A model generated the notes under the pieces. That model searched no databases and was not told the DNA's origin. It saw only the letters and a program-made list of their open reading frames with translations. A DNA stretch of 45,516 nucleotides, taken from sequence record SRR22947727_462, one strand, 5' to 3'. Each line of letters opens with the position of its first letter. Position 1 is the first letter of the stretch. This document shows, one piece after another, positions 1 to 45,516 of the stretch. Position numbers and translations under genes: made by a program.

Positions 1-911
1 ATCGCATGATTGAAAATAGGCATGGCACGCGCAACAACATCAGGTCGGATGGTTGCCCCGCCAATAATGAAATGGCGAAGTGATGACAGGTCGATATCAT
101 TGATACGGTCATCTTCGAGCATCATATAACAAAGCGTTGGCGGCACAAAAATTGTTGTCGCTTGCATTGTTTCAATCGCATCCAAAATCGCTGCAGGGCT
201 TGGTTGACCCATAAATAGCTGCGTGCCACCAACGGCGAAAATCGGCAAAATCATCGTATTGGCACCATGTGTCATTGGCGCTGCCAATAGATGGCGATCC
301 TTGGCATCAAAGCCAAATGCGGCAATCATCGACGCAATACAGCTATTAAAAACCCGGTAGCTTTGCATCACGCCTTTTGGCACCCCAGATGAACCGCCGG
401 TGAATTTGATCGCCTGCAGATCGTCGCTATCAGCCAGATGACGCCTTGGCATCTTGCCAGCATTGGCCGCCAGTAGCGCCGCCATATGACTGTTGGCGCG
501 AACTGCTGTTTCACCATTTTTTCCAGCCAGAAGATGACCCGTCACGGCACCGAATTTTTCATCACAATCAGCATCGAAAATCACAATGCTTGGTGCGATT
601 AAATCAATGATTCGATCCAGTTCTTCACGGCCATTGCGCGGGTTTAGCGGCACCCATATTTTGCCGGCAGCATAGGTTGCAAGCCAGCCAAGAAGATGCT
701 CGAAACTATTATAGGCGCAAATGCCAACACAGCTTTGCGGCGCGGGATCAATGGTCTGAAGCGCATTTGCCAGCGCATTGACCGACTTGGCAAGATCACC
801 ATAAGTGATTTTGCGTTGATCCGCCCCATCATTAATTTCAACGGCAATCCGATCTGGCCACCGTGTCGCCGATCGGAAAAAATTATCAATCGGCATCATG
901 ACGTGAGACAT
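1..911 (-). CDS. AMP-dependent acyl-CoA synthetase/ligase, truncated by the left window edge
   Basis: Not in the ORF track. Manual translation from ATG 911 gives MSHVMMPIDNFFRSATRWPDRIAVE..ITYGDL..WVPLNPR..AIKFTGGSSGVPKGVMQS..LAAPMTHG, including the AMP-binding P-loop. Confidence 0.88.
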   Translation of the reverse strand, partial: MSHVMMPIDNFFRSATRWPDRIAVEINDGADQRKITYGDLAKSVNALANALQTIDPAPQSCVGICAYNSFEHLLGWLATYAAGKIWVPLNPRNGREELDRIIDLIAPSIVIFDADCDEKFGAVTGHLLAGKNGETAVRANSHMAALLAANAGKMPRRHLADSDDLQAIKFTGGSSGVPKGVMQSYRVFNSCIASMIAAFGFDAKDRHLLAAPMTHGANTMILPIFAVGGTQLFMGQPSPAAILDAIETMQATTIFVPPTLCYMMLEDDRINDIDLSSLRHFIIGGATIRPDVVARAMPIFNHA

Positions 912-1005
912 TGAAAGACCCTTTTAAAAAATACAAAATGACAAGCGCCGAAATTGCGGCCGGCGGGCATGAATGAATGGGCAAAAGCCAAGCCAGTAAA
1001 GCCAA

Positions 1006-1746
1006 TCAGGCGATTAAAATATAGCCTCCTAGCCCCCCAAGCGCGATTAAAAATAATTGCCGAAACAAATCTTGTGACAGACGCTGGCGAAGCCCAAGAC
1101 CAATCTGCATGCCAATAAGCGCTGGCAATAACGCCGCCGCCGATAGGATGCCAAGCGATAAGGGCATCAGATCATGCCGGTATAGCGCCAACCCCAATGA
1201 TGCTGTTGAGGCGGCAAATAACATGCCCATTGCCTGCACAAGCGCATCACGCGGCAGGCCAATTGATTGCAAAAACATCACCCCTGGCACAAATAGCGTT
1301 CCGGTCAGTCCGGTCAATAGCCCATTTATCGCCCCGCAAACCGGCCCCAGAATCATCTCAAGGCGCGGTGATAATTGTGGCGGTTTTGTCATCAGGCCAG
1401 ATATCGCATAAAGCAGCAAAAGCGCCCCAAGACAGCGATGCAAAAATTGTGTCTCGACAAAGGTTGAAAGCTGGGCACCAAGATGAACCATCACCACCGC
1501 CATCAGCAAAAATCGCCAAAGCCGCCGCCACAGCGCGCCAATCTGATCGCCAGCCAATGCCTGCCAAAAATTGGTTGCCAAAGATGGCATCACCAACAGC
1601 GCCATTGCCGTTTGCAAATCGACAATGATTGACAAAAGACCAAGGCTAACCGTTGGCAAACCAAGCCCGACCATGCCTTTGACAAAACCGGCAAGGCAAA
1701 AAACAACGCCAACCATGATCAGTAAATTTGGATCAGCCATGGTCAT
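1006..1746 (-). CDS. TSUP (TauE/SafE) family membrane exporter
   Basis: 246-aa hydrophobic protein with LAGFVKGMVGLG and GAINGLLTGLTG motifs typical of TSUP. Confidence 0.85.
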   Translation of the reverse strand: MTMADPNLLIMVGVVFCLAGFVKGMVGLGLPTVSLGLLSIIVDLQTAMALLVMPSLATNFWQALAGDQIGALWRRLWRFLLMAVVMVHLGAQLSTFVETQFLHRCLGALLLLYAISGLMTKPPQLSPRLEMILGPVCGAINGLLTGLTGTLFVPGVMFLQSIGLPRDALVQAMGMLFAASTASLGLALYRHDLMPLSLGILSAAALLPALIGMQIGLGLRQRLSQDLFRQLFLIALGGLGGYILIA

Positions 1747-1897
1747 AATCCTGCTTTGCCGATTTCGGAACGGTTTTGGCCGATCGCGCTGAAGATAAAC
1801 GCTGGCGATAAAAGCGGCATGGTTTCATTGCCAAAGACTGGCAAGAAACAATCATAACAGCAAGGTTTCAATCGGGTAAAACAGCCGTTATCAGTGC

Positions 1898-2497
1898 CTA
1901 TTCGCCACGAATCCTGATAATTGTTCGCCGGTTTTTAGCCCATGCTTCGGGCGATGCGCCACGCATGGCTGGCCGTTCCTTGCCAAAAGATTTGGTAGTG
2001 ATCCGCCGCTGATCAACACCCATACGGGCAAGCTGTTTGCGAACCGCTTCAGCGCGTTTATGCCCAAGCGCGATGTTATAATCGCGGGTTCCACGCTCAT
2101 CACAATGACCCTCAATCAGAATTTGAACCGCCGGATAGGATTTCAGATAATCGGCAACAAACAAAAGACCTGACAGGGTTTGCTGGCTCAAAACCGCGCT
2201 GTCATAATCAAAATAGCTAAGATAGCCATCAATTTTGATATCAATTTTGGCCTGTTTGGTGGCAGCCTTTGATGGTGCCTGATCTAGAGATTGATCTGAT
2301 GTTTGGTCGGTTATTTGAGCTGGAGCCGCATTTTCAGCTTTGGCAGGTGCCGCATCAGCCTGTGCAGCCGATGGCATTTCCACAACCGGACAGGCGCGAT
2401 CAGCCGGACAGGCAGGGCCATCTTCGAAAACAACGACGCTACAGCCGCTGAGCCATAGGCCGATAAAGGCGGCGCGCAATGTCCGGCAGATCATCAT
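1898..2497 (-). CDS. Pal-like OmpA_C peptidoglycan-associated lipoprotein
   Basis: Lipobox LSGC; C-terminal YFDYDS..IEGHCDERGTRDYNIALGHKRA..SFGKERP..WAKNRR. Confidence 0.88.
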   Translation of the reverse strand: MMICRTLRAAFIGLWLSGCSVVVFEDGPACPADRACPVVEMPSAAQADAAPAKAENAAPAQITDQTSDQSLDQAPSKAATKQAKIDIKIDGYLSYFDYDSAVLSQQTLSGLLFVADYLKSYPAVQILIEGHCDERGTRDYNIALGHKRAEAVRKQLARMGVDQRRITTKSFGKERPAMRGASPEAWAKNRRTIIRIRGE

Positions 2498-2726
2498 AAT
2501 GGTTTACGCCTGTTTTCACTATCTTTGGTCTTCTTGCCAAAAGGATAACGACCCTGTTCGGATTTATGTAAGCCTTTGCCGCGGCTTTTTTGAAATTGCG
2601 CCATTATCGGGTTGTCGGTTTGCGGCAAGGCCGATAGCCTAAAACAGCACGAATTCCCGATGTGCAGCCACAAGGCTGTTCATCAGCCAGATATCCCATT
2701 TGGTACAAATCACCGGAGCCAAAACC

Positions 2727-4067
2727 ATGAATTTATTTCCCAAACTTCAACAACGCGATGCAGAACAAAATCCGATCCGAATTGGCATGATTGGCGCTGG
2801 TAAATTTGGCAGCATGTTTTTGGCGCAGGCAAACCGGCTTCCGGGGATTCATGTTGTTGGCATTGCCGATCTTAACCCGGCAAATGCCCGCTCGAATCTT
2901 GCCTATGTTGGTTGGCCAGCTGAAAAATACAATGCCGCATCGCTTGATGATGCGGTGAAAACCGGCACTAGTTTCGTTGGTGACGATTGGCAGGCTCTTA
3001 TCAGCCATCCGGCAATTGACATGATTATTGAATGCACCGGCGATCCAGTTGCCGCCGTCCATCATGTTATAACCGCGTTTCAGCATGGCAAAAATGTTAT
3101 CAATGCAACGGTTGAAGCCGATGCTTTTTGTGGCGCGGGTCTCAATCAGGCAGCGATCGAGGCAGGGGTTGTCTATTCGATGGCCTATGGTGACCAGCCG
3201 GCGCTGACCTGTGAACTTGTCGATTGGGCGCGGACATGTGGCTTTAAGGTGGTGGCGGCCGGACGTGGGCATAAATGGCTTGCCGAATATCGGTTTTCAA
3301 CACCTGAAACAATCTGGAATTATTGGGGGCTAACCGCCGAACAGGCCGAACGTGGCCGGTTAAATCCAAAAATGTTTAACTCATTTCTTGATGGGTCAAA
3401 ACCGGCGATCGAATCGGCTGCCATTGCCAATGCCACCGGCCTTGGCGTTCCGCAAAACGGGCTAGCTTTCCCGCCAGGCGGTGTTGATGATATTGCAAAT
3501 CTAATGCGGCCGAAATCGGTTGGCGGGGTTTTGGAATCCGAAGGTCTTGTCGAGGTGATCTCATGCCTGACGCCCGATGGTGCCGAAATTCCGCATGATA
3601 TTCGCAAAGGCGTTTGGGTCGCCATCGAAGCCGATAATGATTATGTGCGCAATTGCTTTGAAGAATATAAAGTCATCACCGACACAACCGGCCGCTATAT
3701 GAGCCTCTATAAAAAATGGCATTTGATCGGGCTAGAGCTTGGCATGTCGGTTGCCTCGGTTGGGCTTCGCGGCGAGCCAACTGGTGCTGCTACCTGTTTC
3801 AATGCTGATGTACCAGCCATTGCCAAAGCCGATCTTGGCGCTGGCAGCATGCTTGATGGTGAAGGTGGCTTTACCATCTATGGCGGGGTGCGGCCTGCGG
3901 CGATGTCAGTCGCCAATCGCTATTTGCCTTTGGGGCTTGCCAATCATGTCAAGCTGGTGCGCCCAGTCAAAAAGGATCAGCCCATTACGCTTGATGATGT
4001 TGAAATTGAAACAACATCAACAGCCTATAAGCTGCGCAAAAAAACCATTGCCATGCTGGCGCGTTGA
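2727..4067 (+). CDS. NAD(P)-dependent oxidoreductase, homoserine dehydrogenase-like, with C-terminal SAF domain (COG4091-like)
   Basis: Rossmann IGAGKFG, YGDQP, FLDGSK and C-terminal LDGEGGF..LPLGLA..V..DQPITLDDV. Start placed at ATG 2727 after GGAG. Confidence 0.82.
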   Translation: MNLFPKLQQRDAEQNPIRIGMIGAGKFGSMFLAQANRLPGIHVVGIADLNPANARSNLAYVGWPAEKYNAASLDDAVKTGTSFVGDDWQALISHPAIDMIIECTGDPVAAVHHVITAFQHGKNVINATVEADAFCGAGLNQAAIEAGVVYSMAYGDQPALTCELVDWARTCGFKVVAAGRGHKWLAEYRFSTPETIWNYWGLTAEQAERGRLNPKMFNSFLDGSKPAIESAAIANATGLGVPQNGLAFPPGGVDDIANLMRPKSVGGVLESEGLVEVISCLTPDGAEIPHDIRKGVWVAIEADNDYVRNCFEEYKVITDTTGRYMSLYKKWHLIGLELGMSVASVGLRGEPTGAATCFNADVPAIAKADLGAGSMLDGEGGFTIYGGVRPAAMSVANRYLPLGLANHVKLVRPVKKDQPITLDDVEIETTSTAYKLRKKTIAMLAR

Positions 4068-4088
4068 TCGAGATGTGACCAGATAGCC

Positions 4089-4117
4089 TTGCCCCGAAAT
4101 GGCAACAGCGTTAGAAC
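4089..4117 (+). promoter_or_regulatory. Putative sigma70 promoter for glcG
   Basis: TTGCCC-N17-TAGAAC. Confidence 0.45.
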
Positions 4118-4220
4118 AGACAATGAATAGAGGGACAGGCTTCCCCAAGTCAAACTGCGTCCGGCCTAGATACAGACTAGTCCTCTCTTTTTAGGCCTCT
4201 TAATTTTAAAGGAATTCCCA

Positions 4221-4649
4221 ATGTCAGTTACTTTGGATCAAGCCCGTATCATCTCCGAAGCCGCCCTTGCCAAAGCGCGCGAACTCGGTCTGAAACCTAT
4301 TAGCGTTATCATTATGGACCCACGCACATCGCTTGTTGCCTGCCTGTCAGAAGAAGGCGTCAGCCAGATGCGGTGGCGCATTGCACAAGGCAAGGCAAAT
4401 GCCGCAATCAAGCTTGGCTTGGGCACCCGCGCATTGATGGCGCGCGCTGAACAGCAAGCCTATTTCATTCAAGCCATGAACGGACTTGCCGATGGCGAAT
4501 TTGTTCCTGTCCCGGGCGGTGTTTTGATTCGTGATGCCGATGGCAATCTGCTCGGTGCAATTGGCATTTCGGGAGATACATCAGATAATGACGAAGCCGC
4601 CGCCCTTGCAGGTATCGCTGCGGCTGGGCTGGTTGCCGAAACCGGCTAA
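4221..4649 (+). CDS. GlcG/HbpS family heme-binding protein
   Basis: IAQGKANAA, PGGVLIRD..GAIGISGDTSDNDE; AAGGA RBS. Confidence 0.88.
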   Translation: MSVTLDQARIISEAALAKARELGLKPISVIIMDPRTSLVACLSEEGVSQMRWRIAQGKANAAIKLGLGTRALMARAEQQAYFIQAMNGLADGEFVPVPGGVLIRDADGNLLGAIGISGDTSDNDEAAALAGIAAAGLVAETG

Positions 4650-4688
4650 GCGCGGCCTTTTCCAACATAACCGCAATTGTGATTTGGC

Positions 4689-6197
4689 TCAGCCCTGAAA
4701 AGTTGAGCCAAATTCATCGCGAAGGATATTTTTCTGCACCTTGCCCATCGTATTGCGTGGCAGTGAGTCAACAAGAATCAATTTGCGGGGCTGTTTGAAT
4801 CGGGCAAGTGTTTTGCCAAGATCGGCCTCGATCGCGTCAAGATCGACCGGCTGGCCACCATCGGCAACCAGAATGCCGATCACGCTTTCACCAAAATCAG
4901 GATGGGGCGCACCAATGACGGCGCTTTCCAAAACACCCGGCTGTTCATCGAGAACCAGCTCGATTTCCTTTGGATAGATATTATAGCCACCCGAAATGAT
5001 TAGATCCTTGTTACGGCCGACAATTTGTAAATAGCCATGCTCGTCAATGCGGCCAAGATCGCCGGTAATGAAAAACCCATCTTCACGCAGTTCTTCGCGG
5101 GTTTTTTCGGGCATGTTCCAGTAGCCAACAAACACATTTGGCCCACGCACTTCGATTTGGCCAATTTCACCATCGACAAGCGTTTCGCCATTATCCGGGT
5201 TGGTGATTTTCATATCCACACCGGGCAACGCCATGCCAACCGTACCGGCGCGACGTTCGCCATCATAGGGGTTGGATGTGTTCATATTGGTTTCAGTCAT
5301 GCCATAGCGCTCGAGAATACGGTGCCCTGTCCGGCTTTCAAATTGGATATGGGTTTCAGCCAGCAAAGGCGCACTTCCCGAAATGAAAAGCCGCATATGG
5401 CGCGTTAGATCAGGTGTCAGCCGCGGATCATCAAGAAGCCGTGTATAGAAGGTTGGGACCCCCATCATCGAGCTTGCCTTTGGCAGCGCATCAATCACCA
5501 TATCGGCCGAAAATTTCGGCAAGAAGATCATGCTTGCCTTGGCCAGAAGGATAATATTCGTCGCCACAAACAAACCATGTGTGTGGAAAATCGGCAGCGC
5601 ATGAAGAAGCACATCATTCGCATCAAACCGCCATTCGCCAATCAAGGTTTCGGCATTTGACAAAAGGTTGTTTTGCGTCAGCATCGCGCCTTTTGACCGG
5701 CCAGTTGTCCCTGATGTGTAAAGAAAAGCCGCCAGGTCATCGGCACCGCGAGGCACGGTGGCAAATATATCGCTTGCGGTTGCCGCACTATCGGCAAAAC
5801 TGCCGCTACCATCGGCATTCAACCGTTCAAGAACCGCGCCATGCTCGCTTGCCACCGCTGCAAGGTCAAAATGCTGGTCGGCGACGACAAGCTTGGCACC
5901 TGAGTCACCAACAAAATAGGAAACTTCGGCTGGCGTATAGGCCGTATTCAGCGGCAGGAAAATAACCCCTGATTGAACACAGGCAGCATAAAGCGCAAGC
6001 GCTTCGGCAGATTTTTCAATTTGCGCCGCCAGCCGGTCACCAACATCGAGTCCAATTGACTGGATAACATTTGCAAATCGCGCCGTTTGCCGCAAAAAAC
6101 TGTCATAGGATTGCTGTGACCCATCGGCAAAGATTAAGAACGGCTTTTGATCACCTTGATGACATCCAAACAAACGGTCATACAGTAAATTCGACAT
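4689..6197 (-). CDS. matB: Malonyl-CoA synthetase (malonate--CoA ligase)
   Basis: YTSGTTGRSKGAML, HALPIFHTHGLFVA, ILERYGMTET, PRNTMGKVQKN; next to malonyl-CoA decarboxylase. Start placed at ATG 6197. Confidence 0.92.
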   Translation of the reverse strand: MSNLLYDRLFGCHQGDQKPFLIFADGSQQSYDSFLRQTARFANVIQSIGLDVGDRLAAQIEKSAEALALYAACVQSGVIFLPLNTAYTPAEVSYFVGDSGAKLVVADQHFDLAAVASEHGAVLERLNADGSGSFADSAATASDIFATVPRGADDLAAFLYTSGTTGRSKGAMLTQNNLLSNAETLIGEWRFDANDVLLHALPIFHTHGLFVATNIILLAKASMIFLPKFSADMVIDALPKASSMMGVPTFYTRLLDDPRLTPDLTRHMRLFISGSAPLLAETHIQFESRTGHRILERYGMTETNMNTSNPYDGERRAGTVGMALPGVDMKITNPDNGETLVDGEIGQIEVRGPNVFVGYWNMPEKTREELREDGFFITGDLGRIDEHGYLQIVGRNKDLIISGGYNIYPKEIELVLDEQPGVLESAVIGAPHPDFGESVIGILVADGGQPVDLDAIEADLGKTLARFKQPRKLILVDSLPRNTMGKVQKNILRDEFGSTFQG

Positions 6198-6235
6198 GGA
6201 GATTTCCCACAAAAAATAACGTCAACAGCAAACCG

Positions 6236-7489
6236 CTATGTAGCGCGGTCAGTAATTTCAATTTCAGCAGCCAGCGTTTTTACCGATTTTTCGGCAATCA
6301 CCGTTTGTTGATTGGCAAAAGCTTCATGATTTTCACTGATCCGGGACAGATCATAGCGATAATTTACCATGACGCCACAAGATTGCGCCATGCCATTTTT
6401 CGACTTGTCAGCATTAGCATGAACCGCGCCAACAAGCGCCCCATTATTCAGATGAAACCGCGCCACCGGATCACGCGGTTGGCCAGTATGATGCTTGGCA
6501 TTCAGCAGATAATGCGCGGCCAATTGCCTATGGGTTTCGGCCGTGGCATCAGCATCAAAATTGCCGGTTTCACGAAGCCATTTTACCAGCCCGGGAATTG
6601 GCGATAAGGTGACGAAATTTCGGATTTGGGGCAATTCACGTAGCAAATGTTGAACCACGGTTTTGATCAATGAATTGCCAAAGGAAATGCCAGCAAGGCC
6701 CGCCTGACAATTCGAAATTGAATAAAAGGCCGCAGTATCAGCCTTTTCAGCCGCCATCGCATCACGGTTTTCAAGAAGGACGCTTTGAATCGAATTTGGC
6801 GTTCCTTTGGTCAACGCCACCTCGACAAAGATCAGCGGTTCATCAGGCATTGCCGGATGGAAAAATGCAAAACAGCGGCGATCTTCAGGCTGTAACCGGC
6901 GCCGCAAATCATCCCAATTTTCAATCTCGTGAACCGATTCATAGGTGATGATCTTTTCCAGAATATGCGCCGGACTTGACCAGTTGATCGGTCGCAAAAC
7001 AAGGAATCCACGGTTAAACCATGATGCAAACAAATGTTTGAAATCGACATTCAATTTGCCAAGATCGTGATGTTCGGGAAGAAACCGGATCAAGTCTTCG
7101 CGCATTGCCACCAATTTGGCGGTGGCGTCATGCGTTTGGTTCAACCGACGAATTAATTGCAATCGGGCAGGCTCAACCCTAGCCGTCATCGCCTCATAGT
7201 TTTTGGCAGATGGTGCGTCCTGATAGTCCTTGATTGCCGCGATCGCAATCTCGGCAGGAACATCCATGTCATTTGCCAGAAGCGAAAACCAAGCCAGCTT
7301 GCCGGCATCATCAAGATCGGCATAGCGGTCAAGAATCAATTGCGCAAGCGACATTCCCGACACATCACCGCGGCTTGATAATAATGCCTGACACAAGGCG
7401 TCAATTGGCTTGTTATCATCTTCAACGCGGCTAGCAAGGCCAAGCTTGCGATCAAACAAGCTGGACAGAATATCAGCAAAAAAATTCAC
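6236..7489 (-). CDS. matA: Malonyl-CoA decarboxylase
   Basis: SWFNRGFL, YESVHEI..W.DLRRRL, FYSISNCQ.GL.GISFGN, FVTLSPIPG, DPVARFHL.NGA, MVNY.Y. Confidence 0.93.
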   Translation of the reverse strand: MNFFADILSSLFDRKLGLASRVEDDNKPIDALCQALLSSRGDVSGMSLAQLILDRYADLDDAGKLAWFSLLANDMDVPAEIAIAAIKDYQDAPSAKNYEAMTARVEPARLQLIRRLNQTHDATAKLVAMREDLIRFLPEHHDLGKLNVDFKHLFASWFNRGFLVLRPINWSSPAHILEKIITYESVHEIENWDDLRRRLQPEDRRCFAFFHPAMPDEPLIFVEVALTKGTPNSIQSVLLENRDAMAAEKADTAAFYSISNCQAGLAGISFGNSLIKTVVQHLLRELPQIRNFVTLSPIPGLVKWLRETGNFDADATAETHRQLAAHYLLNAKHHTGQPRDPVARFHLNNGALVGAVHANADKSKNGMAQSCGVMVNYRYDLSRISENHEAFANQQTVIAEKSVKTLAAEIEITDRAT

Positions 7490-7586
7490 CCGTTTAATCC
7501 TTCAATTTTCAATGGCAAAAAGCCAGTTTTTCGTGCTGACAAAATGCGAAACTTTAGCTAATCACAGCTAGTTTCTCAGCATCTAG

Positions 7587-7615
7587 AATATAAGCAGCCA
7601 TCTTCACCATCACAA
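7587..7615 (-). promoter_or_regulatory. Putative sigma70 promoter for matA-matB
   Basis: Minus strand TTGTGA-N17-TATATT. Confidence 0.45.
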
Positions 7616-7709
7616 GGCAAAGAAGGCATTGTCATATGGGGAAATAGCTAGAAAACAGATTACAGATCGCCACCGCGACAACTAAATACCGCGGCTGCCA
7701 TGATCCGTT

Positions 7710-8894
7710 TTACCCTATCGCCGCAAAGGCCGATTCAAGATCGGCAATCAAATCGATTTTATCCTCTAAACCAACTGACAGCCTTATATGTGATGGTGTG
7801 ATATTCAGGCTGGCCCTGTCAGCATCGCTTAGATTGGCGTGCGTTGTGGTAAAAGGATGACAGGCAAGCGATTTTGAGTCGCCAAGATTATTCGAGATAT
7901 CGATCAGCGCAAGCGCATTCAAGAACCGAAAGGCCACCGCCTGATCCCCATCAATTTCAAAGGCAAGCATATTGCCAAAACCACTCATTTGCCGTTTTGC
8001 AAGATCATGTTGCGGATGGCTTTCATGGCCAGGATAGCTGATTGATTTCACCTTTGGATGATCATGCAGAAACGCCGCCACATGCCCCGCATTTTCGGTT
8101 TGCGCGGCAACCCGAAGCGGCAATGTTTCAAGTGATTTCAGCATCACCCAAGCATTAAAGGCGCTAATGGCAGCGCCGGTTTGACGGTAAAAAGGTAAAA
8201 ACACATCTTCGACAAAGCTGGCCTTGCCAAGAACCGCACCACCAAGCAACCGACCCTGACCGTCAATATGTTTGGTGGTTGAATAAATAACAATATCAGC
8301 CCCCAATTCCAACGGCTTTTGGTAAAGCGGCGAGGCAAAAACATTATCGACCAGAACAAGCGCGCCAGCATCATGGGCAAGATCACAAACCGCAGCAATA
8401 TCAACAAGTTCAAGAACCGGGTTTGACGGGCTTTCCAGAAACACCAGCTTGGCAGGCGTTGCCAATGCGGCTTGCCATGCGGCAAGGTCAGTGCCGTCAA
8501 TCAGCTCGGTTTTCACCCCCCATTTTGGCAGGATTTTTGTCAAAATTGCATGGCAGGCGCCAAAAAGCGCCCGGCTGGCCACAACACGATCACCGCTTTT
8601 AAGCTGGCATGCCAAGGCACCAAAAACCGCCGCCATGCCGGTTCCAGTCGCGCGGCAAGCCTCGGCACCTTCAAGAAGCGCCAATCGCTGTTCAAACATT
8701 TTGACCGTCGGATTGCCATAGCGTGAATAGACAAATGTATCAATTTCATCGCGAAACGCCGCCGCCGCCTGTTCAGCCGAGTCATAAACAAAGCCCGAGG
8801 TCATATAAAGCGCTTCTGAGGTTTCTCGATTTTCAGAACGATTATGGCCACCACGAACCAGTTTTGTGGCGATTTGATAATCCTTATCAGTCAC
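7710..8894 (-). CDS. metZ: O-succinylhomoserine sulfhydrylase
   Basis: ETSEALYMTSGF, YSRYGNPTV, PLP-lysine motif STTKHIDGQGR, ISNNLGDSKS. Confidence 0.92.
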   Translation of the reverse strand: MTDKDYQIATKLVRGGHNRSENRETSEALYMTSGFVYDSAEQAAAAFRDEIDTFVYSRYGNPTVKMFEQRLALLEGAEACRATGTGMAAVFGALACQLKSGDRVVASRALFGACHAILTKILPKWGVKTELIDGTDLAAWQAALATPAKLVFLESPSNPVLELVDIAAVCDLAHDAGALVLVDNVFASPLYQKPLELGADIVIYSTTKHIDGQGRLLGGAVLGKASFVEDVFLPFYRQTGAAISAFNAWVMLKSLETLPLRVAAQTENAGHVAAFLHDHPKVKSISYPGHESHPQHDLAKRQMSGFGNMLAFEIDGDQAVAFRFLNALALIDISNNLGDSKSLACHPFTTTHANLSDADRASLNITPSHIRLSVGLEDKIDLIADLESAFAAIG

Positions 8895-8899
8895 GATGA

Positions 8900-9094
8900 T
8901 TAATCCTGTTCCAAAGCTTGATGGTTTTGGGTCATTTCCGGCAGAATCACCGCCTGACCCACAATCCGATTGCCATTATCCATGACCATAACCGGATTGC
9001 CATATAAAATATAACCTTCGGCAAGAACGTCAGAAACACGCTGACAAAAGACGGCGTCATCGACACCACTTAAAAAGCGATATGATTTTTTCAT
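8900..9094 (-). CDS. DUF1737-like small protein
   Basis: YRFLSGVDDAVFCQRVS..L.EGY.LYG.P..GQAV; GAGG RBS before ATG 9094. Confidence 0.75.
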   Translation of the reverse strand: MKKSYRFLSGVDDAVFCQRVSDVLAEGYILYGNPVMVMDNGNRIVGQAVILPEMTQNHQALEQD

Positions 9095-9181
9095 GTCGAG
9101 AATCCTCAAAACCGTCATTTGTGACGCAATCACTGCTGAAAGATCACAATTGCGAAGGTTTAATCTGATAGGCCAATAAGG

Positions 9182-9724
9182 TCAATCGCGCGGGGCATGC
9201 TTGCTTAAAATTCGTTGCAATGTGCGGCGATGCATTCTTAGCCGGCGCGCGGTTTCTGATACATTGCGTCCACATTGTTCATAAACGCGCTGAATATGTT
9301 CCCAGCGCACCCTATCCGCACTCATTGGATCTTGCGGTGGTGGTGGCATTTCATCACCCGATTGCGTTAATGCTGCGGTGATCTGATCAGGATCAGCCGG
9401 TTTTGGCAGATAATCTAGCGCGCCAGCTTTGACCGCCGCGACCGCCGTGGCGATATTGCCAAAACCGGTTAGCATCACGATTCGGCAATCGGCGCGTTTT
9501 TTGCGCAATTCCTGAACCAAGGTCAGGCCGGTGCCATCTTCAAGCTTCATATCAAGAATGGCATAGGCAGGTGGAGTTTTGCGCACCATCTCGACGCCTT
9601 CTTGAACAGTGCCGGCATCCATGACCTCGAACCCGCGCACTTCCATGGCGCGGCGCAGCCGGCCGCGAAGCGGCGCATCATCGTCAAGAATCAGTAAGGT
9701 TTTATCCGTCACAGCTATGCCCAC
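9182..9724 (-). CDS. regA: Redox response regulator RegA/PrrA/ActR
   Basis: Receiver domain, LTGFGNIATAVAAVK, PMSADRVRWEHIQRVYE.CGRNVSETARRL.MHRRTLQRIL. Start may be GTG 9712. Confidence 0.95.
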   Translation of the reverse strand: MGIAVTDKTLLILDDDAPLRGRLRRAMEVRGFEVMDAGTVQEGVEMVRKTPPAYAILDMKLEDGTGLTLVQELRKKRADCRIVMLTGFGNIATAVAAVKAGALDYLPKPADPDQITAALTQSGDEMPPPPQDPMSADRVRWEHIQRVYEQCGRNVSETARRLRMHRRTLQRILSKHAPRD

Positions 9725-9816
9725 CCAAACCAGTTTATCAGTCTAACAACCCTAATCTTGTCGATTCAGCCCTTGTCGATCCAACTTAGATCCCAATCAA
9801 CCAAATGCCGCATCCG

Positions 9817-11100
9817 TTACAAGGCTGAACGCGGTACCCATAATTCAACCAGCCCGCCGCCGCCAGCCGCATTGCCAAACTGCACCGAGCCGCCAATCGA
9901 TTCGAGCAGGCTTCGCGCAATAAACAGACCAAGGCCACGATGCCCACCGGTTCCTTTGCGGCTACTATTCCAGGGCTGGCCCGCCTGCGCCAGAATCGAA
10001 GCCGAAAATCCCGGGCCGTCATCCCGAATTTCAATGCGAATATTATCGCTTATCCAATCTATATGGATATTGACCTCACGAACTGCAAATTGTTTGGCAT
10101 TTTGTAATAGATTTTCCAGCGCATGAACCCATTCAGGGCGTTGTTTCACCAACGGAATTTCAAGATCGTCTGTGCCGCTATTGGTCACGACAAAATTGAT
10201 CGCATCAGTGCCAAGCCGCTGATAAACCACCTCATTCACAAGAAGCGTTACCGGCACTGGCGGTTCTTCGGCAATGGCACGGCGACCTTGAACCACATCA
10301 AGCTCGCTTAGAATCACACGGCAGCGTTCAATTTCGGCACGAAGAAGCTGGATATCTTCATAAATCGGATCATCGGGCGAAATGTCACGCGCCAGTTCAT
10401 GGCCAATCACGGTAATGGTGTTTAATGGCGATCCAAGCTTATGCGCTGCTGCGGTTGCCAAAGACCCAAGCGCACGCACCTGCTGTTCTTCGGCAATGGC
10501 CAATCTTGCTTCGGTCAATGCGGTCGATAAGCGGCGTGCGTTTGATGCAACCCACCATGTATATCCACCCAGAAAACAGCTTGATAAAATCAACGCCATC
10601 CAAACCCCAGCAAGATAATAGGGCGGAAGTTCAACCATCGCTTGCCATGCAAGCGGATGATTGAAAAAAGCCAGAAAACTGACCGAGGCGGCAACCAGAC
10701 CAATCAACATCAAGGTTGATTTGCGCCGTAACACGGCTGCCGACACCACTACCGGCGCCAGAATCATAACCGAAAACGGGTTTAACAAGCCGCCTGTTAG
10801 GTAAAGAAGCGCTGCTAGCTGCACCACATCAAATCCAAGCGCAAAGGAATTATGCCGATGGCGTTGACGGCTTTGCGGGCTTTGCGGGCTTTGCATGATT
10901 TGCCACAGATTCACTGCGACCGACAGGCTAATCACAAACAGCGCTGGCAATAATGGCAAATCAAGCTGCAAAAACAGGTGGGTGAATAAAAGCGCTGCGC
11001 CTTGGCCAATGATCGCCACCCACCGGATGGTCAAAATCACCCCGACATCAATGGTGCTGTCAAAACCGGCATCGGCATCTTCGTAATATTGCCGAATCAT
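9817..11100 (-). CDS. regB: Redox sensor histidine kinase RegB/PrrB/ActS
   Basis: IRWVAIIGQ, quinone-site LYLTGGLLNPF, redox Cys in ERCRVIL, N-box ENLLQNA, G-boxes DDGPGF and GLGLFIA; atypical H-box AAHKLGSP. Confidence 0.92.
   Translation of the reverse strand: MIRQYYEDADAGFDSTIDVGVILTIRWVAIIGQGAALLFTHLFLQLDLPLLPALFVISLSVAVNLWQIMQSPQSPQSRQRHRHNSFALGFDVVQLAALLYLTGGLLNPFSVMILAPVVVSAAVLRRKSTLMLIGLVAASVSFLAFFNHPLAWQAMVELPPYYLAGVWMALILSSCFLGGYTWWVASNARRLSTALTEARLAIAEEQQVRALGSLATAAAHKLGSPLNTITVIGHELARDISPDDPIYEDIQLLRAEIERCRVILSELDVVQGRRAIAEEPPVPVTLLVNEVVYQRLGTDAINFVVTNSGTDDLEIPLVKQRPEWVHALENLLQNAKQFAVREVNIHIDWISDNIRIEIRDDGPGFSASILAQAGQPWNSSRKGTGGHRGLGLFIARSLLESIGGSVQFGNAAGGGGLVELWVPRSAL
10869..10894. 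repeat. 9-bp tandem repeat (GGCTTTGCG, about 3 copies) inside regB
   Basis: ggctttgcg ggctttgcg ggctttgc; encodes QSPQSPQS on the minus strand. Confidence 0.85.
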
Positions 11101-11139
11101 TATTTTATGTCCTTTATTTTTGCCAGTTTCTAGCCTGCA

Positions 11140-14804
<3,665 letters not shown>

Positions 14805-14811
14805 ATGTCAC

Positions 14812-15915
14812 TCACACGCGCATTGGCATCAAAACAAACAAGCTCGCTTCATCACCCGGGGCGCGCACCAAACTTGGCGACCCCTGATCAGCCAGCGCAA
14901 ATTCAATCATATCGCTATTCACCTGACCGGCAATATCCAACAGATAACGCGCGTTAAAGCCAATTTCCATTTCAGGGCCATCATAGCTGACTTCTAATTC
15001 TTCGGTCGCGCTTGAGGCATCGGTATTGCTGGCAGATAAGGTTAAAACACCTGACCTTAGACCCATTTTAACCGACCGCGACTTTTCTGAAGCAATTGTC
15101 GATACACGATCAACCGCGGCAGAAAAGGCGCTGACATCAACCTGCATGATGCGGTCATTTCCAACCGGAATAACACGCGTATAATCAGGGAATGTGCCAT
15201 CAATCAATTTACTGGTCAGGCGCACAACGCCAAACCGGAATTCAGCCCGTGTTTCGGACAGGCCGATAAGAACATCACCGTCAAAATCATCAAGCAGCTT
15301 GCGCAATTCGTTAACGGCTTTGCGCGGCAAAATAATTGACGGCATTTGCGCGGCACCTGACGGCAATGCCTGACGGGTCATCGCCAAACGATGCCCATCG
15401 GTTGCCACGGCGCATAATTCACCGGATTCGGCCTTGTGAATATAAATACCATTCAGGTAATAACGCGTTTCTTCAGTCGAAATGGCAAATCTTGTAGCAT
15501 CAATCAAATCGCGCATATCAGCGGCGGTGAGCGAGAAATTCACCGGCAATTCATTGCTGCTGATCGCCGGAAAATCTTCAACCGGCAAGGTTGGCAGCCG
15601 AAAGCTAGAGCGTCCGGCGCTAACCATGGCATGACCGTCATTGACCGCAATTTCAACTTCGGCACCATCGGGCAATTTACGGGCAATGTCATAGAGCAGA
15701 TGCGCCGACATGGTGGTTGTACCGGATGTCATCACCGAACAACCAACTTCGGTGGCAATATCCATATCCATATCGGTTGCCGTTAGCGATAATTCACCCT
15801 CTTCGGCACGAAGCACGACATTGGCAAGAATGGGAATTGTATTGCGCCGTTCAACAACGGATTGCACATGACCCAGGGGCCGCAATAAGCTCATACGATC
15901 AATGGTCAGTTTCAT
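14812..15915 (-). CDS. dnaN: DNA polymerase III beta sliding clamp
   Basis: VERRNTIPIL, ETRYYLNG, ATDGHRLA, KLIDGTFPDY, VLMPMRV. Confidence 0.98.
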   Translation of the reverse strand: MKLTIDRMSLLRPLGHVQSVVERRNTIPILANVVLRAEEGELSLTATDMDMDIATEVGCSVMTSGTTTMSAHLLYDIARKLPDGAEVEIAVNDGHAMVSAGRSSFRLPTLPVEDFPAISSNELPVNFSLTAADMRDLIDATRFAISTEETRYYLNGIYIHKAESGELCAVATDGHRLAMTRQALPSGAAQMPSIILPRKAVNELRKLLDDFDGDVLIGLSETRAEFRFGVVRLTSKLIDGTFPDYTRVIPVGNDRIMQVDVSAFSAAVDRVSTIASEKSRSVKMGLRSGVLTLSASNTDASSATEELEVSYDGPEMEIGFNARYLLDIAGQVNSDMIEFALADQGSPSLVRAPGDEASLFVLMPMRV

Positions 15916-16092
15916 CAGCTTTCTCTACTTTTAGGGCAGTTGTCGTATTTTTACTATGCCGGTTTCCGGCCAATCCACGCTTTCTACAAAATATAGCATG
16001 AGATTAACAAACAAGCATCAAAATATTGAATTTTTACCGATTCGCGCCCGACATAGCGCGGCGCCGGATTCAGCCATGAAAAAAGCCGATTT

Positions 16093-17598
16093 CTAGCCCG
16101 CTAGAATTGATTTTAACAGCTGCACATCTTCGGCAAGCTGACCATCACTTTTCGACAGTGACTCGATGGTTTTGACAGCATGCATCACCGTTGTATGGTC
16201 ACGCCCACCAAATTGCCGTCCGATATCAGGATAGGATAGCGAGGTCAGGTTTTTCGCAAGATACATGGCCACTTGCCGTGGCCGCGCAATATCGCGTGAC
16301 CGACGCGCCGAGAACATTTCGCTTACCCGAACATCATAATGTGCGGCAACGCGTTTCTGGATCGCATCAACACTGACCTGCCGGCTGCTTGCGCGAAGCA
16401 GATCGGCCAATAATTCAGCCGAGCTTTCAATGGTGATTTCCCGGCCAACAAGCATGGCATGCGCCAAAATGCGGTTTAACGCACCTTCGAGTTCGCGAAC
16501 ATTGCTGGCAATGCGATGCGCCATGAATTCCAACACTTTATCGGCAATTTGCACCGGTGCATGCTCGGCCTTTGACTGCAAGATGCCAAGCCGCAATTCA
16601 TAATCGGCAGGATGGATATCAGCCACCATGCCCCAGCCAAGACGCGAGCGGAGCCGCTCTTCCATACCTTCAAGATCGGTTGGTGATTTATCGGCTGAGA
16701 TGATGACTTGGCGGCCATCTTCGACAAGCGAATTAAATGTGTGAAAAAATTCTTCTTGGGTTGAGTCCTTGCCACTGATGAATTGCACATCATCAATCAT
16801 CAACACATCAACCGAACGGAACTGTTCTTTGAATGACATCGTATCGCGAAAGCGCAAAGCGCGAACAAAGCGATACATGAATTTTTCAGCCGACAGATAT
16901 AAAACCTTGCGCAATGGTGATTGCTGGCGGATATGCCAGGCAATGGCATGCATAAGATGCGTTTTGCCAAGACCAACACCGCCATAGAGAAATAACGGGT
17001 TAAAGGCCACTTTCTCGCTTTCGGCGGTTCGGCGGGCAACGGCAAAAGCCAGCTCATTTGGCTTGCCAACAACAAAATTTGCAAATGTATAGCGCGGATC
17101 AAGACCCGCTTTCAGATCATCACGCCCTTTGGTTGCTGATCCGGTGATCGCCGAATGTGCCGCAGTTGGTGCCTGTTTCTGTTCGCTTAGCCGATGTGGT
17201 TGGCCGTTGCGGGCACGATTGCTGGCAAGCCGCACCTCAACATGCCGAATCGCCGGTGATACATCATTGAATTCAGCCGCCGAGATCACCCGCAACCGAT
17301 CGGCATATTGGCTGCTAACACGTTCACGCGCCAAGGTTGATTCAGCCTCAAGGGTCAAGGTGCCATCTTCAAGACGGCTGATGCGCAAAGGCTTGATCCA
17401 GTGACGCCAAGCGGCATCACCAATATCTTTTCGCATTCGCAGATTTACCCGGCCCCAGCAAGCCTCAATTGCCTGATCGGCGCTTGCGGTTGATGCTCGC
17501 GATGCTGGTGGGGCTGATGCTGTATGGTCACGCCCGCTACTATCTTGTGGATAAGAGGCTGGCTTTGTATCGGGATTGTTCGACATATCACCAGACAT
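16093..17598 (-). CDS. dnaA: Chromosomal replication initiator DnaA
   Basis: YTFANFVVG, NPLFLYGGVGLGKTHL, IDDVQF, NVRELEGAL, GGRDHTTVMHA. Start placed at ATG 17598 after GGAGG. Confidence 0.97.
   Translation of the reverse strand: MSGDMSNNPDTKPASYPQDSSGRDHTASAPPASRASTASADQAIEACWGRVNLRMRKDIGDAAWRHWIKPLRISRLEDGTLTLEAESTLARERVSSQYADRLRVISAAEFNDVSPAIRHVEVRLASNRARNGQPHRLSEQKQAPTAAHSAITGSATKGRDDLKAGLDPRYTFANFVVGKPNELAFAVARRTAESEKVAFNPLFLYGGVGLGKTHLMHAIAWHIRQQSPLRKVLYLSAEKFMYRFVRALRFRDTMSFKEQFRSVDVLMIDDVQFISGKDSTQEEFFHTFNSLVEDGRQVIISADKSPTDLEGMEERLRSRLGWGMVADIHPADYELRLGILQSKAEHAPVQIADKVLEFMAHRIASNVRELEGALNRILAHAMLVGREITIESSAELLADLLRASSRQVSVDAIQKRVAAHYDVRVSEMFSARRSRDIARPRQVAMYLAKNLTSLSYPDIGRQFGGRDHTTVMHAVKTIESLSKSDGQLAEDVQLLKSILAG
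17546..17554 (-). promoter_or_regulatory. Perfect DnaA box (TTATCCACA) inside the 5' end of dnaA
   Basis: Plus strand tgtggataa. Confidence 0.55.
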
Positions 17599-17957
17599 CT
17601 GCAGAGCCTCCAACGGGTTTCGGTTAATTTTGCCCTAATTGGAGGTTGGCTAAGCAGCGAATGCTGCGCCTGGAACCCACTTCAAGGATGAAAACACAGT
17701 AACGATTTTTTGGCCCTTGTTGCAAGAGGCCAAAGCCCGTCGAAAACAAAATAAACTTGCCAAAAGTGCAGTTATTTTTATTGACATAAACCTTGCGCGA
17801 AAACCGTCAATTCATCGAAAAATTGAACACAATCAATTGCCGAATCGCAAATAGATGATCTTGCGTGCGAAACCCTATCGCTAACTGCTGTTGATCTGCT
17901 GCGCGCGCTAACCGCCAGATCATGGCATGACTCGAATATTGAGTCTCAAAAACCGGC

Positions 17958-17996
17958 AAAAAAAAGCCCGCCCCTCATTTCGAGGAGCAGGCTTTT
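17958..17996 (-). terminator. Rho-independent terminator of rpsT
   Basis: Minus strand AAGCCTGCTCCTC-GAAAT-GAGGGGCGGGC followed by T8. Confidence 0.85.
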
Positions 17997-18036
17997 GAGT
18001 CATATAATGCGAATCGCCGGTTCGGCGATCGGCAGG

Positions 18037-18303
18037 TTACGCTGCGAGGGCTTTGACGCGCGCCGCAAGGCGTGAAATTTTGCGTGATACGGTATTTTTA
18101 TGAAGGATACCACGTGATACGCCGCGCTGCATTTCCGGCTGAGCCTGACGAAGTGCTTCACGTGCCACAGCAGCATCGCCTTCAGCGATTGCCGTTTCGA
18201 CTTTTTTCACAAAAGTGCGGATCCGGCTCATACGGGCGCCATTAATTAAGGCGCGGTTGGCGTTGCGGATGATCCGCTTTTTAGAAGACTTGTGATTTGC
18301 CAT
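18037..18303 (-). CDS. rpsT: 30S ribosomal protein S20
   Basis: [40 protein letters not shown]. Confidence 0.97.
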
Positions 18304-18350
18304 CGGGTTTTTACGTCCCTGTCGTTCGATAAATACTTAACTGAAGCGGG

Positions 18351-18380
18351 CTTATAAGCTTTTTTTGCTATCATCGTCAA
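18351..18380 (-). promoter_or_regulatory. Putative sigma70 promoter of rpsT
   Basis: Minus strand TTGACG-N18-TATAAG. Confidence 0.5.
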
Positions 18381-18458
18381 GCGCTTTTGCCAACATGCCG
18401 TGATGTGACTTTTAACGCCAGCCTTGGCTGTAGCGCCCAATGCAGCCTTTGGTCATGG

Positions 18459-18860
18459 CTATCGCGGTTGCAACATTAGCCGCCAAAGCGCCCCGCGTGC
18501 CGTTTGCACCTTGCCAATCACCAGCTTTTCCGCGTCGCGAACCCAATTTCCAGCACCACCGGCCCAGCCAAGCTGAGCCAAGGTCTGGCCATAAAATTCC
18601 ATGATGTCATTTTCATCTGCCGCTGTTGACGCAAAAATCATAACGATACGGCCATTTGGCGAATCAAAGGCAAAACCTAATTCAGGCTCGATTTGCCAGC
18701 CCTGCATAATCGGCACATCACCTGCCCACCGGTGCTGCTGCGTTTCAGCTTTGGCAGGTTGGCTAATCAGAAACTGGCCACCGATCAGCGTCAGCATCAT
18801 CAAAGCCGTGATGAAACCGCGGGTTAACGCTGATGCTTTTTTATGACTGAACAGATTCAT
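18459..18860 (-). CDS. Hypothetical exported/periplasmic protein
   Basis: Signal peptide ending AKA; body DVPIM.G..FDSPNGRIV..FY..TL.QLGW; fills the mutM-rpsT gap. Confidence 0.7.
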   Translation of the reverse strand: MNLFSHKKASALTRGFITALMMLTLIGGQFLISQPAKAETQQHRWAGDVPIMQGWQIEPELGFAFDSPNGRIVMIFASTAADENDIMEFYGQTLAQLGWAGGAGNWVRDAEKLVIGKVQTARGALWRLMLQPR

Positions 18861-18915
18861 GTGAATTTACCGCTATTGTTTGGTTGCGTGCTGACTATAA
18901 ACCTAGCGGTGAAAC

Positions 18916-19755
18916 CTAGCCTTGGCAACGAGAACAGTAAAAACTGGATCGGCCAGACTGGATCAAGGTTTTAATCGGTGTGGCACAAACTGGGCAAGGT
19001 TTGCCAGCGCGGCCATAGACCGCAAGACGCTGGACGAAATAACCAATTTCACCGCCGGGTTGAACGTGATCGCGAAGCGATGTGCCGCCATCCTCAATCG
19101 CAGCTCGTAGAACCGTAACAATCGAATTGGCAAGCCGCGCGGCACGTTGACCGCGAATTGAGCCCGCCTTGCGCCGCGGCGAAATCCGCGCATAGAACAA
19201 AGCCTCACTCGCATAGATATTGCCAATTCCAGCCACCAAATGCTGGTTTAACAGCGCGTTCTTGACCGGGCCGGTTCGGCCTTTGAAAACAGCTTGAAGA
19301 TGCGCGCCAGAAAATTCATTACCAAGCGGTTCTGGCCCCATGCCGGCCAGTAATTTGTGGTCAGCCATCGCCGATTCGGCAAAAAGATCAATCCAGCCAA
19401 AACGGCGCGGGTCATTTAACACAACATAGGAGACCCCACCCTGATCATCTGCCGGTGCCATTTCCAGTATGAAATGATCATGTTTGCCAAGCACTGGCTT
19501 GTCTTTATGGATGCGTATCGAGCCTGACATGCCAAGATGAAGCAAAAGCACCTCGCCATTATCAAGCATCATCATCACATATTTGCCGCGCCGCAAAAGG
19601 CGGGTAAATTGGCGTCCGGTAAGGCGTTCAGCCAGATTTTCAGGTAATGGCCAGCGCAAATCCTTGCGGCCAACAAAAGCCGATAACACAGCTCGCCCCT
19701 GCAAAGCGGGGACCAAAGCCAGCTTGACGGTTTCCACCTCGGGCAATTCAGGCAT
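18916..19755 (-). CDS. mutM: Formamidopyrimidine-DNA glycosylase
   Basis: N-terminal MPELPEVE, RRGKY, HLGMSG, GIGNIYASE, zinc finger CPVC..CSRCQ. Confidence 0.97.
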   Translation of the reverse strand: MPELPEVETVKLALVPALQGRAVLSAFVGRKDLRWPLPENLAERLTGRQFTRLLRRGKYVMMMLDNGEVLLLHLGMSGSIRIHKDKPVLGKHDHFILEMAPADDQGGVSYVVLNDPRRFGWIDLFAESAMADHKLLAGMGPEPLGNEFSGAHLQAVFKGRTGPVKNALLNQHLVAGIGNIYASEALFYARISPRRKAGSIRGQRAARLANSIVTVLRAAIEDGGTSLRDHVQPGGEIGYFVQRLAVYGRAGKPCPVCATPIKTLIQSGRSSFYCSRCQG

Positions 19756-19903
19756 TAGACGATCTCTGCTGCAAATGGCACTGAAATGGCAATAACCGTA
19801 TAGTGACAGACCAAAGCGTTAAATGAATTGGTGAAGATCATTTCGAAATTGACTCCAGACTGATATAGATAGACTTGCATTTCGCAATATTAGGATTTCG
19901 ATC

Positions 19904-20707
19904 ATGACAGACCCTGCTTTTGACAAAGCGGATCAGACCATATCACAACCGCGCAATGCGGATCGTGATGACGATACCATAGATTTTGGCTTTCGCACCA
20001 TCCAGCGTGCCGACAAAGCGCGCATGGTGCGCGGCGTATTTGATTCGGTTGCCGATCGTTATGACATTATGAATGATGTGATGAGTGGTGGCATTCACCG
20101 GCTGTGGAAAGCAGCGATGATTGACTGGATGGCACCGCAACCGCATCACAAGCTGATTGATCTTGCCGGCGGCACTGGCGATATCAGTTTGCGGTTTTTG
20201 CGCGGCGGCGGCGGCGGGGCCTGTATTACTGATATCAATCACGCCATGCTTGAGGCGGGGCGTGGGCGGCGTGATTTGCAGCGTCTGGCGCATCGGCTTA
20301 GCTGGTGTGTTGCCAATGCCGAATCACTTCCGTTTGATGATCATAGCGCTGATTTTGTGACCATTGCCTTTGGGTTGCGTAATGTCACTGACCGGCAGGC
20401 CGCCTTGCATGAAGCTTACCGCATTCTCAAACCGGGCGGACGGTTTCTGTGCCTTGAATTTTCGCATGTACAAAGCCGCCCTTTGGCAAAATTATATGAC
20501 AGTTTTTCGTTTAATATTTTGCCGGTCATGGGACAAGTCATCGCTGGTGATGCAGATAGCTATCGCTATCTTGCCGAATCAATCCGCACCTTCCCAAGCA
20601 AGGAAGTGCTTGCCGATATGTTTGCCGAAGCTGGCTTTGCGCAAATCCGGGTGCGCAGCCTGTCTGCGGGTATCGCCTGTATCCATTCTGGCTGGAAGCT
20701 CGATTAA
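19904..20707 (+). CDS. ubiE: Ubiquinone/menaquinone C-methyltransferase
   Basis: VFDSVADRYDIMNDVMSGGIHRLWK, DLAGGTGD, IAFGLRNVT, YRYLAESIR. Confidence 0.95.
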   Translation: MTDPAFDKADQTISQPRNADRDDDTIDFGFRTIQRADKARMVRGVFDSVADRYDIMNDVMSGGIHRLWKAAMIDWMAPQPHHKLIDLAGGTGDISLRFLRGGGGGACITDINHAMLEAGRGRRDLQRLAHRLSWCVANAESLPFDDHSADFVTIAFGLRNVTDRQAALHEAYRILKPGGRFLCLEFSHVQSRPLAKLYDSFSFNILPVMGQVIAGDADSYRYLAESIRTFPSKEVLADMFAEAGFAQIRVRSLSAGIACIHSGWKLD

Positions 20708-22227
20708 TGGCAAAGCGCAGCCTGTCCATGATTCGCGCGCTCATGCGGTTACCGCATATTGCTTGGCATCTTGGGCGTGCAGGGGTTTTGGGGCATGTTG
20801 CCCAGATTACGCTTCTGCCAAGCTGGTTGCGGCATTGCTGCCAGCTTCTTGATAAGGCGGTAAGATCGAAAAGCGCGGTCAATGATGCTGGTGGTGCCTT
20901 ATGTCAGGCTTTGGTCCGGCTCGGGCCGGGCTTTATCAAATTTGGCCAGGCTTTATCAACACGCGCCGATCTGATTGGCCCCGAGCTTGGCCGGTCACTA
21001 ACCATGCTTCAAGACCGTTTACCGCCTTTTGCCGCGGCAAAGGCGCGTCAGATGGTTGCGCAACAGATTGGCCAGCCCATCGAGACCCTATTCAGCCAGT
21101 TTGATGATGCGGCGGTTGCCGCCGCGTCGATTGCGCAGGTGCATCGGGCCACGCTTTGTGACGGGCGTGAGGTGGCGGTGAAACTGCTTCGCCCCGATAT
21201 TGAAAAACATATGCTGGCCGATACGGCGCTTTTCTATTCGCTAGCGCAAATCCTGCAATGGCTGGCACCCGGCCTTCGGCGCCTGCATCTGGTAACAGCG
21301 GTGATACAGTTCAAGCAGCTTTCAGAAATGGAGCTTGATCTGCGCCTCGAAGCGGCGGCGGCAGGACGGCTTGCCGATAATATGCACGATGATGAGGGTA
21401 TTTATGTGCCATGGGTGGATTTGGAAAACAGCTCCAAAGGCATGTTGATCATTGAATGGATCGATGGCATCCGGATTGATGATGTCGACCGCCTGACCAA
21501 GGCTGGCCATGATATTGGAAAAATTACCGAATTTGCGGCGCGCAGCTTTTTCAATCAGGTGTTCCGCGATGGCTATTTTCATGCCGATATGCATCCTGGC
21601 AATATTTTTGTTCGTGCCGATGGCACGCTGGTGCCAATTGATTTTGGCATTATGGGCTATCTCGATTTCCAAGACCGGCTGTTTCTGGCGCGACTGCTCA
21701 GCGCGATGCTTGACCGCAATTATGATATGGTTGCCAAATTACATAAAGAAGCTGGCATGCTTGGCGAGGGGGTTTCGGTCCATCAATTTTCACAATCGGT
21801 TCGCGCGGTTGCTGATCCGGTGATGGGCAAACCGCTTGGCGACGTCTCGCTTGGCGTTGTTCTGGGACAGGTTTTCCAGCTTGCAACCCGCTTTGAAATC
21901 GAAGTACAGCCGCAATATAATCTGTTGCAGAAAACCATGATGATGGCCGAAGGCGTTGCCCGGCAATTAAACCCCAAAGCCGATATGTGGCAATTGGCAC
22001 GGCCAATGGCCGAATCATGGATGCAGCATGAGGCAGGGGTGAAAAAACGCGCCGAACAGCTTGTTGACGAAATGATGCAAATCATCGCACGCGTGCCAAA
22101 ATTGCTCAGCGCTTTTGAAGCCGCACAGCAAAGACCAATTGCGCCGCCACCGCCAACATGGCCCGGGCGGGTTGCTCTGGTTGCGCTTTTGTTTGCCATT
22201 GCAAGTTTTTTCACAAATATTCATTAA
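20707..22227 (+). CDS. ubiB: Ubiquinone biosynthesis kinase-like protein UbiB
   Basis: LGP.FIKFGQALSTRAD, AAASIAQVH, VAVKLLRP, FHADMHPGN, DFGIMG; TAATG overlap with ubiE. Confidence 0.95.
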   Translation: MAKRSLSMIRALMRLPHIAWHLGRAGVLGHVAQITLLPSWLRHCCQLLDKAVRSKSAVNDAGGALCQALVRLGPGFIKFGQALSTRADLIGPELGRSLTMLQDRLPPFAAAKARQMVAQQIGQPIETLFSQFDDAAVAAASIAQVHRATLCDGREVAVKLLRPDIEKHMLADTALFYSLAQILQWLAPGLRRLHLVTAVIQFKQLSEMELDLRLEAAAAGRLADNMHDDEGIYVPWVDLENSSKGMLIIEWIDGIRIDDVDRLTKAGHDIGKITEFAARSFFNQVFRDGYFHADMHPGNIFVRADGTLVPIDFGIMGYLDFQDRLFLARLLSAMLDRNYDMVAKLHKEAGMLGEGVSVHQFSQSVRAVADPVMGKPLGDVSLGVVLGQVFQLATRFEIEVQPQYNLLQKTMMMAEGVARQLNPKADMWQLARPMAESWMQHEAGVKKRAEQLVDEMMQIIARVPKLLSAFEAAQQRPIAPPPPTWPGRVALVALLFAIASFFTNIH

Positions 22228-22311
22228 ATTTTGCTATAAATGGAAACTAAGTGAATTTTAGTGATTTTTTTTATCATAATTCAATGGCAAACAGCGAAAG
22301 TGGCAATTTCT

Positions 22312-23778
22312 GTGAATTTATCGGCAATCATTACCGCATTGGGCGGCCGCCATGCCATCCAGCAGCTTTTGAATGTGGGGCCAAGCGCGATCAGCAACTA
22401 TCTGACCCGTGGTCATTTACCTGAACGCGCCAAACCCATTATCTATGCTGCGCTGACCAAGAAAGGTTATCAGATTCGCGCTGATGATCTTGAAATTCTG
22501 GCTGGCCCCCCTACCACATCATCGCAGCCACTGCATAGTGATACCCATTTCGGCAAGCGAATTTTGCTGATCGTTGCTGGCGGGATCGCTGCCTATAAGG
22601 CCTTGGAAACCGCCCGCCAATTGCAACAGCTTGGCGCGCATGTCACCGGCGTGATGACCGATGGTGCCAAACAATTCATCACCCCTCTTAGCCTTGCCGC
22701 GTTGACTGGTGAGAAATGCTATGACAGTTTGTTTTCACTAACGGACGAAGCCGAAATGGGGCATATCCGGCTGGCGCGATCGGCCGATCTTGTTCTTGTC
22801 GTTCCGGCAACGGCCAATTTTATGGCGCGGGCAAATGCCGGCATTGCCGATGATCTGGCGACAACGATTCTTCTTGCGACCACGGCCAAGGTGGCAATGG
22901 CACCAGCGATGAATCCCGCGATGTGGGCGCATGTGGCAACCAAACATAATTTCGCCAGCCTGCGCCAGCGCGGTGTTCATATGATTGGTCCGGTAAGCGG
23001 CGATACAGCCTGCGGCGAAGAAGGCGAAGGCCGGATGTGCGAACCGGCGGATATTGCCGCAGCCGCAATGCAGCTTATCACCCCGCAAAACATACCCAAT
23101 GCCAAAGATCGTGCCAAAAGCCCGCTTGCAGGCAAACGGATCATTGTCACATCAGGCCCAACAATCGAGCCAATTGACAAGGTGCGCTTTATCGCCAACC
23201 GGTCATCGGGCAAACAGGGACATGCCATTGCCGCAAGCCTTGCCAGCCGCGGCGCGGATGTGATTTTGATTAGTGGGCCAGTCAATGAACCAGCACCGGA
23301 TCAAGTAACCATGGTTCAGGTCACAACCGCCAATGAAATGCTGGCCGCTTGCAAGGCGGCCTTGCCTGCCGATATCGCCATTTGCGCCGCCGCGGTTGCA
23401 GATTGGCGCGTACAGTCAGTATCTGATCAAAAACTGAAAAAACCAGAAGACCCCGATGCTGGCATGATGTTAGCGCTATGCCAGAACCCCGATATTCTAG
23501 CGCATATTTCATCCGCGCCAAACCGGCCAAAATTGGTCATTGGCTTTGCCGCGGAAACCGAAAATCTATTGCAAAATGCCACCAAAAAACGCCAGCGCAA
23601 AGGGTGCGACTGGATCATTGCCAATCAGGTTGGCGGTGATGCTGATCCGGTGTTTGGAAGCGCCTTAAATCAGGCCATGCTGATAAGTGCAAATGGCGTT
23701 GACGAATGGCCGCAAATGCAAAAAACCGATCTTGCCGAAACATTGGCTGATCATATCGAAGCGGAATTGACCAGATGA
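22312..23778 (+). CDS. coaBC: Bifunctional phosphopantothenoylcysteine decarboxylase/synthetase with an extra N-terminal Cro-like HTH domain
   Basis: CoaC: GGIAAYK, MGHIRLAR, PATAN, PAMN, ACGEEGEGRM. CoaB: TSGPT.E.ID.VRFI.N.SSGKQG, AAAVADW, GFAAET. About 80 extra N-terminal residues. Start uncertain (GTG 22300 or 22312). Confidence 0.93.
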   Translation: MNLSAIITALGGRHAIQQLLNVGPSAISNYLTRGHLPERAKPIIYAALTKKGYQIRADDLEILAGPPTTSSQPLHSDTHFGKRILLIVAGGIAAYKALETARQLQQLGAHVTGVMTDGAKQFITPLSLAALTGEKCYDSLFSLTDEAEMGHIRLARSADLVLVVPATANFMARANAGIADDLATTILLATTAKVAMAPAMNPAMWAHVATKHNFASLRQRGVHMIGPVSGDTACGEEGEGRMCEPADIAAAAMQLITPQNIPNAKDRAKSPLAGKRIIVTSGPTIEPIDKVRFIANRSSGKQGHAIAASLASRGADVILISGPVNEPAPDQVTMVQVTTANEMLAACKAALPADIAICAAAVADWRVQSVSDQKLKKPEDPDAGMMLALCQNPDILAHISSAPNRPKLVIGFAAETENLLQNATKKRQRKGCDWIIANQVGGDADPVFGSALNQAMLISANGVDEWPQMQKTDLAETLADHIEAELTR

Positions 23779-24224
23779 ACCAACTTGCAGTGAAATTTCG
23801 GCGGCTAGCCAATGCTGGCGATCTTGCCTTGCCATCATATGCGACAAGCGGGGCTGCCGGAGCTGATCTTGCCGCCGCAATTGACCAGCCAATTTGTCTC
23901 AAACCAAATATGCGCGAGGCCATTCCAACCGGATTTGCCATGGCATTACCAGCAGGTTATGAAGCGCAAATCCGGCCACGATCGGGTCTTGCATTAAAAT
24001 ATGGAATTACCATTGCCAATGCCCCCGGGACAATTGATAGTGATTATCGGGGTGAAATTGCGGTGATTTTGGTCAATAATGGCACTGATGATTTTACCAT
24101 TACCCACGGCATGCGGATTGCGCAGATGGTGATTGCTGCTGTCACCATTATGACACCCGTCGAAGCCGATGATCTTGACGATACCACGCGTGCCGCTGGT
24201 GGTTTTGGCTCAACAGGTTTGTGA
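23775..24224 (+). CDS. dut: dUTP diphosphatase
   Basis: AGADL, RPRSGLA, GTIDSDYRGE, RIAQ, R..GGFGSTG; ATGA overlap with coaBC. Confidence 0.96.
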   Translation: MNQLAVKFRRLANAGDLALPSYATSGAAGADLAAAIDQPICLKPNMREAIPTGFAMALPAGYEAQIRPRSGLALKYGITIANAPGTIDSDYRGEIAVILVNNGTDDFTITHGMRIAQMVIAAVTIMTPVEADDLDDTTRAAGGFGSTGL

Positions 24225-24230
24225 GGCATT

Positions 24231-25010
24231 ATGCTGAGTGATGATGATCTAGAACGCTATGCCCGTCAGGCGATCATGCCGGCAATTGGCGAGGAAGGTC
24301 AGGAACAATTATTGGTGGCGCGGGTGCTTGTTGTTGGTGCTGGCGGGCTTGGCGCGCCGGTGATCATGTATCTTGCCGCTGCCGGTATTGGCACGATCAC
24401 CATTATTGATGATGATCATGTTTCGCGAACCGATTTAAACCGGCAAGTTATTTACAAAGACAGTGATGTTGGCCTGTTGAAATCTCGGCAAGCGGCGATG
24501 GCGGCAAGCGCAATCAATCCGGCAATCCATATCTCGCAGCTTGGCCAAAGGCTCAGTAATGGCAATGTCGAACCATTATTAAAAGCGCATGATGTTGTTG
24601 TTGATTGCACCGATAATGCCGAGGCGCGCTATCTTCTTGGTGATGCGGCGCATGCGGCAGGCAAGCCGCTTGTCTTTGGCGGGGCGGTGCGCATGGAAGG
24701 ACAGGTCTCGGTCTTTCAGAGCAGCGTCAAAGGCCATCTTGGCAGCCCGTGTTATCGATGCGTATTTCCGGCCATGCCCGATGCAAAACAGGCACCGGGC
24801 TGTTCCGAAGCGGGCATTCTTGGGCCTGTTGCCGGATTGGTTGGGACATTGCAGGCGCTTGAAACCATCAAGATTATTCTTGGCGAGCCACGCACCTTAA
24901 CCGGACGGCTTTTGCTGATCGAAGCGGCGGGAAGCGATTTCATGGAAATTCAAACCGTTGCACGGACCGATTGCAGCTGTTGCGGTAATTCATCTGACAC
25001 TACGGATTAA
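24231..25010 (+). CDS. moeB: MoeB/ThiF/HesA family adenylyltransferase
   Basis: ERYARQ, VVGAGGLG, DCTDN, CYRC, C.EAGILG and C-terminal CSCC. Confidence 0.85.
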   Translation: MLSDDDLERYARQAIMPAIGEEGQEQLLVARVLVVGAGGLGAPVIMYLAAAGIGTITIIDDDHVSRTDLNRQVIYKDSDVGLLKSRQAAMAASAINPAIHISQLGQRLSNGNVEPLLKAHDVVVDCTDNAEARYLLGDAAHAAGKPLVFGGAVRMEGQVSVFQSSVKGHLGSPCYRCVFPAMPDAKQAPGCSEAGILGPVAGLVGTLQALETIKIILGEPRTLTGRLLLIEAAGSDFMEIQTVARTDCSCCGNSSDTTD

Positions 25011-25120
25011 AATCGGCTGCTAGCCGATTTGCGGGCTGAACCAGCCACAATCAATCGGCGCAAACTCAATTGACCCAAAAATGAAAAATCCAGCAGGATA
25101 ATGCCACAAACCAGATATGG

Positions 25121-26107
25121 CTATAGCATGGCCTCAATCACCCGATCTGGCGGGGTATGACCATCCCAGAATGTCTGCACATTGATGATCACCTTGTCAC
25201 CCATTTGCAACCGCCCTTCAATGGTCGCCGATCCGATATGGGGCAGTAAAACAACATTTGGCAAATCGCGAAGCCCGGCCGGAATTTCCGGCTCACTGCT
25301 ATAAACATCAAGTCCGGCACCAGCGATATGACGCTGCGCCAAAAGATCGGCAAGCGCAATCTCATCAACCACTTCGCCGCGTGATGTATTCACCAGATAG
25401 GCTGAGCGCTGCATCAGCGACAGTCTTTCACGCGATAATAGATGATTTGTCGCCGATGTATGTGGGCAATTGACCGACACAATATCAACGCGTGCCAACA
25501 TCTGTTCAAGCGATTCCCAGTAAGTTGCCTCAAGTTCGGCTTCAGTCTCCGGGTGAACCGGTTTCCGGTTATGATAATGAACCGACAGGCCAAATCCACG
25601 CGCCCGCCGCGCAACCGCTTCACCAATCCGGCCCATACCAACAATGCCAAGCCGTTTTCCATTAATGCGATGACCAAGCATGCCTGTTGGCGACCAGCCC
25701 TGCCATTGGCCTGATCGTGCCAGCGCATCGCCTTCGGCAATCCGCCGCGGCACCGCCAGAATCAACGCCATTGTGACATCAGCCGTATCTTCGGTTAAGA
25801 CGCCAGGAGTGTTGGTAACGGTAATGCCGCGCGCCTTTGCCGCGGCAAGGTCAATATGATCAACGCCGGTTCCGAATGAAGCAATCAGACGAAGCTGACT
25901 TCCGGCCTTGGCAATCAAATCAGCGTCAATTTTATCGGTAACGGTTGGCACGAGAACATCAGCCGTTTTCACAGCCATTTCCAGCTCGTCACGGCTTAGC
26001 GCCTTGTCACTATCATTCAAAGTTGTATCAAAAAGCTCACGCATCCGGGTTTCGATTGTCTCCGGAAGCTTGCGTGTCAAAATCACTTTTGGTTTGATTT
26101 GACTCAT
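25121..26107 (-). CDS. D-2-hydroxyacid dehydrogenase (glyoxylate reductase / D-glycerate dehydrogenase)
   Basis: VTNTPGVLTEDTAD, GIVGMGRIG, NTSRG, GLDV..EP, LPHIGSAT. Confidence 0.92.
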   Translation of the reverse strand: MSQIKPKVILTRKLPETIETRMRELFDTTLNDSDKALSRDELEMAVKTADVLVPTVTDKIDADLIAKAGSQLRLIASFGTGVDHIDLAAAKARGITVTNTPGVLTEDTADVTMALILAVPRRIAEGDALARSGQWQGWSPTGMLGHRINGKRLGIVGMGRIGEAVARRARGFGLSVHYHNRKPVHPETEAELEATYWESLEQMLARVDIVSVNCPHTSATNHLLSRERLSLMQRSAYLVNTSRGEVVDEIALADLLAQRHIAGAGLDVYSSEPEIPAGLRDLPNVVLLPHIGSATIEGRLQMGDKVIINVQTFWDGHTPPDRVIEAML

Positions 26108-26271
26108 TGATGGCTCTCTTAAATTGAAAACAAATACCGAACTCTGGCTGGCAATTGGCCTGAAAAAACCCTAAGCTTGCGGCGCAGGACAAAGGGCCTA
26201 TTGGATTAATTCTTTAACCCGCATCAATCTGCACCAAATACCATCAAAACTCTACCAGAACAACGAGCAGC

Positions 26272-26841
26272 ATGACAAAAAAATTTATTGTGATATTTCA
26301 AAAACCGCTGATCATGGCAATGGTTTTTGGCCTTTTCTGGCTATTGCCAACGGTGATTTCGCCACTTGGCTGGCCAGCCGGAAATGGCATGGCGTACGCA
26401 CAAGAGGCCAAATTGACCGTTCGCGGCAGTGGCTTGCCCGTACCGCGCTATGTGACATTGAAATTTGACGAGGCCAATTTGCGGGCTGGCCCCGGGCGGG
26501 AATATCCGGTTTTATGGCAATATCGAAAAGCTGGTCTGCCGCTTCTGGTTGATGCTGAATTCGGCATCTGGCGCAAAGTGATTGACCATGATGGCACCGC
26601 AGGATGGATGCATGGATCGGTTCTGTCGCTTCGGCGCATGGCGCTGGTGCAAAAGAATATGGCGAAAATCCATGCCAGTCCCGATGAAACATCAAATGTC
26701 ATTGCCCTTGCCGAACGGTTGGCGCTGATGGAATTGCAATCCTGTCCAAATGCATGGTGCCGTGTGGCAAATAATGATGTTCGCGGCTGGATCAAGCGGC
26801 AAGCCGTCTGGGGCCTTCTCGAAACCGAAAGTCTCGATTAG
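26272..26841 (+). CDS. Exported tandem bacterial SH3-domain protein
   Basis: Signal peptide; SGLPVPRYV.L..ANLR.GPG..YP..W..WR...D.DG..GW; C...WC....GW in the second repeat. Confidence 0.85.
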   Translation: MTKKFIVIFQKPLIMAMVFGLFWLLPTVISPLGWPAGNGMAYAQEAKLTVRGSGLPVPRYVTLKFDEANLRAGPGREYPVLWQYRKAGLPLLVDAEFGIWRKVIDHDGTAGWMHGSVLSLRRMALVQKNMAKIHASPDETSNVIALAERLALMELQSCPNAWCRVANNDVRGWIKRQAVWGLLETESLD

Positions 26842-26853
26842 GGTTTATATTTC

Positions 26854-26887
26854 AACAAAAACGGCACCCCATTTTACTGGGATGCCG
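26854..26887 (-). terminator. Rho-independent terminator of katG
   Basis: Minus strand CGGCATCCCA-GTAAAA-TGGGGTGCCG followed by TTTTTGTT. Confidence 0.7.
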
Positions 26888-26919
26888 CGATTATTTATGC
26901 TGGTTAAAGATGGGCCGTT

Positions 26920-29070
<2,151 letters not shown>

Positions 29071-29152
29071 TTAGATCTTGTGCGTATGCTCACATCGCCT
29101 TTGGGTTTCCGGCAATCACAAAGCCCTTAAACGCAAGGTTTATCTATGTCAG

Positions 29153-29181
29153 AAGATAGGTATGAAGACTGGTTGGGTCAA
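29153..29181 (-). promoter_or_regulatory. Putative sigma70 promoter of katG
   Basis: Minus strand TTGACC-N17-TATCTT. Confidence 0.6.
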
Positions 29182-29186
29182 GGCTC

Positions 29187-29203
29187 TTTAGAATGATTTT
29201 AAA
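29187..29203. promoter_or_regulatory. Iron control element (ICE, Irr-binding site)
   Basis: TTTAGAA-TGA-TTTTAAA, one mismatch to TTTAGAA-N3-TTCTAAA; lies between irr and katG. Confidence 0.75.
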
Positions 29204-29237
29204 CTAGATAAAGGCAGATCTAACGCCAAATCGGCAA

Positions 29238-29684
29238 TCAGGAATCTTTGCTTTGGATATGGATTACCACATCAACCGCTTTGATTTCATGCCCATCAGG
29301 CGCGGCAGGCAATTGTGCCAGAAGCACATCATCATGAGGAATATCGACAAGCTGGTCATTTTCGGCTTCATAGAAATGATGGTGATGATCGGTGTTGGTA
29401 TCAAACAGGCTATAATCATTATGAACCATCACCCGACGAAGCAAGCCAGCCTCGGTAAATTGGTTCAATGTATTATAAACCGTCCCGCCAGACACATGCA
29501 GGCCAGCAGTGGTGATTTCTTCGGTCAGGCTATCAGCTGTTACATGGCGATGACGGCCATCAAGAAGCAACGCGGCAATCGCCACCCGCTGGCGCGTTGG
29601 CCGCAAACCGGCAAGGCGCAGCTTTTCGGCAAAATGCGCCGTTGGCGTCATTCTGTCTTTTTGGGTCATATTTTTGTGACTCAT
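29238..29684 (-). CDS. irr: Iron response regulator Irr (Fur family)
   Basis: GLRPTRQR, RHVTA, TVYNTLNQFTEAGLLR, FDTNTDHHHHF; divergent from fabA. Start uncertain (ATG 29693, 29684, 29669 or 29651). Confidence 0.9.
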   Translation of the reverse strand: MSHKNMTQKDRMTPTAHFAEKLRLAGLRPTRQRVAIAALLLDGRHRHVTADSLTEEITTAGLHVSGGTVYNTLNQFTEAGLLRRVMVHNDYSLFDTNTDHHHHFYEAENDQLVDIPHDDVLLAQLPAAPDGHEIKAVDVVIHIQSKDS

Positions 29685-29955
29685 CCTTCCCATTGCTGGG
29701 TCAAAATGAGCGGTCACCGGCCAAATGTCAATAATGCCTTGGCTTGGAGGGGTATTTCGTGCTTTCTATAGGGCGTTAAAAGCTGCGCTTAACATCGCAG
29801 CAAAAGACAGGAAATCAAGTGATTTTTCCCTGTTGACCTTGCCTATATTCGGTATTTTGACCGATTTCACCGGCATAGCAGGAAAATCAAAACCGGCAGG
29901 CCTGCAGGGTCATTTTGACCTTAGATGCACGCCCGTTTGTAACAAGGAAGTTAAG

Positions 29956-30474
29956 ATGTCGCCCAAAGATCAAAGCTCTTTTACCTATGATGAATTAATC
30001 AGCTGCGCCAAAGGCCAGATGTTCGGACCAGGAAACCCGCAATTGCCATTGCCGCCAATGCTGATGTGTGACCGCATTACCCGCATTGATGATAATGGTG
30101 GTGAATTTGGCAAAGGCCAGATTGATGCTGAGTTTGATTTGAACCCCGATCTTTGGTTCTTTCCTTGCCATTTTGAGGGCGATCCGGTGATGCCGGGCTG
30201 TCTTGGCATGGATGCGCTATGGCAGCTTGTTGGCTTTTTTCTGGGCTGGTCAGGCGGGCTTGGACGGGGGCGCGCCCTGTCGGTTGGTGAGGTGAAATTC
30301 ACCGGCCAGATTCTGCCAAGCAACAAACTTGTGACGTTTCGTCTTGATATGAAGCGGGTCATCATGCGCCGCCTTGTGATGGGCATTGCCGATGGCAAAG
30401 TGCTTTGCGATGGCGAGGTTGTTTTTGAAGCCAATGATATCCGCGTTGGCCTGTTTACCCCTGAAGGAGCTTAA
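29956..30474 (+). CDS. fabA: 3-hydroxydecanoyl-ACP dehydratase/isomerase
   Basis: [38 protein letters not shown]. Start ATG 29956 after AAGGA. Confidence 0.96.
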
Positions 30475-30479
30475 AGATC

Positions 30480-31712
30480 ATGCGCCGTGTTGCCATTACC
30501 GGAATCGGAATCGTTTCCTCGATTGGAAATAATGTCAGCGAAGTCACCAATTCGTTGCGTAACGGAACCTCGGGCATTGTTGCCGCACCGGAATATACCG
30601 AGCTTGGATTTCGCAGTCAGGTGCATGGCACCGTCAAGCTTGATGTTGTCGATCATGTTGATCGCAAACAGCTTCGCTTTATGGGCGAAGGGGCTGCCTA
30701 TGCGGTTCTGGCCATGGAACAGGCCATTGCCGATGCTGGGCTTGAAGATCATCAAGTATCAAATGAGCGAAGCGGTCTTGTCGCCGGTTCAGGCGGGCCA
30801 TCAACAGCTAACCTTCTTGCCGCCTTTGATATCACCCGCGAAAAAGGCCCAAAACGGATTGGACCATATATGGTGCCACGCTGCATGTCGTCGACGGTTT
30901 CGGCCTGTATCGCCACTTTTTTCAAAATTCGCGGCATCAATTATTCGATTTCTTCGGCTTGTTCAACCTCGGCACATTGTATTACCTCTGGTGCTGATGC
31001 CATTCGTAGTGGCAGCCAAGATATTGTCTTTGCCGGCGGCGGCGAAGAACTGCATTGGACCTTGTCCGTTCTGTTTGACGCGATGGGGGCAATGTCTTCG
31101 AAATATAACGACACGCCAGAAATGGCCTCACGCCCCTATGATGCCGACCGCGATGGATTTGTGATTGCTGGCGGCGGCGGCATGGTTGTTCTTGAAGATA
31201 TGGATCATGCCGTGGCACGCGGGGCAAAAATCTATGCTGAACTGGTTGGCTATGGTGCCAATTCAGATGGCGCGGATATGGTTGCACCATCCGGCGAAGG
31301 CGCAGTGCGCTGCATGGAGCTGGCACTTGCCGGTTTTGATGGCAACAAGCTTACCGACAAGGTGGATTACATCAATGCGCATGGCACCTCAACGCCAGTT
31401 GGCGATGTTAAGGAACTTGACGCGGTTCGCACTGTCTTTGGCCCGCGCGGTCATCTTCCAGTTGTCACCTCAACCAAATCATTGACCGGCCATTCGCTGG
31501 GTGCGACAGGGGTTCAAGAAGCCATCTATACGATCATCATGATGCAGAATAAATTCATTGCCGCATCCGCCAATATCCACACGCCCGATCCGGCCATTGG
31601 TGATATTCCGGTGGCGCAAACCCGCATGGATGATTTTTCAATCAATCTGGCATTGTCCAACTCATTTGGCTTTGGCGGCACCAACGCCACATTGGCCTTG
31701 CGAAAGGTATAA
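30480..31712 (+). CDS. fabB: 3-oxoacyl-ACP synthase I
   Basis: [53 protein letters not shown]. Confidence 0.96.
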
Positions 31713-31713
31713 T

Positions 31714-32502
31714 ATGCAGCCCGGAACTTTACTGGCTGGCAAACGCGGCCTTGTGATGGGTGTTGCGAATGACAAATCCATCGCATGGGGCATTGCCGAA
31801 GCCGCTGCCAAACAGGGTGCCAAAATTGCCTTTTCCTATCAAATGGAAGGGTTTGGCAAAAGGCTGGCACCCTTGGCCGAATCAATTGGGTCAAACATCA
31901 TGATCGAATGTGATGTTGCCAAAGAAGGCGCGGCTGACCGCTGTTTTGCCGAATTGGCAACGCATTGGCCAACAATCGATTTTGTCGTTCATGCCTTGGC
32001 ATTTTCCGACAAGAACGAATTAAAAGGCGCCTATATGGATACGAGCCGCCAGAATTTCGCAAATACCATGATAGTATCGGCCTATTCCTTTACCGAAGTC
32101 GCGCGCGCCGCCCGTGACATGATGCCCGATGGCGGTGCATTGGTAACGCTTAGCTTTCTTGGCGCACAACGAAGCACGCCAAATTATAATGTCATGGGGG
32201 TTGCCAAAGCTGCCCTAGAAGCCTCGGTTCGCTATCTTGCCGTCGATCTTGGTGGTCAGAATATTCGGGTCAATGCGTTGTCGGCCGGACCAATGCGCAC
32301 GCTTGCTGGCGCGGCGATCACTGGTGCGCGGCATATTTTCCGCCATACCGAACATCATGCGCCACTTAAACGCAATCCCGGGCTTGATGAGGTTGGGCGT
32401 ACCGGTCTTTATCTGGTTTCAGATTTATCGTCAGGCGTAACCGGCGAAGTGCATTTTGTTGATGGTGGCTATAATGGCGTTGGCATTCCGAGCGAATCCT
32501 AA
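31714..32502 (+). CDS. fabI: Enoyl-ACP reductase (NADH)
   Basis: GLVMGVANDKSIAWGIA, YNVMGVAKAALEASVRY, SAGPMRTLA. Start ATG 31714. Confidence 0.94.
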   Translation: MQPGTLLAGKRGLVMGVANDKSIAWGIAEAAAKQGAKIAFSYQMEGFGKRLAPLAESIGSNIMIECDVAKEGAADRCFAELATHWPTIDFVVHALAFSDKNELKGAYMDTSRQNFANTMIVSAYSFTEVARAARDMMPDGGALVTLSFLGAQRSTPNYNVMGVAKAALEASVRYLAVDLGGQNIRVNALSAGPMRTLAGAAITGARHIFRHTEHHAPLKRNPGLDEVGRTGLYLVSDLSSGVTGEVHFVDGGYNGVGIPSES

Positions 32503-32524
32503 GCTTAAAAAATAATAGATAAGC

Positions 32525-32555
32525 AAAAGGCGGTGCCAATGGCACCGCCTTTTTT
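32525..32555. terminator. Bidirectional Rho-independent terminator between fabI and pnp
   Basis: AAAAGGCGGTGCC-AAT-GGCACCGCCTTTTTT, perfect stem between convergent genes. Confidence 0.9.
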
Positions 32556-32580
32556 CGTCTTGTTCGATTCTTGTTGCGGC

Positions 32581-34701
32581 CTATTCAGCGGTTTCAGCAG
32601 CAGCAGCCTCAAGATCGGCACCGGTTTCCTGATCAACACGCTTCATTGACAGCTTTACCTTACCACGGTCATCAAAGCCGATAACTTTGACCTTAACCGC
32701 ATCACCATCCTTACAGATATCGGTGGTTTTTTCGGTACGGCCATTTTGCAGCTCGGAAATATGAACCAGCCCGTCTTTTGCCCCAAGGAAATTGACGAAC
32801 GCCCCGAAATCAACGGTTTTGACAACGGTACCGTTATAGATCACACCAAGCTCTGGCTCGGCAACGATATCACGAATCCGCGCAACAGCGGCTTCGCCTG
32901 ATGGGCCTGAAACGGCTGCGACCTTGACGGTGCCATCATCTTCGATATCAATCTTGGCACCTGTTTCTTCACAGATTTCACGGATGATCTTGCCACCCGG
33001 GCCAATGATGTCGCGGATTTTATCAACCGGAATTTTCAAGGTGGTGATCTTTGGCGCGCTATCGGCCAAATCATCACGCGCCGAGGTCAATGCCTTGGCC
33101 ATTTCATCAAGAATATGAATCCGGCCATCTCGTGCCTGATCAAGTGCAATCTGCATGATCTCAGGTGTGATTGATGTGATTTTGATATCCATCTGCAATG
33201 AGGTCACACCATTTTGTGAACCAGCAACTTTGAAATCCATATCGCCAAGATGATCTTCATCACCAAGAATATCGGACAGAACGGCAAAATCATCGCCTTC
33301 TTTGATCAATCCCATCGCGATACCAGCAACTGGACGTTTCAATGGCACGCCAGCATCCATCATCGCCAATGAACCACCACAAACGGTCGCCATTGAAGAT
33401 GATCCGTTTGATTCGGTGATTTCAGAAACAAGCCGGATCGTGTATGGAAATTCGTCTTTGGTTGGCAGCAACGGACGAAGCGCACGCCATGCCAATTTTC
33501 CATGACCAATTTCACGACGACCAGGCGAACCAACACGGCCAGCCTCGCCAACTGAATATGGTGGAAAATTATAATGAAGCATGAAGCTAGACCGGCTTTC
33601 ACCAACCAACGCGTCAATGATTTGCTCATCCTGACCCGTGCCAAGCGTGGCAACAACCATCGCCTGTGTTTCACCGCGGGTGAACAAAGATGATCCATGC
33701 GCCCGCGGCAGGAATCCAGCCTCGGCAACAATCTGGCGAACGGTCTTTGTGTCACGACCATCAATTCGAACACCGGTTTTTAAGATCGCACCACGAACAA
33801 CATCGGCTTCCATGCCTTTGATCAGACCACCAACAAGAACGGCATCATAGTCATCGCCAATTGCGGCTTTTGCTTCGGCGCGAACCTCATTCAAAGCTGC
33901 CTGACGATCGGTTTTATCAGCAATTTTATAAGCGGCTTCAAAACCCTTGGCAAAATCCTTAAGAACCTTGTTGATATCAGCAATTTCTGCTGGCTCTTCG
34001 GGAAGCGCGCGCGGCTCTTTAGCACATGATTCGGCCAGTTCGATAATGGCATCAATCACCGGCTTGACTGACTGGTGACCAAAATTCACCGCGCCAAGCA
34101 TGATTTCTTCTGACAGTTCCTTGGCTTCTGATTCAACCATCAAAACGCCTTCATGCGTTCCGGCCATGATCAGATCAAGTTCACTTTCATCCATCTGATC
34201 GACGGTTGGGTTCAGAACATAGGCTCCATCAATCCAGCCAATGCGCGCAGCGGCAATCGGGCCAAAGAACGGCACACCTGAAAGGGTCAAAGCTGCCGAG
34301 GCACCAATCATCGCAGCGATATCAGGATTATTTTCCATATCATGCGCCAGAACGGTACAGATAACCTGTGTTTCACATTTGAATGATTTCGGGAATAGCG
34401 GACGGATCGGACGGTCAATCAACCGGCAAACAAGGGTTTCATTTTCCGAAGGACGACCCTCACGCTTGAAAAAGCCGCCGGGGATTTTACCCGCTGCAAA
34501 GGCTTTTTCCTGATAATTGACGGTCAATGGGAAAAAATCCTGACCAGGCTTTGGGCTTTGTGCCGCAACAGCTGTACATAATACTTTTGTCTCACCAAGA
34601 CTGACCATAACGGCGCCATCGGCTTGACGGGCAACTTTACCGGTTTCAAGAACCAGCTTTGTACCGCCCCATTCCAATTCTTTGCGGAATAACTTGAACA
34701 T
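32581..34701 (-). CDS. pnp: Polyribonucleotide nucleotidyltransferase
   Basis: [48 protein letters not shown] and S1 domains. Confidence 0.98.
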
Positions 34702-34969
34702 CTATTTCATCTCTTTCATTTCATCTCAACGCCGGCAATCCAGCGAGAGAACAGCAAAAATACAACGCACATCCTCATGATGAACATTGCTGTGACAAGG
34801 GAATTAAAATGTTTTGAAGGTTGTCTCGTCGTGCCAGCGCTCTGTCTGCATCTGGTTGTCGGGGGCACCCTCAATCGGCCTTGTTCGTGCCCTGTTAATT
34901 CATAATCCCTTTGATTCCCGCTTTTCTCGCACGCAATCTTGAAAAAAGCAAATAAAATGCGCCACATGC

Positions 34970-35001
34970 AAAAACCGCCCTACCAATGGCAGGACGGTTT
35001 T
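34970..35001 (-). terminator. Rho-independent terminator of rpsO
   Basis: Minus strand AAAACCGTCCTGCC-ATT-GGTAGGGCGGTTTTT. Confidence 0.8.
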
Positions 35002-35023
35002 ACAGGCTTTTTGTCAACAGGGC

Positions 35024-35293
35024 TTAGCGGCGCAAGCCCAGCTTTTCAATCAATGCCTTATAGGTCGCAACATCACCCGACTTGATATAGTCAAGAAGGC
35101 TGCGACGCTGGCCAACCATGGCCAAAAGGCCACGGCGTGACCCAAAATCTTTTTTATGGTCTTTTAGATGCTCGGTCAGGTTGCGAATGCGCTCAGACAA
35201 AATAGCCACCTGAACTGATGCAGATCCTGAATCCTTGTCGTTTTTGCCAAACTCAGCAATTAGCTCGGCTTTACGTTCCTGTGTAATCGACAT
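35024..35293 (-). CDS. rpsO: 30S ribosomal protein S15
   Basis: [47 protein letters not shown]. Confidence 0.98.
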
Positions 35294-35317
35294 CGAAACC
35301 TCCTATATGGGTTTAAG

Positions 35318-36250
35318 TTAAATATTCAGCACACGAACAGGACAGACCGCGCCAGCCTTGACCACCACCAAAGCCACCGGACGGTCTCCCTCCATGGCGA
35401 TTGCGGTTGCACCGGTCAAAAGCGTCTGAAAACGATCCTGTGCTGATGCACTGATCGCCGGAAGCGTCTGACCATGGCGAAGCTTGGTTGCCTCATTCCC
35501 TGAGATGGGTAGCGCCGGGATGTCGTCCAGCGCACTCACAACAGGATGCAAATGCTCTAAAGCGGCGGCACTATGCGGCAGCTTCTCTAAAAAATCCAGT
35601 GAAATCGCATGATCGGCATGAAATTGTCCGACCGAAAGCCGCCGAAGCGCGGTGACATGCGCTGCCGTACCAAGATCGCGCCCAAGGTCGCGCGCCAATG
35701 CCCGAATATAGGCGCCTTTGCCACAAGCAACATAGAATCGGGCATGGTTCTGATCTGACGCAATCCGGCGAAAGGATTCGATATAAATCTGCCGTGATTC
35801 CAACGTGATCGCTGCCTCTTCATCGCCTGCCTTTCGCGCCAAATCATAGGCGCGTTTGCCATCAACCTTAATCGCCGAATAAACCGGCGGCACTTGTTGG
35901 ATGTGACCTTGATAATGCGTTAGCGCCGCATCAATCGCGGCCGCATCCGGACGGTGATCAGACTGGCGGGTAACACTGCCTTCGCCATCATCGGTGCTGG
36001 TTTCGCTTCCCCAGGCCAATTCAAATTCATAGGATTTCTGCTGGCCCATCGCAAAAGATACGGTTTTGGTGGCCTCGCCAAGGGCAATAGGAAGAATACC
36101 GCTTGCCAACGGGTCAAGCGTGCCACCATGACCCGCCTTTGCAGCATCAAAAACCCGGCGCACAATCGCCACGGCCTTGGCCGAACTTATGCCCTTTGGT
36201 TTATCAAGGTTAACCCAGCCATGAATTGGCTGTCCGCGTTTGCGTGCCAT
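35318..36250 (-). CDS. truB: tRNA pseudouridine(55) synthase
   Basis: LDKPKG, KAGHGGTLDPLASG, PP.YSAIKVDG, CGKGAYIRALARD. Start ATG 36250. Confidence 0.96.
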   Translation of the reverse strand: MARKRGQPIHGWVNLDKPKGISSAKAVAIVRRVFDAAKAGHGGTLDPLASGILPIALGEATKTVSFAMGQQKSYEFELAWGSETSTDDGEGSVTRQSDHRPDAAAIDAALTHYQGHIQQVPPVYSAIKVDGKRAYDLARKAGDEEAAITLESRQIYIESFRRIASDQNHARFYVACGKGAYIRALARDLGRDLGTAAHVTALRRLSVGQFHADHAISLDFLEKLPHSAAALEHLHPVVSALDDIPALPISGNEATKLRHGQTLPAISASAQDRFQTLLTGATAIAMEGDRPVALVVVKAGAVCPVRVLNI

Positions 36251-36257
36251 CACACAA

Positions 36258-36644
36258 TCAGCCTTGGCGGATGGCGGCAAAAAGCTCGTTCATCCGCGCT
36301 GCATTTTCAAAGCTTTCATCGAGCAGAAACCGCAGGCGTGGGGTGCGCCGCAAATGCACTTTTTTAGCAACCAGTGACTGGATCAGAGGTGCCAACCGGT
36401 TCAAGGCTGGCAAAACAACCTCGATATTGACCCCACCAAGCGGCATTGTATAAACTCGCGCATTGGCCAGATCTGGGCTGACGGTAATTTCCGAAATGGT
36501 GATCGATACATTGGCAAGATCAGGATCAAAGAAATCCTCGCGCATCAAAATTTCCGACAAAGCATGGCGCAATGTTTCACCAACGCGTAATTGACGCTGG
36601 CTTGGCCCTTTTGCAGATTGTGGACGACGCGATTTTGACGGCAT
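36258..36644 (-). CDS. rbfA: 30S ribosome-binding factor A
   Basis: SQRQLRVGE, VSPDL..A, LRRTPRLRFLLDESF. Start 36644 or 36653. Confidence 0.94.
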   Translation of the reverse strand: MPSKSRRPQSAKGPSQRQLRVGETLRHALSEILMREDFFDPDLANVSITISEITVSPDLANARVYTMPLGGVNIEVVLPALNRLAPLIQSLVAKKVHLRRTPRLRFLLDESFENAARMNELFAAIRQG

Positions 36645-36714
36645 GACCCTCATCCCTTTAACCAAATGTCAGGACAGGCCAAACCGGCGCATCCTGTCAC
36701 CAACTTAGCCGGTG

Positions 36715-39267
36715 TTAATCGAGTGTTCGTGCAACTTCACGAAGTTCGAAACATTCGATCATATCTTTTTCCTGAAGGTCGGAATAATTTTCAAATCCCA
36801 TTCCGCATTCAAAACCTTCGCGCACTTCTTTGACTTCGTCTTTAAAGCGCTTCAGGGTTTTGAGAGAGCCTTCATGAATCACCACATTATCCCGCAGCAA
36901 ACGAACCTTGCAGCCACGTTTGATAACGCCTTCGGTCACCATACAACCAGCAATCTTGCCAATTTTTGATACACCAAAGACCTGACGAATTTCGGCATAA
37001 CCAATGAAATCTTCTTGCGTATCGGGGCTGAGAAGGCCGCCCATTGCCGCTTTGACTTCATCGATAAGTTCATAAATGATCGAGTGATAGCGAATTTCAA
37101 CACCATCACGTTTTGCCAGATCACGCGCCTGCGGAATCGCCCGAACGTTAAAACCAACCACAATGGCATTTGATGCGGCGGCAAGGCTGATATCAGATTC
37201 GCTAAGCGCACCAACACCGGCCGATAACAGACGCACCTTCACCTGTTCGGTTCCCAGTTTTTCCAGCGCAACGCGAATGGCCTCAAGCGAGCCATGAACA
37301 TCGGTCTTGATCACAACCGGTAATTCTTCGGCCTCACCAGCGGCAATTGCCGATAGCATCTGCTCGACCGATCCACGCGCACCGCGCGCGGCCTCGTGAT
37401 CACGGTTGCGGCGTGTCCGATATTCGGCAATTTCACGTGCACGCGCTTCGCTTTCAACAACAACACAACTATCGCCTGCCATCGGCGTGCCGTTCAGACC
37501 CAAAATCTCAACAGGTTGACCCGGACCTGCTGATTTCAGGGTTTTGCCGCGATCATCAAGCAACGCACGAACACGGCCGCTTTCGGCACCAATGACAAAA
37601 ATATCACCTTGCTTCAAGGTGCCGCGCTGAACCAGCAAAGTGGCAACTGATCCCTTGCCGCGCTCGACCTTTGATTCGACAACAACACCTTCGGCCGGAC
37701 GATCAGGATTGGCCTTCAATTCGAGAAGTTCGGCCTGCAACATGATGGCTTCTTCCAGCTTGTCGAGACCCATGCCTGTATGCGCTGATACATCAACACA
37801 TAAAACATCACCGCCAAAATCTTCGGTGATGATTTCATGCTGCAACAAATCGCTTCGCACGCGCGCTGGATCGGCGGCAGGCTTGTCACATTTATTGACA
37901 GCAACAATCGTTGGACAACCTGCCGCCTTGGCATGGTTAATCGCCTCGATGGTTTGCATCATGACCGAATCATCAGCCGCCACAACCAGAACGACGATAT
38001 CGGTGATATTCGCGCCGCGTGACCGCATTTCGGTAAAGGCTTCATGGCCAGGTGTATCAATGAATGTAATGACATTATCGGCCACTGTTTTGATCTGATA
38101 AGCACCGATATGCTGGGTGATTCCTCCTGATTCACCCGCCGCAACATCGGTACGGCGAATGGCATCAAGAAGGCTGGTTTTACCATGGTCAACGTGACCC
38201 ATAATGGTCACAACAGGCGGACGTGGTTGCAGGCTTTCCGCCGGATCATCATCACCACCAAGGCCAATTTCGATATCCGATTCAGATACACGCTGAATCC
38301 GGTGCCCAAATTCGCCAGCGACCAATTCAGCGGTTTCACCATCAATCGCTTGTGTTGCGGTTGCCATGATGTTCAGCTTCATCAGCTCTTTCACCACATC
38401 AGCGGTACGCTCGGCCATCCGGTTTGCCAATTCACCAACGGTAATGCTGTCAGGAATAATCACATCACGAAGCTGTTTGACCTGTGGCTGTTCTTCGCGC
38501 ATCCGCGCCCGCTCACGCTGGCGCTTGACCGACGCAAGGGAACGCTGGCGACGGCTATCATCACCCGACAAAGCCTGCGTAATGGTCATCTTACCTGATT
38601 GGCGACGACCCGCAGCTTCGCGGCGTGGTGCTGGGCGGCGTGGTGCCATTTCTTCAGCTTCACGGCGACGGCGATTTTGCATTTCGGTTGGCGTTGGACC
38701 AAATTTATTGGCCGCTGTTGCCGCATCGCTTGGCGCATCTTCAGTAACCTGACGGCGCGCAGCATGGGCATCGGTATGTTTTTTATTCTCTTCACTGCGG
38801 CGACGTTCTTCACCAGCCTCGATTTCCTGCAATTCAGCAAGTTCGGCAGCGCGGCGCGCGGCAATCGGATCAAGCGGCACTTCGGGTTCGGGTGCGGCTT
38901 CTGGCACAGCGGCTGCAACCGGTGCTTCGCTTGGCGAATCAGCCTTGGCAAGCCCTTCTTGCAGAGCGCGAACACGCGCGGCACGTTCTTGCGCTGTCAG
39001 ACGATCATCAGCGGCAGGTGCCGATGGGGCTGGCGCGGCAGGTGCGGCGGCGGTTTGTACAGGTTCGGTTACAACTGGTTCAGGCGCTGGTGCCCCACCG
39101 CGCTGCGGTGCTGCCGGAGCGCGTTTGCGCCGGACTTCAACTTGAACCGTTTTGCGCGCACCACCAACTGATGGCCCGGCACGCAGCTTGCTGGCGTCAA
39201 TATTGCCAAGCGTCAATTTGCTACCTGAGAGACTCAGTTTTTTTGGTTTACTGCTATCGTCAGTCAT
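36715..39267 (-). CDS. infB: Translation initiation factor IF-2
   Basis: [57 protein letters not shown]. Confidence 0.98.
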
Positions 39268-39329
39268 TTCGAACCTTTCTTGGTATTCACCACCGCATAA
39301 TCTCGCATACGCTGGTCAAACCGTTATGC

Positions 39330-39935
39330 CTAGGTGATACACCGGTCAGGCAGGTCATTACAACCCGCTGTTGTATAAAACCCGTCTAAACGCATGATAT
39401 CTTCATGAACCGTGCGTACTAATTTTCCTGAGCCATTGCCCGCCGATGCCCGCAACCCGACAAAAGCCAAACTATCACGGCCACATATGCGGCCAAGCTC
39501 GGTTGCGCTGAATGACTGGCTCACCCAATCTACATCAAGCTTGGATTTCATTTTCGCAAGTTCGCGCGGCGATGCATCCGCCGCCGCAAGCAAGCCTTCA
39601 AAATGGCCTTCAGATAATAATTTGCCGCCACCACCAAGAAGCATGCCAGCGCGGCGTGCCATTGATGCTGTGGCAATGATGCGCGCCCGCAACCCAACGG
39701 CAATGGCGGCAAGATCGGCATCAACCGATTTCAACCCCACGCCAAGAGCGCGTTTCAAATGACCTTTTTGATCGGCTTTGCGAATGACAGACTCTTCGGC
39801 TGTCACCCACGCGCCACGGCCGGGCAGACGTCCTGCAAGATCGGCAACAGCATAGCCATCCGGTGCCGCAACAAAGCGAATTAGCTTGTGCGGGGGAAGC
39901 GTTTGCCCAGTTGCGATACAGGTGCGCTCAGCCAT
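39330..39935 (-). CDS. DUF448 (YlxR-like) RNA-binding protein with C-terminal L7Ae-like region
   Basis: ERTCIATG, LIRFV..PDG, LPGRGAWV; conserved position between nusA and infB. Confidence 0.85.
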   Translation of the reverse strand: MAERTCIATGQTLPPHKLIRFVAAPDGYAVADLAGRLPGRGAWVTAEESVIRKADQKGHLKRALGVGLKSVDADLAAIAVGLRARIIATASMARRAGMLLGGGGKLLSEGHFEGLLAAADASPRELAKMKSKLDVDWVSQSFSATELGRICGRDSLAFVGLRASAGNGSGKLVRTVHEDIMRLDGFYTTAGCNDLPDRCIT

Positions 39936-39955
39936 GACAGATAGCCCCTCATGGC

Positions 39956-41512
39956 CTAGCTGTCAGACGAAGCCGACGCATCGTCGGTGTCTGTGCTGTC
40001 AGCGGTTTCATCTGTAAACCAATGCGCCCGTGCAGCCATGATAATATCACCAGCTTCGCCATCATCGCTAAGACCATGCTGACCTAAAAGCTCGACAAGC
40101 TCTTCATTATCAAGACCGGCAAGATCATCAAGCTTGCGGATTTCATTTTCGGCAAGGGTCAACAACATGGCAAGGCTGATATATTCAAAGGCACGAAGAT
40201 CGTCAGCGACCTTCATTTCATCAAGCGCAGCATTGATCCGGTCGGATTCACGCTCGACAAATTCGATGGCGCGATTCTGCAATTCGCCAGCGATATCTTC
40301 GTCAAAGCCCTGAATCGCGGCTAGCTCTTCCAATGTGCTTTCGGCAATTTCTTCAGGGAAGACAAAGCCTTCAGCAACAAGAAGATGCGCAATCACATCA
40401 TCAATATTCAACGCATCAATAAAGCGTGTTGAACGGGTTTTAAACTCTTCCTGACGGCGTTCGGATTCTTCGGCCTCGGTCAGAACATCAATATACCAAC
40501 CCGACAATTGCGACGCCAAACGCACATTCTGGCCACGACGCCCAATCGCAAGGCTCAATTGATCGTCCGGAACAACAACTTCCATCCGGCCAGCAACCTC
40601 ATCCATCACCACCTTGGCGACTTCGGCAGGTGCCAAAGCATTCACCACAAAAGCGGCTGGATCTTCGATATAAGGAATGATTTCAACTTTTTCGCCCTGC
40701 AATTCGCCAACAACAGCCTGAACACGGCTGCCGCGCATACCAACACAAGCACCAACCGGATCAATGCCCGGATCATTTGACAGAACGGCAATTTTGGCAC
40801 GGCTGCCAGGCTCGCGGGCGACCCCTTTGATTTCAATAATGCCATCATAGATTTCAGGCACTTCTTGGGTAAACAGCTTGGCCATAAATTCATTACAAGC
40901 CCGCGATAGGAAAATCTGGGGGCCGCGCGGCTCTTCACGAACATCAATGATATAGGCACGAACACGATCGCCTTGGCGCAGGTTTTCACGCGGGATCATT
41001 TCCTCACGGCGAATCACCGCTTCGGCGCGGCCAAGATCAACCGTGATTGAATAGCTTTCAGCCCGCTTGACCGTACCAACAACAATTTCGCCAATACGGT
41101 GCTTATATTCTTCAAACTGGCGTGCGCGTTCGGCATCACGCACTTTTTGTGAAATAACCTGTTTTGCAGTTTGCGCGGCAATCCGGCCAAATTCGATTGG
41201 CGGCAAAGATTGGCGCCAAAATTCACCCGCGGCCAATGGTGGGTTTTGCTTGGCACCTTCAGCAAGACTCATCTGCATCGATTCATCTTCAACTTCTTCG
41301 ACAACTTCGATCCAACGCTCAAGACGAATGGCACCGGTTTTGCGATCAATCATCGCCCGGATATCACGGTCTAACCCATATTTCGCCCGACCGGCCTTTT
41401 GGATGGCTTCCTCCATCGCCAGCATGACTTCTTCGCGCTCAATTGATTTTTCACGCGCCACCACATCGGCAACTTGAATTAGCTCGAGGCCAGGAATTGA
41501 TGATGTATCCAT
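39956..41512 (-). CDS. nusA: Transcription termination/antitermination factor NusA
   Basis: FGRIAAQTAKQVI, EVPEIYDG, DPVGACVGMRGSRVQ, AIGRRGQNVRLAS. Start ATG 41512. Confidence 0.97.
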   Translation of the reverse strand: MDTSSIPGLELIQVADVVAREKSIEREEVMLAMEEAIQKAGRAKYGLDRDIRAMIDRKTGAIRLERWIEVVEEVEDESMQMSLAEGAKQNPPLAAGEFWRQSLPPIEFGRIAAQTAKQVISQKVRDAERARQFEEYKHRIGEIVVGTVKRAESYSITVDLGRAEAVIRREEMIPRENLRQGDRVRAYIIDVREEPRGPQIFLSRACNEFMAKLFTQEVPEIYDGIIEIKGVAREPGSRAKIAVLSNDPGIDPVGACVGMRGSRVQAVVGELQGEKVEIIPYIEDPAAFVVNALAPAEVAKVVMDEVAGRMEVVVPDDQLSLAIGRRGQNVRLASQLSGWYIDVLTEAEESERRQEEFKTRSTRFIDALNIDDVIAHLLVAEGFVFPEEIAESTLEELAAIQGFDEDIAGELQNRAIEFVERESDRINAALDEMKVADDLRAFEYISLAMLLTLAENEIRKLDDLAGLDNEELVELLGQHGLSDDGEAGDIIMAARAHWFTDETADSTDTDDASASSDS

Positions 41513-41611
41513 AGTCGTCTCACCTTTGGTTTGTCTTTGCACCATATGTGGCGCGGCATTTATTACGAAAATTCTTTGTTGTTTTGACCTTCATTCATCG
41601 CCGCTTCGGTT

Positions 41612-42091
41612 CTAGCTGCGCCGTTCAAAAATTTCACTTGGGTCGATCCGTGCCGATTCAATATCATCAAAGGCAAATTCAAATCTGCCAAAGCTTGTTT
41701 CAAGGCCAATATTGCCATCATCTGTCAGGCCGGTAAGCCGGCCTTGAAACCGCCGCCGTCCATCAAGCATCATGCGCAATGTTATTTTCGCCAATTCACC
41801 ATTGAAACGCTCAAAATGTTCAATCCGTGTCAAAGGCCGGTCGATGCCAGGCGAACTCACTTCAAGGACATAGGCAGCGGCAATGGGGTCATCAACATCA
41901 AGCAATGTCGAAATATGCCGACTTAGCATCTGGCAATCTTCGACCGTCATTTCACGATCTTCTTTCGGCTCGGCCATGATCTGCAACTGGTTGCGACCCG
42001 TTTGCCCACCTGAAAACTGCACCCGCACAAGGCCAAAGCCAAGCACGGTAACCGCATCTTCGATAATCTGGCTTATCTTGGCTTCGACCAA
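41612..42091 (-). CDS. rimP: Ribosome maturation factor RimP
   Basis: LQIMAE, TVEDC..LSR..S.LLDVDDPI..Y.LEVSSPGIDRPL. TTG start at 42091 after GGAGG. Confidence 0.95.
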   Translation of the reverse strand: MVEAKISQIIEDAVTVLGFGLVRVQFSGGQTGRNQLQIMAEPKEDREMTVEDCQMLSRHISTLLDVDDPIAAAYVLEVSSPGIDRPLTRIEHFERFNGELAKITLRMMLDGRRRFQGRLTGLTDDGNIGLETSFGRFEFAFDDIESARIDPSEIFERRS

Positions 42092-42204
42092 AATGCCTCC
42101 TAAAACCCTGACTATTGGCATACCCATAGAGGCAATTGCCGTAACGCTAACCTAAAGCTGTATTGCTTTTTAAAAACCGGCCAAAGCCCCTCAAAAAAGG
42201 CAAT

Positions 42205-42227
42205 AAAAAAGTGGGCCAGTGGCCCAC
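42205..42227 (-). terminator. rimP-leader terminator/attenuator hairpin
   Basis: Minus strand GTGGGCC-ACT-GGCCCAC-TTTTTT between a promoter and rimP. Confidence 0.7.
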
Positions 42228-42257
42228 CGTCTGACTGCGACAGCTTTATTTCGTCTT

Positions 42258-42286
42258 GTTATAAGCGGTGACAGGCAAAAAAGCAA
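42258..42286 (-). promoter_or_regulatory. Putative sigma70 promoter of the rimP-nusA-infB operon
   Basis: Minus strand TTGCTT-N17-TATAAC. Confidence 0.6.
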
Positions 42287-42349
42287 GAGGCAAGAGGCAG
42301 CGGGCCTGTAATGCCAATTTGTCGTTCAGTCCTTTCCAAAGTGACCGGG

Positions 42350-43075
42350 TCAGTCGGCAACGCCGCAACGCTGAAACAGAAACCATGATGATTGGCGTTC
42401 GGCGCGATCGGCCTTTTTCATGTAGCGCGTTTCGGGCAATTCGGCAGGTCGTTGACGCCAATCTTGGGGGCTGCGCGCTGTCCACATAAAATCAGCATGT
42501 GCGGTGGCAGCCTGCAAAAGCCAGCTTTTTGCCGTAGGATCATCACTTGCCAGAACCAGCCGTCCACCCGGCCGGATCATCACCGCAAGCTGGTCAAGAA
42601 GGGCGGTTTGCAGAATGCGCCGCGCCGCATGGCGTTTTTTCGGCCAAGGATCGGGAAACATGATAAAGGCACCAGCAAGGCTTGCCGCCCCAAGACTAGG
42701 CATGATCAGCCGAACATCATCTGGCCAGATGCGGATATTGCCAAGCTGTTGTTCATCAATATGGCGAAGCAGACTGGCAACACCATTGATGAAAGGTTCG
42801 GCGCCGATGAAATCGCAATCAGGCATCGCCGCGGCAAGGCCAGCCAGATGCTCACCACCGCCAAAACCGATTTCAAGATAGCGATCGGCCTTGTGGCCAA
42901 ATTGATCATCAATCGGCCGCGCCGGATCAAAGGCAAATTGCGGCAAAGCTTCATCAAGAAGCCGCTTCATCGAGGCACGAAGCGGGCGGCCTTTGCGCCG
43001 ACCATAAAAACGCGGCCCCAGCGGCATCCCGTCAATTAAAACCCCGTTCTTGGTAACAGCATCGTGATCGGCCAT
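42350..43075 (-). CDS. trmB: tRNA (guanine-N7)-methyltransferase
   Basis: YGRRKG, LEIGFGGGEH, GAEPFING, FPDPWPKKRH..RR, TRY..KA. Confidence 0.96.
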   Translation of the reverse strand: MADHDAVTKNGVLIDGMPLGPRFYGRRKGRPLRASMKRLLDEALPQFAFDPARPIDDQFGHKADRYLEIGFGGGEHLAGLAAAMPDCDFIGAEPFINGVASLLRHIDEQQLGNIRIWPDDVRLIMPSLGAASLAGAFIMFPDPWPKKRHAARRILQTALLDQLAVMIRPGGRLVLASDDPTAKSWLLQAATAHADFMWTARSPQDWRQRPAELPETRYMKKADRAERQSSWFLFQRCGVAD

Positions 43076-43103
43076 TGCAAAATCTGTCCCATATGTGAAC
43101 GCG

Positions 43104-43151
43104 TATTTGATCGGATGTTTGATTGAATATTTGACCAGCTATTTCGGCAAG
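43104..43151. repeat. Degenerate 12-bp tandem repeat in the metK-trmB spacer
   Basis: TATTTGATCGGA / TGTTTGATTGAA / TATTTGACCAGC / TATTTCGGCAAG. Confidence 0.55.
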
Positions 43152-43158
43152 TGATATC

Positions 43159-44337
43159 CTATCGTGCCGTAGCGCGAAGCGCGTCAACAAGGTCGGTTGC
43201 TTCCCAGCTAAATGTGCCCGCCCCTGCTTCACCAGCAATTCGGCCAAAATGCCCATAGGCGGCAGTTGGCGCATAGATTGGCGCATTCATGCCAAGATGC
43301 TGGCGAATACCGCGCGGCGTCAAATCCATGCAATCGCGAAGCGCTTCTTGCAGTTTTTGATCATCAATAGTGCCCGTGCCATGTGTATTCGCACAAAGCG
43401 ATACCGGCTCGGCAACGCCAATCGCATAGGCGATCTGAATTGTGCAACGCGATGCCAATCCCGCCGCAACAACATTTTTTGCCAAATAGCGGCTAGCATA
43501 GGCAGCCGACCGGTCAACCTTTGTTGGGTCCTTTCCCGAAAAGGCACCGCCACCATGCGGCGCCGCCCCACCATAAGTATCAACAATGATTTTGCGGCCA
43601 GTAAGACCCGTATCACCATCCGGCCCACCAATCACAAACTGTCCGGTTGGGTTTACCAGCAGATCATCACCTGACACCATCCAACCATCGGGAAGAACAT
43701 TGGCGATCACCGGCGTCACCAGTGCCAGAATATCGGCTTGTGTCGCTTTTTCAGAATGCTGCGTTGATAGAACCACCTTATGCACACCCGTTGGACGGCC
43801 GGCATCATCATAAACAAGGCTGATCTGGCTTTTTGAATCAGGGCCAAGGATTGAATCGGCATCCTGTTTACGAACCGTTGCAAGATCTTTTAGAATCTGA
43901 TGGGAATAATGAATTGCCGCAGGCATCAAGACATCGGTTTCATCACAGGCATAACCAAACATAAGCCCCTGATCGCCAGCGCCTTCATCTTTATTATCGC
44001 CTGAATCAACACCCATCGCGATATCGGTCGATTGTTCATGAAGGTAGTTTTGAAATTCGAAATTGGCGTGATGAAACTTGTCTTGCTCATAGCCGATATC
44101 TTTGACCGCCGCCCGCACTGCCGGTTCGATCTCGGCCATGATCTGGGTCAATGTAGACTTGCTTGCCCGCACTTCACCAGCCAGCACAACACGGTTTGTC
44201 GTTGCCAAAGTTTCACAGGCAACACGCGCTTCTGGTTCATATTTCAAAAACAGATCAAGAACCGTATCCGAAACACGGTCACATAATTTGTCGGGATGGC
44301 CTTCTGAAACAGATTCAGATGTAAAGATATAGCTCAT
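43159..44337 (-). CDS. metK: S-adenosylmethionine synthetase
   Basis: [52 protein letters not shown]. Start ATG 44337 after AAGGA. Confidence 0.98.
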
Positions 44338-44368
44338 GGGTGGGTTCCTTAATTCTTGCTGATTATAT

Positions 44369-45516
44369 CTATTGCCTGATGGAACGAGAGAGGTCAAGAC
44401 ATGCAGCACTGCCAATAATCAAGAAAATAAGTGCAAAGAATCCCAAATTACCGAAACGGGCAAATAGCGTTGGCGCTAGGGCCGGCGGCACCGGCAGATC
44501 AAGAACACCCTGCCTGCCAAGCCCCATCTGTCCAAGAATACGGCCATAGGAATCAAAACCGGCAGTGATGCCCGTATTGGCAACCCGCATCAGCGGCAAG
44601 CCTTCTTCGACCGCGCGCATTTGGGCTTGTACAAGATGCTGCCACGGCCCTACACTTTGGCCAAACCAAGCATCATTGGTGATATTGATCATCATATCTG
44701 GGCGCATCTCTTGACCAATGACCGCGCCGGCAAAAATCACTTCATAGCAAATCAGCATTTGTATGCTGCCATAACCATCAAGACGCATCAGGCGATTATT
44801 TTCACCAGGTACAAAATCAATCGGGCCAACAATTGGCTCAAGGAAGGGAAGCCATTTCCGAAATGGCATATATTCGCCAAACGGCACAAGATGGCGTTTG
44901 TCATAGACAGCTTTAATAGCACCATCATGGTCAATCATAATGGCCGAATTCAGCAAAGTACGACCGCCGCCAAATCGCGGAATACCGGTAATCACCAAAC
45001 CATCATTTTGCGTGGCATTGCGAATGGTTGTGTTGAGCAATGCTTGATTGCGGCTAGCAAATCCGGCAAAGGCGGTTTCCGGCCAGATCACCAATTTTGG
45101 CACCACATCACCTTGACGAGACAAGCTGACAAGCCTGTCGAGATGGCGCTGGCGTTTGCTTCGATCCCATTTATCGGCTTGTGGTATTGCCGGTTGCACA
45201 AGCCGGATCATTGATCCCGATGATGCCGAATGGGCATCAGATGAATTGGCGAGCCGCATCGCCCCAAAGGCGGCAAGCATAAGAGGCAACATCAAAAATA
45301 TTGCGGCAAAACGCCGATGCCCCAAAACCCAGAATGCCGGTACCAATGCAAAAAATAGCGCAATCACGCATAGCCCATAGGCGCCAATCACGCTGGCCGA
45401 TTGCAGGCTGGCAAGATCAACAGCAAACAAACTGCCGGTCAGATTCCACGGAAATCCGGTTGCCACAAAGCCACGCGCCCATTCGCCAAGGCTGAAAAAG
45501 GCAACAAACCAAAACA
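44369..45516 (-). CDS. lnt: Apolipoprotein N-acyltransferase, 5' end beyond the right window edge
   Basis: Frame open to the window end ([13 protein letters not shown]); catalytic motifs [34 protein letters not shown]. Confidence 0.95.

Follow-up and report, generated by a model that had tools for sequence, protein, structure and literature searches.

Does the N-terminal extension of a marine CoaBC belong to the enzyme, and might it allow the enzyme to control its own gene? The window analysed here, a stretch of 45,516 nucleotides from record SRR22947727_462, contains an open frame (22261-23778, plus strand) that codes for CoaBC with an in-frame N-terminal extension of about 81 residues. The original prediction had put this extension at about 80 residues, likened it to a Cro/YdaS-type helix-turn-helix (HTH) and proposed a candidate autoregulator; all of its parts that could be checked held up. 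The genes and protein domains concerned were as follows.

20707..22227, plus strand: ubiB, the upstream neighbour in every relative examined
22312..23778, plus strand: HTH-CoaBC gene, 488 aa from GTG 22312, in a stop-to-stop frame that opens past TGA 22252
22312..22494, plus strand: Cro-type helix-turn-helix domain assigned by profile matches, about 61 residues, putative recognition helix SAISNY
22495..22554, plus strand: Pro/Thr/Ser-rich linker, variable in length and sequence among relatives
22555..23070, plus strand: CoaC (phosphopantothenoylcysteine decarboxylase) flavoprotein domain (PF02441, residues 99-270 of P0001, E 2.2e-28)
23125..23685, plus strand: CoaB (phosphopantothenate-cysteine ligase) DFP domain (PF04127, residues 289-475 of P0001, E 4e-66)
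23775..24224, plus strand: dut (dUTPase), whose ATG overlaps the coaBC stop (ATGA)
24231..25010, plus strand: MoeB/ThiF-family adenylyltransferase gene, which probably closes the operon

The enzyme part resembled canonical CoaBC (Dfp) in full. TIGR00521 (coaBC_dfp) matched residues 98-499 of P0001 over model positions 3-391 of 392 with 410.7 bits (curated cut-off 219.7), CoaC was N-terminal and CoaB C-terminal, and the GGIAAYK motif and the linkage to dut, known in E. coli as dfp-dut, were present. The Pfam Flavoprotein match from residue 99 corresponded to position 22555, where KRILLIVAGGIAAYK starts and CoaC had been predicted to begin. In contrast, 28 outgroup alphaproteobacterial loci matched from position 1-5, in frames mostly of 400-467 aa, and were headless. 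The fusion coaBC was single-copy in 5/5 genomes checked, and from its status as sole coaBC we infer that the protein has both ligase and decarboxylase activities.

The most likely start codon is GTG 22312, giving 488 aa, which is also the length in NCBI records. It lies nine codons ahead of the invariant LGG, matching the position of the ATG in relatives (MNVEQVIDQLGG, MDIDRIIDALGG, MDMDAIIEALGG). Two further loci (L012, L013) favoured this choice, since their frames open one codon ahead of a TTG at this place, with GAGGTG before the TTG. So did a 1-nt deletion at 22267, found in contigs from two studies, because it breaks the frame begun at GTG 22261. The alternative start GTG 22300 would give 492 aa. 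A codon scan upstream of CoaC bore out that the extension holds no in-frame ATG and the linker no GTG or TTG, the in-frame GTG/TTG codons being 22261, 22300, 22312, 22339, 22369 and 22375, with none further before TTG 22564. This last codon, overlooked by the original prediction, falls in the first beta-strand and lacks a preceding Shine-Dalgarno-like sequence.

The fusion proved to be a conserved unit rather than a standalone gene or an artefact. A search with P0002 found the extension in 54/61 genomes of the order, 52 of these in open frames of 472-515 aa, and a divergent extension in G040 and G043 brought the total to 56/61. These are all 56 genomes of the order with a coaBC found, as none was detected in the five remaining assemblies (51-93% complete). 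A search of 401 genomes with profile A1 of the head gave no CoaBC-sized match outside the order. Over 15 pairs, dN/dS was 0.03-0.15 for the head, 0.03-0.13 for CoaC and 0.07-0.18 for CoaB, and 0.26-1.5, near neutral, for the linker. Chance is excluded, as the extension is kept in four families of the order and its head has a low dN/dS. Contigs of four studies had no indel in 22312-22560; this comparison, RNA-library included, used assembled contigs and hence speaks of sequence variants, and not of transcript start, strand or level, nor do gaps in cover or depth figures carry weight in it. A genome with 91% of sampled words in common with the window (G001) served as stand-in. On these sequences, this organism and its order of small-genome marine bacteria (SAR116 / Puniceispirillaceae according to one source name) have a single CoaBC, which carries a predicted Cro-type head. 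Putative DNA-binding domain and enzyme are thus translated as one polypeptide.

Alignment of 21 relatives showed invariant columns L10 G11 G12 L20 V22 G23 S25 A26 S28 N29 Y30 G34 P37 in the head, in agreement with the motif I..LGG..A....L.V..SA.S.(W/Y)..RG..P put forward before. Among solved structures the head matched significantly to 3bd1_A (Xfaso 1 Cro; E 1.1e-6 with A1, 6.3e-10 with the wider profile A4) and, with A4, to 1rzs_A (P22 Cro; E 0.0018) and XPH1 (E 8e-8). Pfam families YdaS_toxin (PF15943) and P22_Cro (PF14549) matched 19/21 and 15/21 of the relatives, respectively, at E <= 0.5, all sub-threshold; the head of the window scored 13.7-14.8 bits for YdaS (gathering 30) and 12.6 for P22_Cro (gathering 30.2). 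Pfam therefore misses the head, which makes the head-CoaBC architecture invisible in databases, and public annotation of the protein reads plain CoaBC. We assign the extension to the Cro-type helix-turn-helix proteins, with family membership at profile level. The best solved relatives, Cro of the all-alpha P22 / Xfaso 1 type (aligned motif LG....A..LGV..SAISNW.aRG..P), are standalone, self-dimerising phage repressors of about 60-80 aa, whereas here the domain makes up the N-terminal 61 residues of an enzyme 488 aa long. In relatives the extension before GGIAAYK measured about 82-125 residues, and in P0181 the Flavoprotein domain began at residue 177. The initial PDB search had a BurrH repeat protein at the top, owing to numerous weak GG.QALQ.VL repeats; with the broader profile it was gone, and it was rejected as spurious.

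The suggestion that the head is a domesticated phage Cro held at the level of the family, as 19/20 standalone relatives matched phage HTH regulator families and relatives with 31-55% identity were encoded on 26 viral contigs. It did not extend to a particular phage, since tblastn with the 65-aa head gave no match to named phages at E <= 0.01.

New in this analysis were repeated TTCACA/TGTGAA boxes that lie between ubiB and the coaBC gene. The window has them arranged around promoter-like hexamers as listed here.

22210..22224, minus strand: box pair A, reading ATGAATATTTGTGAA, inside the last codons of ubiB
22210-22215: TTCACA of box pair A, -35-like
22235..22240, plus strand: putative -10-like TATAAA, retained in closest relatives
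22251..22265, plus strand: box pair B, GTGAATTTTAGTGAT, in which GTGA(A/T) occurs twice at a distance of 10 bp; the best-conserved intergenic block of the genus
22311..22316, plus strand: box D, TGTGAA, overlapping the start codon GTG 22312

Within the 140 nt preceding coaBC, box density at the 27 loci scored reached 19.0 per kb, versus 0.89 per kb in the remainder of these loci. Of 30 loci from the search with P0002, L005, L010, L011 and L019 fell outside the filter. At least one box lay between ubiB and coaBC in 24/27, and the other three (L015, L018, L020) had degenerate boxes only. Upstream of the 28 unfused outgroup coaBC, density was 0.95 per kb, i.e. at background. Each of the 5/5 genomes of family f2, a sister family, had its only perfect TTCACANNNTGTGAA (TTCACA-N3-TGTGAA type) upstream of coaBC, with a one-mismatch second site exactly 32 bp farther upstream. 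Perfect GTGAWWTTTWGTGAW was confined to the coaBC upstream region in three genomes of genus g1 (G001, G009, G012), and a perfect palindrome was present in 4/4 loci fetched from family f3; the f2 and g1 patterns were partly derived from the loci tested, so that independent evidence is limited to the f3 genomes and to G050, an f2 genome that had no part in deriving the pattern. Family f4 had a TGAAAT/ATTTCA palindrome instead, together with an altered helix, SAISNWKK. Spacers varied among relatives while half-sites stayed fixed. The -35-like hexamer coincided with the upstream site's left half, and the downstream site came after the -10-like hexamer. At the coaBC promoter there is thus a specific operator-like element that overlaps promoter-like hexamers and is unique in most genomes tested. 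Since TTCACA is itself -35-like, promoter function may account for part of its conservation.

Most boxes of the window's own genus were direct repeats, whereas a symmetric Cro dimer would call for a palindrome, and a scan of the window with the palindrome pattern gave 2-mismatch matches only, at chance level. A search of f2 genomes for a CoA regulon found 1-mismatch palindromes elsewhere at about the control rate, 4/6 of them inside long open frames and none common between genomes. Genus g15 of family f3 carried a second perfect palindrome in 4/5 genomes, between tpsB and tpsA of a two-partner secretion system, which implies either a regulon wider than CoA genes or a box read by another factor. 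A 12-nt perfect inverted repeat (22190-22201 / 22282-22293) was attributed to chance, because each arm has an uncompensated change (22192 T>C, 22287 G>A) in L003 and in other samples' contigs, and the repeat was absent in other relatives.

A phage-repressor-like head combined with matching boxes before its own gene makes it probable that the enzyme regulates how much of it is made. We put the probability at roughly 70% that the heads bind the TTCACA/TGTGAA boxes and repress coaBC-dut-moeB, so that the enzyme sets its own level; such autogenous control is well supported by computation, and the candidate autoregulator of the original prediction gains from operator-like boxes that relatives have at the coaBC promoter. 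Bound heads would cover the start codon as well as the -35-like hexamer and the DNA just past the -10-like hexamer, most likely repressing transcription of the operon. According to PMC7794376, CoaBC of mycobacteria is a dodecamer with CoaC at its core, and CoaB is inhibited by CoA thioesters. A CoaBC oligomer could present several heads at once on flexible linkers, which would account for the multiple boxes and for the need of a long linker. Substrates might further modulate DNA binding, as might CoA thioesters or the 4'-phosphopantothenoyl-CMP intermediate.

A real and conserved head could instead serve as a DNA or nucleoid tether, in assembly or in partner contact, with the boxes being read by another transcription factor. 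The homologous domain also heads membrane Mic60/mitofilin proteins and a carboxyltransferase (L049), and no upstream palindrome common to the Mic60 fusions or to the carboxyltransferase fusion was found, indicating that the domain family is not always paired with an operator; the palindrome at the g15 secretion locus points the same way. We nevertheless consider this explanation unlikely. Boxes co-occurred with the fusion and fell to background before unfused coaBC, the sole perfect palindrome of all five f2 genomes sat at coaBC, helix and box changed together in f4, and searches in genomes of the order yielded no further member of this HTH family. The same design also recurred elsewhere: in other marine Alphaproteobacteria a homologue of the head (99.5% probability) was present on HisZ, whose gene stands in front of hisG, and these fusion loci had two TTCATA-N3-TATGAA palindromes nearly unique in their genomes.

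If the heads do bind the boxes, they might activate the promoter or, like some CI-type proteins, tune it up as well as down. The upstream site falls on the -35-like hexamer, where class II activators can also bind. The second site just past the -10-like hexamer and the box over the start codon in the window are, however, typical repressor positions, and among solved structures the head is closest to Cro repressors (PMC8404102). Activation therefore appears rather improbable next to repression.

It is very improbable that the upstream elements work as RNA (leader structure, attenuator or riboswitch) or as mere promoter elements unlinked to the head. Palindromes are able to form hairpins and TTCACA is -35-like, but the fold of 22205-22330 had z = +0.58 with 139/200 shuffles folding as well, Rfam gave no match at E <= 1 in 21900-22700, the direct repeats in the window's genus cannot pair, and half-sites were kept in sequence without compensatory change. 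A start near 22555-22564, with the upstream frame open by chance or a small gene joined by sequencing error, would draw on the ATG-less extension of the window, the in-frame TTG 22564 and some metagenome gene calls of 74-114 aa on long contigs, but is close to refuted by the in-frame open frame of 56 genomes from four families, the ATG right before the head in many relatives, the low dN/dS of the head, the indel-free contigs, and the fact that initiation at TTG 22564, with no Shine-Dalgarno-like sequence, would cut the first strand.

Autogenous repression by HTH-CoaBC would have known counterparts in other pathways. BirA of E. coli, biotin protein ligase and repressor of the bio operon, catalyses and represses in one polypeptide with an N-terminal DNA-binding domain. 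Like CoaBC, it works in a cofactor pathway and forms an acyl-nucleotide intermediate. BirA, however, uses a winged HTH and binds as a dimer to one operator of bioA/bioBFCD with biotinyl-5'-AMP as proven corepressor, whereas HTH-CoaBC has a Cro-type head, is expected to be a dodecamer, would target its own promoter and has candidate effectors only. NadR and PutA are enzyme-repressor fusions with N-terminal DNA-binding domains that control genes of their own pathways, and PutA represses its own gene; they differ in fold (an HTH of another family and a ribbon-helix-helix, respectively) and in pathway, none being that of CoA.

CoA synthesis is usually described as under feedback control of its enzymes, chiefly pantothenate kinase, and to our knowledge no enzyme of the pathway is itself a transcription factor. 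A full-text literature search found neither such an enzyme nor a paper on the head-CoaBC fusion, its boxes or the HisZ parallel, in line with the original prediction, which knew of no description of the architecture. An abundant ocean lineage appears here to have a CoA-pathway enzyme doubling as a transcription factor.

The HisZ parallel suggests a general and economical regulatory design in streamlined genomes, and the HisZ fusions would also offer compact natural enzyme-repressor parts. As a tentative extension, which we hold possible but on balance doubtful, small-genome marine Alphaproteobacteria might have swapped separate transcription factors for a reusable Cro-like head on oligomeric metabolite-binding proteins, each a sensor-repressor of its own operon. 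The signal for CoaBC would then be occupancy of the CoaB site (CTP, phosphopantothenate, phosphopantothenoyl-CMP or CoA thioesters). In that case CoA synthesis would, for the first time, be under transcriptional control by an enzyme of its own pathway, in a BirA-like manner. Besides CoaBC of SAR116, HisZ of the PS1/Parvibaculales group and of a 1.4-Mb low-GC family would exemplify such sensor-repressors.

The wider domain family is represented by NF046037 ('carph-isopro'). All 21 members of A1 matched this model (best E 3.2e-8), with the head at 28.5-29.6 bits versus a cut-off of 38 and hence outside formal membership. The motif FGGIRPMA..L....TVQGWK marks true members, which mostly stand at the N-terminus of Mic60/mitofilin membrane proteins, in contrast to CoaBC here; hhalign of A1 against the Mic60 heads gave 97.9%, i.e. 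homology. NF046037 scored above cut-off in 78/401 Alphaproteobacteria, and 7/10 of those examined carried Mitofilin. The presence of this domain family on alphaproteobacterial Mic60, a relative of the mitochondrial cristae organiser, is a separate question.

The frame encoding CoaBC in the window (TIGR00521, 410.7 bits; cut-off, 219.7) contains the Pfam domains Flavoprotein and DFP at residues 99-270 and 289-475, respectively, and is found in the following gene order:

19904-20707, plus strand: ubiE
20707-22227, plus strand: ubiB
22261-23778, plus strand: long frame of coaBC (TIGR00521, Flavoprotein and DFP)
23775-24224, plus strand: dut, its ATG overlapping the coaBC stop
24231-25010, plus strand: MoeB/ThiF-family gene

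Downstream, coaBC was followed by dut in families f1 and f2, not in f4, and then by moeB. The dut gene occupied this place in the window (23775-24224), in the nearest of the genomes searched (G001) and in G050, and was absent from it in the two f4 genomes examined (L079, L115).

The original prediction had proposed a Cro-like helix-turn-helix (HTH) domain fused in frame to the N-terminus of CoaBC, and its reading of the frame held throughout. As predicted, 22555 is where the first CoaC strand, KRILLIVAGGIAAYK, sets in, the frame is open back to TGA 22252 without any in-frame ATG, and no in-frame GTG or TTG occurs between 22375 and TTG 22564, the latter being located within that strand. Upstream candidates are the GTG/TTG codons at 22261, 22300, 22312, 22339, 22369 and 22375. 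We place the start at GTG 22312, giving a protein of 488 aa, because the Met of ATG-using relatives sits at this position, nine residues before the invariant LGG, because in two loci (L012 and L013) the frame opens one codon before a TTG there, preceded by GAGGTG, because near-identical proteins recorded at NCBI have a length of 488 aa, and because one T at 22267 is absent from contigs of two of four studies, which disrupts the frame from GTG 22261. A start at GTG 22300 (492 aa), the commonest gene call in metagenomes, is a possible alternative.

The extension is conserved and shows the constraint of a coding sequence. A search with its 88 residues in 61 genomes around G001 gave matches in 55, that in G018 being weak and to an unrelated 1004-aa frame. 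In the remaining 54 genomes the match was N-terminal, and in 52 it belonged to an open frame of 472-515 aa; G057 had a fragment at the end of a contig, and in G051 the frame was interrupted at a later point of coaBC. Inspection and a wider profile revealed a divergent version of the head in G040 and G043, and in G011, G018, G019, G042 and G048 no coaBC was found (assemblies 51-93% complete). The head is therefore present on every coaBC found in the order, and the possibility raised beforehand that relatives might lack it did not hold. All five genomes checked carried a single coaBC copy. The dN/dS comparison suggested with the prediction (Nei-Gojobori, 15 pairs) gave 0.03-0.15 for the head, 0.03-0.13 for CoaC, 0.07-0.18 for CoaB, and 0.26-1.5 for the Pro/Thr/Ser-rich linker, where figures are rough because the linker alignment is poor. 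Instead of a frameshift at the junction, there were zero indels over 22312-22560 in contigs bridging head and CoaC, which were assembled from four metatranscriptome-library studies and cannot show transcription. Public records name the protein plain CoaBC, and according to one source name a relative belongs to 'Candidatus Puniceispirillaceae', which we take to be SAR116.

The head itself did not reach any curated family threshold. HTH_17, YdaS_toxin and P22_Cro matched the window head sub-threshold in Pfam, and the NCBIfam 'carph-isopro domain' NF046037 scored 28.5 bits, below its cut-off of 38; in an alignment of 21 CoaBC heads, matches below cut-off were obtained for 19 (YdaS_toxin), 15 (P22_Cro) and all 21 (NF046037) members. 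Invariant columns of this alignment were LGG, L, VG, SA, SNY, G and P. Compared to all solved structures, it matched the 'Cro protein' 3bd1 (E 1.1e-6), and a wider alignment, in which the CoaBC heads were joined by those of HisZ and by standalone relatives, matched 3bd1 (6.3e-10), the designed Cro XPH1 (8e-8) and the 'Regulatory protein cro' 1rzs (0.0018). We take 3bd1 to be Xfaso 1 Cro. Xfaso 1 is reported to be a Cro protein that represses transcription (PMC8404102). An exhaustive profile search gave 628 matches at E <= 1e-3; 19 of 20 standalone relatives of 60-80 aa matched phage HTH regulator families, and relatives with 31-55% identity were encoded on 26 viral contigs. Among named phages the head alone had no match at E <= 0.01. 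Judged from the profile matches to solved Cro proteins and phage HTH families, the head is a predicted Cro-type HTH, as originally proposed.

Repeated TTCACA/TGTGAA boxes were found in nearly all upstream regions inspected, where ubiB precedes coaBC with a gap of 32-111 nt in the relatives examined. The window contains two such pairs:

22210-22224, opposite strand to the following pair: similar box pair
22251-22265: direct-repeat pair, 10 bp apart, GTGAATTTTAGTGAT, the best-conserved intergenic block in the genus of the window

A TGTGAA overlaps the coaBC start codon in the window. Strict boxes (TGTGA[AT] or complement) had a density of 19.0 per kb over the 140 nt preceding the head versus 0.89 per kb elsewhere in the same 27 loci, with at least one in 24 of these loci and degenerate copies only in L015, L018 and L020. 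Upstream of unfused coaBC in 28 loci of other alphaproteobacterial families the density was 0.95 per kb (box in 4/28), in a set with five AT-rich upstream regions and one locus, L117, that looked mis-registered. The f2 site forms a 15-bp palindrome, TTCACA-N3-TGTGAA, whose sole perfect copy genome-wide sits 18-70 nt before the start codon in all five genomes, including G050, which lay outside the loci used to read the pattern; exactly 32 bp upstream of it stands a second copy with a single mismatch. Further one-mismatch matches in f2 genomes were no commoner than those of a reversed-pattern control, and 4/6 fell in long open frames. A perfect palindrome directly follows the ubiB stop in all four loci examined in f3, which took no part in defining the pattern. 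In f4, the boxes differ (TGAAAT/ATTTCA palindromes) and the helix reads KPSAISNWKK instead of GPSAISNY..RG. The perfect form of the window-genus pair was found nowhere else in G001, G009 and G012; only this absence counts, because the pattern was derived from these loci.

Half-sites were constant in the alignments while spacers and flanks drifted, as is characteristic of a protein site rather than an RNA helix. Upstream RNA folding was no better than in shuffles (z +0.58), and the region matched no Rfam family. In simple promoter scans, a -35-like hexamer coincided with the upstream site's left half, and the downstream site directly followed a -10-like hexamer; candidate counterparts in the window are TTCACA 22210 and TATAAA 22235, 19 nt apart. 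The last codons of ubiB (22204-22227 in the window, and in relatives; ..SFFTNIH, ..SFFT, ..AIFT) incorporate the TTCACA box, which seems to constrain the UbiB C-terminus, or the reverse. A perfect 12-nt inverted repeat (22190-22201 / 22282-22293) bracketing the ubiB stop and coaBC leader is probably due to chance, as it was unconserved, with uncompensated changes in both arms in L003 and contigs of other samples.

Thus the HTH-CoaBC fusion is confirmed, and the proposed DNA-binding, self-regulating enzyme is supported by computation through the fusion, the Cro profile and the boxes. Most likely, the head of the enzyme would bind the boxes and limit transcription from the promoter before coaBC; we infer the binding, the sign of the control and the effector. 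Enzyme-repressor fusions such as BirA, NadR and PutA are known; that the phosphopantothenoyl-CMP intermediate plays a part like the one in BirA is a guess. Mycobacterial CoaBC is reported to be a dodecamer with a CoaC core, in which CoA and acyl-CoAs inhibit the CoaB site (PMC7794376). If CoaBC were a dodecamer here too, up to twelve heads on presumably flexible linkers might contact two to four boxes, whichever way these face. Among relatives the linkers range from about 20 to over 100 residues; such multi-head reach would agree with the occurrence of both inverted and direct box arrangements. In the P0181 cluster (570-603 aa), the linker comprises about 110 residues between head and CoaC, without a Pfam domain.

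Against autoregulation of CoaBC speaks a second perfect TTCACA-N3-TGTGAA palindrome in 4/5 genomes of genus g15 (f3). It occupies an orthologous spacer that separates a ShlB/POTRA-type transporter gene from a gene for a TPS-domain (filamentous-haemagglutinin-like) exoprotein:

L178:2001-2015
L180:2001-2015
G060:C14:4626
G039:C128:2632

Either HTH-CoaBC has a second target that has no connection to CoA, or the box is read by another factor; a further HTH of the head's family was not found in these genomes. Also, no obvious operator was found upstream of homologous heads on Mic60 and a carboxyltransferase, and the failure of the head to reach the curated family thresholds likewise counts against the proposal.

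To our knowledge, no Cro-headed CoaBC with an operator of its own has been described. The original prediction knew of no such architecture, and none of the papers found on CoaBC/CoA-biosynthesis regulation and SAR116 transcription factors describes it, judged by titles and the beginnings of abstracts. HTH-CoaBC is worth a bench test.

A closely related head also occurs on HisZ. Among 28 long proteins from the profile search scanned for domains, 10 were CoaBC or fragments thereof, 13 HisZ-type (PF13393) and 5 something else. The HisZ-type proteins, named 'ATP phosphoribosyltransferase regulatory subunit', come from Parvibaculales or Rhodobiaceae according to their sources, with genome records including the PS1 clade and strain IMCC14465; a third group has 1.4-Mb genomes with 31-35% GC. 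HisZ and CoaBC heads aligned with 99.5% probability in hhalign (E 3e-22). The gene order is hisS, spacer, HTH-hisZ, hisG, and the spacer contains two TTCATA-N3-TATGAA palindromes, representing 2/2, 2/3 and 1/1 of the perfect copies in three genomes.

L081-L099 and L103-L109 (e.g. L108:1486-2844): HTH-hisZ, putative operators about 20-75 nt upstream

Passages of one paper from the literature on HisZ and helix-turn-helix mentioned no HTH-HisZ fusion. One same-genus locus, L114 (G011:C2:33683-35866), carries a PS1-type HTH-hisZ truncated after 31 codons, along with the region upstream of that gene, followed by unrelated sequence; the contig looks chimeric or like a contaminant (assembly contamination given as 3%).

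NF046037 was over cut-off in 78/401 Alphaproteobacteria; the tallies for this domain, for the head alignment in the same genomes and for unfused coaBC include one genome, G101, flagged unpublished, on which no claim rests. Seven of ten members examined head Mic60/mitofilin proteins, one heads a carboxyltransferase and two are unassigned. On the Mic60/mitofilin-domain membrane proteins the Cro/YdaS-like head is N-terminal and precedes a long acidic or proline-rich segment.

L033, L039, L043, L050, L051, L055, L061: Mic60-type frames with an N-terminal NF046037 head

No shared palindrome was seen upstream of these fusions, and no paper was found on 'carph-isopro' or combining Mic60, alphaproteobacteria and helix-turn-helix. 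In one genome, the same domain family is fused N-terminally to an acyl-CoA carboxylase carboxyltransferase (PF01039, L049:1417-3162), and L040 encodes a standalone protein (70 aa) of this subtype.
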